A stretch of 64,000 nucleotides of DNA, taken from positions 492,321 to 556,320 of the forward strand of contig JAJYLR010000001.1 of the NCBI GenBank assembly GCA_021787535.1, in the 5' to 3' direction. This document shows, piece by piece, positions 1 through 64,000 of the stretch. Every line of letters begins with the position of its first letter. Positions within the stretch are counted from its first letter, which is position 1. A model generated the notes under the pieces. It was not told the origin of the DNA, did not search any database, and was given only the letters and a program-made list of their open reading frames with translations. Source of the stretch: a bacterium. GTDB taxonomy: Bacteria > Patescibacteriota > CPR2 > UBA1875 > JAJYID01. The translations under genes and the position numbers were made by a program.

Positions 1-251
1 GATTGCTCCGCTTATAGAAGTTGCTTTATACATATCCCGCAATTTTAATGCTTCCCTCAATTTCAACATCTTGTTTGTGCTCAAAAAGCCGAAATTTAGC
101 ATTAAAATCTTTTTCCTTTATAAAGCTAAAAATCATAAGTTTGAACGTAAACTGTGCTCATTTTTCCACATTTTGTTCTTGACAAAGCTTTTTCGCTCGT
201 TCAGGATAGCATTACGTGTAAAAAAACATTAGAGGAAAGGAGGTGATAGAT

Positions 252-407
252 ATGGCAGATGCAACAATGGGTTACTGTGTAAAATGCAAAGAAAAAAGAG
301 AAATGCAGGATGCACAAGAAGTTACTATGAAAAACGGCCGAAAAGCTATGAAAGGTAAATGCGGCGTTTGTGGTACTGGAATGTACAAGATTTTGGGTAA
401 AGCTTAG
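252..407 (+). CDS. Small zinc-ribbon protein, DUF5679-like (51 aa; below ORF-track cutoff)
   Basis: MADATMGYCVKCKEKREMQDAQEVTMKNGRKAMKGKCGVCGTGMYKILGKA; two CxxC pairs; strong SD AAGGAGGTGA just upstream. Confidence 0.85.
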   Translation: MADATMGYCVKCKEKREMQDAQEVTMKNGRKAMKGKCGVCGTGMYKILGKA

Positions 408-426
408 GCTTAACTTTTTGAGAATT

Positions 427-490
427 TAAGAGCCTGTTCAGAGTTCCATATTGAGTTAAAATTTCAATGTAAGCTGTGAACAGGCTCTTA
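427..490. repeat. 64-bp imperfect palindrome with 14-bp perfect terminal arms (MITE-like or terminator)
   Basis: TAAGAGCCTGTTCA (427-440) and TGAACAGGCTCTTA (477-490). Confidence 0.6.
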
Positions 491-570
491 GTCCGTTTAA
501 TAAACATATTCAGAACGGGTTCTCCACCTGCACAAAAGAAAATATACTATCTCTTGATGGCATATTTTCT

Positions 571-742
571 TGGTACCGCGTACGGGATTCGAAGCGGCTC
601 AACCGCTCTTTTTATATTCGATTCCAAAACAATAAAACAGTTGAAAAATTGAGACTTTTCGTTGCTTGATTTATGCGGCTTCAGACGAGTTCTCACCCAT
701 ACACACAGAAAACTGCCAAGAAAAGGATTCTTGCCAGTTTTC
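571..742 (-). repeat. tRNA-linked unit ending in a 23-bp duplicate of the tRNA-Glu 3' end
   Basis: 571-593 is identical to 743-765; flanking motifs are shared with the unit at 37391-37569. Confidence 0.85.
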
Positions 743-819
743 TGGTACCGCGTACGGGATTCGAACCCGTGATCTCCTGGATGAGAACCAGGTATCCTAG
801 GCCACTAGACGAACGCGGC
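743..819 (-). tRNA. tRNA-Glu (CTC)
   Basis: GCCGCGTTCGTCTAGTGG...CCTGGTT-CTC-ATCCAGG...GGTTCGAATCCCGTACGCGGTACCA; encoded CCA; promoter TTGAGG-17-TATAAT at 859-831. Confidence 0.97.
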
Positions 820-844
820 ATGACCTAGAAATTATAGCAAAAAT

Positions 845-981
845 TTGCCGATCCCTCAATGATCTGCTAAAATTCATATATGATAACAAAACGATTTTTT
901 AGCTTTTTCTTCTTTACCGGTCTTGCTTAGCGGAAGATAGTTTGAAAATTGTTCATAAAATCTTCCGCAAGGAAGATTTTT
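845..981 (+). promoter_or_regulatory. Promoter plus ribosome-mediated (Phe) transcription attenuator
   Basis: TTGCCG-17-TAAAAT (845-873); 1:2 helix 892-912/933-951; 2:3 helix 926-938/960-971; 3:4 terminator AAAATCTTCC-GCAA-GGAAGATTTTT. Confidence 0.75.
880..930 (+). CDS. Phe-rich leader peptide MITKRFFSFFFFTGLA
   Basis: 6 Phe codons in a 7-codon run; ATG at the predicted transcription start; overlaps attenuator helices. Confidence 0.75.
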   Translation: MITKRFFSFFFFTGLA

Positions 982-1010
982 AGATTCCGGGGGTCAAACC
1001 CGGAATGACA
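982..1010 (-). repeat. GTCATT-tailed REP-like palindrome
   Basis: Reverse complement TGTCATTCCGGGTTTGACCCCCGGAATCT. Confidence 0.8.
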
Positions 1011-1071
1011 GGGTAGAGGAAGATTTTTTTATTTGTCATGTACCATGACTAAAGTCTAGAAAGGAGATGCG

Positions 1072-1338
1072 ATGTCATCACCGGATGAACTCATTTCCAA
1101 GCTCGATCTTATGGTGATGAGGAATGAACCTATCGACAGAAAGCTTATTACTCCTATTAAAATGGAAAGGAATTTTTCTGACCTCGATATCCAGATGATG
1201 TTCGAAAAGGCGCTCGACGGAATGTGCTGGCATGCAGATCATGGCATGCCAACCGCGGTCCTCGAATACGCTCATCTAGTCGCGCACCTAAAAAATGAAA
1301 AGGAAAGAAGGGAAGCAAAAAGCATAACTCATGCGTAG
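1072..1338 (+). CDS. Hypothetical protein (88 aa)
   Basis: SD GAAAGGAG upstream; followed by a terminator. Confidence 0.7.
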   Translation: MSSPDELISKLDLMVMRNEPIDRKLITPIKMERNFSDLDIQMMFEKALDGMCWHADHGMPTAVLEYAHLVAHLKNEKERREAKSITHA

Positions 1339-1360
1339 CTACCAGTGTCTTTCCCTAAGA

Positions 1361-1391
1361 AAGCCCCGAAAAAAAACGGGGCTTCTTTTTT
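1361..1391 (+). terminator. Intrinsic terminator
   Basis: AAGCCCCG-loop-CGGGGCTT followed by a T tract. Confidence 0.8.
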
Positions 1392-1443
1392 AGCAACCAA
1401 ATTCATTTTGACTAAAGCGCTTGTTTTATAGATAATAGAACCC

Positions 1444-2388
1444 ATGAGAAAAAAGATTATTATAGGAGGATTGGTTCTGGCCGTCTTTTTTGTTTTGTCT
1501 CTTTCTTTCGGCAAGAAAGACAGTACTGCGAATCAGGCAAGCAATATCAATCCCAAGGTTGCAGCTCAGAAAGCAGCTTTAGAGAAAAAACAAATTGAGC
1601 AATACCGCCAAAAATACTCGCTGGACGAAGCCAACACTGCTTACAACGACTTTATGATTCAGGCCAAAGAAGGAATAGTGGTTGACGCGGAAAATGGCAA
1701 GGTTTTATACGAAAAAGACGCCCACGTGCCGCTTCCTCCGGCCTCAATTACTAAGATTTTAACCGGTACTATAGCCCTTGAAACATATGACATGAACCAG
1801 AAACTCACCGTCTCTAAGCACGCCGCCAATATGGAGGCCTATAATATGTCAACTCGGGCAGGTGAAAAACTCAAGGTCGAAGATATTATGCATGGACTCT
1901 TTATGATCTCGGCAAATGACGCGGCGGTGATTTTGGCCGAAGGAATCGACGGTAACGAAAAAACATTTATGGCTTTAATGAATGAGAAAATCAAGCTTTT
2001 GGATCTCAAAAATACAACATTTAAAAATCCTTCCGGCCTTGATGAACCAGGCCACGAGTCAAGCGCTTATGATATTTCAAAAATTACTTATTATGCCCTT
2101 AGATCACATCCGGAAATTTTAAAGTACATGGGTGATAAAGATCCTTACTCTATCGCTAAAACTGACGACAATGACGCTCACTACTGGCCCGGACATGTTT
2201 CACTGACTATGCGAACTTATCCTGAAATGCTGGGAGCAAAAACAGGGTTTACCGACAATGCTAGAAATACTTTTATTGGCGTAGCCCAAAAACAGGAACA
2301 TAAGTTTATTTTCGTCTTCATGGGTTCAGATCGCGGCAATGAAGATGCACATGCGCTCTTGAACTACGGCTTAACACATATTGAATAA
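1444..2388 (+). CDS. D-alanyl-D-alanine carboxypeptidase (peptidase S11)
   Basis: N-terminal TM/signal; PASITK (SxxK), SAN (SxN), KTG motifs. Confidence 0.92.
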   Translation: MRKKIIIGGLVLAVFFVLSLSFGKKDSTANQASNINPKVAAQKAALEKKQIEQYRQKYSLDEANTAYNDFMIQAKEGIVVDAENGKVLYEKDAHVPLPPASITKILTGTIALETYDMNQKLTVSKHAANMEAYNMSTRAGEKLKVEDIMHGLFMISANDAAVILAEGIDGNEKTFMALMNEKIKLLDLKNTTFKNPSGLDEPGHESSAYDISKITYYALRSHPEILKYMGDKDPYSIAKTDDNDAHYWPGHVSLTMRTYPEMLGAKTGFTDNARNTFIGVAQKQEHKFIFVFMGSDRGNEDAHALLNYGLTHIE

Positions 2389-2455
2389 GATTTTAGCTTG
2401 CCAAATCAAATATAAGTTCGTTATAATAACTTTAGTACTTATGTCTTAAATCCAA

Positions 2456-4159
2456 GTGAAGGAGGGTAATATAGAACTGGTAAGCTTGGGAGATTTAGAG
2501 GATCGGGATAAACTTGCTGATATAAGCAAATATTTTTTGTACTGCGTACTCGGACTAAATGTTATTGTTCTTCTAACTTTTTTAAGTTTAATTTTTTTGG
2601 CACGCAGCCAAGTTGGCGCAAATAATTTAGCAAAGATCACTCTAGGTATTGCCGTAACGGGAATCATCGTATTTTTCCCATCGCTGAAGGTGACTAAGAT
2701 GGAGCCAAAATATAATCTTTTGTTGCAATCATCTTTCATCTTGGCATATTTTGTAATTTTACTGGAGTTCACCGGCGGTACAGAGAGTTTATTTTATCCC
2801 CTAATTTTTCTTTTTATTATTTTGTCGGCTTTTTATTCACTGGTTGCCGGCATTTTAGTCGCAATCACTGCCTTTGCTTATTTTTTCTACCGCGAGCTAT
2901 ATTTAAATGGCCAAACATTAGCGCGCTTCTTTGTGCTAAATGGTTCCGGCCTTTTGACTCTTGCTTTAACTATAGTATTCTCTAGCTTGCTCGGCTTGAA
3001 ATATAGAAGAAGTACCTCAGAAAAATCAAGTCTTGAACAATATTCCAAAGATATCTCGGCTGATCAATCAAAAGATGAAGCAATTTTCGCTAATATCGGC
3101 GATGGCATATATGCAGTGAACACAAAAAGAGAGATGATACTTTTTAATCAAAGTGCAGAAAAGATCACTGGATGGAAATCAAAAGATACCCTTGGTCTTC
3201 CATGTAAAAAAATTATGAATTTAAAGGATGAGCAAAGCGTAAGCGTATGCGACAAGGACTGTCCGGCGCTTAGGGTTTGGAACACGGGAGAAAATATCAC
3301 GCGCGATGATCTCTGCTTTTTTGGAAATAGTAAAGAAGATTTAAGGATTGAGGGTACCTATGCTCCCATTAAGGATAAGGATGGAAAAGTCACCGGGGCA
3401 GTTTGTGTTTTTCGGGATGTGACTAAAAAGAAAGAAGTTGAGAGAATGCGCAGCGAATTTGTTTCAACAGCATCCCACGAGCTGCGTACGCCCATTACGG
3501 CAATATCCGGCTATATCGAACTGGTTTTGAATAATAAAGTCTGTACGGTTGACGACAAAGCAAAAGAATATTTAGGTAAAGCTTTTCAAACAGCCGCTTC
3601 AATGTCTAACTTAATTAAAAATCTGCTTGTCGTTACAAAAATCGAAGATAGAAAATTGCAATATAATGTCACTAATTTTTCTATGAAAGACTTGGTAGAA
3701 GAGGTAATAGAGGTTTTTCAAAATAAAGCTAGGGAGAAAAATATTGATCTCAAGTTTGAATCAAACCCGAACCTGACCGTAAAGGGTAAGGTGATTGATA
3801 GATCATTAAATGTCAAGGCCGACAAAGAACAAATCAGGGAAGTTTTGAATAACTTAATTGAAAATGCCATTAAATTTACTGCGAACGGAGGGGTGACAGT
3901 TTCGATCAGTTATGACAGCGACTTTGCAACCGTATGCGTTCGCGATAACGGAGTCGGCATACCTGAAACCGGGCAAAAGCATCTCTTTGAGAAGTTTTAC
4001 CAAGTTGATAATTCGGCCACAAGAGCAGTTGGCGGTACGGGTCTGGGACTCTATATCACAAGGGCAATTATAGAAGCGTTTGGCGGAAGAATATGGGTAA
4101 AAAGTATTGAAGGACAGGGCAGCAGTTTCTTCTTCACTGTACCCAGAGCACTTAGCTAA
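2456..4159 (+). CDS. Membrane sensor histidine kinase with PAS domain
   Basis: Several TM helices, PAS, H-box SHELRTP, NLIENAIKF, DNGVGI, GTGLGL. Confidence 0.93.
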   Translation: MKEGNIELVSLGDLEDRDKLADISKYFLYCVLGLNVIVLLTFLSLIFLARSQVGANNLAKITLGIAVTGIIVFFPSLKVTKMEPKYNLLLQSSFILAYFVILLEFTGGTESLFYPLIFLFIILSAFYSLVAGILVAITAFAYFFYRELYLNGQTLARFFVLNGSGLLTLALTIVFSSLLGLKYRRSTSEKSSLEQYSKDISADQSKDEAIFANIGDGIYAVNTKREMILFNQSAEKITGWKSKDTLGLPCKKIMNLKDEQSVSVCDKDCPALRVWNTGENITRDDLCFFGNSKEDLRIEGTYAPIKDKDGKVTGAVCVFRDVTKKKEVERMRSEFVSTASHELRTPITAISGYIELVLNNKVCTVDDKAKEYLGKAFQTAASMSNLIKNLLVVTKIEDRKLQYNVTNFSMKDLVEEVIEVFQNKAREKNIDLKFESNPNLTVKGKVIDRSLNVKADKEQIREVLNNLIENAIKFTANGGVTVSISYDSDFATVCVRDNGVGIPETGQKHLFEKFYQVDNSATRAVGGTGLGLYITRAIIEAFGGRIWVKSIEGQGSSFFFTVPRALS

Positions 4160-4210
4160 CTATTGCATTAGAAGTATTTTTTTTAGTAATATTATCTTTA
4201 GGAAATAAAT

Positions 4211-4597
4211 ATGGCAAAAGTATTACTAGTTGAAGATGATATCGCGCTCCGAGAAATTTACTCGGCCAGGTTTAGCGCAGAAAATTTCGAGGTCGTCACT
4301 GCTGACGATGGAGAACAAGCGCTTTCTCAAGCTATTAAAGAAAAGCCGGATATTATCATTCTTGATATTATGATGCCAAAAATCTCCGGTTTCGATGTTT
4401 TGGATATTTTAAGAAGCACCCCGGAAACGAAAAATACTAAAGTGATTGTTATGAGTGCTTTATCTCAAGAATCAGATATCCAGAAAGGCAGACAGCTTGG
4501 GGCAGATGCCTACCTTGTAAAATCTCAGACAACTTTATCTGACGTCATTGCTAAAACCAATGAGGTTCTTGGCGGTACCACAAACCAAGCCACTTAA
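4211..4597 (+). CDS. Single-domain response regulator (REC)
   Basis: VLLVEDD, LDIMMP, GADAYLVK. Confidence 0.93.
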   Translation: MAKVLLVEDDIALREIYSARFSAENFEVVTADDGEQALSQAIKEKPDIIILDIMMPKISGFDVLDILRSTPETKNTKVIVMSALSQESDIQKGRQLGADAYLVKSQTTLSDVIAKTNEVLGGTTNQAT

Positions 4598-4671
4598 TCT
4601 AAATTAAATTAAGATGATTCCGAAGGGATTTTTTATTTGGCTAAAAAGCTTACCACTGGTATAATTTGAGT

Positions 4672-5976
4672 ATGAAAAGAACACTGACCACTGATATAAA
4701 TAGACAAATTGGAAAAGAAATCACGCTTTATGGCTGGATTCACAAGCTTAGAAAACTTGGCGGCATCAGTTTTATTGTTTTGCGCGACCGTGCCGGACTG
4801 GCCCAAGCTGTTATTGATGGCGCGAGAGAAAATGATAAATTGAAAGAACTGACCACCGAAACGGTTGTGAAAATAACAGGAAAAGTTGTCAAAGAAGAGA
4901 GGGCTCCGTACGGCGCAGAACTTCATGACGCAAAGATTGAGGTGCTTTCACCGGTTAAAGAAGATATCCCGATTGCGATTAATAAAAAGGAAATAAATGT
5001 CAATCTTGATACCTTGCTTGACAACCGACCAATTACGCTAAGGAGTCCGAAACAAAGAGCGATTTTTAAAGTTCAAGCTGAAATAGTTGATGAATTCAGG
5101 AAATTTCTGACACAAGAAGGATTCACGGAGATTAACAGCCCAAGCATCGTTTCCTCCGGACTTGAAACCGGTGGAGCAGAAATGTTTGAAGTGAAATATT
5201 TCAAGCAAAAAGCATTCCTTTCCCAAAGCCCCCAGATGTACAAGCAAATTCTTGTTGGAGTTTACGAACGTGTTTTTGAAACTGCTTATATGTACCGTGC
5301 CGAAAAGCACTCTACTTCAAGACATCTCAATGAATATATGTCGCTTGACCTTGAGATGGGTTTCATAAATTCGTGGGAAGACATCATGGATCTGGAAGAA
5401 AAGTACTTAAATGTTCTCATAGAAAAATTAGGCAAAAATTGTACTGAACAGTTTGAAATGTTGGGAATCGATTTGCCGCAAATGTCAAAACGCATTCCGC
5501 GAATGAAGCTTATAGAAGCACAAGAAATATTAGAGAAAGAGTATAGGGAAAAGTGCCTTGGCGCGCCGGATCTTGATCCCAAACAGGAAAGGCAAATCTG
5601 CGAATATGCGGCAAAAAAGCACGGAAGCGAGTTTGTCTTCATTACGCATTACCCGAGCAAAAAAAGGCCTTTCTACACTTACGATGATCCGGATAATCCA
5701 AAAGAAACTTTGAGTTTTGACCTTCTTTTCCGAGGCCAGGAAGTGACAACCGGCGGACAGCGGCTGCATATTTATGAAGATTATATCAAGAAGATGAAAG
5801 ACAGGGGAATGGATCCGAAAAATTTTGAAGACTACCTGAGCGCCTTCAGGTATGGCATGCCTCCGCACGGCGGACTAGCCATAGGACTTGAACGCCTGAC
5901 GGCGCGTCTTTTGAATCTAGATAACATTCGCGAAGCTTCACTTTTCCCGCGCGACATTAACCGCCTGAGGCCATAA
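4672..5976 (+). CDS. aspS: Aspartate--tRNA(Asp/Asn) ligase, short archaeal-type non-discriminating form
   Basis: OB fold GWIHKLRKLGG, LSQSPQ, YRAE, GMPPHGG, GLERL, LFPRD; no GAD insert; ATG 6 nt after TATAAT. Confidence 0.92.
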   Translation: MKRTLTTDINRQIGKEITLYGWIHKLRKLGGISFIVLRDRAGLAQAVIDGARENDKLKELTTETVVKITGKVVKEERAPYGAELHDAKIEVLSPVKEDIPIAINKKEINVNLDTLLDNRPITLRSPKQRAIFKVQAEIVDEFRKFLTQEGFTEINSPSIVSSGLETGGAEMFEVKYFKQKAFLSQSPQMYKQILVGVYERVFETAYMYRAEKHSTSRHLNEYMSLDLEMGFINSWEDIMDLEEKYLNVLIEKLGKNCTEQFEMLGIDLPQMSKRIPRMKLIEAQEILEKEYREKCLGAPDLDPKQERQICEYAAKKHGSEFVFITHYPSKKRPFYTYDDPDNPKETLSFDLLFRGQEVTTGGQRLHIYEDYIKKMKDRGMDPKNFEDYLSAFRYGMPPHGGLAIGLERLTARLLNLDNIREASLFPRDINRLRP

Positions 5977-6666
5977 ATGCTAACCGTGAGGGATAAAACA
6001 TTCGAAGGGCCGCTAGATCTTCTTTTGAATTTGATTGAGAAAGAAAAACTCGACATTTGCAAAATTTCTTTGGCAAAGATCACAAACTCCTATCTTAATG
6101 AGATTCAGAAGATTGACACATCAAATGAAAAACTAGCTGATTTTTTAATCGTAGCATCCAAGCTTTTGTATTTAAAGAGCCAAGCGGTTCTGCCGCTCCT
6201 CTCACCTAAGGAAGAAGAGGAAATTGATGATCTGGAAACGCAGCTCAAAGAATACAAAAAGTTCAAGGAACTTTCGCTAAAGTTTTCAGAAATTATCGAT
6301 CAAAACCAAAGATCTTTTGAACCGGGTGTCAGGAATTTTCAAACAGATTTGTTTCTGCCTCCGGTCGGCATAGACCTGGCATATCTAATGAATGTTTTAA
6401 ACGACGTTTTGAAGCGCATGCCAAAGAAAGAAAAGAAAGAGGAGAAAAAAATGGAAGTCAAAGTGACTCTCGAAGAAAAGCTAGAACAACTCTCTGCAAT
6501 AATCAAGAAAAATAAAAAATTTTCATTCCATCAGATTATCGAAAAATCAAAAAGCAGGGGAGAGGTGATCGTGACATTCCTCGCTCTTCTTGAAATGATT
6601 AAAAGAAAGGCTGTCAAAGTCAGCCAGACGAAAAATTTTGGCGACTTAACGGTACAAGGGATATGA
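5977..6666 (+). CDS. scpA: Segregation and condensation protein A
   Basis: FEGPLDLLL; VTFLALLEM. Confidence 0.93.
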   Translation: MLTVRDKTFEGPLDLLLNLIEKEKLDICKISLAKITNSYLNEIQKIDTSNEKLADFLIVASKLLYLKSQAVLPLLSPKEEEEIDDLETQLKEYKKFKELSLKFSEIIDQNQRSFEPGVRNFQTDLFLPPVGIDLAYLMNVLNDVLKRMPKKEKKEEKKMEVKVTLEEKLEQLSAIIKKNKKFSFHQIIEKSKSRGEVIVTFLALLEMIKRKAVKVSQTKNFGDLTVQGI

Positions 6667-6667
6667 G

Positions 6668-6946
6668 ATGGTTACTTTTGTCGGCCTTATAGCGTCAATC
6701 TTAACAGCAAGCGGGCTCGTACCGCAGGTGGTTAAAGGATTTATCAGAAAAAAAGTTGAAGATGTTTCCATGCTTTTTATTGTAATAGGCGGAGTCGGTA
6801 CGTTTCTGTGGTTTGTCTATGGTATATTAATTATGAACGGAGTAATCATCTTTGCAAACTCTATTAATGCCACCTGTTATGCTCTAATGTTTTTGCAAAA
6901 GGGAATTTATAAAGAAAGGGTGATGGAATGTCAAAAAACAACCTAA
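6668..6946 (+). CDS. SemiSWEET / PQ-loop transporter
   Basis: 3 TM helices, VPQV, EDVS, LWFVYG, ANSI. Confidence 0.8.
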   Translation: MVTFVGLIASILTASGLVPQVVKGFIRKKVEDVSMLFIVIGGVGTFLWFVYGILIMNGVIIFANSINATCYALMFLQKGIYKERVMECQKTT

Positions 6947-7446
6947 AATCACAAATCGAAAGCCTGCTGCTTGCCTCCGGGAAGCCTATTTCTTTAAAGG
7001 AAATGGCGCATATCATTGGACAAAGCATGGCCGATATTCAAAAAGAGATTAATTCTTTGACTCAAGAATATAGGGAACGGGGGCTTCGCATTATCAAACA
7101 AGGCGAGAGTTACTTCATGACAACAGCCGGAGAAAACGCGGAAACAGTCGCCAAATTTTTAAATGAGGAGTTGCGCTATGAACTGTCGCCGGCGGCGCTT
7201 GAAGTTCTGGCAATCATAGTTTACAGGCAGCCGATTACCAGATCGGAAATAGAGAATATTCGCGGTGCCGACTCGTCCAAACCACTCAGAACTTTGATGA
7301 TAAGAGGGTTGATTTGTGAAACCGGGCGAAAAGACGCTCCCGGCCGGCCAATTCTATATGGCACAACGGTGAAAATGATGACATATCTGGGAATAGAAGA
7401 CGAGGGACAACTGCCAAAGCTAGAAGAAGTATTACCAGCAACCTAA
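6928..7446 (+). CDS. scpB: Segregation and condensation protein B
   Basis: LEVLAIIVYRQPITRSEIENIRG; PGRPILYGTT. Confidence 0.95.
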   Translation: MSKNNLKSQIESLLLASGKPISLKEMAHIIGQSMADIQKEINSLTQEYRERGLRIIKQGESYFMTTAGENAETVAKFLNEELRYELSPAALEVLAIIVYRQPITRSEIENIRGADSSKPLRTLMIRGLICETGRKDAPGRPILYGTTVKMMTYLGIEDEGQLPKLEEVLPAT

Positions 7447-7459
7447 TTGCCACCCGGAT

Positions 7460-7483
7460 TGTCATTCTGGCTTGGCCAGAATC
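7460..7483 (+). repeat. GTCATT-tailed REP-like palindrome
   Basis: TGTCATTCTGGCTTGGCCAGAATC. Confidence 0.8.
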
Positions 7484-7660
7484 AATATTTTCATTTGCCT
7501 TCACTTGTCTAAACCGAGGTAGGGAAGTGAATCTACCACACTTAATTATGAAGGGGTGAGGAATGCTTTGTTGCGTAATACTACACTAATATGTATTAGT
7601 GTAGTGGTGGCCTCTCTTTTTATCATTCCCGCACACACGAAGATCTATTATAATCAACTT

Positions 7661-8422
7661 ATGCGTATCAATAAGTACATTGCTTCTTGCACTAACTTAT
7701 CCCGCCGAAAGGCCGAGGTGCTGGTTTTGACGGGCAGAATAAAAATAGATTCTTCGCCTGTCATTCCCGTCCGCCGAGAGTCGGGTAAACATCCGGCGGG
7801 AATCCAGTCAACTGCTGAGACCGTAACAAATTTAGCCACTGAAGTTAGTCCTTCTGACAAGGTATATTTAGATGACAAATTGATTACTCCCCAAAGATTT
7901 GTTTACTATGCGCTTAATAAACCGGTTGGGTACACAACAACGACTTCCGACCCACATGCCGAGAAATTGATTACCAACCTCGTCCCAAATGATCCGCCCG
8001 TTTTTCCGATCGGCCGGCTTGACAAAGACACCTCCGGACTTATATTTCTCACAAATGACGGCGACTTCGCCCAGAAAATGACTCACCCAAAATACGAGAA
8101 AGAAAAAGAGTATATCTTCCAAACTGACCGAAAATTATCTGAGGAATCACTTGAAAAATTGCGAAAAGGAATTGAACTTGATGACGGCATAACCGCACCC
8201 GCAAAAGTTAAATCCCTTGCCAAGGGATGGACCCTTGGCAGTCATTCTGGCCCTGACCAGAATCTATATTCCATCACCATTCACGAAGGCCGAAACCGCC
8301 AAATCCGCCGAATGATTGATGCCGCCTGCGCAAAGGTGATCACTTTAAAGAGAATTAGAGTAGGGGATTTTGAACTAGGGGATTTAAAAGAAGGAAAATA
8401 TCAAATCTTCAAGCCAAAATGA
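7661..8422 (+). CDS. rluB: RsuA/RluB-family pseudouridine synthase with two in-frame repeat insertions
   Basis: MRINKYIA..SRRKAE (S4 domain), NKPVG, GRLDKDTSGL, EGRNRQIRRM; follows scpB; start re-placed to the ATG after TATAAT. Confidence 0.9.
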   Translation: MRINKYIASCTNLSRRKAEVLVLTGRIKIDSSPVIPVRRESGKHPAGIQSTAETVTNLATEVSPSDKVYLDDKLITPQRFVYYALNKPVGYTTTTSDPHAEKLITNLVPNDPPVFPIGRLDKDTSGLIFLTNDGDFAQKMTHPKYEKEKEYIFQTDRKLSEESLEKLRKGIELDDGITAPAKVKSLAKGWTLGSHSGPDQNLYSITIHEGRNRQIRRMIDAACAKVITLKRIRVGDFELGDLKEGKYQIFKPK

Positions 8423-8423
8423 T

Positions 8424-8448
8424 CGTCATTCTGGCTTGACCAGAATCT
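8424..8448 (+). repeat. GTCATT-tailed REP-like palindrome
   Basis: CGTCATTCTGGCTTGACCAGAATCT. Confidence 0.8.
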
Positions 8449-8542
8449 TCTTTATTTTCTCGAAAATTTTGCTATAATGATTTCACTTGGAGGGAATGTA
8501 CCTTCTTTTTTAAATCTGCAAACCAACAAGGAAGGGAGCACC

Positions 8543-9091
8543 ATGTACATGTCATTTTTAGACTTTGCTTATATCGTTGCTATGATGATAGTTATAGGCG
8601 TATCCGTAGCCATCATCATTGCGACAGCAAAGGGCAGGGGCGCGAGTGAGTTCTATTACTTCCTGCTCGGTTTAATCTCCTTCATCGGCGTATCCGGCAT
8701 CATTTTTAGAGCGCTCAGTATGGGAGGGGTTCTCGAAGGGCTGAGCAAAGAATTTACCTGGACTTTCTATATTGCCTTTCCGGCAATATCGTCTCTCGTG
8801 CTCCTTGCCGTTGTCTGTGTCCATGACGATTACGTCGATCTACAGAATGATAAAAGGGCGCTCGAAGACATCCAGAACAGTCTCGGCCATTACAAGCATG
8901 GTGATAAAGACCATAACCTTTTTGTTGCAATCAGCAACCTGCAAGGGCACGTGGCGAATCAGGAAGGGGTTATTAAGTCACAGGACGAGGAACTAGCAAA
9001 ATTAAGGAAAGATAACGATCTGCTTAGGCAAGAAATGGCAGATCTGATCGACTCTATAACCACGCCAACTGTTGAAGAAGTGCTTTCATAA
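8543..9091 (+). CDS. Hypothetical membrane protein (3 TM plus coiled coil)
   Basis: Purine-rich SD region, hydrophobic helices, heptad-rich C-terminus, downstream terminator near 9116-9146. Confidence 0.7.
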   Translation: MYMSFLDFAYIVAMMIVIGVSVAIIIATAKGRGASEFYYFLLGLISFIGVSGIIFRALSMGGVLEGLSKEFTWTFYIAFPAISSLVLLAVVCVHDDYVDLQNDKRALEDIQNSLGHYKHGDKDHNLFVAISNLQGHVANQEGVIKSQDEELAKLRKDNDLLRQEMADLIDSITTPTVEEVLS

Positions 9092-9156
9092 CATCTCTCT
9101 ATTCAACAAAACCGAGGCCCGACTCGTTCGGGTCTCTTTCTTTTTCTCGTTCTGCC

Positions 9157-9188
9157 AGTGGTACACTAGACTAGTCTAGTGTACCACT
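9157..9188. repeat. Perfect 32-bp palindrome
   Basis: AGTGGTACACTAGACT|AGTCTAGTGTACCACT. Confidence 0.9.
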
Positions 9189-9210
9189 TCGTGGGATTTA
9201 TCCGCCAAAT

Positions 9211-9257
9211 AGATTCCCACCGGATGTTTACCCGACCTTTGGCGGGCGGGAATGACA
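9211..9257 (-). repeat. Long GTCATT-tailed REP-like element, intergenic sibling of the rluB insert
   Basis: Reverse complement matches 7759-7805 at 41/47 positions. Confidence 0.85.
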
Positions 9258-9295
9258 AAGGTGGACTCAGAATGACATTGTTTTATAATGGTATT

Positions 9296-10219
9296 ATGAA
9301 AACTTTGATAATAGTGGTTTTAATATTTTTAGATATCATTCCTCATGGCGTTCCATTTGTCTCTGATATCCAGAAAAGTCTTGAAAATAATGTTAAGGTG
9401 GAGACACATCAAGTAGCAGACAACACTAATGAACCACTCAACTTTTCACCTCTGCCGTACCAAAACAATAAATATTACACCCTGACCGCAAGCGCCAAAG
9501 CCTACATGGTGGTTGACATGGGCACGGGGGAGATATTGTTACACCATGCAGAGGACAGTCCTCTGCAAATCGCCAGCCTGACGAAACTAATGACTGCGCG
9601 ACTGCTTTTGAAAGATGGCGACTTATCCAAAACCATTACTGTTAGGGCAAGTGATTTAAATAAGGTCCCGGCAGAAGAAGCCAGGATGTGGCTGGCCGCG
9701 GGCGACAAAGTGACGTACAACACCCTGCTCCACGGGCTTTTAATCAACTCCGGGGCCGATGCTGCTGTAACCATTGCCGACAATCTGTACCCGGGCGGGT
9801 ATAACGAATTTATTAGCAAAATGAACGAAGAAGCGGCAAATCTCAACTTGAAAAACACCCATTTCGATAACCCCGTCGGTTGGGATAGCGCAAGCAACTA
9901 TTCCACCGCCCAAGACCTGCAAATCCTGGCAAGAACATTGCTTCAAAATGATACTTTTAAGAAAATCGTCGGCACAAAGAGCGAAACGGTCTACTCTGAG
10001 AATGGCAGACCGTACAATCTGCAAAATACCAACGAACTTCTAAACGGCACTACGGTTTTTGGCATCAAAACCGGCTTTACAAACGGTGCCGGGCAGTGCC
10101 TCATCGCTGCCGGAAAAGTCAAGGGTCAGAATGTTTTAACGGTTGTTTTGGGTACGGGAGATAGGTTTGGCCAGACAAAAAACCTTCTCGAATGGACTGA
10201 TTTAGTGTATAATTGGTAG
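9296..10219 (+). CDS. D-alanyl-D-alanine carboxypeptidase (peptidase S11), second paralog
   Basis: IASLTK, NSGADAA, GIKTG; ATG 6 nt after TATAAT; upstream ORF extension is repeat-derived. Confidence 0.9.
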   Translation: MKTLIIVVLIFLDIIPHGVPFVSDIQKSLENNVKVETHQVADNTNEPLNFSPLPYQNNKYYTLTASAKAYMVVDMGTGEILLHHAEDSPLQIASLTKLMTARLLLKDGDLSKTITVRASDLNKVPAEEARMWLAAGDKVTYNTLLHGLLINSGADAAVTIADNLYPGGYNEFISKMNEEAANLNLKNTHFDNPVGWDSASNYSTAQDLQILARTLLQNDTFKKIVGTKSETVYSENGRPYNLQNTNELLNGTTVFGIKTGFTNGAGQCLIAAGKVKGQNVLTVVLGTGDRFGQTKNLLEWTDLVYNW

Positions 10220-10223
10220 TCAT

Positions 10224-10291
10224 TGTCATTCCGGACTTGATCCGGAATCCAGGTTTATTAGTATAGATCCTGAATCAAGTTCAGGATGACA
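10224..10291. repeat. Inverted doublet of GTCAT-tailed REP-like palindromes
   Basis: TGTCATTCCGGACTTGATCCGGAATCCAG ... TAGATCCTGAATCAAGTTCAGGATGACA. Confidence 0.88.
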
Positions 10292-10299
10292 GAAGAATC

Positions 10300-11727
10300 A
10301 TGTACAAAGTAGCACTGATCGGAAAACCAAACGCCGGGAAAAGCACTCTTTTTAACACTTTGCTTAAAAAGAGACAAGCTATTACCACAAATATACCCGG
10401 CACAACCCGCGACTGGAACGAAGAAGCCGCTTCTTTTGATGGCTCCCAATTTATTCTAGCCGATACGGCCGGCATAGAGCTAAAAGTTCCGAAAGGCGAC
10501 GAACTGAAAGAAAAGGCCTATAAGAAAATCCGGCAAAACTTAAGCACAGCTGATCTTTTTATTTTTGTGGCAGATAGAGAAACCGGTATCACAGAAGAAG
10601 ACCGAAAAATTATTAAAGAAGTCAGAAAATATGGCAAAGACATCTTGCTTGTCGTAAATAAAATTGACAGCCCGAGGAATAAGCCATCTTTGGCAGAGTT
10701 TCATAAACTGGGACTCGGCGAACCGCTTGGGGTCTCAGCCGAGCATAAAAGGGGAATCGAAAATCTTTTGAATGAGATACAGAAACGAATTCCTTCTCCT
10801 GTCATCCCGAGCGAAGCCGAGGAATCCCTTATTAATCGAGAGAGAAATGGATTTCTCCATTCGTCACTCCTTGATGTCAGTCGAAATAACAAAGAGATCA
10901 AGGTGTCTATTCTTGGCCGGCCAAATGCCGGGAAATCATCGTTTCTAAATAAACTGATTAATGAAGAAAAGTTCATCGTCAGCGATATACCGGGTACTAC
11001 GAGAGACGTGAATTCAACTTATCTCGATCATGAAGGCCAGGTAATTAAATTTCTAGATACAGCAGGTCTCAGGCGCCGGGGCAAGATAGGCAAAATGCCC
11101 GGTAAAGGCAAGGAGGGTCTCATAGAAAAGTTCTCCGCTGACCGTGTCAGAAAAACCTTGGAAGAGTCCGACATCGCGCTTTTAGTTCTAGATCCGACCG
11201 AACCGATAACTTCACAGGATCTGCACGTGGCGGGCTATATCAAAGATGCGTATAAGGGAATCATAGTAGTTGTAAATAAATGGGATCTGGCAAAGGAAGA
11301 AAAGCTGGCTCACGGATATGATACGGTTGAGAAGTTTTCTCGCCTCGCTCAGCATAAACTCGACTTCCTGCCGTATGCGCCTATCATTTTTGTTTCTTCG
11401 CTGACCGGTAAAAACGTTTCCAAAGTTTTGGATCTTATTCTGGAAATCAAAAAAAGACGAGAACAAAAGATTCCTACCAGCGATTTAAATAGTTTATTAA
11501 ATGAGTCAATGGCTAGAAAGAAGCCGCAAAGCGTAGATAAACATCAGGTCAATATAAAATACGCCACGCAAACAGGCGTAAACCCTCCAGAGTTTATATT
11601 CTTTGCAAACTATCCTCAAAAAGTGCATTTTTCATACCGCCGATTTCTGGAAAACCGCATTCGGGAAAAGTGGGGCTTCACCGGTACCCCGATAAGAATT
11701 ATTTTCAAATCAAAAAGTAAGCCATAA
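10300..11727 (+). CDS. der: Ribosome biogenesis GTPase Der (EngA) with repeat-derived linker
   Basis: Two G domains (GKPNAGKS, GRPNAGKS, DTAG, NKID/NKWD) and a KH-like C-terminus. Confidence 0.97.
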   Translation: MYKVALIGKPNAGKSTLFNTLLKKRQAITTNIPGTTRDWNEEAASFDGSQFILADTAGIELKVPKGDELKEKAYKKIRQNLSTADLFIFVADRETGITEEDRKIIKEVRKYGKDILLVVNKIDSPRNKPSLAEFHKLGLGEPLGVSAEHKRGIENLLNEIQKRIPSPVIPSEAEESLINRERNGFLHSSLLDVSRNNKEIKVSILGRPNAGKSSFLNKLINEEKFIVSDIPGTTRDVNSTYLDHEGQVIKFLDTAGLRRRGKIGKMPGKGKEGLIEKFSADRVRKTLEESDIALLVLDPTEPITSQDLHVAGYIKDAYKGIIVVVNKWDLAKEEKLAHGYDTVEKFSRLAQHKLDFLPYAPIIFVSSLTGKNVSKVLDLILEIKKRREQKIPTSDLNSLLNESMARKKPQSVDKHQVNIKYATQTGVNPPEFIFFANYPQKVHFSYRRFLENRIREKWGFTGTPIRIIFKSKSKP

Positions 11728-11836
11728 AAGTCTTGACAATCTCTTCACTTAGTGTATAATATAATGTCTGGTGAGAAAAGTATGGAAGCTTAACTCACCG
11801 GGCACGTACCTGAAAATCACTACCCAAGGAGGGGTC

Positions 11837-12097
11837 ATGAGTAAAACTGAAAGGTTTTGGGCAATCCTCGGTGCGGTCGGTCGAGGACTTTGGTGGTGTT
11901 TCAGACACCCAAAAGAGACGGCCGCCTCGCTCATAATATCCTTTTTCCTTTTAACTCTTTTCGTTAGCATCTTCTCTGAAAATTTAGCTAACGAAATCTT
12001 CGGTCGGGTATTATACACGATCGGAGTCCCTGTGATTATTAGCATTGCGCTATATATGATCATTGCAGGGAAGAAACCGGGGAAAAAGAAGGATTGA
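11837..12097 (+). CDS. Hypothetical small membrane protein
   Basis: Promoter TTGACA-16-TATAAT (11733-11760), SD AAGGAGG, two hydrophobic helices, terminator near 12124-12182. Confidence 0.65.
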   Translation: MSKTERFWAILGAVGRGLWWCFRHPKETAASLIISFFLLTLFVSIFSENLANEIFGRVLYTIGVPVIISIALYMIIAGKKPGKKKD

Positions 12098-12225
12098 TGA
12101 ACCCAAAAACCAACCACAATCATGGACGGCAGAGATTTTATTGGTATCTTATACCTCTAATTCTCTCGCCGTCCTTTCTTTTGAAAAAGTATTGACAAAT
12201 ATTTTTTATGATGTATAATGGTAAT

Positions 12226-12587
12226 CATTGTTTGGTGTTTTACTGAGCCCATTGTCACGAAAAGAGAATCCCGAATTTCAAAAAAAGAACGTGAGTTTGA
12301 TAAGATGCCAAACATGACCTTTACACTTTCTCCTCAGTTCTCGGCGCCTCGCCGCCGCTTTGCGTTTATGCGTTCAGGGGGCGCAGGATGAAAAAAATAA
12401 GTCGAGAAGGAGAGGAGAAAGAAGCAGCGATTTTTCCGCGGAGAATCGCTGCGAGCAGTGGGAATTTTGGCAACATGAAGTCGACCGCCAATCTCACTGC
12501 ACCTCGCAAGGGATAGTTTATTTATCTGCACATGGCGGATAAATTGTTCTTGCGGGGCGAAAGGGGCGCATATGCGCCCCTTTTTTT
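12226..12587 (+). ncRNA. Candidate large structured ncRNA (about 360 nt), family not recognised
   Basis: TTGACA-16-TATAAT (12192-12219); five consecutive stem-loop domains with G-U pairs; terminator 12560-12587. Confidence 0.65.
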
Positions 12588-12624
12588 ATTTACTTGGATT
12601 AGCCAAAACGATAAAATATTAATT

Positions 12625-13245
12625 ATGAAAGTAAAAACGCTTATAGTAGGATTAGGAAATCCGGGTGAAAAATACGAAAAAACCCGACATAATGCAGGAT
12701 TTATGGTGCTGGACGTGCTCTGCAATAATTTTAAATTTGAAAAAAAATTTAATGCGGAAGTTTGCCGGCTCTCCTCCTGTCATTCCCGCGAAGACGGGAA
12801 TCTAGATTCTGAACAAGCCAGAATGACAAATGAAGGAGATATTATTTTGATGAAACCCCAAACCTTCATGAATTTATCAGGCGAGGCAGTCCAATCTTTT
12901 GCCGGTTATTACAAGATTCAACCAGGAAATATTTGGATAATCCACGATGATATAGATATTCCGTTTGGAGAAATTAGAGTGAAAAAAGGCGGTTCTTCGG
13001 CCGGACATAAAGGAGTTCAGTCGATAATTGAAAAAATGGGCACAGAAGATTTTTGGAGGTTTCGAGTTGGCGTTAAAAATAATGATTTAGCAAGAATAGA
13101 AACTGAGGATTTTGTACTGCAAAGATTTAACCCTGATGAAGCAGGAGTTTTGGATAAAATAATAAATTTAGCTGCAGATGAAATAAAACTGTTTTTAAAG
13201 GAGGGAACACTTGAGGCAAAAACTCTAAAATTGAATAAAAAATAA
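12625..13245 (+). CDS. pth: Peptidyl-tRNA hydrolase with in-frame repeat insertion
   Basis: LIVGLGNPG..Y..TRHNAGF, KPQTFMNLSG, HDDIDIPFG, GHKG. Confidence 0.96.
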   Translation: MKVKTLIVGLGNPGEKYEKTRHNAGFMVLDVLCNNFKFEKKFNAEVCRLSSCHSREDGNLDSEQARMTNEGDIILMKPQTFMNLSGEAVQSFAGYYKIQPGNIWIIHDDIDIPFGEIRVKKGGSSAGHKGVQSIIEKMGTEDFWRFRVGVKNNDLARIETEDFVLQRFNPDEAGVLDKIINLAADEIKLFLKEGTLEAKTLKLNKK

Positions 13246-13275
13246 GAAGAGAGCATAAAACTCTCTTCTTATTTT
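13239..13275. terminator. Bidirectional terminator
   Basis: AAAATAAGAAGAGAG-loop-CTCTCTTCTTATTTT. Confidence 0.8.
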
Positions 13276-13480
13276 CAAAAAATCTCCCATTGATCAACAT
13301 CTGTCACGGAGACTTAGCCAAGTCACTGCCCATAGGCTGACTGGTGTGTTGTAGGGAGAAACCTACCAACAAGCAAGCAACTTAAAGGAGGGTGATTTAA
13401 GAAAGCTGAACTTGTTAGTAGGTTTCCGCCCTACAAAATCCCGCACCAAAAGGACTTTGAAATCCTTTCTTAGGTACGAT
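13240..13480 (-). ncRNA. Candidate sRNA with anti-Shine-Dalgarno loop
   Basis: Promoter TTGACA-17-TAATAT with extended TG (13514-13486); long hairpin 13349-13436 with loop UCACCCUCC; G-U pairs favour the - strand. Confidence 0.65.
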
Positions 13481-13549
13481 AGAACATATTAACATATTAA
13501 AGTACTTATGTCAATACTTTTTTAATAAAACTCATGTTTTGTGCTTAAA

Positions 13550-14641
13550 ATGAACGAAAAAAAGCTTAAAAAGAATAGAAAATATCTGCTGGCTCTGGAC
13601 ATCGCCTTGAACACTTTTGGATTTGAAAGATTGAAAAAAATAGAGAAAAGCGGTCTGAATTTTGAGGAAGTTTGGGAAATGCCCGCCGGACAGCTAAAGC
13701 AGAAATTGGGCAAATATAACTTTGTTGAAAAGTTGGCCAGCGAACGGGGGAAAATATACCCGGACACAGAGATTGAGAAACTGGAAAAACAAAAAATTGG
13801 CTTTATTACTATTTATGACGAAGAATATCCCAAAAATTTGAAGGAGATTTTCTCGCCTCCGGTTATTCTTTATTATAAGGGCGACTTAAACGTCTTAAAC
13901 GAAGTGTGTTTGGCAGTGGTGGGTTCGAGAAAATACACGACGTATGGGAAAAATGCTGCAGAAAAACTAGTTTACGGTTTATCTGAAAGCGGATTTACGA
14001 TCGTAAGCGGGATGGCCCTCGGGATAGACACATTTGCTCACACCTCTGCACTAAATGCCGAGGGTAAAACAGTAGCAGTGCTCGGATGCGGGCTTAACCA
14101 GCCATATCCTTCATCAAATACAAATCTTTTCCGGCAAATCATAAACTCCGACGGACTAGCACTTAGTGAATACATGCCGGGGAAACCGCCTCTCCCGCAG
14201 CATTTTCCAGCGAGAAACAGGATTATTTCCGGCCTTTCCAAAGGCATCCTAATAATAGAAGCGGGGATAAGGTCAGGGGCTCTTATAACCGCAAGAGATG
14301 GTCTGGAGCAAAACAAAGATATTTTTACCGTGCCCGGGCCGATATTCGGTGAATCTTCAAGCGGTACGAACCAGCTCTTGAAAATGGGAGCAAACCCGGT
14401 CACACAAGCAGAAGATATTATTGAATATTACGGCTATAAAACTAAGCCAAAGATAATATTAAAGCCGTCAAACAATACCGAAAAGGCTATTTTTGAAGCA
14501 CTGAATAAAGAAAAAATGCACGTTGATGACATTATTAAACACGCAAAACTTGAAAGCCAGCTGATTATTTCGACCTTGACACTTATGGAAATAAAAGGTA
14601 AGGTAAAAAACTTAGGAGGCATGGTTTATTGTTTAAATTAA
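13550..14641 (+). CDS. dprA: DNA-processing protein DprA
   Basis: AVVGSR, IVSGMALGIDT.AH, FPARNRIISGLS, EAGIRSGALITA. Confidence 0.95.
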   Translation: MNEKKLKKNRKYLLALDIALNTFGFERLKKIEKSGLNFEEVWEMPAGQLKQKLGKYNFVEKLASERGKIYPDTEIEKLEKQKIGFITIYDEEYPKNLKEIFSPPVILYYKGDLNVLNEVCLAVVGSRKYTTYGKNAAEKLVYGLSESGFTIVSGMALGIDTFAHTSALNAEGKTVAVLGCGLNQPYPSSNTNLFRQIINSDGLALSEYMPGKPPLPQHFPARNRIISGLSKGILIIEAGIRSGALITARDGLEQNKDIFTVPGPIFGESSSGTNQLLKMGANPVTQAEDIIEYYGYKTKPKIILKPSNNTEKAIFEALNKEKMHVDDIIKHAKLESQLIISTLTLMEIKGKVKNLGGMVYCLN

Positions 14642-14652
14642 GTCCGCTCAAT

Positions 14653-14799
14653 TGTCATTCAGACCGCTACCACTTTAGTGGAAAGTGGAGGAATCCCTCC
14701 CAAAAAAATAACCAATGACCAATTTCCAATATCCAACCAAATCCTAACTTTCAAATTATTGGAAACACAACTGTCATTCCCGCGAAGACGGTAATCCAG
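14653..14799 (+). repeat. Two GTCATT-tailed REP-like copies around short-period CCAAT repeats
   Basis: 14653-14697 and 14771-14799; the latter matches the pth insert at 27/29. Confidence 0.75.
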
Positions 14800-14856
14800 A
14801 AAATGGCTTAGGCAATAAAAGATTCTCGTTTTTATGGCAATAACATAGTAGGAAAA

Positions 14857-15534
14857 ATGATTAACGAAACCGGAAGAAATATATATGATGAGCGGCCAGC
14901 CGATCTTGACTTAAAGGAGCATCAAGACCTAACCAATAGCCCACGTATTGAAATACTGAGAAAAGGATTTGAAGGCAGCACAAATGAACTGGAAGAGCTC
15001 CTAGAAAAGCATAATATTCCGCAAATGGTTAGTAATATAACCGGCCTGGATTGGAAAACTGCCTCTATTAAGCTAAGGCATACTGAGAGTCAGGCAGATT
15101 GGGAAGGAGATGATACTGTACTGGTAAACTTGGATCATGGGCCCTACTGCATAAGCGGCCTTTCCCATGAAATGGTTCATTTGCTTTTCCGCCAGAACAA
15201 CTGGCTTGAGTCCACTGAAATTTCTAAATTTATAGAAAATCATCCTGAAATGAGGGAATATTCTGCAGGAAAAGATGGCTATCCCATAGAACAAATGGTC
15301 GCATACCTCGTGCAGGATGAAATATGCAAGAAAATCGGTAAAAAAGAGGGTCTAAATATACTAGCCGAAACCGGCGGGCACGGAGATTTTGAAAAGATTT
15401 TAGATACAGAGTATGGTTCAGACATTAAAAAGAAGATAGGCAAAACAATGATGGAACGATGGACAAAGCTAGAAGATTATTCGGATGTGCTAAAATGGAT
15501 TGAATCATTGCTCAAGGAGATTGATAATGGCTAG
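14857..15534 (+). CDS. Hypothetical protein with HExxH motif (possible zinc metallopeptidase)
   Basis: LSHEMVHLL with a downstream Glu; overlaps the topA start. Confidence 0.6.
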   Translation: MINETGRNIYDERPADLDLKEHQDLTNSPRIEILRKGFEGSTNELEELLEKHNIPQMVSNITGLDWKTASIKLRHTESQADWEGDDTVLVNLDHGPYCISGLSHEMVHLLFRQNNWLESTEISKFIENHPEMREYSAGKDGYPIEQMVAYLVQDEICKKIGKKEGLNILAETGGHGDFEKILDTEYGSDIKKKIGKTMMERWTKLEDYSDVLKWIESLLKEIDNG

Positions 15535-17512
15535 AAACCTAGTTATCGTCGAGTCGCCGGCAAAGTCGGCAACAATTGAAAAATACTTGGGGCCTGACTA
15601 CAAAGTTATGGCCAGCTATGGCCATGTCCGGGATTTGCCTAAAAGCCGGCTCGGCGTTGACGTAGAACATGACTTTGAACCGGAATATATCATTCCCATG
15701 AAGGCCAAGAAAAACCTGAACAATATTAAAAAGCAGGCAAAAGAAGCAAACATGGTGCTCCTGGCAACAGACCTTGACCGAGAAGGAGAGTCCATCGCCT
15801 GGCACATAGCCGAGTCCATCGATAACAAACATATAAAAAGAATCACTTTCTCGGAAATCACCAAGGACGCCATCCTGGAAGCCGTCAAAAATCCTGGCTC
15901 TCTAAATGAAGACCTCTTCAACGCGCAGCAAGCAAGACGTGTTCTGGACCGACTCGTCGGCTATTCTTTGAGCCCGCTGCTTTGGCAAAAAGTGCGAAGA
16001 GGACTGTCCGCCGGCCGAGTGCAATCCGTGGCTGTAAAGATAATTGTAGACCGGGAAAGAGAAATTCAAAACTTCAAACCGGAGGAATACTGGGAAATTT
16101 CTGTGGAACTGGATAAAAATCAGAGTAAATATCTCGCTCATTTAATTAAAATAGATGGAAAAAATGCAGAAATTAAAAACGAAAAGGAAGCCAAGAAAGT
16201 TGAATCAGATGTTCAAAACAAAACTTTCAAAGTCACAGATGTAACGAAGAAAGAAGTCAAAAGATCGCCGGCTCCGCCCTTTATAACCTCAACACTTCAG
16301 CAAGAGTCGGCAAGAAAACTGGGATTTTCAGCCAAGAAAACCATGATGCTCGCCCAACAGCTCTATGAAGGTATTAACGTAGGCAAAGGCAGCGAAGGCC
16401 TTATTACCTACATGAGAACAGACTCTCTAAATCTGTCGGCGCAGGCAAGAAGTCAAATTAAAGAATATCTTTTAAATAACTTCGGCAAAGATTACGTGAG
16501 CGAAAAGGCCAGAGTGTATAAAAAAAGCAAAGGCGCCCAGGAAGCGCACGAAGCTATCCGGCCGACGCACATCACCAACACTCCGGAAGCTATCAAAAGC
16601 TACCTAACGCCGGATCAGCTGAAACTTTATGCCCTGATATTTAACCGGACACTGGCTTCACAAATGTCGGATGCCAGATATATGCAAATCAGCGCCAAGA
16701 TCTCTGCCGGGAAATATCTTTTCAGGACAGGCGGAAGAGATCTGCTTTTCGACGGCTTCATGAAGGTTTACCTGGAAAAAGCAGAAGCCGAGGAAAAAGA
16801 CGCCAAGTTCTCAAATCTGAAAGAACTGGCCAAAGATGATATTTTGAAATATTTAAAGACGATTTCGGAGCAGAAGTTCACCTTAGCCCCTCCGAGGTTT
16901 ACCGAAGCGTCTTTAATTAAAGTGCTTGAAGAAAACGGCATCGGCCGGCCCTCGACTTACGCGCCGACTATTTCGACCATTATCGACCGCGGTTACGTAA
17001 AGCTGGAGGAACGGCGATTTCACCCTACCGAAATTGGTTTCATCGTTACGGATATGTTGAGTGAAAATTTCCCATTTGTCGTAAACGTAGACTTCACTGC
17101 GAACATCGAAAACGAACTTGATGAGATAGCGATCGGCAAAATGAAGTGGCAAAAAGCCATTGGCGAATTTTATCATCCTTTCAAGGAAGAGCTGGATAAA
17201 AAATCCGAGAAGATCGAGAGGGTGAAAATGCCGGAAAAGGAAACGGATGAGAAATGCGAGAAATGCGGCGGCCCGATGGTGATCAAGCTCGGAAGGTTCG
17301 GAGAGTTCATGGCCTGCAAAAATTTCCCCGAGTGTAAGTTCACCAAGGCAATCGTCAAAGGTACCGGTGTCAAATGTCCCGAGTGTGAAGAAGGAGACAT
17401 TATCGAACGAAAAACCCGGAAAGGCAGGACCTTCTGGGGCTGTTCCCGCTATCCGGACTGCAAATACGCTACCTGGCAAGACCCGCGAAAGAAAAAAGGA
17501 GCTTCAAGTTAA
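15527..17512 (+). CDS. topA: DNA topoisomerase I
   Basis: LVIVESPAK, DLDREGE, SAGRVQS, ITYMRTDS, C-terminal zinc ribbons. Confidence 0.98.
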   Translation: MARNLVIVESPAKSATIEKYLGPDYKVMASYGHVRDLPKSRLGVDVEHDFEPEYIIPMKAKKNLNNIKKQAKEANMVLLATDLDREGESIAWHIAESIDNKHIKRITFSEITKDAILEAVKNPGSLNEDLFNAQQARRVLDRLVGYSLSPLLWQKVRRGLSAGRVQSVAVKIIVDREREIQNFKPEEYWEISVELDKNQSKYLAHLIKIDGKNAEIKNEKEAKKVESDVQNKTFKVTDVTKKEVKRSPAPPFITSTLQQESARKLGFSAKKTMMLAQQLYEGINVGKGSEGLITYMRTDSLNLSAQARSQIKEYLLNNFGKDYVSEKARVYKKSKGAQEAHEAIRPTHITNTPEAIKSYLTPDQLKLYALIFNRTLASQMSDARYMQISAKISAGKYLFRTGGRDLLFDGFMKVYLEKAEAEEKDAKFSNLKELAKDDILKYLKTISEQKFTLAPPRFTEASLIKVLEENGIGRPSTYAPTISTIIDRGYVKLEERRFHPTEIGFIVTDMLSENFPFVVNVDFTANIENELDEIAIGKMKWQKAIGEFYHPFKEELDKKSEKIERVKMPEKETDEKCEKCGGPMVIKLGRFGEFMACKNFPECKFTKAIVKGTGVKCPECEEGDIIERKTRKGRTFWGCSRYPDCKYATWQDPRKKKGASS

Positions 17513-17772
17513 TGGCTATATCGTGCAAAATATGAGCATTTTGTCATTCTGAGCGCAGCCAAAGAATTAGAAAGGCGACGACACTGCTTTACTAAACTAC
17601 ATTAGTTTATTAAAAAAGTTCGAATCCGATAAGATCCACCAGATTTGTGTCTTGATATAATATCTTGCCTTAATAACTTTTTTCTTTAACATTATAATAT
17701 TGATAGGTTAGATTATAAGTGTTATAATACATTTTTACTGGTACCTTTTCCAATCTGACTAAGGAGATTCTT

Positions 17773-18363
17773 ATGTCAATCAATCAAATGGCTGAAACAA
17801 AGATTATCCAAGAAGCCAAGGAATATTTCCTTCTTACCTTAGAAGAAATGCCGAAACTCTTAGGAGATATCCTTTCAAAACATCTGCAAATCATGCCGAA
17901 ATGGACCGAAAAAATCCTCACGATGTATTCCGAAGCTGATCCGGAAATCGTGGGAATAGCAGCATGGTTCCATGATATTGGATATCTGGACTGCGAAAAT
18001 TTCTCCGAAGATGATCATGCGGTGTACTCTGAGAGAAGGGTGATAGATTTTCTGGTTGATCGCAGTTACCCGCAGGATAATCTCGAAAAAATAGCGCATT
18101 GCATCCGCGCCCATCGCTGTCGCGATATTCAACCTATTACTCTTGAAGCAAAGATTATCGCTGTAGCCGACTCCGCCAGTCATCTCACTGACTACGCTTA
18201 TATCAATCTCATTCAGTTGGAGAGTAGGGAATATGCTTTGCAGAAATTGAAACGAGATTATCGAGATCTCGGTCTTCTGCCTGAGGTAAAGGCAGAATTA
18301 AATCAACTTTATGCAGCATGGTTGCAGTTGATAGCATGTTTTCCTGAATGGAAAATAGCATAA
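17773..18363 (+). CDS. HD-domain protein
   Basis: AWFHDIG, DDHA, IRAH, VADSASH; SD AAGGAG. Confidence 0.85.
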   Translation: MSINQMAETKIIQEAKEYFLLTLEEMPKLLGDILSKHLQIMPKWTEKILTMYSEADPEIVGIAAWFHDIGYLDCENFSEDDHAVYSERRVIDFLVDRSYPQDNLEKIAHCIRAHRCRDIQPITLEAKIIAVADSASHLTDYAYINLIQLESREYALQKLKRDYRDLGLLPEVKAELNQLYAAWLQLIACFPEWKIA

Positions 18364-18536
18364 GATCAAAACCAAGGTCTTTAAAACTCACGCCCGGGTC
18401 AATGCCCGGGCGTAGTTCATTTGATTTAAAATTTATCAAAAAAACATTTGACATTTGAACTTGAGTTGTGCTATAATATGGTTCAGATATTAGAAATCTG
18501 AATTCTGAATTCAGATTATCGAAAAACAAGACAATT

Positions 18537-19607
18537 ATGGCAAAAATGCAAACAACATTGAAAAACAAAGATCTGGCAGGAGGAAAACAAGGAGATTTTA
18601 GCCAGATGGCTGCTTTAGTGTTGTCAAGAAATATCCTAAAAAAGGAACGGGATATCAATGTCCTTACAGAAAGATATGGCATAAAGGGCGAGAAACCCAA
18701 AACACTCGAGGCAATAGGAAAAAAACTGGGAGTCACTAGGGAAAGGGTGAGACAGATTGAAAAAGCAGCACTCACAAAAATCGAAAAACAAGCGTCGAAA
18801 ATAGAAAAAATTCAGAGCTTTCACCAAAAACTCGATAAAAAGATCGAGGATTTTGGCGGCCTTGTAAATGAAGAGAGGTTAATCTCCGCTTTTATTGAAA
18901 CAAAGAAACAAAATCCAGCGGAAGTTAATGCCTTTTTATTGCTTGTTCAGTTAGACACTAAGCTGATGCGCCACGGCGAGAGTAAAGAAACAAGAAACTA
19001 CTGGATTTTGAAAAAAGCTGATCAGAAAAAATTCCTCGAGCTTTCAAAAGAAATTAATAATCTCTTGGAGAGAAAGAAAAAAGTTATTAGCGCCGAAGAT
19101 ATAGCGAAAGAATTATCCGCTTCTCGGGTAACGATCGAGTCACTTTTGTGGATTAAGAAAAATACGCTTCAAACCGAGGAGAAAAAATGGGGGCTCATTA
19201 CTTGGCGCGAAGTAAACCCGAAAAGTATCAAAGACAAAACATATATCATTATGAAGAAGCATAAAAAACCGCTTCATTACAGTGAAATAACAAAGAAAAT
19301 CCTAGCACACAGACTTCAAAAAAGACCGGTTACTAAGCAAGCGGTACATAATGAACTGATAAGAGACGATAGATTTGTCCTGATAGGCCGAGGTATTTAT
19401 GCACTCAGTGAATGGGGCTATAAACCCGGGGTTGTCGAAGAGGTAATCGTTGAAATCCTGCGTGAAGCCGGCCACCCGATGCACAAAAATGAAATTATTG
19501 AACACGTTAAAAAACACAGAATTGTCAAAGAAACAACTGTTATCTTAAATCTGCAGAGGAATACTTTTAAAAGGGTAGCCAGAGCAACTTATACATTAGC
19601 AGACTAA
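18537..19607 (+). CDS. Sigma-70 region 4-like HTH plus HARE/RNAP-delta-like HTH protein (CPR-typical)
   Basis: TLEAIGKKLGVTRERVRQIE; PLHYSEI..VHNELIRDDRFVLIGRGIYAL.EWG; consensus-like promoter upstream. Confidence 0.85.
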   Translation: MAKMQTTLKNKDLAGGKQGDFSQMAALVLSRNILKKERDINVLTERYGIKGEKPKTLEAIGKKLGVTRERVRQIEKAALTKIEKQASKIEKIQSFHQKLDKKIEDFGGLVNEERLISAFIETKKQNPAEVNAFLLLVQLDTKLMRHGESKETRNYWILKKADQKKFLELSKEINNLLERKKKVISAEDIAKELSASRVTIESLLWIKKNTLQTEEKKWGLITWREVNPKSIKDKTYIIMKKHKKPLHYSEITKKILAHRLQKRPVTKQAVHNELIRDDRFVLIGRGIYALSEWGYKPGVVEEVIVEILREAGHPMHKNEIIEHVKKHRIVKETTVILNLQRNTFKRVARATYTLAD

Positions 19608-19692
19608 TTTAGGTTGGTGGGTGATTAGGTTAGTAGGTTAACAGAAAAAGACCCAATATACCAACACACCCATTAACCCATTAACCAAAACT

Positions 19693-22600
19693 ATGTTTGA
19701 AATCTTAATTTATATTTTAAAGGGAATTTTTCAGCTTTTAATGTGGACGTGGTGGATTATAGTGCCCATCATTGCCATCATCGCTTTTCAAAATCATAGA
19801 AAAACCAAATGGGTGGAGAAGCTTGAAAGTATTGTACTCTCAGTCAGAATACCTAAAAATAGCGAAAAAGGACCTACATCAGCTGAAATGATGTTTGCCA
19901 GCCTTCATGGTATTTTAAAACCGATTCAAGATCTCAAAAAAGAAGGCGCCATACAAGAACATATAAGCTTTGAAATGGTTGCGGACGCTAAGTCTATTAC
20001 ATTCTATGTATGGACTCCTAAACACTTGCAAAATTTTGTTGAGGGACAAATTTATGCGCAATACCCTACAGCTGAAATATCAGCAGTCGATGATTACTCA
20101 AAAAATATCGATGTGGACCATGACGGAATAGACGACTGCGTCGCAGGATGTGAACTGAAACTTGTGAGACCGGACTATTTTCCAATTAAAACTTTTGTGA
20201 ACTTTGAAGTAGATCCTCTGGCTGGGATAACCGGCGCATTATCTAAAATAGAGAATGCAGATGAAAAAATGTGGATTCAAATTCTTACAAGGCCTGTCTC
20301 AGATAGTTGGAGAGATAAAGGACTTGCATACGCTGAAAATTTAAAAAATGGAACCGGACCAAGCCTCTTCACAAAGGCAGGAATCACACATGGCCTGATA
20401 ACGCTTCCAATTACAATCCTGCATGGAATCTTCAATGTTATAATGCCAGCTGAAGATTCAAAAGGCGGAGGAGGAGACCAAAAACTGCCGCACAATGTGG
20501 AAACATCGCTCGCATGCCTGGAGGAAAAAGCGAACAAGCTTGGGTATCAGGTTAAAATCAGATTAGTGTATGTAGCAAAGTCTAGAGAATTGGCTCGCCA
20601 ACACTTAAGGATTACAGCCGGTGCCTTCAAGCAGTTTAATACGACAATAGGTAATGGGTTTGCGCCAACAAAGATTAAAACCGGAAGAGATGTTTTGGAG
20701 GAGTACCGTGCCCGGCTTTTTACAGATAAAGGATTTGTTTTAAATATTGAAGAAGTGGCCTCGCTTTACCATCTTCCTCATGCATCCGTAGAAACCCCAA
20801 ACATAGTCTGGACTTCATCTAAAAAGGGTGAACCGCCTGCGAATCTTCCTTATGAAGGAATGGTTGCGCCAGAAGACCTCACAGTTTTTGCTGAAACAAC
20901 TTTCAGGGGACAACCTAAAAGATTTGGAATAAAAAAAGACGATAGAAGAAGACATATGTATATTATCGGTAAAAGTGGTACCGGCAAATCAAAACTTTTA
21001 GAGATTCTGGCGGTAGATGATATCGAAAGAGGGCAGGGTGTCGGAATAGTCGATCCTCATGGAGAACTTGTCCATGATGTTTTAAAAAGAATACCTGCAC
21101 ACAGGGTTAATGATGTAGTTTATGTCAATCCAGCAGACAAAGATTTCCCGGTCGGTTTTAACCCATTGGAAACCACGCCAGAGTTTAGAGAAGAAACAAC
21201 ATCGGGTTTTGTCGTCGCTCTGGAACGGCTCTTCGGCTATAGCTGGGGTCCGCGTCTTGAGTATGTCCTGAGATATACTGTCTTAGCCCTTACTTATACC
21301 GAAGATGCTACCATGCTTTCAATCATCAGAATGCTGACTGACAAAGATTATAGAAAAAAGGTTCTGGAACGGGTAGAAGACCCTGTTGTAAAAACTTTCT
21401 GGCTTAAAGAATGGACTACATATAATGACCGATTTCAGGCAGAAGCAGTGGCTCCAATTTTAAATAAGGTCGGACAGTTCACTGCTTCGCCGATTATTCG
21501 AAATATTGTCGGACAAGCTAAGGGTACCATAGACTTCGCCGAAGCAATCAATAACCAAAAAATCTTGTTAGTCGACCTTTCGACTGGAAAAATAGGGGAG
21601 GATAACGCCGAACTTTTAGGTTCATTTATCATTACAAAACTTCAACTTGCCGCTATGGCCAGGTCAAAGATAAGACCGGAAGACAGAAAAGATTTTTATC
21701 TGTATGTTGATGAGTTTCAAAACTTTGCTACTAAATCTTTCGCCACAATCCTGTCTGAAGCCAGAAAATACAAGCTCAATCTAACATTGGCAAACCAGTA
21801 CATCGCTCAAATGGAAGAGACAGTCCGAGATGCTGTTTTTGGCAATGTCGGCTCGCTGATATCATTTAGGGTCGGGGCAACGGATGCTTCTTATTTAGAA
21901 AGAGAATTCAGTCCTGTCTTTGAGAAAAACGATCTCATTAATCTCGATAATCAGCATTTGTACCTTAATATGCTCATCGACGGTGTCACAACCATACCTT
22001 TCAGCGCTAAAACTATCAATGTGGCCGCTCCGGATCCGGCAAAAGATAATACTGAAAAAATTGTCCAAGCTTCAAGAGAGAGGTATAGTATCTCGAGACA
22101 GGAGATAGAAGATAAGATCACCAAATGGACCAATATTGATAAAATTGATATCGGCGCCAGAATGGATAAACAGGAAAAATCAAGATTTGAAAAAACTAAT
22201 GAAGAAATTGAACAAGAAGCGCGGATAAAAAAGAGCAGTCAATTTAAAAGAACCGATCCACAGAAAAGTACTAAACAAAATCCTGAAACGATCCAGGTTA
22301 AAAAGAGTGTTGATCCGGAAGAACTAAAGAAAATTATTCAGAAAGTAACCCGTCCCACCACTCAAAGCCAGAGCTTGGCAAAAGGAAGCAGCGACGAAAA
22401 TAAGCAAGAATCCCAAGACAATGTAAATCAAGTGAGGGGAGTTCAAAATGTCCAAAATGCACCTATACTTAAGAAAATTCAAGAGATCACTAATAAAGAA
22501 TCTGCACAGCCGTCAAACAAGATTCCAAACAAAGTAGAAGAAACAATTCGAGAAAAGCTTGCAAAACAAGCTTTAAGCGACAGCCCCAAAAACCGGGAAT

Positions 22601-23169
22601 CTATCGATCAAAAGACCGGCAAAGGCAGTCAAAACCAAGCATCTCAAGAGCAGCAGCCGAAAAAAACTCAGCCAGCGAGTATCGAAATTTCAAAAACATT
22701 CACGCCTGCAGCAAAATGGCAGGATAATAATATAAAAAGCAATATCGCAGCTCCAGCTCAAAAGCAGGACACGAAAAAGAACAAAGAACCGGAGGTCAAG
22801 ACGCAGCAAGACAATGAGATAAAAAAAGGCGGGCCTTCCGGCAATCAAGCTGAGCAAGAAAAGCCGCTTCAGAACAAGGTTAAGCCCTCAATTAAAATTA
22901 CAAGATTTACCGGCGCTGCTTCAGCGGAGAAGGCAGAATTTCCAAAGCAAGAACAAAAAACCCAGGAAGCGCCGCAAAAAAAGCTAAGCGACACCGATAA
23001 AGAACCCAATCAAGGCCAAGATAAAAGAGTAATTAATCCTGTAGGCATACCGGCTATCATGATGAAGAGGTTTATCCCGGATGATGAAAATATTAGAAAG
23101 TTGACTAGGGAAGAGTTCCTGAAACTTCAAGAGATACAGCCCAACGAGAAGATTATCATTATTGACTAG
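19693..23169 (+). CDS. VirD4/TraD/HerA-like ATPase with N-terminal membrane anchor and long low-complexity tail
   Basis: HMYIIGKSGTGKS (Walker A), DPHG, LYVDEFQNF (Walker B), LSEARKY, LANQ. Confidence 0.88.
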   Translation: MFEILIYILKGIFQLLMWTWWIIVPIIAIIAFQNHRKTKWVEKLESIVLSVRIPKNSEKGPTSAEMMFASLHGILKPIQDLKKEGAIQEHISFEMVADAKSITFYVWTPKHLQNFVEGQIYAQYPTAEISAVDDYSKNIDVDHDGIDDCVAGCELKLVRPDYFPIKTFVNFEVDPLAGITGALSKIENADEKMWIQILTRPVSDSWRDKGLAYAENLKNGTGPSLFTKAGITHGLITLPITILHGIFNVIMPAEDSKGGGGDQKLPHNVETSLACLEEKANKLGYQVKIRLVYVAKSRELARQHLRITAGAFKQFNTTIGNGFAPTKIKTGRDVLEEYRARLFTDKGFVLNIEEVASLYHLPHASVETPNIVWTSSKKGEPPANLPYEGMVAPEDLTVFAETTFRGQPKRFGIKKDDRRRHMYIIGKSGTGKSKLLEILAVDDIERGQGVGIVDPHGELVHDVLKRIPAHRVNDVVYVNPADKDFPVGFNPLETTPEFREETTSGFVVALERLFGYSWGPRLEYVLRYTVLALTYTEDATMLSIIRMLTDKDYRKKVLERVEDPVVKTFWLKEWTTYNDRFQAEAVAPILNKVGQFTASPIIRNIVGQAKGTIDFAEAINNQKILLVDLSTGKIGEDNAELLGSFIITKLQLAAMARSKIRPEDRKDFYLYVDEFQNFATKSFATILSEARKYKLNLTLANQYIAQMEETVRDAVFGNVGSLISFRVGATDASYLEREFSPVFEKNDLINLDNQHLYLNMLIDGVTTIPFSAKTINVAAPDPAKDNTEKIVQASRERYSISRQEIEDKITKWTNIDKIDIGARMDKQEKSRFEKTNEEIEQEARIKKSSQFKRTDPQKSTKQNPETIQVKKSVDPEELKKIIQKVTRPTTQSQSLAKGSSDENKQESQDNVNQVRGVQNVQNAPILKKIQEITNKESAQPSNKIPNKVEETIREKLAKQALSDSPKNRESIDQKTGKGSQNQASQEQQPKKTQPASIEISKTFTPAAKWQDNNIKSNIAAPAQKQDTKKNKEPEVKTQQDNEIKKGGPSGNQAEQEKPLQNKVKPSIKITRFTGAASAEKAEFPKQEQKTQEAPQKKLSDTDKEPNQGQDKRVINPVGIPAIMMKRFIPDDENIRKLTREEFLKLQEIQPNEKIIIID

Positions 23170-23488
23170 AGAGAAAACTCAATAAATGTAGGGAAGAGCA
23201 GGGTATTATTCACACTAATCGGTTAATATTTTATCAGCCGGACTCTTAATATTTCTATTCAAATCAAGTAATAAAAAAGTGGATTCTCTCCCCTTTTTCA
23301 AATGTAAAATTTTTAGCGCAAGCCAACTAAAGAAGCAAAGACGGCTGTAATATTTTAATTAAATAAAACAATAAACTCTTACCTCTATTCTAGAGCTGAG
23401 GGTCAAGAACTCAAAAGAAAAATATCAAAATTCACCCAAAACACTTGAAAATTCTAAGAAAGAAGGTAAGGTAACCCCGATGGACATA

Positions 23489-23516
23489 ATGTCGTACAAT
23501 GTATCTTATGCGACAT
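23489..23516. other. dif-like Xer recombination site
   Basis: ATGTCGTACAA-TGTATC-TTATGCGACAT; 11-6-11 near-palindrome at the gene-orientation convergence. Confidence 0.6.
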
Positions 23517-23554
23517 TTCGCTTACATATGCTGCGATACCTTATTTTGATCTTC

Positions 23555-24373
23555 TTACTTATAAAAAACCCTGTCTTTAATGCGCATATCCATATATGTA
23601 AGATGGTGGCCTTTAATCTCCGGGCTGTTGATAGCAGCTGCTAGATTTGCAAGTTCATGCGCCGGATCCCTTGTAGTATCAAAGGTAATATAAAAACCAA
23701 GCGTCGTTTGAACAACCGCCTCATTAAAATTATCATTAATTTCTATTTTCGTAATTTTAGCCCCCGTATCTTTAGTAAAGTTTTGGTTTAAATATTGAAT
23801 AAACCTAATAAACTCAGGAGTTACCATGCTCTTCCCTATTTCGACAGGCAGATTTTTTTTATCTTCGATTGTTACAAGATCGTTTCTCTTACCTGGTGCC
23901 ACTCCTACCACCTTGCCTTTTTCATCCACTAAATAATATTTCCCGCCGCTTAACCACTCAAGTTCCAAAACATATTCATCTAGATTAACGCTAATTCTGT
24001 CGGGATAATGTTTAGTAATTTTTAATGTTTTTAAAGCATACTTTTTCTTTAAATTTCTTTCCGCGCCATCCGTATCGAAAAAGAGAATATTGCCCTTAAA
24101 AAATTCTTTTTCCATACTAGCATTAATATCGGAGATAATTTGATCAGAAGAGAGTTCCCTTGTCCCTTTAACATCCACTGTCTTAACTCTAAAAACCCCG
24201 GAAAAAAGGATGAGATACAAAATGCCAGCCATTGATAAAAAGACAAGCGGGTAATATAAGCGAGTCATATCAAAACCGTCGGGTTCTTCTATTTCTGTAC
24301 GCTTATATACAAGTTTATTGCGGCTCTGCAATCTTTTTATTTTACCGGCCCTTCTCCCCTGCTGCCCTCTCAT
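23555..24373 (-). CDS. ftsQ: FtsQ/DivIB-type POTRA protein
   Basis: Single TM, POTRA-like region, C-terminal YMDMR; dcw position. Confidence 0.8.
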   Translation of the reverse strand: MRGQQGRRAGKIKRLQSRNKLVYKRTEIEEPDGFDMTRLYYPLVFLSMAGILYLILFSGVFRVKTVDVKGTRELSSDQIISDINASMEKEFFKGNILFFDTDGAERNLKKKYALKTLKITKHYPDRISVNLDEYVLELEWLSGGKYYLVDEKGKVVGVAPGKRNDLVTIEDKKNLPVEIGKSMVTPEFIRFIQYLNQNFTKDTGAKITKIEINDNFNEAVVQTTLGFYITFDTTRDPAHELANLAAAINSPEIKGHHLTYMDMRIKDRVFYK

Positions 24374-25526
24374 CGCGAACCCTTTCTCTTTGTTCTCTCT
24401 TATAATAATTGATTAAATGTTCGGCAATGATTTTTGCCGCATCTTCTTTGTAAAAACTATGAATTTTTTCCGATAAATATCCCAGTTCATCCGGATCTTC
24501 TAGAAGCTTGTCTGCTTGTCTAAAAAGTTTTTCCGGCGTTAAATGACTCTGAAGCATCACATAAGCAGCGCCTTCTCTAGAATATGCCTTGGCGTTTGCT
24601 AGCTGATGATCGCCTGCCGATGACTCAAGAGGAATAATGATGGCCGGTTTTTTCATGGCAGCTATTTCAGTCAAGGCATTATTCCCAGCCCTTGATATAA
24701 TAAGGTCAGAGATACTGTAAGCGTCCTTGAGTTCATTAGTCAGAAAACTAAAAAGCCGGTATCTTTCAAGATGATTATATGTTCTGCTCTTATATTCCAG
24801 CCAATCGTAATCCAAATCTCCTGAGAGATGGATGACCTGATATTTTTCCAAATAATTTTCTAATTTCTGGGAAAAAACCTCATTAATCTTTCTCGCGCCC
24901 TGGCTGCCGCCTAAAATAAGAATGGTTTTTAGTTTTCTATCAAAATCAAATGTTTTATAGGCCTCTTTCTTATCACCCAAAAGCAAACCGCGTCTCAGAG
25001 GATTACCTGAATAGATCAGCCGTTCCCTATTCATCTCAGGGAAATTTTCTAATGGATATGAAACAAAAATCCTTCGAGCTTTCTTAGCCAGAATCCTATT
25101 AGAAAGACCTGAGATAATATCAGATTCATGGATAAAATATGGATACCTTTTTATACGGCAAGCCAGACCGATAGGAAGACTGACATATCCGCCTTTCAAA
25201 AAAACCATGTCAGGATCTTCTGCTTTTAAAATTTTAAAAGCATCAAAAATCCCTCGGATGAAATTTATAAAGTCGAAAAGGTTTTTAAGAAAAGTAGTAG
25301 GATTTAATATATTCAAAATCATACTTCGATAGTATCTTCTGAATTTCCCGCTATGGATAGATAGAGTCTTGATATCTGCTTGAGGAATCAGCTTCTCTTC
25401 AATACCCCCCTTGGAGCCGACATACGTTAAATTGATATCCTGTTTTCTCGCTCTCAGCTCTTCAGCAACTGCTAAAAGCGGTGCGACGTGCCCTCCTGAT
25501 CCTCCTCCTGCTATAATAACTTTCAT
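24342..25526 (-). CDS. murG: Undecaprenyl-PP-MurNAc-pentapeptide GlcNAc transferase
   Basis: GGGSGGHV.P, KGGYVS.P, GGSQGA, ISRAG, HQLANA. Confidence 0.95.
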   Translation of the reverse strand: MKVIIAGGGSGGHVAPLLAVAEELRARKQDINLTYVGSKGGIEEKLIPQADIKTLSIHSGKFRRYYRSMILNILNPTTFLKNLFDFINFIRGIFDAFKILKAEDPDMVFLKGGYVSLPIGLACRIKRYPYFIHESDIISGLSNRILAKKARRIFVSYPLENFPEMNRERLIYSGNPLRRGLLLGDKKEAYKTFDFDRKLKTILILGGSQGARKINEVFSQKLENYLEKYQVIHLSGDLDYDWLEYKSRTYNHLERYRLFSFLTNELKDAYSISDLIISRAGNNALTEIAAMKKPAIIIPLESSAGDHQLANAKAYSREGAAYVMLQSHLTPEKLFRQADKLLEDPDELGYLSEKIHSFYKEDAAKIIAEHLINYYKREQRERVRDERAAGEKGR

Positions 25527-26653
25527 TTTCTGTCCTCTCCTAAAGTTTTTCTGGAAATATTTAATAAGATACCGCAAGACGCGATAACCATTGCCACAGA
25601 AGTGCCACCAAAACTTATAAACGGTAATGTCACCCCAGTTAAAGGCAGAAGCGATAAAGCAGCGGCAATATTTAAAATAGCTTGAAAAACAATCCAGCTT
25701 GTTATCCCTACGGCAAGCAAACGCGTATACATATCGCGCGCGTTTCCGGCAATTCTAAAGCCATAATAACCAAAGAGCGCAAAAAGGACGGTAATAACAG
25801 CTGTACCGATAAGACCTCCTTCCTCACCGATAATTGCAAAGATCGAGTCTGTAGCCGCTTCGGGCAAATATCTGTATTTTTGCAGTGATTGGCCGAAACC
25901 TTTACCTATTAATCCTCCTGATCCTATTGCAATCAACGCTTGTTTAGTCTGATAACCGGCCGCATGATTGGCATAAGCCCCAGGATTTAAAAATACTAAG
26001 AATCTCTGCATTCTATAAGGAGAAACTTTAATAAGCAAAAGAAGACCTGCCGCCCCGGCCGCCAAAAGCGAGAGAAGATGACTTATTTTTGCCCCGGAAA
26101 CAAAGTACATCACACCAGCAATCATGATAATCACAATCAGAGTACCCATATCCGGCTGCGCCATGATTAAAATGCCCATTAACCCCAGAAGAGCCAGAAA
26201 AGGCAAAAGTCCGCTCGTCAGATCTCTCACTTCGCGCCCCTTTTTCTCAAAGAGAGCGGCCAGATAAACAATAACTGAAAATTTTAGAAAATCAGACGGC
26301 TGAATCTGAATAGGACCGATGTCAATCCATCTGCGCGCGCCTCCATGTTCCACGCCTACATGTGGAATAAAAACAGCTATAAGAACGAGAATGCTGGCAA
26401 CGAGCATCGGAAATGCCAGTTTTTTCCAATATTCCACGTCAATTTTATAGAAAATGCCCATTAAAACAAAGCCGGTGATAATGCTAAAAACTTGCTTTAC
26501 AAACATATAACGTGAATCGCCGTACTGCTGGAAACTGATTACGCTTGAAGCTGATGAAAGAAAAATTATACCGGCGACAACAAGGAACATGATAACGATA
26601 AAGAGGCGGAAATCCGGAGAAGTTTTTCTAAGGCGGTGTCTAAAAGTACTCAT
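25523..26653 (-). CDS. ftsW: SEDS protein FtsW
   Basis: GARRWI, QPSD, QPDMGT, GKGFGQSLQK, TGVTLPFISFGG. Confidence 0.93.
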   Translation of the reverse strand: MSTFRHRLRKTSPDFRLFIVIMFLVVAGIIFLSSASSVISFQQYGDSRYMFVKQVFSIITGFVLMGIFYKIDVEYWKKLAFPMLVASILVLIAVFIPHVGVEHGGARRWIDIGPIQIQPSDFLKFSVIVYLAALFEKKGREVRDLTSGLLPFLALLGLMGILIMAQPDMGTLIVIIMIAGVMYFVSGAKISHLLSLLAAGAAGLLLLIKVSPYRMQRFLVFLNPGAYANHAAGYQTKQALIAIGSGGLIGKGFGQSLQKYRYLPEAATDSIFAIIGEEGGLIGTAVITVLFALFGYYGFRIAGNARDMYTRLLAVGITSWIVFQAILNIAAALSLLPLTGVTLPFISFGGTSVAMVIASCGILLNISRKTLGEDRK

Positions 26654-26654
26654 T

Positions 26655-27689
26655 CTAGCTGCCTCCGGATATAAATCTGAGTATCACCCCCAAAACTGCG
26701 GCGAAAGCGCCGATAATCCAAAACCTCATTGTTACCTTTGTCTCAGGCCATCCTTTAGCTTCAAAATGATGATGAATAGGAGCAACAATAAAGATCTTCT
26801 TCTTTTTCAGGGCCTTCCAAGAAATAATTTGCAGTAGAGAAGAACCGGCTTCAACGACAAATATTAACCCAATGATAGGCAGCACTAGGGCAGAATTCGT
26901 CAGCATAGCAATAACTCCAAGCGCAGCTCCTAAAGAAATCGCGCCTGTGTCTCCCATGAAAAATCGTGCCGGATAAATATTAAACCATGTGTAGGCCAAA
27001 ATCGCGCCAACCAAAGTTCCGCAGAAAGCCGCAATACCATAGTTGCCCTGAAAAAATGCAATGACAAGGTATGCAAAGAAAGATGTGGCAAGCAGCCCGC
27101 CTGATAGCCCATCCAAACCATCTGTAATATTAACTGCATTGGCGGTAGCAACAAAAACCAAAATAAAAAAGGGCACATATAGCCAGCCAACTTCTAGGTT
27201 GCCGTTAAAAGGAATGTTAATAGCATTGTGGCCAAGTTTTACATAAAACCAATACGCTCCCAAAAAGGCGATAAGAAGCAGCCAGCTCATTTTTACTTTT
27301 GCTTTCATGCCCGCTACTCCGCCTTCAGATCTCACATTGATAATGTCATCAAAAATTCCAAGAATACCTACAGAAACAAGTGCGAAAAGCGGAAGCCATG
27401 TTTGAGATCTGTCTAAATTAAAAAATAAAGTCAAAATAAGCACCGTACCCCAGATGAGCACACCGGCCATAGTCGGAATGTTTCGTTTGTGTTTCTCGCC
27501 ATGTAGTTTTTGAAAGATTTTAGCTTTTTCTCCATCCACTGTCTTAGTTCTGATTTTCTTCCACCACTCATGTTTATAGGCAAAATGGGTGTAAACCGGT
27601 GTCAAAACCATAGCTAATACAAATGCTCCCGCGCTTAAGAGCCCTATCTTTAATATTTGAGATATCATTTCAGGATTTGTTATATTCAT
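26655..27689 (-). CDS. mraY: Phospho-N-acetylmuramoyl-pentapeptide transferase
   Basis: PTMAG, NITDGLDGL, FMGDTG, APIHHHFE. Confidence 0.96.
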   Translation of the reverse strand: MNITNPEMISQILKIGLLSAGAFVLAMVLTPVYTHFAYKHEWWKKIRTKTVDGEKAKIFQKLHGEKHKRNIPTMAGVLIWGTVLILTLFFNLDRSQTWLPLFALVSVGILGIFDDIINVRSEGGVAGMKAKVKMSWLLLIAFLGAYWFYVKLGHNAINIPFNGNLEVGWLYVPFFILVFVATANAVNITDGLDGLSGGLLATSFFAYLVIAFFQGNYGIAAFCGTLVGAILAYTWFNIYPARFFMGDTGAISLGAALGVIAMLTNSALVLPIIGLIFVVEAGSSLLQIISWKALKKKKIFIVAPIHHHFEAKGWPETKVTMRFWIIGAFAAVLGVILRFISGGS

Positions 27690-27756
27690 AAATAAAACCT
27701 TTAGTTAATGGGGACTTCAGTTAATGAGTTCATTAGGTTTTGCCTAGTTCCTTGAG

Positions 27757-29007
27757 CTATCTCCTCTCCCATTCTTTTCCTTGCCTGGGCAACCTTCGAA
27801 AGGCGCTTTCAGGACTTTTCATGACTATTTTAACTGCCTTTTCCATTCTTGACGCATTCTGGGAACCTTTAAAAAGCACTATATCTCCGCTTTGCAAAAT
27901 CTCCTTCACATACTTTCCCGCAATAGCTGAGCCATTAAAACTATAAACATTTTCTTCTGCTAAACCCGCGTCAATTGCAGACTTAGCTAAGTATTTTTTA
28001 CTTATATCTCCTACCGTTACTAGAATATCACATTTTCCAACTAAATATGAGCCGATTTTCTGATGGGCCTCTTTTGCTTGTCCGCCTAATTCGCCCATAG
28101 CGCCTAGAACAGCGATCTTTCTTTTGCCAGGAAATTTTTCTAAAACATCTAAAGCGTTTTTCATGGAAGCCGGACTTGCGTTATAAGAGTCGTCTAAAAT
28201 AACCGAGCCGCTTGCCCCTTCAATAATATTTATTCTACCTCTCACCGGCAGATATTTTCCCAATGCGGAAACTATAAGATTTGAGTCAATTTTCTCCGAG
28301 ACGCCAACAGCGATTGCTGCGGCAAACGAGTACAAAAGATGTTCCCCGACAGCATTTGATTTGATTTCCAAGACCTTATCATAAACTTTGAAACGGTTTA
28401 AAGAACTGTGACTGTCAAAACTTTGCCCTATAATTTTTATCTCATTTGATTTTCTTCCGAAGGTTATCTTTCGCACTCCTTGCGGAACGGCCATCTTAGC
28501 GGTAAATTCATTATCTGTGTTTATAATTGCAGCGCCGCCTTCTGCGAGCGCCGATAATATTTTTGCCTTCTCTTTTGCAACATTATTAACCGTGCCAAAC
28601 TTTTCCAGATGTACGCCGGAAACATTAGTGATAATGGCAATATCCGGTTTAACTAAGTTAGTCAAATATTTAATGTCGCCCGGCCTATCTGCACCCATTT
28701 CTAAGACTGCATAATCATAATTGCGCTTTTTAAGAGCTTCAAGCGGTAAAAGCAGCATTAAAATAAACCAGCCAAGTTTTGACCGGGGAATTTTTCTCTC
28801 CAAAAGTATAAGCGGCAAACCAAACTCGGTGTTGTAACCTTCCTCTACGAAAGAAAGAACCTTGTATTTTTCCTGTAATACTAAAGAAACGGCCTTCTTA
28901 GTTGAGGTCTTTCCTACACTGCCGGTAATCGCTATGATGCGATAATGATTTCTCGCAATCGCTGCCTTAGTAGCTGCGCCTAATATAGTTTTTGCAATTT
29001 TTTTCAT
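27757..29007 (-). CDS. murF: Mur ligase MurF lacking the usual N-terminal domain
   Basis: ITGSVGKTSTK, LEMGAD, DDSYNASP.SM, LGAMGELG, KGSQ. Confidence 0.9.
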   Translation of the reverse strand: MKKIAKTILGAATKAAIARNHYRIIAITGSVGKTSTKKAVSLVLQEKYKVLSFVEEGYNTEFGLPLILLERKIPRSKLGWFILMLLLPLEALKKRNYDYAVLEMGADRPGDIKYLTNLVKPDIAIITNVSGVHLEKFGTVNNVAKEKAKILSALAEGGAAIINTDNEFTAKMAVPQGVRKITFGRKSNEIKIIGQSFDSHSSLNRFKVYDKVLEIKSNAVGEHLLYSFAAAIAVGVSEKIDSNLIVSALGKYLPVRGRINIIEGASGSVILDDSYNASPASMKNALDVLEKFPGKRKIAVLGAMGELGGQAKEAHQKIGSYLVGKCDILVTVGDISKKYLAKSAIDAGLAEENVYSFNGSAIAGKYVKEILQSGDIVLFKGSQNASRMEKAVKIVMKSPESAFRRLPRQGKEWERR

Positions 29008-29010
29008 TTT

Positions 29011-30738
29011 CTACTTGCTCTCTGTCGGCGGAACCTGATAATAGTTGAGAAGCTTTTGCAGCATTTCCCCAACTGTTGGCGCAGCCGAAAGCTCTGCCCA
29101 ATCTACATTTTTGGGTTCGTCAATCTTTGCCATCACTACAAATCTCGGATTTTCAGCGGGTGCAAAGCCGATAAACGAACCAATTTCTCTATTAGCATAA
29201 TAACCTCCTTGAGGATCAGGTACTTGGGCCGTACCGGTCTTGCCGGCCACTTTGTATCCGGGTACTTTAGCTAAGTGACCCTCACCATGATCCACTGTAT
29301 CCACAAGCATTTGAGTGAGTTTTGCCGCTGCCTCTTCGGAAATAACTTGCTTGCCGGGTTTTTCATCACCGCCTCCAACATCTTGCCCATTGGCAACCTT
29401 GCCTTCTATAAGATAGGGCTCTATCATCTTACCATCATTTGCAATAGCTGAATATGCAGTAATCATTTGGAGAGGCGTCACAGCAATACTTTGTCCGAAA
29501 CTCATAGTTGCATAGGTATGATCATTTGAATCAGCCGGCTTGTTCAAGATACCGCCCGCTTCAGTACCCTGTGGCGCTTCGATACCCGTAGGCAAACCAA
29601 AGCCAAATTTTTTTAGATAATTATAAAATAAATCCTTGCCAAGCAACCTTTGGACATAAGTGGCGCCAGTATTCAAGGAATATTCCAAAACAAATGTCAT
29701 ATTAACATTCCCATATGCCTTTAAAAGGGCATTTTTGATAGTATATCCATCTAAAGTAATACTTCCAGTATCGGTAAAAGGAGTGTCTGGTTCTATTTTT
29801 CCTGTATCCAATCCCGCCGCCATGGTAATCGCTTTAAAGATTGATCCCGGCTCATAGACATTGCTAATGGCCGAGTTTTTAAACAGAGAATAATCTTTAA
29901 CATCATTATAGTTGTTTGGATCAAAAGAGGGATTATTTGCCATAGCCAAAATAGCGCCGTTTTTAGGATCCATGACAATAATTGATCCGGACTTCCCTCC
30001 ATACTTTTTAATCGCACTCGCAAGCGTTTCTTCGGCCATAGCTTGAACATCGCGATTAATTGTAAGGACAATATCTTGGCCATCTTTTGCCGGCACCGAG
30101 ACATCTCTGCCGGTAAGAATCTTATTTCCCAGAGAATCAGACTCTGCCTTATAAAGACCGGGCGTACCTTTCAGTTCATCATTAAAATATTGCTCAATAC
30201 CTCCAACACCGTTGTCATCTCCATTTACATATCCGAGAACCTGGCTGGCCAAGGTGTTCTCCGGGTAAACTCTCCATGGCTCTGGTTCCAAACCTATTGA
30301 TGGATCATTTAGATCTTTTATGCTTTGAGTTTCCTGATCACTGATTTTTCTTTTTATGGGAATATATCTTTTTGACTGAGAAGTGTTAAAAAGATTTAAG
30401 ATATCATCTTTTTTCATTTTTAAAATTTCAGCTAGATTTTCAGCTGTTTTATCTTGGTCTTTACTGTTTGCGAGATCCACAAAAACCTTATTCAGTGTTA
30501 TATTAGTTGCCAAAGGATATAGATTACCATCCATATCTTTAACATAGATATTGCCTCTTTTGGGCTGAATCTCGTACTCTGACCAATGCTGGCTATTAGC
30601 AGCTTGAGCATATGTCTGATGCTCTAGGACCTGTAGTTGGAATAGCCGAAATAAAATTGCCGCGCTCGCTAAAATAATGAAAAAGAACAAGTATTTTGTT
30701 CTTTTTCTTTGTAATTGTGTATCGGTATGACTAATCAT
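29011..30738 (-). CDS. ftsI: Class B penicillin-binding protein
   Basis: PKRGNI, EPGSIFK, SLN, AGKTGTAQ. Confidence 0.92.
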   Translation of the reverse strand: MISHTDTQLQRKRTKYLFFFIILASAAILFRLFQLQVLEHQTYAQAANSQHWSEYEIQPKRGNIYVKDMDGNLYPLATNITLNKVFVDLANSKDQDKTAENLAEILKMKKDDILNLFNTSQSKRYIPIKRKISDQETQSIKDLNDPSIGLEPEPWRVYPENTLASQVLGYVNGDDNGVGGIEQYFNDELKGTPGLYKAESDSLGNKILTGRDVSVPAKDGQDIVLTINRDVQAMAEETLASAIKKYGGKSGSIIVMDPKNGAILAMANNPSFDPNNYNDVKDYSLFKNSAISNVYEPGSIFKAITMAAGLDTGKIEPDTPFTDTGSITLDGYTIKNALLKAYGNVNMTFVLEYSLNTGATYVQRLLGKDLFYNYLKKFGFGLPTGIEAPQGTEAGGILNKPADSNDHTYATMSFGQSIAVTPLQMITAYSAIANDGKMIEPYLIEGKVANGQDVGGGDEKPGKQVISEEAAAKLTQMLVDTVDHGEGHLAKVPGYKVAGKTGTAQVPDPQGGYYANREIGSFIGFAPAENPRFVVMAKIDEPKNVDWAELSAAPTVGEMLQKLLNYYQVPPTESK

Positions 30739-30771
30739 TTACATAAGTCCCGAGGTATGCCGGTTACAATG

Positions 30772-31110
30772 CTAGCGATTGACGGCAACACCCGTCGCAG
30801 AATTTACATAATCTACTTGCTTTGTCGGCACCATATCCGTTTTTGGCACATCTTTTTGAATTGACTCGACAGACTGTAATCTTGCTGCTTCAACTTGCAA
30901 TATCTGGTTTTCATCGGTCAACTCCTTCTTTTTCTGTTCCAGCTTCGCAATTTGGTCATTTGTCATAGTCATTTGGTTTCTCTGGGAAAGGAGAAAAATA
31001 AAAAGAGGAAGAATAACAAATACTGCCGTAAAGACAATAGTCATTTTACCCATCTTGAATTGCCTTTTATAACTTTTATTAAATTTTTTCTTTTTCTTTC
31101 TGTCTCTCAT
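30772..31110 (-). CDS. ftsL: FtsL-like cell division protein
   Basis: Basic N-terminus, one TM, coiled coil; lies between rsmH and ftsI. Confidence 0.7.
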   Translation of the reverse strand: MRDRKKKKKFNKSYKRQFKMGKMTIVFTAVFVILPLFIFLLSQRNQMTMTNDQIAKLEQKKKELTDENQILQVEAARLQSVESIQKDVPKTDMVPTKQVDYVNSATGVAVNR

Positions 31111-31236
31111 TTTAATCTCCTTTGTTTTTTGTTTTTAATCACCCTCCTTTAAGGTGTTTGTTTGTAAAATCGTTGTAATTGATGTATCGCTTCGCTTAAG
31201 GAAATGGCCTGTTTTCTTCCTTATAAACTTATTAAC

Positions 31237-32181
31237 TTACAACTTTATCACTACTCTCAGTTTTGCGCTTCGAGCACGCGGATTTTCTAGTATTTCCTCT
31301 GAACTTGCAACAATCGGTTTTCTTGTTACAATTTTTAATCTTTTTTTGTGGTTGCATTTGCAAGTCGGAAACTCCGGCGGACAAATACATCCTTTTGCCT
31401 CTTGCTGAAAAAAGTCTTTCACTATACGATCTTCGAGTGAATGAAATGTAATCACTGCCAATCTACCTTTTGTAACCAGCAAATCCACCGCCTGAGGCAA
31501 AAACTTCTCCAAATGCCCTAACTCGTCATTAACCTCTATCCGAAGTGCCTGAAATACTTTTGTAGCGGGATGGATTTTACCGATTTTAATGCTCTTTGCA
31601 TGGTAGATATCTCTAACTAGTTCAGCAAGCTGTACAGTTTCTTTGAAAGGATTTTTCTTTCGTCTCTGAACAATTTTTGCAGCTATGGTTTTCGATAATC
31701 TCTCCTCGCCATATCGGCTCAATATATCGGCTAATTGCTGTTCGCTATATCTCGCCAAAATATCTGCTGCTGTTACTTCCCTGCTCTGATCCATTCTCAT
31801 GTCAAGCGGTCCGGTATTTTTAAATGAAAATCCTCTCTCCGGTTCATCAAGTTGAATAGAAGAAACACCGATATCGGCCAAAATCCCATTTGCCTTCATA
31901 AATCCTTTTTCCTGAGCAATTTTTCCAACCTCGGAAAAATTTGCCTTTTCTAAGGTTAGATTTGAATACCTAGCTTGTAAATTGGCCCCCGACCAATTTA
32001 AAGCCCCAATATCTTGATCTAATCCCAAGAGTTTCCCATAAGGTCCGATTTTCTTTAAGATAGCTTCTGTATGACCGCCAAACCCCACCGTTGCGTCAAT
32101 GTAGACTTGCCCGGGTTTCGGGTCAAGCAAGCGGATAACTTCTTGTAAAAGTACGCTCTTATGTATTTTTTTCTTTTCCAT
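31237..32181 (-). CDS. rsmH: 16S rRNA m4C1402 methyltransferase
   Basis: HKSVLL, DATVGFGGH, DIGVSS.QLD, FQALRIEVN, NPRARSAKLR. Confidence 0.97.
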   Translation of the reverse strand: MEKKKIHKSVLLQEVIRLLDPKPGQVYIDATVGFGGHTEAILKKIGPYGKLLGLDQDIGALNWSGANLQARYSNLTLEKANFSEVGKIAQEKGFMKANGILADIGVSSIQLDEPERGFSFKNTGPLDMRMDQSREVTAADILARYSEQQLADILSRYGEERLSKTIAAKIVQRRKKNPFKETVQLAELVRDIYHAKSIKIGKIHPATKVFQALRIEVNDELGHLEKFLPQAVDLLVTKGRLAVITFHSLEDRIVKDFFQQEAKGCICPPEFPTCKCNHKKRLKIVTRKPIVASSEEILENPRARSAKLRVVIKL

Positions 32182-32410
32182 AAGTACCCGGCAGCAACCA
32201 AATGTGTTAGAACTTTTTCAGTTCTTATTTTTATTTTTGTTTTTTAGAACAAAAAGCAGGATTTTATTGGGCTTAAATTTTTGAGAACAACCCGCCAGCG
32301 GGCGGATTAAATTTAAGAGATGGATGTTGTTTTATTAAAGCCTTAAACAGACTTCTTAGGTTCGTGATTACTACCGGATATCTACGGAAAATATTTAGTT
32401 TTCAATGTGC

Positions 32411-32842
32411 TTACATTCCAAAGGAATCAAGCTGTTCTGCAATCTGGCCGGAATCTTTTTCGATCCTCGACTGATACTCTTCCCATTCTTTTACATCCCA
32501 GATTTCAATTCTTGAATAAACTCCCACAACTACGGCATTAGTTTTGAGCCCGGCAAATTCTCTCAAGTTTTGCGGAATGTTTATTCTTCCCTGTCTGTCA
32601 AGATTACAATCATTTGCGCCTGCTAGAACCATTCGTGAGAATGCTCTGGCATTTCCTTTGGTATAAGGCATGTTGGCGATCTCAGATGCTATTTTCTCCC
32701 ATTCATCGCGCGTATAAATCACAAGCGCGTTTTCCAGACCTTTAGTGATCACTACTCCACTAGCAAGTTTCCCTCTAAACTTTGCCGGAAGAGCCAGTCT
32801 TCCTTTCTCATCTATTGAATGTTTGTATTCTCCGATAAACAT
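32411..32842 (-). CDS. mraZ: Transcriptional regulator MraZ
   Basis: MFIGEY..SIDEKGRL; LDRQGRI; RIEIW. Confidence 0.96.
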   Translation of the reverse strand: MFIGEYKHSIDEKGRLALPAKFRGKLASGVVITKGLENALVIYTRDEWEKIASEIANMPYTKGNARAFSRMVLAGANDCNLDRQGRINIPQNLREFAGLKTNAVVVGVYSRIEIWDVKEWEEYQSRIEKDSGQIAEQLDSFGM

Positions 32843-32850
32843 CTTTGTTC

Positions 32851-32895
32851 CCCACTTTTCACCACTTTCTCCCATTTTATACCACTTATGACCAC
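32851..32895 (-). promoter_or_regulatory. MraZ-binding direct repeats
   Basis: Five repeats at 10-bp period on -: GTGGT, GTGGT, ATGGG, GTGGT, GTGGG. Confidence 0.8.
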
Positions 32896-33096
32896 TGTGT
32901 AAAGACTTTTTTGCTTATGCCCCCACTTTCTGTATCCTTTTAAAAGCGGTTTCAATGCACTGACTTTTTTTGCTTATACAGAGGTAAATATTAGACTTTA
33001 TTAAGCAAATCAAAAAAGAACAGCTTTTAAAGCTGTTCTTTTGTATACTAGTTTTCCACAGGTATTATTGCATAGAATATTGAATTTTAAATAAAT

Positions 33097-33930
33097 TTAC
33101 ACTAAAACCTTAATCCCAGGTCCCATTGTTGTTGCTAAGGTAATAGACTGAATGTAAGTACCTTTGGCGCCAGATGGCTTGGCATGCTTTAATGCATCCA
33201 TGAATGTATTGTAATTTGTCTCCAGCTTCTTTTCATCAAAAGAAACCTTGCCTATTACTTGATGAACTATCGCATTTTTATCTAACTTGAACTCAACCCT
33301 GCCTGCTTTAAGCTCTTTGACGGCCTTTGTTACGTCAGGTGTAACCGTTCCCGCTTTCGGATTTGGCATCAAACCTTTGGTCCCGAGAATTTTACCCAGT
33401 TTACCAACTTTCGCCATCATATCCGGAGTGGCTACCAGCGTATCAAAGTCCAGTTTTCCTTTTTCAATTTCAGCTATAAGAGAGTCGCCGCCCACTTTAT
33501 CAGCTCCGGCTCCTTTTGCCTCTTTCTCTTTATTCGAATCACAAATTACTGCAACTCTCTTTGTCTTCCCGGTTCCCTCAGGAAGCACTACAGTTCCTCT
33601 GAGCTGCTGGTCTCCTTTTGAAGGGTCTAAACCTAATCTGACATGTATTTCAACCGAAGAATCAAACTTCGTCGTTGAAGTCTTCTGAATAAGACTCATG
33701 GCCTCTTCAACCGTGTAATATTTATCTATTTCTAAAAGCTCAGTAACTTTCCTATATTTTTTGGAATGCTTTCGCTCTTCTTTTGAAAGTTTATTTTTTT
33801 CTTCTTTGGCTTTAGCGGCTTTTGTAACCGGTTTCTCGGATTTTTTGGCAGTTACTTTCTTCCCTGTCTTAACTTTTACCTCTTTTAATTCTGGTGTTTC
33901 TTTAGTCTCGGTTTCTTTCTTCTTTGGCAT
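33097..33930 (-). CDS. rplA: 50S ribosomal protein L1 with Lys/Glu-rich N-terminal extension
   Basis: [24 protein letters not shown]; start placed at MPKKK. Confidence 0.95.
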
Positions 33931-34024
33931 TTTTTCTCCTTTACCCTTCCGTAGCTTTAGCGTAGGAGGGTCGTGGTCCAAACGGCTATCGCCTCCCACA
34001 TTAATTATAGTTCTCATTTTTAAG

Positions 34025-34067
34025 GGATTTCTCCGCTCGTCACTCCGTGAAGTCGGTCGGAATGACA
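34025..34067 (-). repeat. GTCATT-tailed REP-like element, intergenic sibling of the der insert
   Basis: Matches 10849-10891 at 36/43 positions. Confidence 0.85.
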
Positions 34068-34115
34068 AGCCTGAGATTATACTCAATACACAATACCGAA
34101 TACTCTATACTAACT

Positions 34116-34541
34116 TTATTTTTCTACCTCGACACCCATACTGCGGGCAGTGCCGGCAATGATCTTTTCTGCTTGCTCTATGGAGTTGGCATTTAAATCT
34201 TCCATTTTCGCTTCCGCAACACGGCGCACTTGTTCTTGAGTCATCTTCCCCACCTTCTCTTTCTTCGATGAACCAGAACCCTTTTTTAAATTGATTTCCT
34301 TTTTTATAAGCTCTGCTGCCGGCGGCTGTTTGGTTATAAAGTCAAACGTCCTATCTTCATAAACTGTTATCACAACAGGAAGCTTAGTGCCTGTCATTTC
34401 CCGAGTCTTTTCGTTAAAGGCGGTACAGAAATCCATAATATTTAAACCATGCTGGCCCAGTGCCGGACCAACCGGAGGCGCAGGATTTGCCTGACCTGCT
34501 ATAACTTGTAGTTTGATTTTTGTCTTAATTTTCTTTGCCAT
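34116..34541 (-). CDS. rplK: 50S ribosomal protein L11
   Basis: [15 protein letters not shown]; GTARSMG. Confidence 0.98.
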
Positions 34542-34586
34542 TTCTTTTTCCTTATTACCTTACCAACTAATCTCTTATTAACTAAC

Positions 34587-35129
34587 CTATACTTTTTTAA
34601 CCTGCAACGAGTCGAGTTCAACCGGTGTTTCTCTGCCGAACATACTAACGAGAACTTTAATCTTGCCTTTTTCCTCATCCACCGAGTCAACTGTGGCATC
34701 AGAACCTTTAAACGGTCCGTCTGTCACATTAACAAGATCGCCTTTTCGAAGATCAATCTTGTATTTCGGTTCCTCGACACCCATTCTTTTCTGAATATTT
34801 TTAATCTCTTTCTCTGAAAGAGGGATCGGCGTAGTACCTGAACCGATAAAACCGGTCACTTGGGGAGTATTTCTGACAATATACCAGGAGTGATCAGTCA
34901 CAATCATTTCAACCAGAACATAACCCTGGAAGATTTTCTTTTCTACAACACGTCTTTTACCATTTCTAATCTCAATGGTTTTCTCTTTCGGGACAATTAC
35001 ATCAAAGATGAGATCCTGCATGCCTAAGCTTTCTGTCCTTTGGCGCAAGTTCTCCGCTACTTTCTCCTCATAACCTGAGTAAGTGTGAAGCGCATACCAG
35101 TTTTTACCTTCAGAATGTTGTTTTGCCAT
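34587..35129 (-). CDS. nusG: Transcription factor NusG
   Basis: WYALHTYSGYE; KOW motif; MFGRETPVEL. Confidence 0.98.
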   Translation of the reverse strand: MAKQHSEGKNWYALHTYSGYEEKVAENLRQRTESLGMQDLIFDVIVPKEKTIEIRNGKRRVVEKKIFQGYVLVEMIVTDHSWYIVRNTPQVTGFIGSGTTPIPLSEKEIKNIQKRMGVEEPKYKIDLRKGDLVNVTDGPFKGSDATVDSVDEEKGKIKVLVSMFGRETPVELDSLQVKKV

Positions 35130-35174
35130 ATAATATTGCTCCTTTGTCCTTCCGTAACCCCTGGCGCAGGAGGA

Positions 35175-35366
35175 TTACTTTAGTATAAACGATAAACCTT
35201 TTAATAAGACGAAATCGACAGCACCCAGAAATATTGCAACGGCTCCTGAAATGATGATAACGGCAATAGTCATATTCAAAGTAGTTCTTCTATCCGGCCA
35301 TACAACCTTCAGAAGTTCGTTTTTCGATTCTATGAAGTATTTTAAACTTTGCTTTACCTTTTTCAT
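35175..35366 (-). CDS. secE: Preprotein translocase SecE
   Basis: ELLKVVWP, one TM; start at MKKVKQ (upstream extension is repeat-derived). Confidence 0.9.
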   Translation of the reverse strand: MKKVKQSLKYFIESKNELLKVVWPDRRTTLNMTIAVIIISGAVAIFLGAVDFVLLKGLSFILK

Positions 35367-35539
35367 TATTTCCAACTGCCTCTTTAGAACATGGACTTTG
35401 TTATCCTTGTCGGAATTGTTGAATCGCTTCGCTTGCGGGAATTGTTTGTTGCTCATCCCCTCATTTCCTACAATTCCATCATTTCCAACATATTTCAGTA
35501 TTTTAAAAAAGCCTCTCGGCTTCTATGCTTAATATGGTA

Positions 35540-35872
35540 CTAAATTTCACTGGATTTGTCAAATGTTTTATGGGATGGGCTCGGGCGCTTTTGCGCCCGA
35601 GTTTTTGCACCTAGACTATTTTGCTTTTTTAATTCTTCTATCGAGAAGATATTATATGACCAGAAACAGCCCTGCACGAAACCTAACCATCGATGAGCTT
35701 TGTCTGTTTTACATATGTTTTGATATTCTCTTATCTTTTGGCACATCCAAAGCACATGACATATCCTCGCTTGATCAGTTCCAGCCAGGTTATTTTCTTC
35801 CAGAGAAAAACCTTTCGTCTCTAAAATCCTCTCATAATCTTGAATAATTTTTAGAAACTTCCTTTCATCCAT
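35540..35872 (-). CDS. Hypothetical protein
   Basis: Open frame with HVLWM..KAHRWLGFVQG segment; begins 2 nt after the upstream ORF. Confidence 0.65.
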   Translation of the reverse strand: MDERKFLKIIQDYERILETKGFSLEENNLAGTDQARICHVLWMCQKIREYQNICKTDKAHRWLGFVQGCFWSYNIFSIEELKKQNSLGAKTRAQKRPSPSHKTFDKSSEI

Positions 35873-35874
35873 GC

Positions 35875-36072
35875 CTATCCCGCATCATAATAGCGAATAA
35901 ACTGTCCGCACTTACAGTAAATGTCGCCATCGTTAAAGAAAATATTGTAGTTTTTCACCTCCCAATCCTCTACTCCGGAGCCACACTTGGGACATTTGTC
36001 AATCTGCGAAGTGTTTATACCATGCATCATTCCGCTCACAAAAGTAGTTTTAGTTTCCTTTTCTTTAGCCAT
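35875..36072 (-). CDS. Small zinc-ribbon-like hypothetical protein
   Basis: CPKC ... CKCG; purine-rich SD. Confidence 0.6.
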   Translation of the reverse strand: MAKEKETKTTFVSGMMHGINTSQIDKCPKCGSGVEDWEVKNYNIFFNDGDIYCKCGQFIRYYDAG

Positions 36073-36198
36073 CTTCTTCCCCTTTCCTTTGTTTAGGTGC
36101 AAAATCATTTTCTTACCTATAACACCAAAGCAAAAGCAAGGAGTTCTGACTCAAAAATATTTGAGTAAATAACAGTATGCTTGGGGTATAATGGAGAT

Positions 36199-36837
36199 AT
36201 GAATTGGATTCAGAAGGAAATTTTTAGAAAACTAGTTCTAAGTGATGAGCTTCGTTATACAGAACTAAAACCCGAAAGTGTCGAAGGCAATCTCTTCACT
36301 TATCATTTAAATCAATTAGTCTATGACGGCTATGTCACGAAAATAGATAAAAAATATACTTTATCGGAAACTGGGAAGTCTTACGTCAGTTCCATGAGTT
36401 TGGCAACCGGAGCTAAAAGAAAACAGCCTAAAATAGTTGTCATGATTGCCGGAAAAAATGAAAATGGCGAGTTTTTGCTTTTCAAATGGAAAAGGCAACC
36501 GTATAGAGAGCTAGTCAGTTTTCCATTTGGGAAAGTCCAGTATGGCAAACCAGTTCTCGATCTAACCAAAAAAGAACTCGACTGGAAAACAGGACTTAAA
36601 GGCGATTTAAGATACCAGGGAGATATTTATGTACAAACAACAAATGAACATTATCTCGCCCATATTTTTAAATTAAGCGCATTGAGCGGAAAAATTGGAT
36701 CAAATGGCATCCTAGGAAAACCTTTTTGGGGCAAAGTTGAAGAATTAAACGAAAATGAACTGATTCCCGGTTTCAAAGCAATCGTGGAGATCCTGGAAAC
36801 CAAAAAACCTCCATATTTGGAAGAAGTTATAACCTAG
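36199..36837 (+). CDS. Winged-HTH plus degenerate NUDIX-like protein
   Basis: LRYTELKP..NLFTYHLNQL; RQPY..FPFGKV..G..KELDWKTGL; ATG 6 nt after TATAAT. Confidence 0.7.
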   Translation: MNWIQKEIFRKLVLSDELRYTELKPESVEGNLFTYHLNQLVYDGYVTKIDKKYTLSETGKSYVSSMSLATGAKRKQPKIVVMIAGKNENGEFLLFKWKRQPYRELVSFPFGKVQYGKPVLDLTKKELDWKTGLKGDLRYQGDIYVQTTNEHYLAHIFKLSALSGKIGSNGILGKPFWGKVEELNENELIPGFKAIVEILETKKPPYLEEVIT

Positions 36838-36857
36838 ATTCTATAAATAATTAACTC

Positions 36858-37382
36858 TTATGTTTTTATTCCCTCTAAAGGTAACTGAAGTAAAGCTTTT
36901 CTTAAATTTAAAAACGGCAAGATTTCCTTTTTCCCCTCATAAATCTCAGCTTTTATTACACAACCATTCTGATCATAAATATTAGAAATTACCTTCTCTT
37001 TATCAAAGATCATTGTGTCGCCTGCTGGCAGTTGAATATCTCCGATTTTTTTGCAATCAATAAGATATATATTTTCACCAACCAAAGGGATATTTATATT
37101 TTTATAACACTCTATCTCCCACTTGATATAATCGCTTAGAGGATAATCTACCACATGAATCCTGATTTTCTTTACGTTCTCCTTACCCTCGGCCCATGGT
37201 TTGGCATTTTCTTTCATTATTCTGAGCGATTTTTCCCGATCACCAGCCAGCCAGCTGTCAAGCGACGGCCCGTTATCTTCGCCGTAAAACTGCAGAACTT
37301 CAACTTTAAAAAACTCTTCCTGCATTTCATTCCAAAAAGAGTTAAAAGTCTGGTCAAGATCTTTTTCATCGATGATTTTCAT
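36858..37382 (-). CDS. DUF6879-like protein
   Basis: FKVEVLQFY, RIHVVDYPLSDYIKWE, N...GENI, D..IFD. Confidence 0.65.
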   Translation of the reverse strand: MKIIDEKDLDQTFNSFWNEMQEEFFKVEVLQFYGEDNGPSLDSWLAGDREKSLRIMKENAKPWAEGKENVKKIRIHVVDYPLSDYIKWEIECYKNINIPLVGENIYLIDCKKIGDIQLPAGDTMIFDKEKVISNIYDQNGCVIKAEIYEGKKEILPFLNLRKALLQLPLEGIKT

Positions 37383-37390
37383 AAAAAATT

Positions 37391-37569
37391 TGGCAGGGGT
37401 GGCAGGCTTCGAAGCGGCTCAGCCGCCAGTTTGCAAATACCTTATACTTAATACATTTAGCTTATTTTAGCATAAAATCAATCAATTTTCGATTTTGGCG
37501 TCTTCATAACAGTTTCTCAGCTACCACCCTACAAAACAAGAACCCCATCAAAAGATGGGAACCTTGTCT
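37391..37569 (-). repeat. tRNA-linked unit ending in a 23-bp duplicate of the tRNA-Trp 3' end
   Basis: 37391-37413 is identical to 37570-37592; motifs shared with 571-742. Confidence 0.85.
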
Positions 37570-37645
37570 TGGCAGGGGTGGCAGGCTTCGAACCCGCGAC
37601 CTTCGGTTTTGGAGACCGACGCTCTACCAACTGAGCTACACCCCT
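37570..37645 (-). tRNA. tRNA-Trp (CCA)
   Basis: AGGGGTGTAGCTCAGTTGGTAGAGC..TCGGTCT-CCA-AAACCGA..GGTTCGAAGCCTGCCACCCCTGCCA. Confidence 0.97.
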
Positions 37646-37662
37646 AAAAAGTCCTTTTGGGA

Positions 37663-37827
37663 CTATTTTATCTCTTTATGAACGGTATGCTTTTTGTCTC
37701 TTTTACAGTATTTATTCAATTCCAACTTATCGGTAGTATTTCTATCGTTCTTCTTGGTTGTATAATTCCTCTCCTTGCATTCCTTACATTCAAGAGTAAT
37801 AATTTTCCGTGGTCCTTTCTTTGCCAT
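37663..37827 (-). CDS. rpmG: 50S ribosomal protein L33
   Basis: [32 protein letters not shown]. Confidence 0.96.
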
Positions 37828-37853
37828 TTTATCCTTTCTATTAGTTATCTCTC

Positions 37854-37929
37854 TGGAGCCCACCACCGGGATTGAACCGGTGACCTCATCCTTACCATGG
37901 ATGCGCTCTACCAACTGAGCTAGGTGGGC
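37854..37929 (-). tRNA. tRNA-Thr (GGT)
   Basis: GCCCACCTAGCTCAGTTGG..CATCCAT-GGT-AAGGATG..GGTTCAATCCCGGTGGTGGGCTCCA. Confidence 0.97.
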
Positions 37930-37949
37930 AAAATACTAGTAATATCTTT

Positions 37950-38207
37950 TTATCGCCATTCCCTAGATATTAGCTTCAATTTTTTTTCATGTGACCACTT
38001 CTTAGCCTGTATTTCCCTTTGTCTAGCCTCTGATTTACTGCCAAAAGGTTGCGACACATAAACTAGCTCAAATGGTCCTTGGTCTACTGCAAATTTAGCG
38101 CCATTACCAGAGTTGTGCTTTTTAATTCTCTCCACCAGATCAGTAGTCATGCCCACATATAACCTATTTGTCCTCGCTTTAGCTAAATAAATATACCATG
38201 GTTTCAT
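37950..38207 (-). CDS. Stand-alone GIY-YIG nuclease
   Basis: WYIY..LYVGMT..ERIKKHN..EARQRE..K. Confidence 0.88.
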   Translation of the reverse strand: MKPWYIYLAKARTNRLYVGMTTDLVERIKKHNSGNGAKFAVDQGPFELVYVSQPFGSKSEARQREIQAKKWSHEKKLKLISREWR

Positions 38208-38335
38208 CACAAATATTTCTTTATGGGCCTCTCGATAAACTCGAGGTCATTCGACTCTTCCAAACTCAAACCCTCCTAATTAATGATAATTCATCTAATA
38301 TCTTGGCTTGCCATGAGCGAACATAGTGAGTCGAA

Positions 38336-38421
38336 TGGTGGCGGGGGAGGGATTCGAACCCCCGAAGGCAAATGCCAGCAGATTTACAGTCTGCCCCGGT
38401 TGACCGCTTCGGTACCCCGCC
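38336..38421 (-). tRNA. tRNA-Tyr (GTA)
   Basis: GCAGACT-GTA-AATCTGC, long variable arm, GGTTCGAATCCCTCCCCCGCCACCA. Confidence 0.97.
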
Positions 38422-38503
38422 AGGTTTAATTAATAATTATTGATTAAAAATTCACAATTTTAGGAATATTTTAATTATGAATTTATTAATTTTTAATTGT
38501 CAC

Positions 38504-38578
38504 TGGAGCCGCCTGTCGGATTTGAACCGACGACCTACTGTTTACAAAACAGTTGCTCTACCACTGAGCTAAGGCGGC
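38504..38578 (-). tRNA. tRNA-Thr (TGT)
   Basis: GCCGCCTTAGCTCAGTGG..ACTGTTT-TGT-AAACAGT..GGTTCAAATCCGACAGGCGGCTCCA. Confidence 0.97.
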
Positions 38579-38659
38579 AAAAATACTGAAATATTATACT
38601 CGTTTTTGCTTCCCTGGTCAATTATAATAGTAACATCAATTAATATAACTAGCCATCTT

Positions 38660-39913
38660 ATGCCAAAAATAAAGTCAGAATTCCCCAGCGGTTTTTTATG
38701 GGGTGCTAGTACATCAGCGCATCAGGTTGAAGGCGGCACGTATAATCAATGGGACCGTTGGGAAATGAAAAATGCCGAAAGATTGGCCGGTGAAGCTGAA
38801 CAGGCATTATCGCACTGGCTGCCTAACTGGAATCGTATTAAACCGCAAGCTCAAAATATTCAAAATTATATTAGCGGACGCACCTGTGATCATTGGAACC
38901 GTTACGAGGAAGATGTCCGCTTAGCTAAATCACTGGGCATGAACGCATATCGCTTCTCTATCGAATGGTCCCGTGTTGAACCTCAAGAAGGACAGTTTAG
39001 CCGAGAGGCAATCAAACACTACCAGCAAATGATTGATTCATTGAGAAAGCATGATATTCAACCATTTGTTACGTTGTGGCACTGGACAGTGCCTTTATGG
39101 TTCGAGGATGGGGGCGGCTGGAAAAATAGCAATGCTCCGGATCAGTTTGCAAGTTTCGTGTCATATGTTGGAAAAAACTTAAAGGGAGTGCAGTTTTGGA
39201 TTACCTTAAATGAACCTAATGTTTATATATACTTCTCACTTCTAAAAGCCGCCTGGCCCCCTCAAAATAGAAGCTTCCGGGCTGCACAGAAGGCTCGGCG
39301 CAATCTGGCTCGCGGACATCGTTTGGCTTATAAAATACTCAAATCATTCTCTGATGAATTTCAGGTGGGTTTATCGGAAAACCTTGCTTGGTTTGAGTTA
39401 GGTGATAACTCTCCAACTACCTATGTGAACAAACTGGTAAATGAACGCCTCAGCCATTACTTCTTTCGGCATAATATCTCAAAGATGGATTTTATCGGTT
39501 TAAACCATTATTTTCACAATCGTTTGAAGGGATGGAAACAAAATCAAAATGCAAATAAAAAACTATCTGATCTGGGCTGGGAACTATATCCTGAGGGGCT
39601 TTACCATGCTGCTCAGACTGCTTCAGCTTACAAAAAACCAATATATATTACAGAGCATGGCTTAGCAGACGCCGAAGATAAAAATCGCAAATGGTTTTTA
39701 ACTGAAAGCTTAAGAGAATTGTCAAGAGCGATCAGCGAAGGTGCGGATGTGCGCGGTTATATGCACTGGTCACTTTTGGACAATTTTGAATGGGCTTATG
39801 GATTCTGGCCTCGTTTCGGCCTCATTGAGGTTGATTATAAAACGTTAAAGCGTACAGTACGTCCGTCTGCGAAAGAGTATGCTCAGATAATTCAGCAGAA
39901 TGGAGTAAAGTAA
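38660..39913 (+). CDS. Glycoside hydrolase family 1 (beta-glucosidase-like)
   Basis: FLWGASTSAHQVEG, RFSIEWSR, TLNEP, ITEHG, WSLLDNFEW. Confidence 0.95.
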   Translation: MPKIKSEFPSGFLWGASTSAHQVEGGTYNQWDRWEMKNAERLAGEAEQALSHWLPNWNRIKPQAQNIQNYISGRTCDHWNRYEEDVRLAKSLGMNAYRFSIEWSRVEPQEGQFSREAIKHYQQMIDSLRKHDIQPFVTLWHWTVPLWFEDGGGWKNSNAPDQFASFVSYVGKNLKGVQFWITLNEPNVYIYFSLLKAAWPPQNRSFRAAQKARRNLARGHRLAYKILKSFSDEFQVGLSENLAWFELGDNSPTTYVNKLVNERLSHYFFRHNISKMDFIGLNHYFHNRLKGWKQNQNANKKLSDLGWELYPEGLYHAAQTASAYKKPIYITEHGLADAEDKNRKWFLTESLRELSRAISEGADVRGYMHWSLLDNFEWAYGFWPRFGLIEVDYKTLKRTVRPSAKEYAQIIQQNGVK

Positions 39914-39938
39914 GAAAAGAAATGATCGCGCATAAATT

Positions 39939-40694
39939 TCACTCCCGTCTGGCGAGCTGCCTTTTTACATCAGCATCTTCAGGGTCTATCTCTAAAATAT
40001 GAGTTAAGACGCGAGTGTATTTATCAGACTGCCCATTATCTTTATAAGCATCAGCCAGCATTTTGAGATGTTTAACATTTGGCTCCGCTTCAAGCGATGT
40101 CAAGCTCTCTAATGCTTTCACGGCCAATTTTTTATCCTTATTTTTTTTTGCAGCCAGAGCCAGGTTGATATAACGGCCGCTTGCATTAGGATTGATAGCA
40201 ACAGCTTTTTCGAATGCGGAGACAGCATTTTTATAATCTCTCATTTTTAAATAGCTAAGTCCCAGATTATTAAATGCTGTGTCGTTAACCGGATCATACT
40301 CCACTGTTTTTTGAAAAGCATTCACAGCATCCTCGAGATTATTTTCTTTAAAGAAGATATTTCCAAGCGCAAGATAAGCATGGTGGTTTTTTCTATCAGC
40401 TTTTATAGCATCGATCAGCAGTTTTTCAGCTTCTCGCAAATTACCTTGTTCAAGTTCGCTATGAGCATCAGAAATCAGCCGATCGGCGCCCTTCTCGTCA
40501 TTTGATTCTTCCTCCAGAAGCCCTTCTTCGATAAGTTCTTCTTTGTCAGCATCCGGCGACTCCTTTTTTTGTTTTTCTACAGGTTGAGCTTCTTTTTCTT
40601 GCACTAAAGTATCTTCCATATCACGGAAGTTGATTTTTCGAACTAGGTAATAAGATACGCCGGCAATAATTGCAAAAGTTATAATTTCCCACAT
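39939..40694 (-). CDS. Membrane-anchored TPR protein
   Basis: N-terminal TM; repeated AYLALG/AFNNLG TPR patterns. Confidence 0.85.
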   Translation of the reverse strand: MWEIITFAIIAGVSYYLVRKINFRDMEDTLVQEKEAQPVEKQKKESPDADKEELIEEGLLEEESNDEKGADRLISDAHSELEQGNLREAEKLLIDAIKADRKNHHAYLALGNIFFKENNLEDAVNAFQKTVEYDPVNDTAFNNLGLSYLKMRDYKNAVSAFEKAVAINPNASGRYINLALAAKKNKDKKLAVKALESLTSLEAEPNVKHLKMLADAYKDNGQSDKYTRVLTHILEIDPEDADVKRQLARRE

Positions 40695-41360
40695 TTACTT
40701 TTTCTCCTTTGCTGTTTTTCTATCTTTATGACCATTTTCATAAGCTAAGCAGCACATAAGTTTTCCGCAGATACCGGAAACTTTACTTGCATTTCTCGAC
40801 CCCTCAAACTGTTCTCTCACCATATCCATAGAGATATTATCGAGCTTGGTCAGAAAATTCTTACAGCATATCGGCCTTCCGCAAGGTCCGAAGCCGTCCA
40901 AAACTCTCGCTTCATCGCGCTGGCCCATCTGCCGAAATAAAACAGTTTTCTGAAGCTGCCTGGACATCTCTCTAACTAAATTTCGAAAGTCCACTCTGGA
41001 GTCAGCGGTAAAGTAGAAAGTCACTTTCTCGCCGTCCAGGGAAAACTCAAAGTCAACGAACTTCATGGGTAATCCATGCTCCTCCGTTTTTTTTCTAAAA
41101 ACTTCGATGTAGCCCTGGTGGTCTTCTTTTAATCTTTCAAGTCGCGCTACATCCTTTTCACTTAAAATTCTTTGAATTCCTTTCAGCGGTTCGTCTTTTG
41201 AGCTTTTCACCTGTTTATCCGTATACCTCACTTTGCCTGCTTCTTCCCCGTATGCGGTCTCGACGAGAACAAAATCTCCAATCCTCACATCTCCTTCGGG
41301 CGCGCGAAAATCATAAATTTTGATACCTGATCGAAACTGTACCCCTATAGCTTTTGACAT
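40695..41360 (-). CDS. ricT: PSP1/RicT (YaaT) family protein
   Basis: FTADSRVDFR, GPCGRPICC, SGICGKLMCCLAYE; follows holB. Confidence 0.92.
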   Translation of the reverse strand: MSKAIGVQFRSGIKIYDFRAPEGDVRIGDFVLVETAYGEEAGKVRYTDKQVKSSKDEPLKGIQRILSEKDVARLERLKEDHQGYIEVFRKKTEEHGLPMKFVDFEFSLDGEKVTFYFTADSRVDFRNLVREMSRQLQKTVLFRQMGQRDEARVLDGFGPCGRPICCKNFLTKLDNISMDMVREQFEGSRNASKVSGICGKLMCCLAYENGHKDRKTAKEKK

Positions 41361-42133
41361 TATAACTCCATATTTAAAACTAAATTTTCTAAGACAAACT
41401 TAGCCGAAACGTTTGCCCTAAGGTAACCTCGCGATTTCTGTACCAGTTCCAAAGCTTTTATAATATTGCGTTCATTATCTTTATTCTGAAGCAGCTCGTT
41501 TCTTAAATCCATTTCCAGACTATCCAAAAGGTCTTTTGCTAAATTCTTATCCTTTGCATACCTTTGAATGATGGCAAATTTTTCAAAAATTTTTTTACTT
41601 TTACTAAAAATAGTCTGAAGCTCTTGATTGTCTATTTTATCAAATCCCACCTCGGCTTTTGTGCCAAAGTTGATCATCTGGCTTCTGGATGTAATCGTTT
41701 CCGGCAAAAGAGTTTTATCCGGGACAGTCATGATAATAACACTGTTTTCCGGCGGCTCCTCCAATATTTTCAGCATAGCATTGGCGCTTTCTTCGGTTAA
41801 AAAATGAGAATCTTTGATGATTGCGACCTTATGCGCAGCTTGATATGGCTTCAGAAACAAATTCCTCTGTAGATCTCTAATCTCGGCGATTTTAATCGCG
41901 CCTTCTCCGCCCAATTTAATTAAATCGGGATGATTGCCTGCCTCTATCAGCTTGCAATTTCTGCAAGTTGAACAAGCTGTATCGCTTCCCTCTGCACATA
42001 GAACAGCTTTTGCAAAGTCGAGAGCCGCGCCAAGTTTCCCGGTTCCTTCCTGCCCGGCAAAAAGCATAAAATGAGTAAACTCTCTGCTCCTCAGCTGATT
42101 TTTTAAATATTTATCCTGCACTATTTTTGCCAT
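41360..42133 (-). CDS. holB: DNA polymerase III delta-prime subunit
   Basis: LFAGQEGTGK, CSTCRNC, NHPD, ANAMLKILEEPP, TITSR. Confidence 0.9.
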   Translation of the reverse strand: MAKIVQDKYLKNQLRSREFTHFMLFAGQEGTGKLGAALDFAKAVLCAEGSDTACSTCRNCKLIEAGNHPDLIKLGGEGAIKIAEIRDLQRNLFLKPYQAAHKVAIIKDSHFLTEESANAMLKILEEPPENSVIIMTVPDKTLLPETITSRSQMINFGTKAEVGFDKIDNQELQTIFSKSKKIFEKFAIIQRYAKDKNLAKDLLDSLEMDLRNELLQNKDNERNIIKALELVQKSRGYLRANVSAKFVLENLVLNMEL

Positions 42134-42187
42134 AACTTGTGATAAATTATAGCAGTTTATAGTTAAAAAATCCATTGAACTATAGTT

Positions 42188-43045
42188 TTACAAAATTTTT
42201 TCCAAATCCTCAGGCAAATCTGATTTGAAATGGTATTTTTTACCAAATAATTCAAACGCCAGTTCATGAGCATGAAGAAACTGCCTTTTTAATAATCCCA
42301 AGGAATCGCCTTTTTTGCCATATGCTTTATCCCTCACAACCGGATAACCGATCCCGGCAAAGTGAACGCGAATCTGATGCGTCCTGCCGGTAATAATGCG
42401 AACCTTCAAATAACTCATATTAGCAATGTATTTTATTAGTTCATACTTTGTTAGCGCTTCCCGGCCGGATACGCTCGCTTCCATTTTTTTGCGGTCTTTT
42501 TCGCTGCGTTTAATAGGAATATCAATACTTCCCTTCTCCGGTTGAATTTTTCCCCAAACTAAAGTGAGATATGTCTTTTCAAATTTCCTGTCTTTAATCA
42601 GTTTTTTTAATTCTTGCTCTGACTTTGAATTTTTTGCGAAAACTATCAGTCCTGATGTATCTTTATCAAGCCGATGTACTACCCCCGGCCGTTCTTCATC
42701 TGAAACTTGCATCTTATCTTTGATAGCATCAAGCAAAGTACCGCTTTTATGGCTTTCATCGGGGTAAACAACAATACCAGGTTGTTTATTCAAGACAATA
42801 ATATTTTCATCTTCATAGATGATATCGATGGCCGGCTTTTCCGCCTCCTTTTGGGGTATTTCCTCTTTCACAATTATCTTGTCACCCTGGACAACTATTT
42901 TGTTCGGTTTCGCCTTTTGGCTATTAACTAAAACTAATGCTGTTTTAATCTTTTTCTGGGCTTGGCTTCTTGTAATACCTAAGAGACTTGATACTACCGC
43001 ATCAAGTCTCCCTCCCTCGCCTTTATAAATTATATGCTTCGTCAT
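42188..43045 (-). CDS. RluA/RluD-family pseudouridine synthase
   Basis: S4 domain, HRLDKDTSGL, TGRTHQIRVH, FLHA. Confidence 0.93.
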   Translation of the reverse strand: MTKHIIYKGEGGRLDAVVSSLLGITRSQAQKKIKTALVLVNSQKAKPNKIVVQGDKIIVKEEIPQKEAEKPAIDIIYEDENIIVLNKQPGIVVYPDESHKSGTLLDAIKDKMQVSDEERPGVVHRLDKDTSGLIVFAKNSKSEQELKKLIKDRKFEKTYLTLVWGKIQPEKGSIDIPIKRSEKDRKKMEASVSGREALTKYELIKYIANMSYLKVRIITGRTHQIRVHFAGIGYPVVRDKAYGKKGDSLGLLKRQFLHAHELAFELFGKKYHFKSDLPEDLEKIL

Positions 43046-44062
43046 TTAGCTGACTTTGTCCGTTACTTTCTCTAGTTGTTGCCTATTGCCCATTAAAATT
43101 AATCTGTCATTTAGAGCTAAGATCTCATTGCCGGCCGGATTAATTGTACTAGTACCGTCAACTCTATTAATTGCCAAAATTGAAACGCAGTTTTCCACTT
43201 GATTTAAATAAAACGAAACTGGCCTGTTAATATACTCTGATCTTGGCCCGATTTGCAGTTCCTCGATCTGCAGCTCATCATGCTTGCCGTCAACAATTAC
43301 GTCAAGAAAATCTACAACAGCAGGCCGAAGTGCCATAGTCGCCATATGATATCCGGCTATTTGCGCAGGCATCGTCACTTTGTTCGCACCCGCTTTCTTC
43401 ATTTTGGCAATCCCTTCCTCTCTTTCAGCGCGAGCAATAATGAAAACATCCGGGTTTAAAGATCTGGCTGACAGTACTATATATAAGCTATCCACTTCTG
43501 AGCCGGGTACTACAATGACAGACTTCGCTTTTAGAATGCCTGCTTTAAGCAAAGTCTTTTCTTCTGTCGGATCTCCATTGACCGCTAAAAAGCCGCTGTC
43601 TTCAGCATTTTTAGCTTCTTTCGGATCCCTATCTACGATAACAAATTTCTTTTTTTCATCTGATAACTCCTCGGCGATTTGTTTTCCGACTCTGCCATAA
43701 CCGCAAATAATGAAGTGATCATGGCAGGCGTCTATTGTTTTTTTCATAACCCTCCTTTTTCTGTTTTCTTTAAAGGTCCCTTCAAAAAGATATTCTGCAG
43801 CAAACTTTATTACATATGCTACAATAATATAACTTCCTAAAATTAGGATAAGTATGAGAATTTGTACTGGGAAAGGTTCTAGTGTCTCATGATAGAAATG
43901 TTCCAGAAGAACGCTAATGGTCTGATAGAAAGCATTCCATGGAGAGAAATCCTTTAATATCATAAATCCAGCTGTCCCTATTGTCAAAAGAGCAACAATC
44001 ACCAGCGCTAAAACTTTCAGCACATCGTTTTGGGATTCTTCTTTGCCTATACCCTCCTTCAT
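43046..44062 (-). CDS. 2-TM channel plus TrkA-N/TrkA-C (RCK) protein with atypical pore
   Basis: IICGYGRVG Rossmann motif, GDPT, RCK-C; no TVGYG. Confidence 0.85.
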   Translation of the reverse strand: MKEGIGKEESQNDVLKVLALVIVALLTIGTAGFMILKDFSPWNAFYQTISVLLEHFYHETLEPFPVQILILILILGSYIIVAYVIKFAAEYLFEGTFKENRKRRVMKKTIDACHDHFIICGYGRVGKQIAEELSDEKKKFVIVDRDPKEAKNAEDSGFLAVNGDPTEEKTLLKAGILKAKSVIVVPGSEVDSLYIVLSARSLNPDVFIIARAEREEGIAKMKKAGANKVTMPAQIAGYHMATMALRPAVVDFLDVIVDGKHDELQIEELQIGPRSEYINRPVSFYLNQVENCVSILAINRVDGTSTINPAGNEILALNDRLILMGNRQQLEKVTDKVS

Positions 44063-44134
44063 AGCTTTTATTATAGCGTTTTACACTATAAAGAACAATA
44101 TAATCAAGAAGCTAAAGTTTGATCATTTTCAATA

Positions 44135-44551
44135 CTAACGTTTTGAGAACTGAGGGGCCTTGCGAGCGCGCTTGAGCCCGTATTTTTTTCTCTCCTTTGC
44201 CCTTGGATCGCGAGTCAGAAAGCCCGATTTTCTAAGAGTAGTCTTATTGCTTTCATCATATATAACCAAAGCTCTCGATATGCCGTGGTTAATCGCATCA
44301 ATTTGTGCCCTCTTCCCTCCGCCGGCTACAATAGCTGAAATATCAAATTTATCTTTCAAACCCAGTGTTTCCAGCGGAACAAAAATAGAGTCCTGATCGA
44401 GAGGATTTGTAAAATATTCTTTATAATCTTTGCCGTTTATAATTACCTGGCCTTTACCTGAGTAAATCCTCACTCTGGCCACTGCCTCTTTTCTTCTGCC
44501 GACTGCGCAAAAGTATTTACCTTTGAAATCTACAATATTTTCATTAGCCAT
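44135..44551 (-). CDS. rpsI: 30S ribosomal protein S9
   Basis: GRRKEAVARV; QFSKR C-terminus. Confidence 0.98.
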   Translation of the reverse strand: MANENIVDFKGKYFCAVGRRKEAVARVRIYSGKGQVIINGKDYKEYFTNPLDQDSIFVPLETLGLKDKFDISAIVAGGGKRAQIDAINHGISRALVIYDESNKTTLRKSGFLTRDPRAKERKKYGLKRARKAPQFSKR

Positions 44552-44558
44552 TATTTTC

Positions 44559-45008
44559 TTAACCTCTTAACCTTCCTTTTTCAATCTTTAGTTCAACGGG
44601 CTTCTGCGCCTCATGGTCATGATCTTGGCCTCGATAAACCCTGAGTTTTTTCATAAACTCTTTCTGCAACCTGTTTTTTGGCAGCATTCCGCGAACTGCA
44701 TGTTCTATTACATACTCCGGCTTTTTTGCAATCATATCTTTAAATGCTGTTTCTTTGAGACCGCCCGGATACCAGCTATGAGAATAATATTTCTTATCCT
44801 GAAATTTATTGCCGCTCACTTTCACCTTAGCTGCATTAATAATTATTAAATGATCACCCATATCCATATGCGGCGAAAAACTCGGTTTGCCTTTGCCTCT
44901 TAAGATATCGCTGGCAAGCACCGCTAGTTTGCCTAAAGTCTGGCCTTCGGCGTCAATTAAAAGCCATCGCCTTTCTACATCGCCTTGTTTCGCTATATAT
45001 GTTTTCAT
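44559..45008 (-). CDS. rplM: 50S ribosomal protein L13
   Basis: WLLIDA; AVRGMLPKN. Confidence 0.98.
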   Translation of the reverse strand: MKTYIAKQGDVERRWLLIDAEGQTLGKLAVLASDILRGKGKPSFSPHMDMGDHLIIINAAKVKVSGNKFQDKKYYSHSWYPGGLKETAFKDMIAKKPEYVIEHAVRGMLPKNRLQKEFMKKLRVYRGQDHDHEAQKPVELKIEKGRLRG

Positions 45009-45466
45009 TTCTTTTTCTCCGTAACTTTTTTCTCAGCCGGTTTTTTTGCGGTTTTCTTATCTTTAGTATCTTTCGCTTGATTATCTTTATCTTTTTTCAC
45101 CAGTTGCTCGGTGTCTAAAAGTTCTATAAGAGCCATCTCAGCGTTATCCCCCACCCGCGGACCGATTTTTGTAATCCTGAGATAACCACCTTGTCTTTTT
45201 CCATACAAAGGCGCAAGCTCTTTGAGAAGTTTCTGGCTGGCATTCACATCAAGAAAATAAGAGTTAAGCTTTCGAATGGCTGCGAGATCCCCCTTCTTTG
45301 CCACTGTAATCATTTTCTCTAGTTGCGGACGGATTGCCTTTGCCTTCGGCAAGGTTGTTTTGACTTTTTCATGCAGAACAATAGAAGTTGCCAAGTTTCT
45401 AAGCATCAATTCTCTTGGTTGCTTTTCCCTTCCTAATTTTCTTGTGTTAATACCATGTCTATGCAT
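45005..45466 (-). CDS. rplQ: 50S ribosomal protein L17
   Basis: TTLPKAK; RQGGYLRI; RVGDNA. Confidence 0.97.
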   Translation of the reverse strand: MHRHGINTRKLGREKQPRELMLRNLATSIVLHEKVKTTLPKAKAIRPQLEKMITVAKKGDLAAIRKLNSYFLDVNASQKLLKELAPLYGKRQGGYLRITKIGPRVGDNAEMALIELLDTEQLVKKDKDNQAKDTKDKKTAKKPAEKKVTEKKK

Positions 45467-46424
45467 CTTGGCTATTGTCCTCTTCTTTCTTGTCTGTTAA
45501 AAGTCCGAGTTCATCAAGTTTTTCCAGTACTTCTTCATATGCTTTTGCTCCAAATCCTTTCAGATTCTTCAGTTCATCAAGACTTCTTTTTAAAATATCA
45601 TCAACAGTCTTGATATCATTATTAAGAAGAGCATTAGTAGTTCTTGGAGAAAGGTTGATTTCTTCTACCATAATGCCGGATGATTGATTATCACCATCTA
45701 TTTCCGCAACTTCCGGCTTTCTCACTGTAGCAGATTCTTTGCCGCTTAATACCAGAAAATGATCCACTAGAATCTCAGATGATTTCTGTACTGCCTCCTC
45801 AGGAGTCACCGTACCATCGGTTTCAATTTCTAAGATAAGCTTGTCAAGGTTAGTCATCTGTCCGACACGAGTACTTTCAACATTATATCTGACTCTTCTA
45901 ACCGGTGAATAAAGCGCGTCAAGAGCGATAAAACCGACCCCCGTCTTTTCTTTCTTTCTTTTTTCCGCTGTCACATATCCGCGGCCTCGATCAATGCAAA
46001 GCTCCACATCAAACTTTGCCTTTTTATTATCCAAAGTGGCAATATGCAGATCAGGATTTACAACTTCTACGTTTTGATTTGTTTTAATATCCGCCGCCGT
46101 CACTTTAGCCGGTCCCGTTTTCGAGAGTGTTATATACTGCGGTTCATCAAAGTCGGACACTGCTTTCACTCTCAGCTGCTTCAAGTTCATCATTATTTCT
46201 ACAACATCCTCTTTAATATTAGGTATAGTAGAAAACTCATGAAGCACACCTTCAATCTTAGCTGAAGTCACAGCCGCGCCATCCAAAGACGACAAAAGCA
46301 CTCTCCTTAAAGAATTACCTAAAGTCATGCCGTAACCCGGGTGCAGGGGTTCGATCGCAAAGACAGCAGTATTGCCCTTTGACTCTAGCTTTTTAATTTC
46401 CGGAAGTTGTATTTCGTATAACAC
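45459..46424 (-). CDS. rpoA: RNA polymerase alpha subunit
   Basis: EPLHPGYGMTLGNSLRRVLLSS. Confidence 0.98.
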   Translation of the reverse strand: MLYEIQLPEIKKLESKGNTAVFAIEPLHPGYGMTLGNSLRRVLLSSLDGAAVTSAKIEGVLHEFSTIPNIKEDVVEIMMNLKQLRVKAVSDFDEPQYITLSKTGPAKVTAADIKTNQNVEVVNPDLHIATLDNKKAKFDVELCIDRGRGYVTAEKRKKEKTGVGFIALDALYSPVRRVRYNVESTRVGQMTNLDKLILEIETDGTVTPEEAVQKSSEILVDHFLVLSGKESATVRKPEVAEIDGDNQSSGIMVEEINLSPRTTNALLNNDIKTVDDILKRSLDELKNLKGFGAKAYEEVLEKLDELGLLTDKKEEDNSQDA

Positions 46425-46465
46425 TTTTCTCCCTTCTGGCCCCGCATTTAGCGGTTCAAGCCATA

Positions 46466-47092
46466 TTATTTAGAATATAATTCAACAATTAGTTGTTCTT
46501 GAATATTTGGATCAAGGTCTTCCCTTGCCGGCACTGACTTTACTTCTCCTCTCAGCTTAGCTAGATCGACTATAAGCCAGCTTATTTCAATGGTATCTTT
46601 TTTATCTTTCATTCGAGAGAAGTAAGGGTTTTTCTGACTGGATTTTTTTACTTCCAGTTTGTCACCGGCTTTCAGTTCATATGAAGGAACATCGACCTTC
46701 TTACTATTAACCGTGAAGTGCCCATGCCCGACAATCTGCTTTGCGGTCCTTCTGGATGGTGCAAAACCCATTCTATAAACTACATTATCAAGACGCATTT
46801 CCAGAGTTTGCAGCAAAAGTTCACCAGTAAGGCCGCGTTTTCTCTCAGCTTTCTTATAGTAGTTTCTAAATTGTTTCTCTAAAACGCCATAAATCCTTTT
46901 AACCTTTTGCTTTTCTCGAAGTTGGATGCCGTAATCGCTCATCTTTCTCCTACCGGAAGCCAGGCCGTGTATGCCTGGAGCATATGACCTTCTGAAAACC
47001 GCGCATTTCTGGGAGGAGCATCTCTCTCCTTTTAAGAAGAGTTTTTCGCCTTCCCGGCGGCATTGTCTGCATTGTTCTTGAATCTTTGCCAT
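46466..47092 (-). CDS. rpsD: 30S ribosomal protein S4 (zinc-binding type)
   Basis: CRQCRREG; QLREKQK; LEMRLDNVVYR. Confidence 0.98.
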   Translation of the reverse strand: MAKIQEQCRQCRREGEKLFLKGERCSSQKCAVFRRSYAPGIHGLASGRRKMSDYGIQLREKQKVKRIYGVLEKQFRNYYKKAERKRGLTGELLLQTLEMRLDNVVYRMGFAPSRRTAKQIVGHGHFTVNSKKVDVPSYELKAGDKLEVKKSSQKNPYFSRMKDKKDTIEISWLIVDLAKLRGEVKSVPAREDLDPNIQEQLIVELYSK

Positions 47093-47135
47093 TAAATTTT
47101 TACCCTAATAATTTTACTTTTGAATTTTGAATTAA

Positions 47136-47528
47136 TTAAACTCTCCTCGGTTTCTTAGCCCTGCAACCGTTATGAGGAAGTGGTGTAACATCTTTAATCG
47201 ATTTTACATATACGCCTAAAGCTTGAAGCGCTCTGACAGCCATATCTCTGCCGGAACCAACACCTTTCACATAAACATCAACTTCTGAGAGTCCATATGG
47301 CTTTGCTTTTGTGATCGCTGCTTCCATAGCAACCTGGGCGGCATATGGGGTGGACTTTCTTGAACCTTTAAACCCGGCTGCTCCTGCTGAACCGGAAGCG
47401 ATAACATTGCCACTTTCATCAGTAATAGAAATCACTGTATTATTAAATGTAGCCTTAATATGAACAGCGCCTTTTGTAACTGTTTTTTTAGTCTTATGTC
47501 TTTTTTTCGTTGTAACTTTCTTTGCCAT
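47136..47528 (-). CDS. rpsK: 30S ribosomal protein S11
   Basis: [13 protein letters not shown]; PHNGCR. Confidence 0.98.
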
Positions 47529-47605
47529 ATGAATTGTTTTAACTGTTCAAAATGTTCTAACTGTTCTTTATCAATAATTTCAACATTCAAACATTTTTAA
47601 CATTA

Positions 47606-47992
47606 TTAAGTTTTTGCTGCCGGTTTTTTCCTTCCACTTCCTACAGTAACTCGCTTGCTTCTTTTAGTTCTGGAATTTGTTTTTGTCCTTTGTCCTCTCA
47701 CAGGCAAGCTAAGTTTATGTCTTAATCCTCTGTATGTGCCAACTGCTTTTAATCTCTGAATGTTTTGGCTGGTTGCTCTTCTAAGCTCACCTTCTATAGA
47801 ATAATTTTTAGTAATATAATCCCTGAGCTTTGTAATCTCCGTATCCGTCAGTTCTTTGGTGCGTTTATCGGGACTAATCCCGGTATTTACCAATATCTTT
47901 TGGCTGCGAGTCAGTCCAATGCCATAAATATACTGAAGCGATGCTTCAATTCTTTTTTCTTCCGGTATATTTACTCCTGCTATTCTTGCCAT
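47606..47992 (-). CDS. rpsM: 30S ribosomal protein S13
   Basis: MARIAGV; LPVRGQRTKTN. Confidence 0.98.
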   Translation of the reverse strand: MARIAGVNIPEEKRIEASLQYIYGIGLTRSQKILVNTGISPDKRTKELTDTEITKLRDYITKNYSIEGELRRATSQNIQRLKAVGTYRGLRHKLSLPVRGQRTKTNSRTKRSKRVTVGSGRKKPAAKT

Positions 47993-48084
47993 TTTAATTT
48001 GTTGAGATTATTATATCGCTTCGCTTGTGGGAATTGTTTTTTCGTCTCCAACGTCTCGAACAGTTCCAACAACTCTAGTATTAT

Positions 48085-48198
48085 TTATCCTTGCCTTTGT
48101 TTGTGTTTAGGATTTTCACAAATAACCCTAACCACACCTCTACGTCTGATGACCTTGCATTTTGAACAAATTTTTTTAACCCCTGCTCTAACTTTCAT
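48085..48198 (-). CDS. rpmJ: 50S ribosomal protein L36 (not in ORF track)
   Basis: [37 protein letters not shown]. Confidence 0.97.
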
Positions 48199-48502
48199 CT
48201 TTTATCTCTTGTGTTGGATCCGACTGATCGTCAGAACCTCCCTTGTTTTCATTATTTTCTGTTTCTTCTTGCCTTTTCGGCTTTTCCTTGTGTCTATATG
48301 TAATCCTGCCCTTTGTCAGGTCATAAGGCGTCATCTCAACCGTCACCTTGTCACCCGGCAGAATTTTTATATAATGCATTCTCATCTTCCCGGAAATATG
48401 CGCCAAAATAATATGCCCGTTCTCTAGCTCTACTTTAAACATTGCATTCGGAAGAGTTTCGAGGACGGTTCCTTCTACTTCAATTACTTCCTTTGTACTC
48501 AT
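48188..48502 (-). CDS. infA: Translation initiation factor IF-1 with acidic C-terminal extension
   Basis: [10 protein letters not shown]; SGKMR; [12 protein letters not shown]; promoter TTGTAA-17-TATAAT at 48574-48546. Confidence 0.97.
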
Positions 48503-48587
48503 TGCCTAAAAATTTCCTTTATCTGATTTTCGTGCGCTAAACATTATTATACATGAAAGCGCATTAAATTACAACATTTTTTTAATA

Positions 48588-49898
48588 CTAAACAATTTCC
48601 TCATAGCTTCTGGTAATAATCTGGGCTTTCAGCTGGTTTGCTATCTCTATGGCTACTGCAACTACGATCAATATACCGGTACCGCCGATAGCTATATTCT
48701 GATCGGCAGCAAAAAATATTCTCATGACAAATGGAAAGACAGCAATAATACTAAGAAATATTGCCCCCCAAAGAGTCACTCTCATAATTAGGTAACTCAA
48801 ATATTTTTCTGTTTGTGTTCCCGGCCTGATTCCCGGAATAAAACCCCCTTGCTTTTGCAGATTTTCGGCTACATCTTTGGGTTTGAAGTATAGGAATGTC
48901 GAGAAAAAGGTAAAACCGAAGATCAAAACAAAATATAGTACTGCATAAGATATAGTCGTGGTTGCAAAGGTGGTTTTAATAAAGTCGGCAGCATTTTTAA
49001 CCCACATAGTCTTTGCGTTTGATAAAAATCCGATTACCTGAGGTATATTCATGAATGCCCCGGCAAAGATAATCGGAATCACTCCTGCCATATTAAGCCG
49101 AAGCGGCAGATGAGTATCTATACCGCCGTAGAGCTTTGTGCCGCGCATCCTTTTGGCATAGGAAATCGGTACCTTTCTTTTAGCTTCTGTAATAAAGACA
49201 ATAGCCGCCACCATCACAAGCGCCAGAACTGTTATCCCGCCATATTTCACGACAGATGCTGTATCAAAACTACCGCTCGAAAAAATATTTGATACGGCAT
49301 TTCCAACATATTGAGGAAGCCGTGCGATAATACCGGCAAAGATAATAATAGAAATACCATTTCCTAAACCTTTTTCCGTTACGAGTTCTCCTAACCACAT
49401 CAGAAAGAGCGTACCGGCGGTAATAGATAAGAGCATTATAAACCACCCGAAAATATTCACATGGGCAAGCAAGGTTTTATTGCTTACGTTATTAAGCAAG
49501 GTGATCATACCGAATCCTTCAATAAAACACAGCGGAACAGTCAGATATCGCATATACTGATTCAACTTTTTTCTATCCTCAGTGTCTTTGTTCATCTCCT
49601 CGAACTTTGGAAAGACAATTGTGAGAAGCTGTATCATAATTGAAGCGGTAATGTATGGGCCGAGCCCCATCAGTGCAACCGAAAATCTTGATGTTCCTCC
49701 TCCGGAGAACAAATCAAATAAAGGAAATAGGCTATTTTTGGAAGAAAATGCCTGATTAAAAAAGTTTTTTAGATCATCTGTTGACGGCCCGGGTATCGGG
49801 ATATGGGAAAAAACTCTAAAGATAACAAGTATAAAAAGAATAAATAAAATCTTTTTGATAAGATCTTTGTTTTTTAAGACTTTTATCCAGTAGTTCAT
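48588..49898 (-). CDS. secY: Preprotein translocase SecY
   Basis: PYITASI; GLGNGIS; GVIPIIFA; FIPGIRPG. Confidence 0.98.
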   Translation of the reverse strand: MNYWIKVLKNKDLIKKILFILFILVIFRVFSHIPIPGPSTDDLKNFFNQAFSSKNSLFPLFDLFSGGGTSRFSVALMGLGPYITASIMIQLLTIVFPKFEEMNKDTEDRKKLNQYMRYLTVPLCFIEGFGMITLLNNVSNKTLLAHVNIFGWFIMLLSITAGTLFLMWLGELVTEKGLGNGISIIIFAGIIARLPQYVGNAVSNIFSSGSFDTASVVKYGGITVLALVMVAAIVFITEAKRKVPISYAKRMRGTKLYGGIDTHLPLRLNMAGVIPIIFAGAFMNIPQVIGFLSNAKTMWVKNAADFIKTTFATTTISYAVLYFVLIFGFTFFSTFLYFKPKDVAENLQKQGGFIPGIRPGTQTEKYLSYLIMRVTLWGAIFLSIIAVFPFVMRIFFAADQNIAIGGTGILIVVAVAIEIANQLKAQIITRSYEEIV

Positions 49899-49952
49899 TT
49901 ATTGCCTATCAATTACTAATTAAAACAAATCCGCGAATTAATATACCAGATG

Positions 49953-50426
49953 TTATTCTGTTTTTTCGTTCTTTCGGTCTTTTGTTGATTGGCGCTTAGC
50001 CAATTTATTAACCTTGCCGCCTTTTTTCACAATCTCTTTTTCTGCCTTTTCCGAAATATGCTCAACTGATACTTCTACTGCTTTATCAAGCTTACCGTTT
50101 GCCAAAACTTTAACCGGTAACTTGGTATTCTCAATAATTCCTTTTTCGAGAAGTTTTTCTTTGGTGACTTTGCCGCTGAACTGGTTTAAATCAGACAGAT
50201 TGACAACTTGATTTTTGGGCCGGCGGGACTTGAATCCTTTAAGCTTGGGTACTCTCTGAATAAGCGGCATCTGGCCTCCTTCGAAACCAACTCTCACCTT
50301 GCCGCCGGATCTTGATTTCTGGCCCTTTGTACCTCGTCCGGAGGTTTTCCCCAAACCGCTTCCTATACCTCTGCCAACCCTTTTGCTTGTTTTGCTTTTA
50401 ATACTGGATAGTCCGTGTAGATTCAT
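49953..50426 (-). CDS. rplO: 50S ribosomal protein L15
   Basis: RVGRGIGSG; GFEGGQMPL. Confidence 0.98.
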
Positions 50427-51010
50427 TTTTTACCTTTCGCTTTTTCCTTAGATTTAACGGTTTTTTTTGCCTTGCTTTCCGTTTCTTTTTTCGTTTTAAC
50501 TGCTTCCGGCTTTTGTTTTTTCTCTTTTTTTAATGCTTGCCCTTCTCTTTCTGATAAGCTTTTTAATGCCTCGAAAGTTGCATAAACGTTATTAATCTTG
50601 TTTGATGACCCGATCATCTTAGACAGGATGTCTGTAATACCGGACACCTCAACTACCGCCCTTACCGCGCCGCCGGCTATCACACCCGTACCGGGATGCG
50701 CCGGTTTCAAGAATACTTTAGCGCCGCAATATTCTTTCATAACCTCATGAGGAATACTAGTTTCGTGAATGTTGATAGTCACCAAGTTTTTCTTTGCCTG
50801 CGCCACAGCTTTTTGAATAGCCAAAACCACCTGAGAAGCTTTAGCGACTCCCACACCAACTCTGCCTTTTCTATCGCCGATAACAACAGTAGCTCGAAAT
50901 CTAAGCCGCCGGCCGCCTTTTACCACTCTCGTGACACGATCAATTTGGACAACCTTTTCTTCAAACTCCTTCGGTTCTCTTTCAAATGTTCTGCGTATAT
51001 TTTCTGCCAT
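50423..51010 (-). CDS. rpsE: 30S ribosomal protein S5
   Basis: RVVKGGRR; GTGVIAGG. Confidence 0.98.
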
Positions 51011-51034
51011 ATTATTTTTCCTAATTTTATGCTG

Positions 51035-51391
51035 CTAAAATTCTAATCCGCTTTCACGAGCGCCTTCTGCTATAGCTTTAACTCTTCCGTGATAAAGCTT
51101 GCCTCCGCGATCAAAGACGGCTTTTCTAATATTTTTCGCCTTGGCTCTCTGTCCTAATGTCTTTCCTATCTGCTTTGCAACTTCGGCTTTGGTCCCGGCG
51201 ATTTTCTTTGTCCCTTTCTCATAGTCACTAGCTGAAACAAGAGTTTTACCTGTGGTGTCATCAATAATCTGGGCAAAGATATGCTTGTTCGACGAAAAAA
51301 CAGAAATACGCGGACACTTGCTTGTGCCATATATTTTAAATCTGACTCTTCTTTTTCTGGATTGCCTGTTTTGGACTTTTTTGCTTTTCAT
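51035..51391 (-). CDS. rplR: 50S ribosomal protein L18
   Basis: VFDRGG.LYHGRV. Confidence 0.97.
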
Positions 51392-51438
51392 TTTTATTCC
51401 TTAGTAACTCACTAACTTCAAACTTATAAACTAATGTG

Positions 51439-51975
51439 CTATTTGCCTGCCGCTTTTCCGGCTTTTCTCTTTATTACTTCATCTGAATACCTTATACCCT
51501 TGCCTTTATAAGGTTCTGGTTTTCTGACTTTTCTAATATCAGCAGCAAACTGGCCGACACACTGTTTATCGCTTCCTGATATGGTGATAGTGTTTTTCTG
51601 GACCTTTGTTTCCAAACCTTCAGGAACAGCCATTTCCACAGGTTTGTTATAGCCCATATGCAAAACAAGTTTTCTTCCATCCACCGCAGCTCTATAACCC
51701 GTTCCTTTAAACTCTAATTTTTTATCAAAACCTTCACTCACACCTTGTACCATATTAGCGATTAATGTCCTGGTTAAACCCCACATGGCACCGGCTTCTT
51801 TAGTATCTTCTTTTTTGGAAACTAGAATTTGGTTTTCTGAAACTTTGACGTCTACTTTTTTGTTTTTAACAAAATTAAGCTCGCCTTTGGGGCCTTTGAC
51901 CGAAATTTGGCTGCCCGAAAGACTAACGCTCACCCCTTCTTTAATTTCTATTGGTAGTTTTCCTATTCTTGACAT
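51439..51975 (-). CDS. rplF: 50S ribosomal protein L6
   Basis: MSRIGK; PEPYKGKGIRY. Confidence 0.98.
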   Translation of the reverse strand: MSRIGKLPIEIKEGVSVSLSGSQISVKGPKGELNFVKNKKVDVKVSENQILVSKKEDTKEAGAMWGLTRTLIANMVQGVSEGFDKKLEFKGTGYRAAVDGRKLVLHMGYNKPVEMAVPEGLETKVQKNTITISGSDKQCVGQFAADIRKVRKPEPYKGKGIRYSDEVIKRKAGKAAGK

Positions 51976-52006
51976 TTTAAATTTCCTAATCTCTCATTTA
52001 TCTCAC

Positions 52007-52393
52007 TTAATATATCGTACAAATTATTTCACCGCCAAGCCCTAGTTTTTTTGCCTCTGATCCTGCCATTACTCCTTTTGAGGTAGAAACAATAACCATC
52101 CCCATTCCCTGCAGAACAGTCGGAATATCACTCTTTTTCGTATAGACTCTGCATCCGGGTTTGGAAACTCTTTCAATCTTTTTCGGCTGTTTTTGGCCGG
52201 CTGAAAGCATCACTTCTATATAACCGGACTCTTCTTTAGACACGCTAAAATCTTGAATATATTCCTTCCTCTTCATCACGTTAAGAACATCTCTTTTAAG
52301 TCGAGAGTCAGGTACAAGAACGCTTTTCTTTTCAACCATATAAGCGTTTCTTATTCGTGTTAACATATCTGCTATTGGATCATTTACTGCCAT
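52007..52393 (-). CDS. rpsH: 30S ribosomal protein S8
   Basis: DPIADMLTRIRNA; STSKG; GGE. Confidence 0.98.
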   Translation of the reverse strand: MAVNDPIADMLTRIRNAYMVEKKSVLVPDSRLKRDVLNVMKRKEYIQDFSVSKEESGYIEVMLSAGQKQPKKIERVSKPGCRVYTKKSDIPTVLQGMGMVIVSTSKGVMAGSEAKKLGLGGEIICTIY

Positions 52394-52405
52394 ATTTTTC
52401 TCCTT

Positions 52406-52591
52406 TTACCAACTTGATTTTGTTACGCCTGGTATTTCACCCTTATTTGCCATTTCTCTAAAACAAATACGGCAAAGCTCAAACTGCCTCATATATCCCC
52501 TGGGTCTTCCGCAAGCTTTACATCTGGCAACCTTTCGAGTTGAATGTTTAGGTTTTCTCTCTGATTTTACTACTAACGCTTTTTTTGCCAT
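52406..52591 (-). CDS. rpsN: 30S ribosomal protein S14 (zinc-binding type Z)
   Basis: RCKACGR; LCRICFRE; SSW. Confidence 0.97.
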
Positions 52592-52599
52592 ATCTTCTC

Positions 52600-53139
52600 C
52601 TATTTTTTAAAAGGAAATCCCATATTGCTTAATAATTCTTTTGCTTCTTCATCCGTTTCAGCTGTAGTTTTAATATTAATCTGGATGCTAAAGGGATGCG
52701 GGAATTTATCATACGGTACCTCAGGGAAAATGCCGTGATCTTTGATCCCTAAACTGTAGTTTCCATGACCGTCAAATGCACCTGTTTTTAAACCTCTGAA
52801 GTCTCGAACACGCGGCAATGCGATGCTTATAAGGCGATCAAGAAAATCATACATCTTTTCGCCTCTTAAGGTCACTTTAGCGCCTATTTCCATCTCTTCT
52901 CGTATCTTAAACCCGGCAATTGACTTTTTAGCTTTAGTTTTGACCGGCGCCTGACCGGTAATAATTTTTAATCCTTCAATCACATCGTCCAATTCTTTTG
53001 AATCTTTAGCCCCCCGCCCGACTCCGGCATTAATAAAAACACAGTCGATTTTCGGAATCTGCATAACATTCTTATAACCAAACTGGCTTTTCAGTTTGTC
53101 TTTAATTTCTTTTTTATATAAATCTAATGTTTGTGACAT
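52600..53139 (-). CDS. rplE: 50S ribosomal protein L5
   Basis: ITGQ.P; LPRVRDFRG. Confidence 0.98.
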
Positions 53140-53152
53140 ATCTAAATCCCAA

Positions 53153-53473
53153 TTAACTTAATAACTCTTTGCCGCATTTTCTGCAGATTCTCTCTTTATT
53201 TCCGTTTTTTAAAACTTTAAAACCAACTTTGTTTGATTTGTTGCAACCCGGACAAATGACCTGAATGTTTGAAATATCAACCGGAGATGCCTTTTCAACA
53301 ATACCTCCCTGCGGGTTTGACGAATTGCCTTTGACTGCTTTTTTCATAACATTGATGCCTTCTACGATTGCCTTTTTTTCTTTTGGCATCACAGTTAAAA
53401 CTTTGCCGGATTTTCCTCGATCTTTCCCCGTCAAGATGTAAACTTTATCTCCTTTTTTGATTTTTACTTTCAT
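53153..53473 (-). CDS. rplX: 50S ribosomal protein L24
   Basis: KKGDKV..GKDRGK. Confidence 0.97.
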   Translation of the reverse strand: MKVKIKKGDKVYILTGKDRGKSGKVLTVMPKEKKAIVEGINVMKKAVKGNSSNPQGGIVEKASPVDISNIQVICPGCNKSNKVGFKVLKNGNKERICRKCGKELLS

Positions 53474-53508
53474 TTTTATTCCTAAATTCCTAATTACTTA
53501 ACTTCTAG

Positions 53509-53877
53509 CTAAAGCACTTCCGGAGCCAGAGAGACAATTTTCATATAGCCTTTTTCTCGCAGTTCTCTTGCTACCGGCCCGAAAATCCTGGTTCCTCGTG
53601 GCTGCCCGTCTTTATTGATGATAACTGCTGCATTATCGTCAAATCTGATAGTTGACCCATCTTTTCTTCTATAACCGCTTCTGGCTCTGACTACTACCGC
53701 CCGCACTACTTCCTTTTTCTTAACCGTGCCTTGCGGAATAGCGGTTTTTACACTGCAGGTAATGATATCGCCCACTCGAGCATATCTTCGCCTTGTGCCG
53801 CCAAGAACCTTGATGCACATTATCTCCTTTGCACCAGTGTTATCAGCCACTTTTAACTTTGTTTGCATCTGTATCAT
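53509..53877 (-). CDS. rplN: 50S ribosomal protein L14
   Basis: VADNTGAK; [13 protein letters not shown]. Confidence 0.98.
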
Positions 53878-54125
53878 TTCTTACTTCCTTTTTCTTCTAT
53901 AACTTTCCATCTTTTGTTTTTGCTCTCCGGCTTTGTTTCCTGAATTTCGACAATGTCTCCTTCTTTATGTCCCAGAGTGTCTGCCGCCATGAATTTAGTC
54001 GAAACCTTATATTGTTTACGATAAATAGGATGAGTTTTGACTCTGTCAACTCTAACAACTACGGTTTTATCTTGTTTTGCGGAAACAACTGTTCCTTTTA
54101 ATATTCTGGTCATTTTTTCTCTCAT
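53874..54125 (-). CDS. rpsQ: 30S ribosomal protein S17
   Basis: GTVVS..DKTVVV; HPIY.K. Confidence 0.96.
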
Positions 54126-54168
54126 TCTTTGAATAACTCCGACCGAAGCGTCGGAGCTTCATTATTAA

Positions 54169-54396
54169 TTATTTCTTAATTTCCTTATCTGCCTTGTTTT
54201 CTTCTGATACCAACTCTCTCTGCCTTTTGACTGTCAAAGCTTTTGCGATATCTTTCTTGATAGACCTAAGCTCACGAACTTTGTTCGATTCCTTGGTTCT
54301 TACGTCAAATGACAGTTTAAGCAATTTGCCTTTGGAATCGTTGATAAACTTATCCAGTTCCTTGTCTTTTTTCTCTGCTATTTCTTTAATCTTCAT
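54169..54396 (-). CDS. rpmC: 50S ribosomal protein L29
   Basis: KKDIAKALT; position between rplP and rpsQ. Confidence 0.88.
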
Positions 54397-54817
54397 TTTT
54401 TACCTCTTGAATAGTCTTCATTACTACCTTTGTCTTCATAGGCAGCTTATGTGAAGCCAGTCGCAGAGCTTCCTTGGCCGCTTCTTCGCTGATACCATCC
54501 ATTTCGAAAATTATTCTTCCCGGCTTTACAGTATAAACGAAATGATCAGGTGAACCTTTGCCTTTTCCCATGCCAACTTCGTTTGGTTTTTTTGTAACCG
54601 GCTTATCGGGAAACACTCTAATCCAGATCTTGCCGCCGCGTTTGACTGATCTTGTCATTGCCCTCCTTGCTGCTTCAATCTGTCTTGAATTCAGCCAAGC
54701 AGGTTCAGTGGCCTTCAGCCCGTATCGGCCAAATGAAATTTCATTGCCTCTCGTGGATTTGCCGGTTTGAGGATTTTTTTGGCTTTTTCTAAATTTTGTC
54801 TTTTTCGGCATTAACAT
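54386..54817 (-). CDS. rplP: 50S ribosomal protein L16
   Basis: QIEAARRA; MGKGKG. Confidence 0.98.
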
Positions 54818-55470
54818 TATTTTTTCTCTCCGGCTTTATTCCTAGTAACTGAACCGTCATAAATCCAAACTTTTATACCTATCACTCCATATGTTGTGTT
54901 TGCTTCAGCTGTGCCATAGGCAATGTCTGTGCGAATGGTTTGCAAGGGAATTTTTCCTTCTGAGGTAAACTCGCTTCTGGCAATTTCGGCTCCATTTAAT
55001 CTTCCCGAAACCATTACCTTCACTCCTTTAGCTCCGGCTTTAAGCGCTTTATCAACCGCCTGTTTTATAGCCCTTTTATAAGCCATTCTTCTCTCAAGCT
55101 GTGAGGCAATATTCTCAGCAACCAGCTTTGGATTAATCTCCGGATTTCTAATTTCTTCAATATTGATATCTTTTACTTGACCTTTAACTATTTTCTGAAG
55201 GTTTTTCTTGAGTTCCTGAGCTCCTGATCCTCCGCGACCAATCAAAACTCCGGGCCTTGAGGTATAAATATTTAGAGAAACCTGGTTTGCATTTCTTTCT
55301 ATTTCAACTCGAGCTACGCCTGCTTTTCGCCCCAGGTTTTTCATAATAAAGTTTCTAAGCTTAATATCCTCATGCAACTTTTGAGAATAATCTTTATCAG
55401 CATACCATTTGCTTGACCAGTCTTTGGATACTTGCAATCTAAAACTTATTGGACTAACTTTATGACCCAT
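54817..55470 (-). CDS. rpsC: 30S ribosomal protein S3
   Basis: MGHKV.P; [10 protein letters not shown]; [10 protein letters not shown]. Confidence 0.98.
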
Positions 55471-55904
55471 TACTTACCTTCCTCCACTTTTACTTTTGCC
55501 GTCTTTTTTACATTTTCTTTTTTATCATTAACACTATCTTTTTTGTTTTCCGCTGTTTTTTTAACCGGCTTTTCCTTACCTTCCAGAACGATAGTTACAT
55601 GAGAAGTCCTCTTTCTTATTGCGCTTGCCATACCTCTGGCACGGGGACGGTGGCGTTTCAATGTCGGCCCTTCGTCTATCATAATCGTTGAAATCAAAAG
55701 ATCTTTTTTATCCATGCCGTGATTATTTTCAGCATTGGCAACGGCTGACTTTAAAGTTTTTTCTATAAGTCTGGCCGCCTTTTTAGGAGTAAATTTCAAA
55801 ATATCAAAGGCACGGTTAGTGTTTTCCCCTCTAACCATATCAGCGACCAATCTTGTTTTTCTTGCTGAAATTCTATTGTATTTTGATACTGCTTTAACTT
55901 TCAT
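55470..55904 (-). CDS. rplV: 50S ribosomal protein L22
   Basis: SAVANAENN; RPRARG; KRTSHVT. Confidence 0.98.
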
Positions 55905-55951
55905 CTTCTTAATTTAATCCTTAGTAACTTACCAACTTATGAACTTATGAA

Positions 55952-56230
55952 CTACTTCCCCTTTGCTTGTTCTTTAGCCATTTTACCGCCATGCCCTCTA
56001 AACTTTCTAGTCGGCGCAAACTCGCCAAGCTTATGTCCTACCATATCTTCAGTCACAAAAACCTGCACATGAATTTTACCGTTATGGACTCCAAAAGTAT
56101 GTCCTACCATTTCAGGAGAAATACTGGATCTTCTGGCCCATGTTTTAATGATTTTTTTGTCTGCATTAGCAAGAACCTTCTTCAATAATTTTTCGTCCAC
56201 ATAAGGACCTTTTTTAAGCGATCTAGACAT
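55952..56230 (-). CDS. rpsS: 30S ribosomal protein S19
   Basis: MSRSLKKGP; [11 protein letters not shown]. Confidence 0.98.
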
Positions 56231-56283
56231 TCTTCTTCTGCTCCTTTTTGGAAATTGTTAATTGGAAATCGATCATTTTCAAC

Positions 56284-57111
56284 CTACCTCTTCCTTCCTC
56301 TAACTATCATTTTTGATGACCGTGCTTTTCTGTTTCTGGTTTTAAATCCAAGCGCGGGCATCCCCCAAGGAGTCTTTGGATGAACCAAACCGATATCTGT
56401 TCCGCCTTCACCGCCTCCATGAGGGTGATCAACCGGATTCATAGCTTTACCGCGAACAGTCGGACGAATACCCATATGCCTTTTTCTTCCGGCTTTTCCG
56501 ACTTTGATATTTTTGTGTTCCGGATTTGAAACCTCGCCAACCTGTGCCAAACATTCTTTCAGAACAAGCCGTTGTTCACCTGAGGGAAGCTTCACTTGAA
56601 CATACTTGCCTTCTTTTGCCATAAGCTGAGCTCGCGCCCCAGCACTTCGAGCTAACTGCCCGCCTTTACCGGGGATAAGTTCGATATTATATATTACGGT
56701 ACCAACAGGAATGTCTTTTAGCGACATGCGATTGCCGCTTCTCACATCAGCTTTTTCACCGGCCATTATTTTTTTGCCGACACGAGCATTTTTCGGCGCT
56801 ATCATATAAAATTTCCCGCCGCCTGTTTTCTCTACAAGAGCAATACGGGCATTTCTGTTCGGGTCATACTCAATAGCCGTGATTTTTCCTTCGATATTGC
56901 CTGTCATCTTAAAGTCAATAATGCGATATTTCCTCTTTGCTCCTCCACCTCTGTGCCTTACTGTAATTTTACCTTGAGCGTTACGGCCGGCTTTTTTCTT
57001 TATCACAGTAACTAAAGATTTTTCCGGTTTCTTTTTGGTAATATCCAAAAAGTCGTCCATACTCATCTTTCTTCTTGCATTGGTTGTAGGTTTTACAAAC
57101 TTTACTGCCAT
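56284..57111 (-). CDS. rplB: 50S ribosomal protein L2
   Basis: EYDPNR; [13 protein letters not shown]. Confidence 0.98.
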
Positions 57112-57396
57112 TTAAATCCCCTTAAACTCCTCAATCTTATCGCCTTTCTTAACAGTCACATATGCTTTCTTAAAATCCGATCTTTTGCCAAACTTTCTTC
57201 CTACTCTTTTTACCTTACCTTTCATAACAACTGTTTGAATATTTACAACTGTGACTTTAAAAAGTTTCTCAATTGCCTTTGCTATTTCAATCTTATTCGC
57301 ACGGCTATCTACCACAAAAACATATTTTCCTTCCTCAGCTTTTGCAAAACTTTTCTCGCTTATAACCGGCCTTTTTAAAATTTTTGTTGTTTCCAT
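57112..57396 (-). CDS. rplW: 50S ribosomal protein L23
   Basis: PVISEKS; KKAYVT. Confidence 0.97.
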   Translation of the reverse strand: METTKILKRPVISEKSFAKAEEGKYVFVVDSRANKIEIAKAIEKLFKVTVVNIQTVVMKGKVKRVGRKFGKRSDFKKAYVTVKKGDKIEEFKGI

Positions 57397-58013
57397 TATT
57401 TATCCCCCTTAACTGATCCTAAAGAATTGCCTAAAAATACAATCTTTTTAGCCCAAAGCACATCGTAAACATTCATATTTTTCTTTACGCAAACCTTTAC
57501 TCCGGTTTTTAAATTCCTTAAACTTTTAGTAATTTTTTCATCTGATTCTTCTGTTACAACTAATACATTTCTGTCTAACCCTATTTTTTTAAATAAATCA
57601 GCAAATACCTTTGTAGAAGGTTTTTCAAGCTTTATTGCCTTTATCGCCAGGATATCTTCGTTTTTCTTCGTTGCAAGGGCCGCGGCCAGTGCGGCCTGGG
57701 CTTTCTTCTTTGGCATTTTCAGTTTGAAGCTTTGCTCGCCGGTCGGGCCAAATGTCACTCCGCCTCCGCGCCAAATAGGTGATCGGTTTGATCCTGCTCT
57801 GGCTCTGCCTGTGCCTTTCTGCCTCCACGGCTTCTTGCCTCCGCCTGAAACTTCGGACCTGTCAAGCGTGTTGGCCGGAGCTTGTCTTTTATTGGATGAA
57901 ATAATATAAACTGCCTCGGTCACAAGAGCCGGGTTGACTTTCCCGTCAAAAAGTTTGGTATTTAAACTTTCTGCCGTCTTTTTCCCTGTTTTATCGTAAA
58001 CTGCTACTTTCAT
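57396..58013 (-). CDS. rplD: 50S ribosomal protein L4
   Basis: KPWRQKGTGRARAGS. Confidence 0.98.
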   Translation of the reverse strand: MKVAVYDKTGKKTAESLNTKLFDGKVNPALVTEAVYIISSNKRQAPANTLDRSEVSGGGKKPWRQKGTGRARAGSNRSPIWRGGGVTFGPTGEQSFKLKMPKKKAQAALAAALATKKNEDILAIKAIKLEKPSTKVFADLFKKIGLDRNVLVVTEESDEKITKSLRNLKTGVKVCVKKNMNVYDVLWAKKIVFLGNSLGSVKGDK

Positions 58014-58092
58014 CTTACAATGTTTGAATTGTTGGATCGCTTCGCTTGCAGAAATTGTTTGTTTTCACCTTCCAACATTTCTTTCAACTCCT

Positions 58093-58698
58093 TCAATTAC
58101 AACTTCTTATTAAAAGTAATGACTTTTTAGGCCCTGGTACGGCACCTCGAATAGCTAGAATGTTGTTTTCTTTATCTACTTTGCCAACTTTCAGGTTTTT
58201 CACTGTAACGCGAGAATGCCCCATCTGGCCCGGCATCTTCATTCCTTTGAAAACATGTTGGGGATACATAGCGCCGATCGAACCCGGTTTTCGCTGATTT
58301 CTGGAACCATGTGTCATGGGTCCGCGATGGAAACCATGTCTTTTGATGGTTCCGGCGAAACCCTTGCCCTTGCTTAATCCTGAAACGTTTATCTTCTCTC
58401 CTTCATCAAAAATATTGCAGGTTATTTCATCTCCGACTTTTATGTTTTCTGTGTTTATTTTAACTTCCTGCAAATATTTTGATTGTGATTTTGATGTTTT
58501 AAGATGCCCTTTTAAGGGTTTGGAAATCTTTTTAGCCAATCCAAAACCAATCTGTACGGCCTCATATCCATCTTTGTCCATAGACTTAATCTGGGTCACT
58601 GTGCAAGGTCCTGCTTCAACCAAAGTAATAGGAACTATTTCACCGCTTTCTGCGAAATAGTTTGTCATACCTATTTTCCTAGCCAATATCGCCTTCAT
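58093..58698 (-). CDS. rplC: 50S ribosomal protein L3
   Basis: KIGMT; SKGKGFAG; start at MKAIL. Confidence 0.98.
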   Translation of the reverse strand: MKAILARKIGMTNYFAESGEIVPITLVEAGPCTVTQIKSMDKDGYEAVQIGFGLAKKISKPLKGHLKTSKSQSKYLQEVKINTENIKVGDEITCNIFDEGEKINVSGLSKGKGFAGTIKRHGFHRGPMTHGSRNQRKPGSIGAMYPQHVFKGMKMPGQMGHSRVTVKNLKVGKVDKENNILAIRGAVPGPKKSLLLIRSCN

Positions 58699-58805
58699 TT
58701 TTCCAGACAAAAAAAACGTTTTCGACACATGGATAGTTTCCCTAAGGACTTTTCCATACCCCGACGGTTAAATATTCATTCCGTTATATTGCAATAACTT
58801 AAAAG

Positions 58806-58834
58806 ATTATAAGGCTTCTCACACTAAAAGTCAA
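58806..58834 (-). promoter_or_regulatory. sigma70-type promoter for the rplC-led operon
   Basis: TTGACT-17-TATAAT. Confidence 0.8.
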
Positions 58835-58843
58835 CTCTAAAAC

Positions 58844-59380
58844 CTACTGTCTACGTTTTTTTTTAAAAATATTCAAAGGAATCAAAAGTATTTTCTTTGC
58901 TTCGGCCTTTACTGGAACATTCCAACCTATTTTTTCTTTAGCTTGAATCATCGAAAGCAGTTGAAAAGGATGAAGTTTAGTGAAATTGCCTTCAAAAGCG
59001 TGTTTTATCTTTTTTCTATCGTCTTTTGGCAACAATTTTTTGAGTTCATCTTTGATAGTCGAAGGAGTAAAAATATAAATATCAGTTATACCTTTTCGTT
59101 TAATAATATCATCCAGGATTTTATCCATTTCCTTCAAAAAACGGTGCCTGATTTCAACTTTGTTTGTCTCAAGAACAGACCCGGATTCTAAAACCCTGCC
59201 ATGCCCGGCAGTTTCAAAAAATCCTTCTTTATCTGAATAGTGTGGATATAGAAGCTTGAACTCTCCTATTTTTTCTATTCTGCCATTTTTAGCAATATAG
59301 AAATCAGCTTCGTGAAGGCCGGTAACGACAATTAAAGCTTTTTGATTTTGGAACTGTGGCAAATCTCTGGTTATCTTCAT
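58844..59380 (-). CDS. Host-attachment / aeRF1-like fold family protein (tentative)
   Basis: Pattern LIVV..EADFY..; RFLKEM..L..; IYIFTP..LKKLL; GNFTK resembles the host-attachment family. Confidence 0.55.
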   Translation of the reverse strand: MKITRDLPQFQNQKALIVVTGLHEADFYIAKNGRIEKIGEFKLLYPHYSDKEGFFETAGHGRVLESGSVLETNKVEIRHRFLKEMDKILDDIIKRKGITDIYIFTPSTIKDELKKLLPKDDRKKIKHAFEGNFTKLHPFQLLSMIQAKEKIGWNVPVKAEAKKILLIPLNIFKKKRRQ

Positions 59381-59476
59381 AATCAAAAATATAACAAATA
59401 TTATACAAATTTTATTTGTTTAATTTTATAAATTAGACCCCCAGAGTGTGAACACCCTGAGGGTCTTTTTTAGAAA

Positions 59477-60184
59477 CTACTTGCGATGCCCAATAAATGA
59501 AAGGTTGGGTATCGACTCCTCGGCTTCCTCCACACCATCTATAACCAGATTCTCCTGTGTCCCTACTACAGCACCGCATTTTATGCAGAAACTGGTATAG
59601 ATGTGTTTATACCCTGAGGTTGCAGGAGGGGTAACCAAAGGACCTGCTTGCCCAACTGCCTCAAGCTGGCCTCCCACAAGACGCATTTTCCCGCGGCGTC
59701 TAGGCTGACAACTCTCAACCGTATAGATGGAACCGGTTTTCTCAACTTTCGAACGGCATGGTTTTCCGTCAATGTGTCCTCCACAGAGTGGTTTCATATT
59801 CTCGGGTTTGCCTTGCTGATAGCAAGCACCCCAGAGGTATGAAGGCCGAAATGCCTCGGCATAGGTCAGTATGTCTTGAGGCGGCCTACCCGCAATGCAT
59901 ACAACATTCTCAACTCCTCTACCATTGCCGAATGTGTGATCAGCCGGAAGACTAATCGAGATCTCAGGCAAATCAAACTCGATGTACATCCCTTGCGCTT
60001 TCACAAGTAGAGACTGCCTGAAAGTCTGTAATTGTACTGTCCCCCCCTTCCCGCTAGATAAACCAAAGAGTTTAAAAGATCTGAGATGCCGGCAAGCATG
60101 ACATGACCCAAGCAATGGATAAGGATTCCCTTCTCTGTCAGCGGATTTGTAATAACTTTCTGCTGTGACACTAGTATCGTCCAT
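59477..60184 (-). CDS. Cys-rich hypothetical protein
   Basis: SD AAGGAG; CHAC and CIKC motifs; downstream terminator near 59436-59471. Confidence 0.65.
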   Translation of the reverse strand: MDDTSVTAESYYKSADREGNPYPLLGSCHACRHLRSFKLFGLSSGKGGTVQLQTFRQSLLVKAQGMYIEFDLPEISISLPADHTFGNGRGVENVVCIAGRPPQDILTYAEAFRPSYLWGACYQQGKPENMKPLCGGHIDGKPCRSKVEKTGSIYTVESCQPRRRGKMRLVGGQLEAVGQAGPLVTPPATSGYKHIYTSFCIKCGAVVGTQENLVIDGVEEAEESIPNLSFIGHRK

Positions 60185-60193
60185 GATATCTCC

Positions 60194-60493
60194 TTAATCT
60201 TCGGCTGTCAGTAAAAAATCGAGGTCAAGTGATACAGTTGCCAGCAAGGCGTCTTGATAATTTTTGACTCCCGAAAGACAAATAAAACCCGGATGGCTAA
60301 AATCAGGATCCTCGTCGTGATTGTTAAAATATATCACGCTTCCGGTCGACGTTTGGCAAAGGTAAACATCATGACGGTCTTTTAGCTTAAAAACTCTTCT
60401 TTCTCCCAAAAAAGTACAAAATCGACATCCGCTATCCGGACCTCCGCATTTGATTTTCTCTACAGGGAAAAAATCTTTTTTCAAAAGTCCCAT
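60194..60493 (-). CDS. Cys-containing hypothetical protein
   Basis: SD GAGAGGGG; CRFC motif; own promoter near 60615-60586. Confidence 0.6.
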   Translation of the reverse strand: MGLLKKDFFPVEKIKCGGPDSGCRFCTFLGERRVFKLKDRHDVYLCQTSTGSVIYFNNHDEDPDFSHPGFICLSGVKNYQDALLATVSLDLDFLLTAED

Positions 60494-60684
60494 CGTATCC
60501 CCTCTCTCAATCTTGAGTAGTTCATTTGAAAAGTTGCACATAAAAAAGGAGGCCACCCCTCCCTTTTATGAATTTATTTAAATCAAATTTACCACAAACT
60601 TTTTCAAGGTGTCAAATCTGTCCCATTGAAATATGGAATTTCGCTCAATTCGTCAGTTAAACTTGTCAAAACAAGATAAAATTT

Positions 60685-61164
60685 CTACTCTAAAATCGGG
60701 TGTTTTTTGACAAAGTTATGATTTTTCCACCACTTTTCGAGACCTAAATATTGTCCGGCGCCGACTGAAGCCAGGGTCAGTAAAACAAGGATGTAAATGA
60801 TGTGTTCGTCAATGAATGGATTAGTTTTGATTGGCATCACGCTAAGCCAGATTAGAAACATCAACACTGATCCCACGTAAGCAGACAGTTTCATATGAGT
60901 ACCAAGCAAAAACCCAATTCCCGCAAAAAGCAGTCCCAGTATGAAAAGCCAGTCAACCAAGGGATTGCCTGCCATACTATGAAATGTAGAAGCAAATGGT
61001 CCATGAACGCTCTTTAAATACCCGGCTGTAGGCGAAACCCCATCGATCCATGCCTTGCCGGCTTTGGTAGCATACCCCAAGCCAAATATTTTATCCAGCC
61101 CAGCCCAGAAAAGTATCCACCCTATTGCGATCCTTAAAAGTCCGAATAAATATTCTTTTTTCAT
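60685..61164 (-). CDS. DoxX-family membrane protein
   Basis: LLRIAIGWILFWAGLDK; NPFIDEHIIY. Confidence 0.85.
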   Translation of the reverse strand: MKKEYLFGLLRIAIGWILFWAGLDKIFGLGYATKAGKAWIDGVSPTAGYLKSVHGPFASTFHSMAGNPLVDWLFILGLLFAGIGFLLGTHMKLSAYVGSVLMFLIWLSVMPIKTNPFIDEHIIYILVLLTLASVGAGQYLGLEKWWKNHNFVKKHPILE

Positions 61165-61326
61165 TTTTTACTCCTTTAACCCTTATTTGTAAGGATTTTA
61201 ATAAATCTAAGCTTATAATAGCTTAACATAAACATATTACAATACTTTTTTTGGATTTGAAAAGGGCCGGCGCGCATGCGCGCCGGCCCTTAGGCGAGAA
61301 TATGTTACTTTCTCACCTTGTTACTT

Positions 61327-61932
61327 TCAGCGAGTGTTGAAATGCTCCGCCAGTTTCGCGGTATCGATTTCAACAGATTCCACAGAGATTTTCACCCCAA
61401 GAAGCCCCGGAATCTCCATTGCCTTGCATACCCCATCGGCCTCTTCGACAACCGGTTTCACGATGAAGACGTAGCCGTGAGAGTGAGAAATCTCCACGGA
61501 AGTTCCCGCTTTGATCACCTCGCCAGTCGAGGAGATCAAATAAATCGGAGTCGCCCCGACCATGACCCGGGCCATCATTGCACCGCCTCTGCCCTCATGG
61601 CAGATATCCTGGTCCATGATGGCCGTCTTCACACTCTTCCTCGGCTTTCTCTGCCAAGGCTTTGTGGACTGCACTCCGAGAAGCATACACAGATCTTCGG
61701 CAGAATTGACCACCGTTGAACCGCCCTTCTTCTGGCCGGCCTTCGGCTTGAACAGCTCCAGTCCGACTCCATTTCTGCCGTTCAGTCTTGCAACCACCCT
61801 GGTGTTTAACTGGATTGGAGCACCAGTGTGGTTATTGATGAACATTTTCCCGGTCTTGCTGTTGCCGATCGTGAGACCGTCCGTGGGTACTACAAACCCA
61901 CGGATCTTGACATGCTTCGGGTTGTTGCTCAT
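61327..61932 (-). CDS. Hypothetical protein with apparent internal duplication
   Basis: SD AGGAGG; GC-richer than neighbours; ends before a 30-bp perfect palindrome at 61262-61291. Confidence 0.7.
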   Translation of the reverse strand: MSNNPKHVKIRGFVVPTDGLTIGNSKTGKMFINNHTGAPIQLNTRVVARLNGRNGVGLELFKPKAGQKKGGSTVVNSAEDLCMLLGVQSTKPWQRKPRKSVKTAIMDQDICHEGRGGAMMARVMVGATPIYLISSTGEVIKAGTSVEISHSHGYVFIVKPVVEEADGVCKAMEIPGLLGVKISVESVEIDTAKLAEHFNTR

Positions 61933-62094
61933 GACAACCTCCTGATTGCACGGCTAACCTTTTGTAGCCGAATAGAAAAGTCTAACATAAAATCTTCATG
62001 TTGTCAATGTTTTTATGCTTCAATTTGCGTAAAAATCAAAGAAACCCGCAAATTGCGGATTTCTTTTTCAGTCTCTAACCAAAGTTAGAATAAA

Positions 62095-62418
62095 TTACAT
62101 TTTAATTTCGATATTCACACATGATGGCAGAGAAAGTTCCATAAGAGTATCGATCGTCTTTGCTGTCGGTTCTGTGATGTCGATTAATCTCTTGTGAGTT
62201 CGCATTTCAAACTGCTCCCGAGAGTTTTTATCAATATTTGAAGCACGGTTCACCGTCATTGATTTTCTCTCGGTCGGAAGCGGGATAGGTCCATGAACTT
62301 GTGCTCCGCTTCTTTCCGCCGTCTCGATGATCTGTTTGGCTGACTGATCTATCAGCTTATGATCATAAGACTTTAGTTTGATGCGTATTCTTTGCTTTTC
62401 TTTTGTCTCTGTTGCCAT
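62095..62418 (-). CDS. rpsJ: 30S ribosomal protein S10
   Basis: [11 protein letters not shown]; GPIPLPT; [12 protein letters not shown]. Confidence 0.98.
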
Positions 62419-62442
62419 TTGTTAATGTGCTTAATATCTTTC

Positions 62443-63624
62443 TTATTTTGTAATCTTTGATACGACACCTGCTCCAACTGTTCGGCCGCCTTCACGGATA
62501 GCAAATCTAAGTCCTTCTTCGATAGCAACCGGCTGGATAAGTTTAACATTCATAGTGATCTCATCGCCGGGCATAACCATCTCTACCTTTTCAGGCAAGA
62601 TTACTTCACCAGTAACATCAGTGGTTCTGATGTAGAACTGCGGTTTGTAACCTTTGAAAAATGGAGTATGCCGTCCGCCTTCTTCTTTGGTCAAGATATA
62701 TGCTGATGCTTCAAACTCTGTGTGAGGTGTAATAGTACCCGGCTTTGCCAGAACTTGTCCTCTTTCAATACCGGTTTTCTCAACGCCTCGGAGAAGAACA
62801 CCTGCATTATCTCCGGCTTGGCCTGAATCAAGTGATTTCTTAAACATTTCAATACCGGTTACAGTTGTTTTTTTGGTCGGCTTTAGTCCAACCATTTCAA
62901 CTTCATCACCAACTTTGACCTGGCCTCTCTCGATTCTTCCTGTCGCAACAGTACCTCTTCCTTTGATAGAGAAAACATCTTCTACCGGCATAAGGAATGG
63001 CTTATCTATATCTCTTTTCGGTTCAGGAATATATGAGTCAAGAGCGTCCATCAGATCCATAATTGCTTTCTCTTGTGTCTCGTCGCCTTCAAGAGCTTTG
63101 AGAGCGCTTCCTCGAACAATAGGAATATCTTTTCCGGGGAATTCATATTTAGTCAAAAGCTCTCGGATTTCTTCCTCAACAAGATCAAGCATTTCAGGGT
63201 CATCAACCTGATCAACTTTGTTCATGAAAACTACAATGTAAGGCACACCAACTTGGCGGGCAAGCAGGATGTGCTCTCTGGTCTGAGGCATCGGTCCGTC
63301 AGCGGCTGAAACCACTAGGATAGCTCCGTCCATCTGAGCTGCGCCGGTAATCATGTTTTTCACATAGTCAGCATGTCCCGGACAGTCAACGTGAGCATAG
63401 TGCCTTTTATCTGTTTCATATTCAACATGAGCGGTAGCAATGGTAATACCACGTTCCCGCTCTTCCGGAGCATTGTCAATCTGGTCGAATTTCTTAACCT
63501 CAGCTTTTCCTTGCTTTCCAAGCACTGCCAAAATAGCCGCTGTCAAAGTAGTCTTGCCATGATCGACATGTCCGATAGTACCGACATTAATATGCGGTTT
63601 GGTTCTTTCAAATTTTTCTGCCAT
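62443..63624 (-). CDS. tuf: Elongation factor Tu
   Basis: GHVDHGKTT; [15 protein letters not shown]; internal promoter TTGCAA-17-TAAAAT at 63738-63710. Confidence 0.99.
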
Positions 63625-63746
63625 ATCGCGTCTCCTTTTTCCCTGCCGAGATTATCGAAAGCAGGTTTCCTTTATTTGTTATTTAATTTTTTATATAAGC
63701 TACCGGTATATTTTACTCTAGTTTTTTATTTTTTGCAAGCGGGTTT

Positions 63747-64000
63747 TTATTCTGTACTCCCTTTGCCTCGTTTTGATTTAATTTCCTCTGCAACATTACC
63801 CGGAACTTCTTCATAATGGTCGAATTCCATGGAATATGCCGCTCTGCCTTGAGACATAGACCTAAGTGTTGTTGCATAACCAAACATTTCCGCTAGCGGC
63901 ACATGCGCATCAATAATTTTAGAGCCCAGCCGATCTTCCATTTTCTGGATTCTGCCGCGTTTTGAGTTTATATCGCCCATGACATCTCCCATAAATTCTT
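63747..64000 (-). CDS. fusA: Elongation factor G, C-terminal part (runs off the window)
   Basis: MGDVMGD; [21 protein letters not shown]. Confidence 0.97.

Follow-up and report, generated by a model that had tools for sequence, protein, structure and literature searches.

A 172-base unit that carries no gene lies directly 3' of the tRNA-Glu(CTC) gene on the minus strand of the window (the whole stretch of 64,000 nucleotides that was analysed); it is laid out like the tRNA-linked repeats (TLRs) of Escherichia coli and is not a member of their Rfam family RtT (RF00391). With a probability of roughly 0.45, we read it as a TLR-type, gene-less, non-autonomous single-strand mobile element in which an arm complementary to the upstream tRNA would act as a splint. 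TLRs are already known, and the units described here, which occur in this and other Patescibacteria, are a variant with a different core. A literature search that reached few subscription journals found no published account of the arm or of the Patescibacteria units.

All features of the unit are on the minus strand. The intact tRNA-Glu(CTC), recognized by ARAGORN and Rfam, occupies 743..819, with its T arm at 770-754 and the break point between R57 (762) and A58 (761). A terminator-like hairpin (708..742) abuts the CCA; it is variable, and some units of the family lack it. The arm that follows has two guide parts around a central motif. Guide part 1 (696..707, containing GTGTATGGG at 704-696) is antisense to tRNA positions 61 to about 70 (CCCGTACGC) with two G·T pairs; in the central motif TGAGAA (690..695), YGA is unpaired opposite tRNA 57-60 and GAA pairs with TTC 54-56; guide part 2 (CTCGT, 685..689) is antisense to tRNA 49-53 (ACGGG), and its sole partner outside the guide is the upstream tRNA. 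TGAAG and the left stem arm CCGC come next (675..683, with AGCCGC at 680-675), and in the window's family this partner after TGAAG changes jointly with the stem class of the right end. An A-rich, C-poor, unstructured spacer of 68 nt and constrained length (607..674) leads to the right end (590..606, with GCGGTTGAGCCGC at 606-594), a small hairpin GCGG-TTGAG-CCGC followed by TTCG, and the unit closes with a 19-nt copy of the tRNA 3' end from A58 to CCA (571..589). Behind it lies a truncated second tandem unit (509..570) with a hairpin at 570-537 and a degenerate arm, GAGAA-CCCGT, at 525-515; no right end was seen within 509..570. Just past it, 13-bp inverted repeats flank a short spacer at 428-489, a feature that looks like a small IS-derived remnant and has a variant copy elsewhere in public run X1.

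Every piece named in the preliminary description was recovered on this strand in its place, although half of the two-part arm had been overlooked. The sequence taken there as constant, TGAGAACTCGT, is in fact half variable, GAACTCGT being antisense to ACGGGTTC of the upstream tRNA. The unit is no assembly artefact, because a public contig covers 572-768 with identical sequence, at a depth of 104 against 113-117 in the flanks; the run that contains this contig is possibly the source sample.

Throughout the family the arm is ordered antisense(61-72)-YGA-GAA-antisense(49-53) after the hairpin, and is complementary to both sides of a single break in the T loop, 57|58. Pairing was counted in 34 units from the window's genome (G000) and from loci L001-L072 (L031 and L039 excluded), each having a 3' copy or right-end motif plus a YRAGAA anchor picked without use of pairing. 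Guide part 2 pairs with tRNA 49-53 at 163 of 170 positions and guide part 1 with tRNA 61-65 at 141 of 170, and the arm pairs with itself at 136 of 170, below either guide with the upstream tRNA. The central motif on which these 34 units are anchored reads TGAGAA in 24, CGAGAA in 8 and TAAGAA in 2. Over 18 distinct T stems, Watson-Crick pairs form at 57/72 and 47/72 variable positions for the two arm halves, as against 35 and 32 on average and 49 and 45 at most in 20,000 shuffles, a test that contained four misplaced anchors inside terminators and whose P values are overstated since the units are related. The earlier proposal that the arm co-varies with tRNA identity is thereby extended to both halves, each of which tracks the cognate tRNA.

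The errors in this pairing are strand-biased. At ten T-stem wobble positions each arm half always pairs with its own target strand, and four of the ten would be A·C if the arm folded as a self-hairpin. Within the 34-unit set, C-to-T changes opposite G number 25 of 142 and G-to-A changes opposite C only 1 of 130. Because the mismatches are G·T and almost never A·C, the comparison indicates that it is the sense strand that folds; strand-biased deamination may add to the bias. The bias fits RNA and DNA equally, and strand-specific folding does not separate the two.

The position of the break and the length of the unit are also held in the family. At one locus (L012) the element ends in TTCA where the tRNA has TTCG, and at another (L055) the shared stretch is only 19 nt, so the family break point is at tRNA 57|58. 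The 23-nt copy reported in the preliminary description is exact at this unit (593-571), but it consists of the 19-nt copy and the element's own TTCG; family-wide, the copy is 19 nt and the preceding TTCR belongs to the element. From GAA to the break, 25 of 29 units measure 98-110 nt and the other four 35-41 nt. Spacers (24 units) measure 62-76 nt, contain 46% A and 10% C and are mostly unstructured; -10 and -35 motifs are enriched on neither strand. A promoter within the spacer was rejected, as the promoter scan gave only the tRNA promoter and a divergent site, and captured phage DNA was rejected since the window's spacer has no phage match. Right ends vary between families, but in most of them a small hairpin precedes the break by a few bases; in the window's family the search pattern demanded this local hairpin, and its presence in the units found is circular. 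Palindromes of about 20-30 nt lie inside units at L018, L048, L056 and after tRNA-Arg(GCG) of G000, often at the right junction.

The same layout recurs behind other tRNAs, in this genome and in relatives across Patescibacteria. The sister unit noted earlier behind tRNA-Trp (37570-37645) spans 37391..37569 on the minus strand and has all of the hairpin, the TGAGAA arm (37531-37509), the right end (37426-37414) and an exact 3' copy. ARAGORN finds 45 tRNAs and one tmRNA in G000, and complete units stand behind eight of the 45: Glu(CTC), Trp, Ser(GGA), Lys(TTT), Lys(CTT), Leu(GAG), Leu(CAG) and Leu(TAA). Their 3' copy is exact in five and deviant in three, and second tandem units follow after Glu, Leu(CAG) and Ser(GGA). 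Arm-only remnants lie behind Arg(GCG) and behind several displaced copies, window 570-509 among them; an orphan hairpin with a TGAGAA arm, near no tRNA or right end, occurs on the minus strand of contig C7 near 16875. The right-end pattern was present in 7 of 61 genomes searched, comprising six of eight family members and none of 52 genomes outside the family. The left-end pattern was present in 21 of 401 Patescibacteria genomes with one control hit, part of these by chance; the matches at L029, L033, L041, L042, L054 and L057 were judged to be chance. Viral contigs gave no match to the right-end pattern, and their left-end scans gave at least 233 loci, with full flanks for 80 loci per scan. 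Among the loci listed, 11 matches resembled the arm weakly, and a 3' copy accompanied none of them. Two viral contigs of 57% GC (L091, L109) carry a tRNA-Ser, a terminator, a TGAGAA arm, a GC-rich core and a partial tRNA copy at the end, a TLR-like unit that at L091 has no RtT match. At L010:1340-1540 a complete unit has no recognizable upstream tRNA; its left flank ends in CCGCCA and its arm fits a Ser/Tyr-like T arm.

The unit folds well as RNA, in more than one way. The fold of 571-745 has a z-score of -4.5, with none of 200 shuffles equally good, and that of 571-819, tRNA included, a z-score of -7.3. The inner stem AGCCGC:GCGGTT that had been described earlier is ambiguous, the minimum-energy fold favouring the local hairpin GCGG-TTGAG-CCGC instead. 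The arm had likewise been described as pairing with the 3' copy; with the tRNA included, the lowest-energy fold, computed for DNA or RNA, sets the arm across the T arm of the real tRNA, leaving GAAT and TGA to face each other in a 4x3 internal loop, and the acceptor stem is completed by the copy. The single long hairpin with CCA at its end, proposed earlier, is a possible fold of the unit, but only one of two.

Several observations bear on movement. Relatives differ in whether a unit is present at Arg(CCT), Gln(TTG), Tyr and Trp, and similar hairpins are found behind different tRNAs. A Thermoleophilia contig (55% GC) contains a unit that belongs to the Lys(TTT) lineage of the family and has a Lys 3' copy at its right end; it sits directly after the CCACCA of a native tRNA-like fragment, and its arm fits no adjacent tRNA. 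None of 15 relatives searched matches the core of this unit, and one has the fragment without the unit. This copy suggests movement as a unit, but it may also be a chimera, being a single contig whose metagenome match is the same scaffold. In G000 the Lys(CTT) unit ends in a Lys(TTT)-type copy, and in both this case and L031 the donor's 19 nt are kept at the right end and the junction is near CCA. The Thermoleophilia and Lys(CTT) cases would fit a unit-length circle that re-enters near CCA; the relocation cases do not fit precise insertion at 57|58 and count against the simplest peel-and-paste version. Four public runs contained no circle junctions or empty sites at the level of contigs, which drop rare forms. 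A joint of 606-738 in run X1, whose intervening letters are unknown, may belong to a relative's unit.

The closest known counterparts are the TLRs, among them the 178-bp tyrT repeats (RtT) and RrA/B/F. E. coli has 22 of them, distributed over ten loci, and the last 18-19 bp of each are identical to the end of the upstream tRNA or rRNA; publications on E. coli have mentioned them since 1978, their function and origin unexplained according to the main text of PMC8144298, where 'complementar' occurs once, in a general sense. It had been argued earlier that tyrT-type repeats do not account for one scaffold tailored to different tRNAs. That argument is not borne out, as TLRs described in PMC8144298 are such a scaffold and several of them have a TGAGAA arm. 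In the tyrT and tyrV units of K-12 the antisense arm is split by TGAGAA and the copy is 19 nt long, and a TGAGAA-centred arm is present in 4 of 13 E. coli units examined (two Tyr, one Pro and one Ser, the last two of which we take to be proK and serX). Two Lys units keep guide part 2 only, and 7 of the 13, presumably four Lys and three Arg, are without such an arm in this script-based survey. The arm-bearing units are 156-181 nt long. They share with the window's unit a place directly behind a tRNA, an 18-19-nt 3' copy, tandem units, several loci per genome, one scaffold at different tRNAs, the break point, the two-part TGAGAA arm and an optional terminator. From GAA to the break they measure 82-94 nt, as against 98-110 nt in the Patescibacteria units, and the cores differ throughout: that of TLRs is GC-rich, forms several hairpins and contains the 5' half of the T arm once more as an internal sense copy, whereas the window's is A-rich and unstructured. 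C-GNA-G triloops form DNA-stable hairpins. All eight E. coli cores counted have two to four of them and the window's two cores none. The E. coli cores match Rfam RtT (36-138 bits), whereas RF00391 has no match at E<=5 in window 300-1100, and among known RNA families only tRNA passes the Rfam threshold. We read the window's unit as of one kind with the E. coli TLRs but different in its core; common descent, for which the layout and a six-base motif speak, is likely. The tyrT core matches 28 plasmid and five phage records, with no recombinase or transposase under the match among those listed. In the text of a mobilome preprint, tyrT-rttR coverage is raised and signals at RNA genes are ascribed to heteroduplexes, not circles (10.1101/2024.07.17.603846).

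A search for a co-occurring enzyme, proposed with the preliminary description, returned no consistent partner among 128 ORFs around 38 loci: GIY-YIG recurs (5 loci), with single rve, IS110 and HNH matches. The unit itself contains no integrase, a point on which the preliminary description is supported. Three GIY-YIG genes were viewed; each has its own flanks and is located outside the units. No autonomous, gene-bearing version of the element was found; L063, tried as a cargo element, was rejected, its distant repeat being a second tRNA gene. G000 itself has five GIY-YIG matches, no RVT_1 match (the genome is 97% complete), a single tyrosine recombinase that resembles the housekeeping Xer, and a frameshifted IS200-like Y1 transposase (C2:373957-374297) with its own terminal hairpins, whose ends differ by eye from those of the unit. 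Three large serine recombinases (C2:79523-81056, C4:100663-102211 and C7:32842-34381) terminate at the antisense of tRNA-Pro, -Met and -Glu or run into it, in islands with conjugation-like genes; these islands were rejected as a partner, since they stand at three other tRNAs with no link to the units. Small GIY-YIG genes at L047:870-1300, L064:30-480 and L056:1100-1525 (tRNA Cys, Lys and Asp) have the intact tRNA on one side and, on the other, a partial copy of its 5' part interrupted by a hairpin; this looks like a second kind of element that enters tRNAs, here with its nuclease gene included. In window 37968-38320 a GIY-YIG gene stands behind tRNA-Tyr, and a long hairpin region beginning right at the CCA precedes the gene; a similar arrangement with an 8-nt copy of the tRNA end is found behind tRNA-Ser(TGA).

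Among other mobile elements, IS200/IS605 (IS608) and REP/RAYT share with the unit top-strand folding, subterminal hairpins and a target just outside the left end that is read by pairing. IS608 reads its target by base pairing (PMC5934647, PMC6006769), and in an engineered form recognition can be extended by pairing between the bases on the 3' side of the left-end hairpin and target sequence 5' of the cut (PMC5934647). The unit is nevertheless no member of IS200/IS605. Of the three family traits compared, strand-specific folding is the one it has: it lacks a transposase gene (tnpA), repeats 19 nt of its target as IS200/IS605 do not, and has a guide of about 15-20 nt that is two-sided and 3' of the hairpin, where that of IS608 is a tetranucleotide 5' of it; the IS608 guide rule as given in PMC5934647, applied by hand, fails at the right end (TGAAG/TTCR). 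Tyrosine-integrase tRNA islands also combine an intact tRNA at one end with, at the other, a displaced 3' fragment that starts in the T loop, but the unit is without integrase or cargo, has a tailored inverted arm, occupies many tRNAs per genome and forms tandem decay series. Ssn GIY-YIG nucleases with their SRM repeats act on strand-specific hairpin substrates (PMC11893778, whose main text does not mention tRNA), and GIY-YIG genes occur near 5 of the 38 loci; those viewed carry their own flanking repeats and none is inside a unit. The RT gene or catalytic RNA core of a retroelement or self-splicing intron is absent from the window's unit.

Under the single-strand reading, the sense strand of the tRNA would fold as single-stranded DNA, the folded arm would splint both sides of the T-loop break 57|58, and a trans-acting nuclease or recombinase, which we postulate, would act on the splinted break. 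Excision as a unit-length circle and re-entry at the tRNA 3' end are predicted, and we infer that DNA, not RNA, is the working form and that the enzyme is a dedicated one. IS608 is the nearest working model for such a splint, and the folded single-strand site of the preliminary description is kept as the leading idea within this reading. Against it stand the missing autonomous copy, the lack of a consistent enzyme and the absence of GNA triloops from the window's cores. Alternatively, the unit could be an RNA-processing cassette, a reading we hold to be unlikely but to be taken seriously. In a refolded read-through transcript the arm would either open the T arm of the tRNA or form a helix that ends in CCA, host RNases would release a small RNA as for RtT and RrA/B/F, the cassette would spread by ordinary recombination, and selection at the RNA level would tailor the arm. 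TLRs behind 5S rRNA are transcribed and processed, with the repeat suggested by the authors to be an RNase E site (main text, PMC8144298); the strong RNA fold of 571-819, the acceptor stem completed by the copy and the G·U bias on the transcribed strand point the same way. Such a cassette accords poorly with a terminator-like hairpin before most arms and a spacer without conserved fold or promoter, and with a break point and a TGAGAA motif that persist across lineages with wholly different cores; it also leaves the Thermoleophilia copy unexplained, whose arm matches no adjacent tRNA.

Tandem duplication at tRNA ends with template-switch correction of quasi-palindromes, or an insertion scar, could have left the units as passive products with no function. 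The mis-tailored intermediates (the Lys-CTT and Leu units of G000, L001, L056, L062) and the many decayed second units would be expected of such a process, yet correction would remove the YGA loop and make no distinction between the strands, whereas YGAGAA persists in Patescibacteria as well as in E. coli, A·C pairs are avoided and lengths are tightly held; we think this origin improbable. Folded single-strand recombination sites are known from integrons (attC) and CTX-phi, and the arm might be such an attP/attC-like partner site in internally deleted tyrosine-integrase islands (attL...attR), whose att sites at tRNAs resemble the family repeat in starting at TTCRA in the T loop (PMC4383910). 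We give this little credence: no island version was found, the only tyrosine recombinase in the genome is Xer-like, identity ends at 57|58 in several units, and eight different tRNAs per genome would demand very relaxed specificity. Most improbable of all is a route through RNA, either a reverse transcriptase switching template from tRNA to element RNA at 57|58 or a trans-splicing ribozyme with the arm as internal guide. Copying a tRNA up to A58, as at retroviral primer sites, gives a copy of 18-19 nt, and the arm can align both flanks like P1/P10; set against this, G000 lacks RVT_1, the shortest cores, about 30 nt, are too small for any known splicing ribozyme, and no Rfam ribozyme matches.

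A broader conjecture, which we find rather doubtful at present, is that these units and the E. coli TLRs are footprints of one widespread programmable insertion system that crosses phyla, protein-less and served by a putative enzyme in trans, with a YGAGAA-centred two-sided guide of 15-20 nt that could be set to any target. The arm, the central motif and the break point that Patescibacteria and E. coli have in common provide a testable hypothesis for the old puzzle of the TLRs. Long-guide DNA insertion has so far been achieved only by engineering IS608; if an enzyme uses the arm for target choice, the units would represent a natural long-guide DNA insertion system.

Follow-up and report, generated by a model that had tools for sequence, protein, structure and literature searches.

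A predicted structured non-coding RNA between pth and dprA in Patescibacteria and its co-varying complementary site in the division operon

What is encoded between pth and dprA in a patescibacterial genome, and does it bear on the division operon located 18 kb away? The window, namely, the whole 64-kb stretch of DNA that was analysed, belongs to a genome of 945 kb (97% complete), in line with the 0.5–1.4 Mb of most genomes in our phylum sample. It is designated G000 hereafter, where G stands for genome, f for family and L for locus. In this genome, uS5 immediately adjoins uL15 with no space for uL30 between them, and uL30 is described as absent from all CPR bacteria (PMC9297842, excerpt), which points to Patescibacteria. 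At the locus itself, pth (12532–13245, plus strand, PF01195), coding for peptidyl-tRNA hydrolase and syntenic in relatives, and dprA (13541–14641, plus strand, PF02481), replaced in some relatives by an mfd-like gene or topA, flank an interval for which the predicted product is a single-copy, structured, non-coding RNA, convergent to the former gene and divergent from the latter.

The predicted RNA comprises about 240 nt (13238–13480, minus strand), its 5' end being deduced from promoter spacing and its 3' end corresponding to the terminator. The initial annotation had proposed a minus-strand promoter, a 5' hairpin, a long hairpin and a terminator common to pth, and all four elements are found at this locus. 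The sigma70-type promoter (13486–13514, minus strand; TTGACA-17-TAATAT with an extended -10 TG) was recognised from the sequence and its homologs, the strict form being present on the RNA strand in 37 out of 40 homologs and on the opposite strand in 0 out of 40, with an extended -10 in 36 out of 40, which argues against a plus-strand origin. In family f8 (L099, L100, L101), two tandem sigma70 promoters precede the RNA. Starting from the 5' end, all on the minus strand, the molecule consists of a hairpin (13442–13478; -15.2 kcal/mol), the length and sequence of which vary among relatives, the 5' partner of a central strand (13429–13438), and a conserved rod (13360–13425) made of a 15-bp lower stem, an internal loop and a 6-bp upper stem, which carries the seed loop UCACCCUCC (13387–13395), predicted to be unpaired with a probability of 0.99. 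The rod is followed, in this order, by the central strand (13348–13359), two small hairpins (13344–13318 and 13313–13303), a G-rich 3' strand and the terminator; the two hairpins, together with the 3' partners at 13298–13295 and 13288–13283, belong to a 3' domain (13283–13344). The intrinsic terminator (13238–13276, minus strand) is symmetric, overlaps the stop codon of the convergent pth, with which it is shared, and has a similar hairpin as counterpart in relatives. The folding of the whole region is far more stable than expected from its composition (z = -8.8; 0 out of 200 shuffles equally stable). No small ORF is conserved on either strand, and no conserved ORF with a Shine–Dalgarno (SD) sequence was found among 18 homologs. 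Three metatranscriptomes contributed nothing at this locus, and a further sequencing run, not necessarily of RNA, provided a 151-nt contig spanning 13309–13426; neither result was counted as expression evidence.

With regard to the long hairpin annotated at 13436–13349, it is present (-44.2 kcal/mol), but its bottom corresponds to only one of two conserved folds, as 13359–13348 also closes a junction. In fold A, the central strand pairs with the 5' flank and lengthens the rod, and this arrangement is favoured by 13.8 kcal/mol in this genome; in fold B, which is the consensus fold, it pairs with the 3' strand and closes a three-way junction within the 3' domain. Among the 38 homologs compared (the remaining 2 of the 40 carry no recognisable central strand), the 5' pairing beats shuffled flanks (p ≤ 0.05) in 19 and the 3' pairing in 26. 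The junction nucleotides are conserved, and the 3' domain is highly variable or missing in distant homologs.

BLAST searches revealed a near-full-length RNA in seven of the eight other members of the family; across much of the order, its core was recovered. Wherever the contig extends far enough, the RNA adjoins pth, with dprA or topA. The alignment of 24 sequences, which are related and from which the consensus structure was itself derived, displays 94% paired cells and double-sided changes in 25 out of 39 pairs (10 out of 15 in the lower stem of the rod); none of 500 shuffles was as good, and slid controls drop to 30–49% paired cells. The most invariant part of the RNA is its unpaired C-rich loop (CCCUCCU), in which ACCCUCCU is unchanged in all 24 aligned members of the order. 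A first model, R1, detects one strong copy in 30 out of 32 genomes of the class, a count that includes its 24 training sequences and G028, found with an E-value of only 1e-4. The two genomes missed are G004, whose assembly is also devoid of pth, and G011. In the phylum samples, R1 matches 12 and a second model, R2, 23 out of 151 genomes. Fifteen of the R2 matches fall outside the class, and 11 of these exhibit, in a more diverged form, the rod and a CCCUCC loop, mostly beside pth, dprA or an mfd-like gene, 3 of the 11 being R2 training sequences. In G152, the 3' domain is kept and the C-rich loop is lost. The misses of R2 mean little, as the automatically derived structure underlying this model was poor (21 pairs). 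A fold-based scan of 29 pth loci yielded four more rod-and-loop look-alikes (G043, G050, G052 and G057), the homology of which is uncertain because R2 with default filters missed all of them and, when unfiltered, scored only G050. Three matches in f26 (G049, G179 and G184), located beside a dnaX-like gene and lacking the loop, are doubtful and were excluded. The f26 loci L160, L162 and L164 harbour a different long-rod RNA with its own promoter, divergent from the dnaX-like gene and conserved in three genomes; it has no C-rich apical loop, and the two loci scanned gave no match in Rfam.

To which class might such an RNA belong? At the gathering cut-off, Rfam recognises only tRNAs in the window, and only terminator-like noise is added at E-values up to 10; 16 homolog loci gave a single tRNA and no other match. 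The 6S RNA model (RF00013) has no match at E ≤ 1 in the genome, and the consensus fold, an apical C-rich loop with a separate 3' domain, does not correspond to 6S RNA. The SRP RNA model (RF00169) has no match in the genome either, and neither 6S nor small SRP RNA was found anywhere in this 97% complete genome. The RNase P RNA and tmRNA genes are located elsewhere, on C7 and on C2 outside the window, respectively. The loop is not a mimic of the 16S anti-SD sequence, as it differs from the 16S tail CACCUCCU by one additional C and by flanks that vary. A riboswitch or cis-acting attenuator was rejected since the downstream gene is the convergent pth and the terminator forms independently of both folds, and a type I antitoxin because the neighbours are pth and dprA and no small ORF is conserved. 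The locus does share features with trans-acting sRNAs with a C-rich loop, namely, its own promoter and terminator, its non-coding nature and a conserved unpaired seed. A co-varying G-rich site elsewhere in the genome, as expected for such an sRNA, is found in 23 out of 39 genomes, but not in the other 16, nor in any of the 4 look-alikes. Rfam 15 does not contain this family, and the RNA appears to have been previously uncatalogued.

The G-rich site lies in an operon of the minus strand with the gene order mraZ-rsmH-ftsL-ftsI-murF-mraY-ftsW-murG. The first gene, mraZ (32411–32875, PF02381), is followed by rsmH (mraW; 31237–32181, PF01795), ftsL (30772–31110) and the downstream division and cell-wall genes ftsI, murF-like, mraY, ftsW and murG (24342–30738). 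The ftsL gene is named from its position between rsmH and ftsI and from sub-threshold family matches, PF04977 being slightly below the cut-off (E 1.5e-6) and NF053549 also below it. Upstream of mraZ, positions 32875–32960 of the window contain GTGG repeats spaced by about 10 nt, which we take to be probably the MraZ operator.

The complementary site (31137–31165, minus strand) is located in the rsmH-ftsL spacer and is the best non-self match of the RNA in the genome. The initial annotation was accurate in reporting that 13397–13381 is the exact 17-nt complement of 31153–31137, that 9 of the next 12 positions match as well, and that the site is an SD-like element 26 nt upstream of the ftsL ATG. 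As for the anti-SD loop of that annotation, it has one extra C compared with the anti-SD sequence and is not a copy of it. The site forms a small hairpin (31140–31156; 6-bp stem, purine loop AAAGG, -6.2 kcal/mol), and the following stretch (31113–31136) comprises an A/C-rich single-stranded tract, then the true ftsL SD (from 31123). The 17-mer occurs only twice in the genome, as does its 13-nt core, and it is thus not a frequent SD context. Taken in one genome, a 17-nt match is weak evidence, because the core is SD-like, GGAGGG occurs 247 times, and exact repeats of at least 17 nt account for 1251 events, many from palindromic repeat families. Within this genome, 7 out of 1204 ORF leaders reach a score of 30, including that of ftsL and the opposite strand of the RNA gene itself, and the ftsL site has the top ungapped score (50, the next being 40) and a duplex energy of -34.4 versus -33.5 for the next one. 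Whole-molecule co-folding formed no loop duplex, a method that cannot place intermolecular pairs inside a closed loop, and an accessibility calculation was therefore used. Among the 70 strongest of 263 seed-bearing leaders, it ranked the ftsL site best, with a 17-bp duplex and -18.4 versus -17.5 kcal/mol, a margin of less than 1 kcal/mol over the next leader. The next-best predicted partners (C2:418785 and C2 near 409679) include a glycosyltransferase-like membrane gene and a DnaB-like helicase gene, both named by eye.

The significance of the match comes from its conservation and co-variation, beyond the single genome. In each of the 39 genomes possessing both the RNA and the operon head, the 40 nt around its own loop were scored against its mraZ leader and the following spacers. 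This set excludes G004 and G011, in which the RNA was not found, G006, in which the operon was not found, G020, whose contig ends cut both, G152, which lacks the loop, and also f26 and the four look-alikes. A site scoring at least 30, a threshold chosen after seeing the data, is present in 23 of the 39 genomes (including G096, in which it is not a GGAGGG site), compared with 0 out of 39 in both the antisense and the coding controls. Furthermore, the RNA of a given family fits its site better than do the RNAs of other families (permutation p ~1e-5, 15 families), and this holds without the three discovery families f1–f3 (3e-5) and for 7 families of other classes (0.009), p-values that are too small because the families are related. 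The corresponding controls gave p = 0.26 (antisense) and 0.10 (coding) for the 15 families, and 0.59 and 0.024, respectively, without f1–f3, the latter value indicating that base composition contributes a little. The compensatory changes, plainly visible in the alignments and each matching the RNA of the same genome, are GGAGGGUGCCUAA in G010, GGAGGGUGGUU in f8, GGAGGGCUAAAAGGU in G091, AAGCCUUAAAGGAGGGC in G148 and GGAGGGG in G080 and G059. Of 9 mismatches, 3 are G-U wobbles, which amounts to no clear preference for this type. The 16S tail (GAUCACCUCCUUU) is identical in the 11 genomes where it was found, out of 20 searched. As it remains constant, the flank changes do not track the ribosome; they follow the RNA of the same genome, and the site is therefore not a generic SD match. 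In f3, an advantage of the own RNA over those of other families is often lacking. In G004, where the RNA is missing from the assembly, the operon retains a long match to the invariant f1 arm. The compensatory changes that the initial annotation suggested looking for between loop and leader do occur across families, and they support its proposal of trans-acting control of the division genes, except that the mraZ operon head, and not ftsL specifically, is the target.

The position of the site differs among lineages. Families f1, f2 and part of f3 carry it in the rsmH-ftsL spacer. In f8 and G059, whose operon does not contain rsmH, it lies between mraZ and ftsL. G091 and G148, as well as G070 with a weaker form, have it directly after the mraZ stop codon, and G046 and G080 have it upstream of mraZ. 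It overlaps the SD of rsmH in G012 and that of ftsL in G059, and abuts an SD in G010. Most sites are away from a start codon, often directly after a stop codon, and most of the 23 sites fold into a small hairpin with a purine loop, which suggests loop–loop initiation; in G148, directly after mraZ, a 12-bp hairpin is followed by a pyrimidine run. In 16 out of 39 genomes, the RNA is kept without a site scoring at least 30 (f4, f6, f7, f22, f30, part of f3 and f54, and G008; G070 scores 28), and a blind prediction of the site in the four distant look-alikes succeeded in none of them. For the site-less lineages, loop-complement searches (5 + 5 + 5 + 8 genomes, with part of the matches inspected) provided no convincing shared alternative target, the last search scoring G011 and G152 with the RNA arm of a relative; the lineage-limited candidates are the f4 site within rsmH described below, the SD of a response regulator in two f3 genomes and an enolase-like leader in two f4 genomes. 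Judged by these distributions, the RNA is older and more widespread than the operon site.

Additional features were noticed around the operon and in other leaders. In f4 (L252, L258 and L217), AGGAGGGUGA or a one-wobble variant is present at the same rsmH coding position in three of the four RNA-bearing genomes, and is followed in two of them by an A/C tract, as at the f1 site. The rsmH-ftsL spacers of L043 (G005), L055 (G025) and L040 (G008) contain short palindromic or low-complexity repeats inserted into the target site or replacing it, and repeat families of this kind are abundant in G000. Downstream of mraZ, the spacers L143–L147 carry a conserved C-rich motif of the CACCUCC/CCACC type, with CUGCUAG in several lineages, which could pair with the G-rich mraZ leader or correspond to MraZ boxes on the other strand. 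Outside the window, G000:C2:260520–260615 (L313) is a second conserved leader element, located about 100–180 nt upstream of a long gene whose beginning resembles a signal peptide. It is shared by G000 and five f3 genomes (L265, L266, L267, L268 and L278), lies near rRNA genes in G000 and G014, and looks cis-structured owing to GGAGGGUGAUCGG and an upstream complement, recognised by eye; it may represent a separate RNA motif or a second target.

How could the RNA act on the operon? In the reading that we prefer, with a probability of roughly 0.55, it would be an Hfq-independent, trans-encoded, loop–loop antisense sRNA that turns down the division and cell-wall operon post-transcriptionally. Neither Hfq nor Rho was found in the 97% complete genome, which encodes RNase III, RNase Y and RNase J and gave no motif match for RNase E. 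As the conserved signals suggest, the sRNA would be transcribed from its own sigma70 promoter to the terminator shared with pth, and folding and co-variation show a stable rod that keeps the CCCUCCU loop open. The extra C with respect to the 16S tail would confer a preference for GGAGGG sites over ordinary GGAGGUG ribosome-binding sites. The loop would then kiss the purine loop of the small hairpin that lies close to the head of the mraZ-rsmH-ftsL mRNA, and both upper stems would subsequently unzip to give a duplex of about 17 bp, a kinetic scheme that we infer from the two structures. At sites overlapping or abutting a start site, the duplex would block translation. When the site lies 25–220 nt upstream, as here, the duplex would remove a protective hairpin and an SD-like element and/or invite RNase III, and the ftsL-ftsI part would then presumably decay via RNase J and RNase Y, both enzymes being present. 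With regard to the sign, binding must hinder initiation in the lineages whose site covers or touches an SD, three only (G012, G059 and G010), which makes repression the simplest common sign. Other GGAGGG targets of the RNA are probable, and the operon site seems to have been gained, moved and lost several times. In this way, the sRNA would probably act as a switch on the timing of cell division.

The same pairing might instead raise the expression of the downstream division genes, an outcome that we consider unlikely. It could operate by melting a terminator-like hairpin after mraZ, by shielding a processed ftsL 5' end from RNase J, or by masking a decoy SD that traps 30S subunits. Such routes would suit the distance of most sites from a start codon and their frequent location directly after a stop codon, the 12-bp hairpin and pyrimidine run of G148, and a genome that encodes RNase J and in which no Rho was found; in addition, the mRNAs of bacteria devoid of RNase E can be stabilised by a start-less SD (PMC3997798, excerpt). 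However, binding would cover the SD in G012 and G059, and the hairpin of the present genome is weak (-6.2) and precedes an A/C tract instead of U's.

It is improbable, in our view, that the RNA fulfils primarily a general function, as a stand-in for 6S or SRP RNA or as a protein or ligand switch acting through the junction, the pairing with the operon being secondary and lineage-specific. As expected of such an RNA, it is single-copy and deeply conserved, with a strong sigma70 promoter and a fixed synteny; neither 6S nor small SRP RNA was found in the genome, the conserved junction nucleotides and the two folds would fit a switch, and the loop is lost in G152. Yet no similarity to the 6S and SRP families appears even at E-values up to 10, the unpaired C-rich loop is the most invariant part of the molecule, and it is the 3' domain that is highly variable or absent in distant homologs.

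A further possibility, to which we give little credence, is that the operon transcript is a sponge that traps and destroys the sRNA, the true targets being other GGAGGG leaders, so that transcription of the division genes would set the sRNA level. The site would then be free to change position in the operon, often far from any start, as is observed, the RNA could persist in lineages without the site, and other leaders are close in energy. On the other hand, the loop-complement searches described above, within the part of the matches inspected, revealed no conserved alternative target, and some lineages have their site right on an SD. Lastly, the absence of any RNA–RNA pairing, whether the two elements were copies of a protein-binding motif (in DNA or RNA), as the initial annotation had alternatively suggested, or a chance SD-like match, is very improbable, since, despite an SD-like core, the abundance of GGAGGG and of 17-nt repeats, and the hairpin nature of both elements that explains part of the match, the two copies are on opposite transcribed senses, their flanks change together by lineage while the 16S tail does not, and the repeats in the mraZ leader, GTGG units spaced by 10 nt, do not resemble this single site.

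The antisense mechanism that we favour has parallels in known systems. In the plasmid pairs CopA/CopT and RNAI/RNAII, hairpin–hairpin kissing is followed by strand exchange, but these RNAs are cis-encoded and perfectly complementary, whereas the partners described here are 18 kb apart and matched by co-evolution. RsaE/RoxS, RepG, FasX and the cuckoo RNAs use unpaired C-rich seeds to read G-rich or SD-like mRNA regions, some of them with a stabilising effect. They differ from the present sRNA by their short seeds and their occurrence in other phyla, and have no Rfam match here; to our knowledge, none has a co-varying hairpin target in the dcw operon. Loop–loop pairing is also a property of RNAIII from Staphylococcus aureus. 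The latter pairs extensively without Hfq and can trigger RNase III (PMC3997798, excerpt). RNAIII is, however, larger, encodes a protein and regulates virulence through multiple targets, and neither its sequence nor its context is related to the present RNA. In Actinobacteria, the 6C/B11 sRNA binds mRNAs directly through C-rich loops without Hfq or ProQ (PMC6486639, excerpt). As far as that excerpt goes, 6C resembles the present sRNA by its C-rich loop, its independence from chaperones and its conservation across a wide bacterial group, but has more than one C-rich loop and many targets, whereas the RNA studied here exposes one loop on a long rod and, unlike 6C, has a 17–25-nt match in which the stem arms take part, a 3' junction and a hairpin target that co-varies. 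With regard to the target, the closest case is the StsR/UpsM pair of Rhodobacter sphaeroides, where a trans-acting sRNA binds by base pairing to the head of the dcw (mraZ) transcript, alters its processing and limits division (PMC8266604, excerpt). In that account, StsR addresses the same kind of target but is induced by RpoH, acts on the mraZ 5' UTR and involves RNase E; the present sRNA has a sigma70-type promoter, a mostly intercistronic site and a genome with RNase III, Y and J. By Rfam and by context, it is a member of neither the 6C nor the StsR family. Start-less SD sequences bound by 30S subunits, such as the STAB-SD of cryIIIA, are comparable to the target, which is SD-like without a start codon of its own in a genome with RNase J, and the excerpt describing them mentions no sRNA partner (PMC3997798). 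In enterobacteria, stable RNAs are cut from mraZ, ftsL and ftsI, which is a different phenomenon (PMC6156199, excerpt).

In the literature searched, which left subscription papers mostly uncovered, we found neither this RNA nor any CPR sRNA directed at the division operon described. A 2026 preprint on prokaryotic non-coding clusters (10.64898/2026.10.21.760802) does not refer to mraZ, ftsL or pth in the main text consulted, and its supplements may list the family. As far as sequence allows it to be judged, the RNA represents a new family, with a known mechanism in a new form, and the comparative support for its target is unusually good.

Patescibacteria have very small genomes and depend on a host. 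A conserved sRNA with a sequence-defined target in the division operon makes the timing of their division directly testable with two short RNAs and no culturing. The RNA and its site offer a clear natural case of co-evolution between an sRNA and its target across deep lineages, with a site that shifts between spacers, and may explain how a loop one base off the anti-SD sequence picks a few mRNAs among hundreds. More speculatively, and with only a modest chance of being right, we can propose a division checkpoint operating across much of Patescibacteria, in which the 3' junction would sense a protein or metabolite and switch the folds while the loop kisses the co-evolving operon hairpin; the signal might, just as tentatively, be host contact or a nutrient, for example. 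Should this be true, these host-dependent bacteria would provide their first example of a cell cycle controlled by an RNA, together with an antisense pair, encoded in trans, in which the target site has changed place repeatedly inside a single operon.
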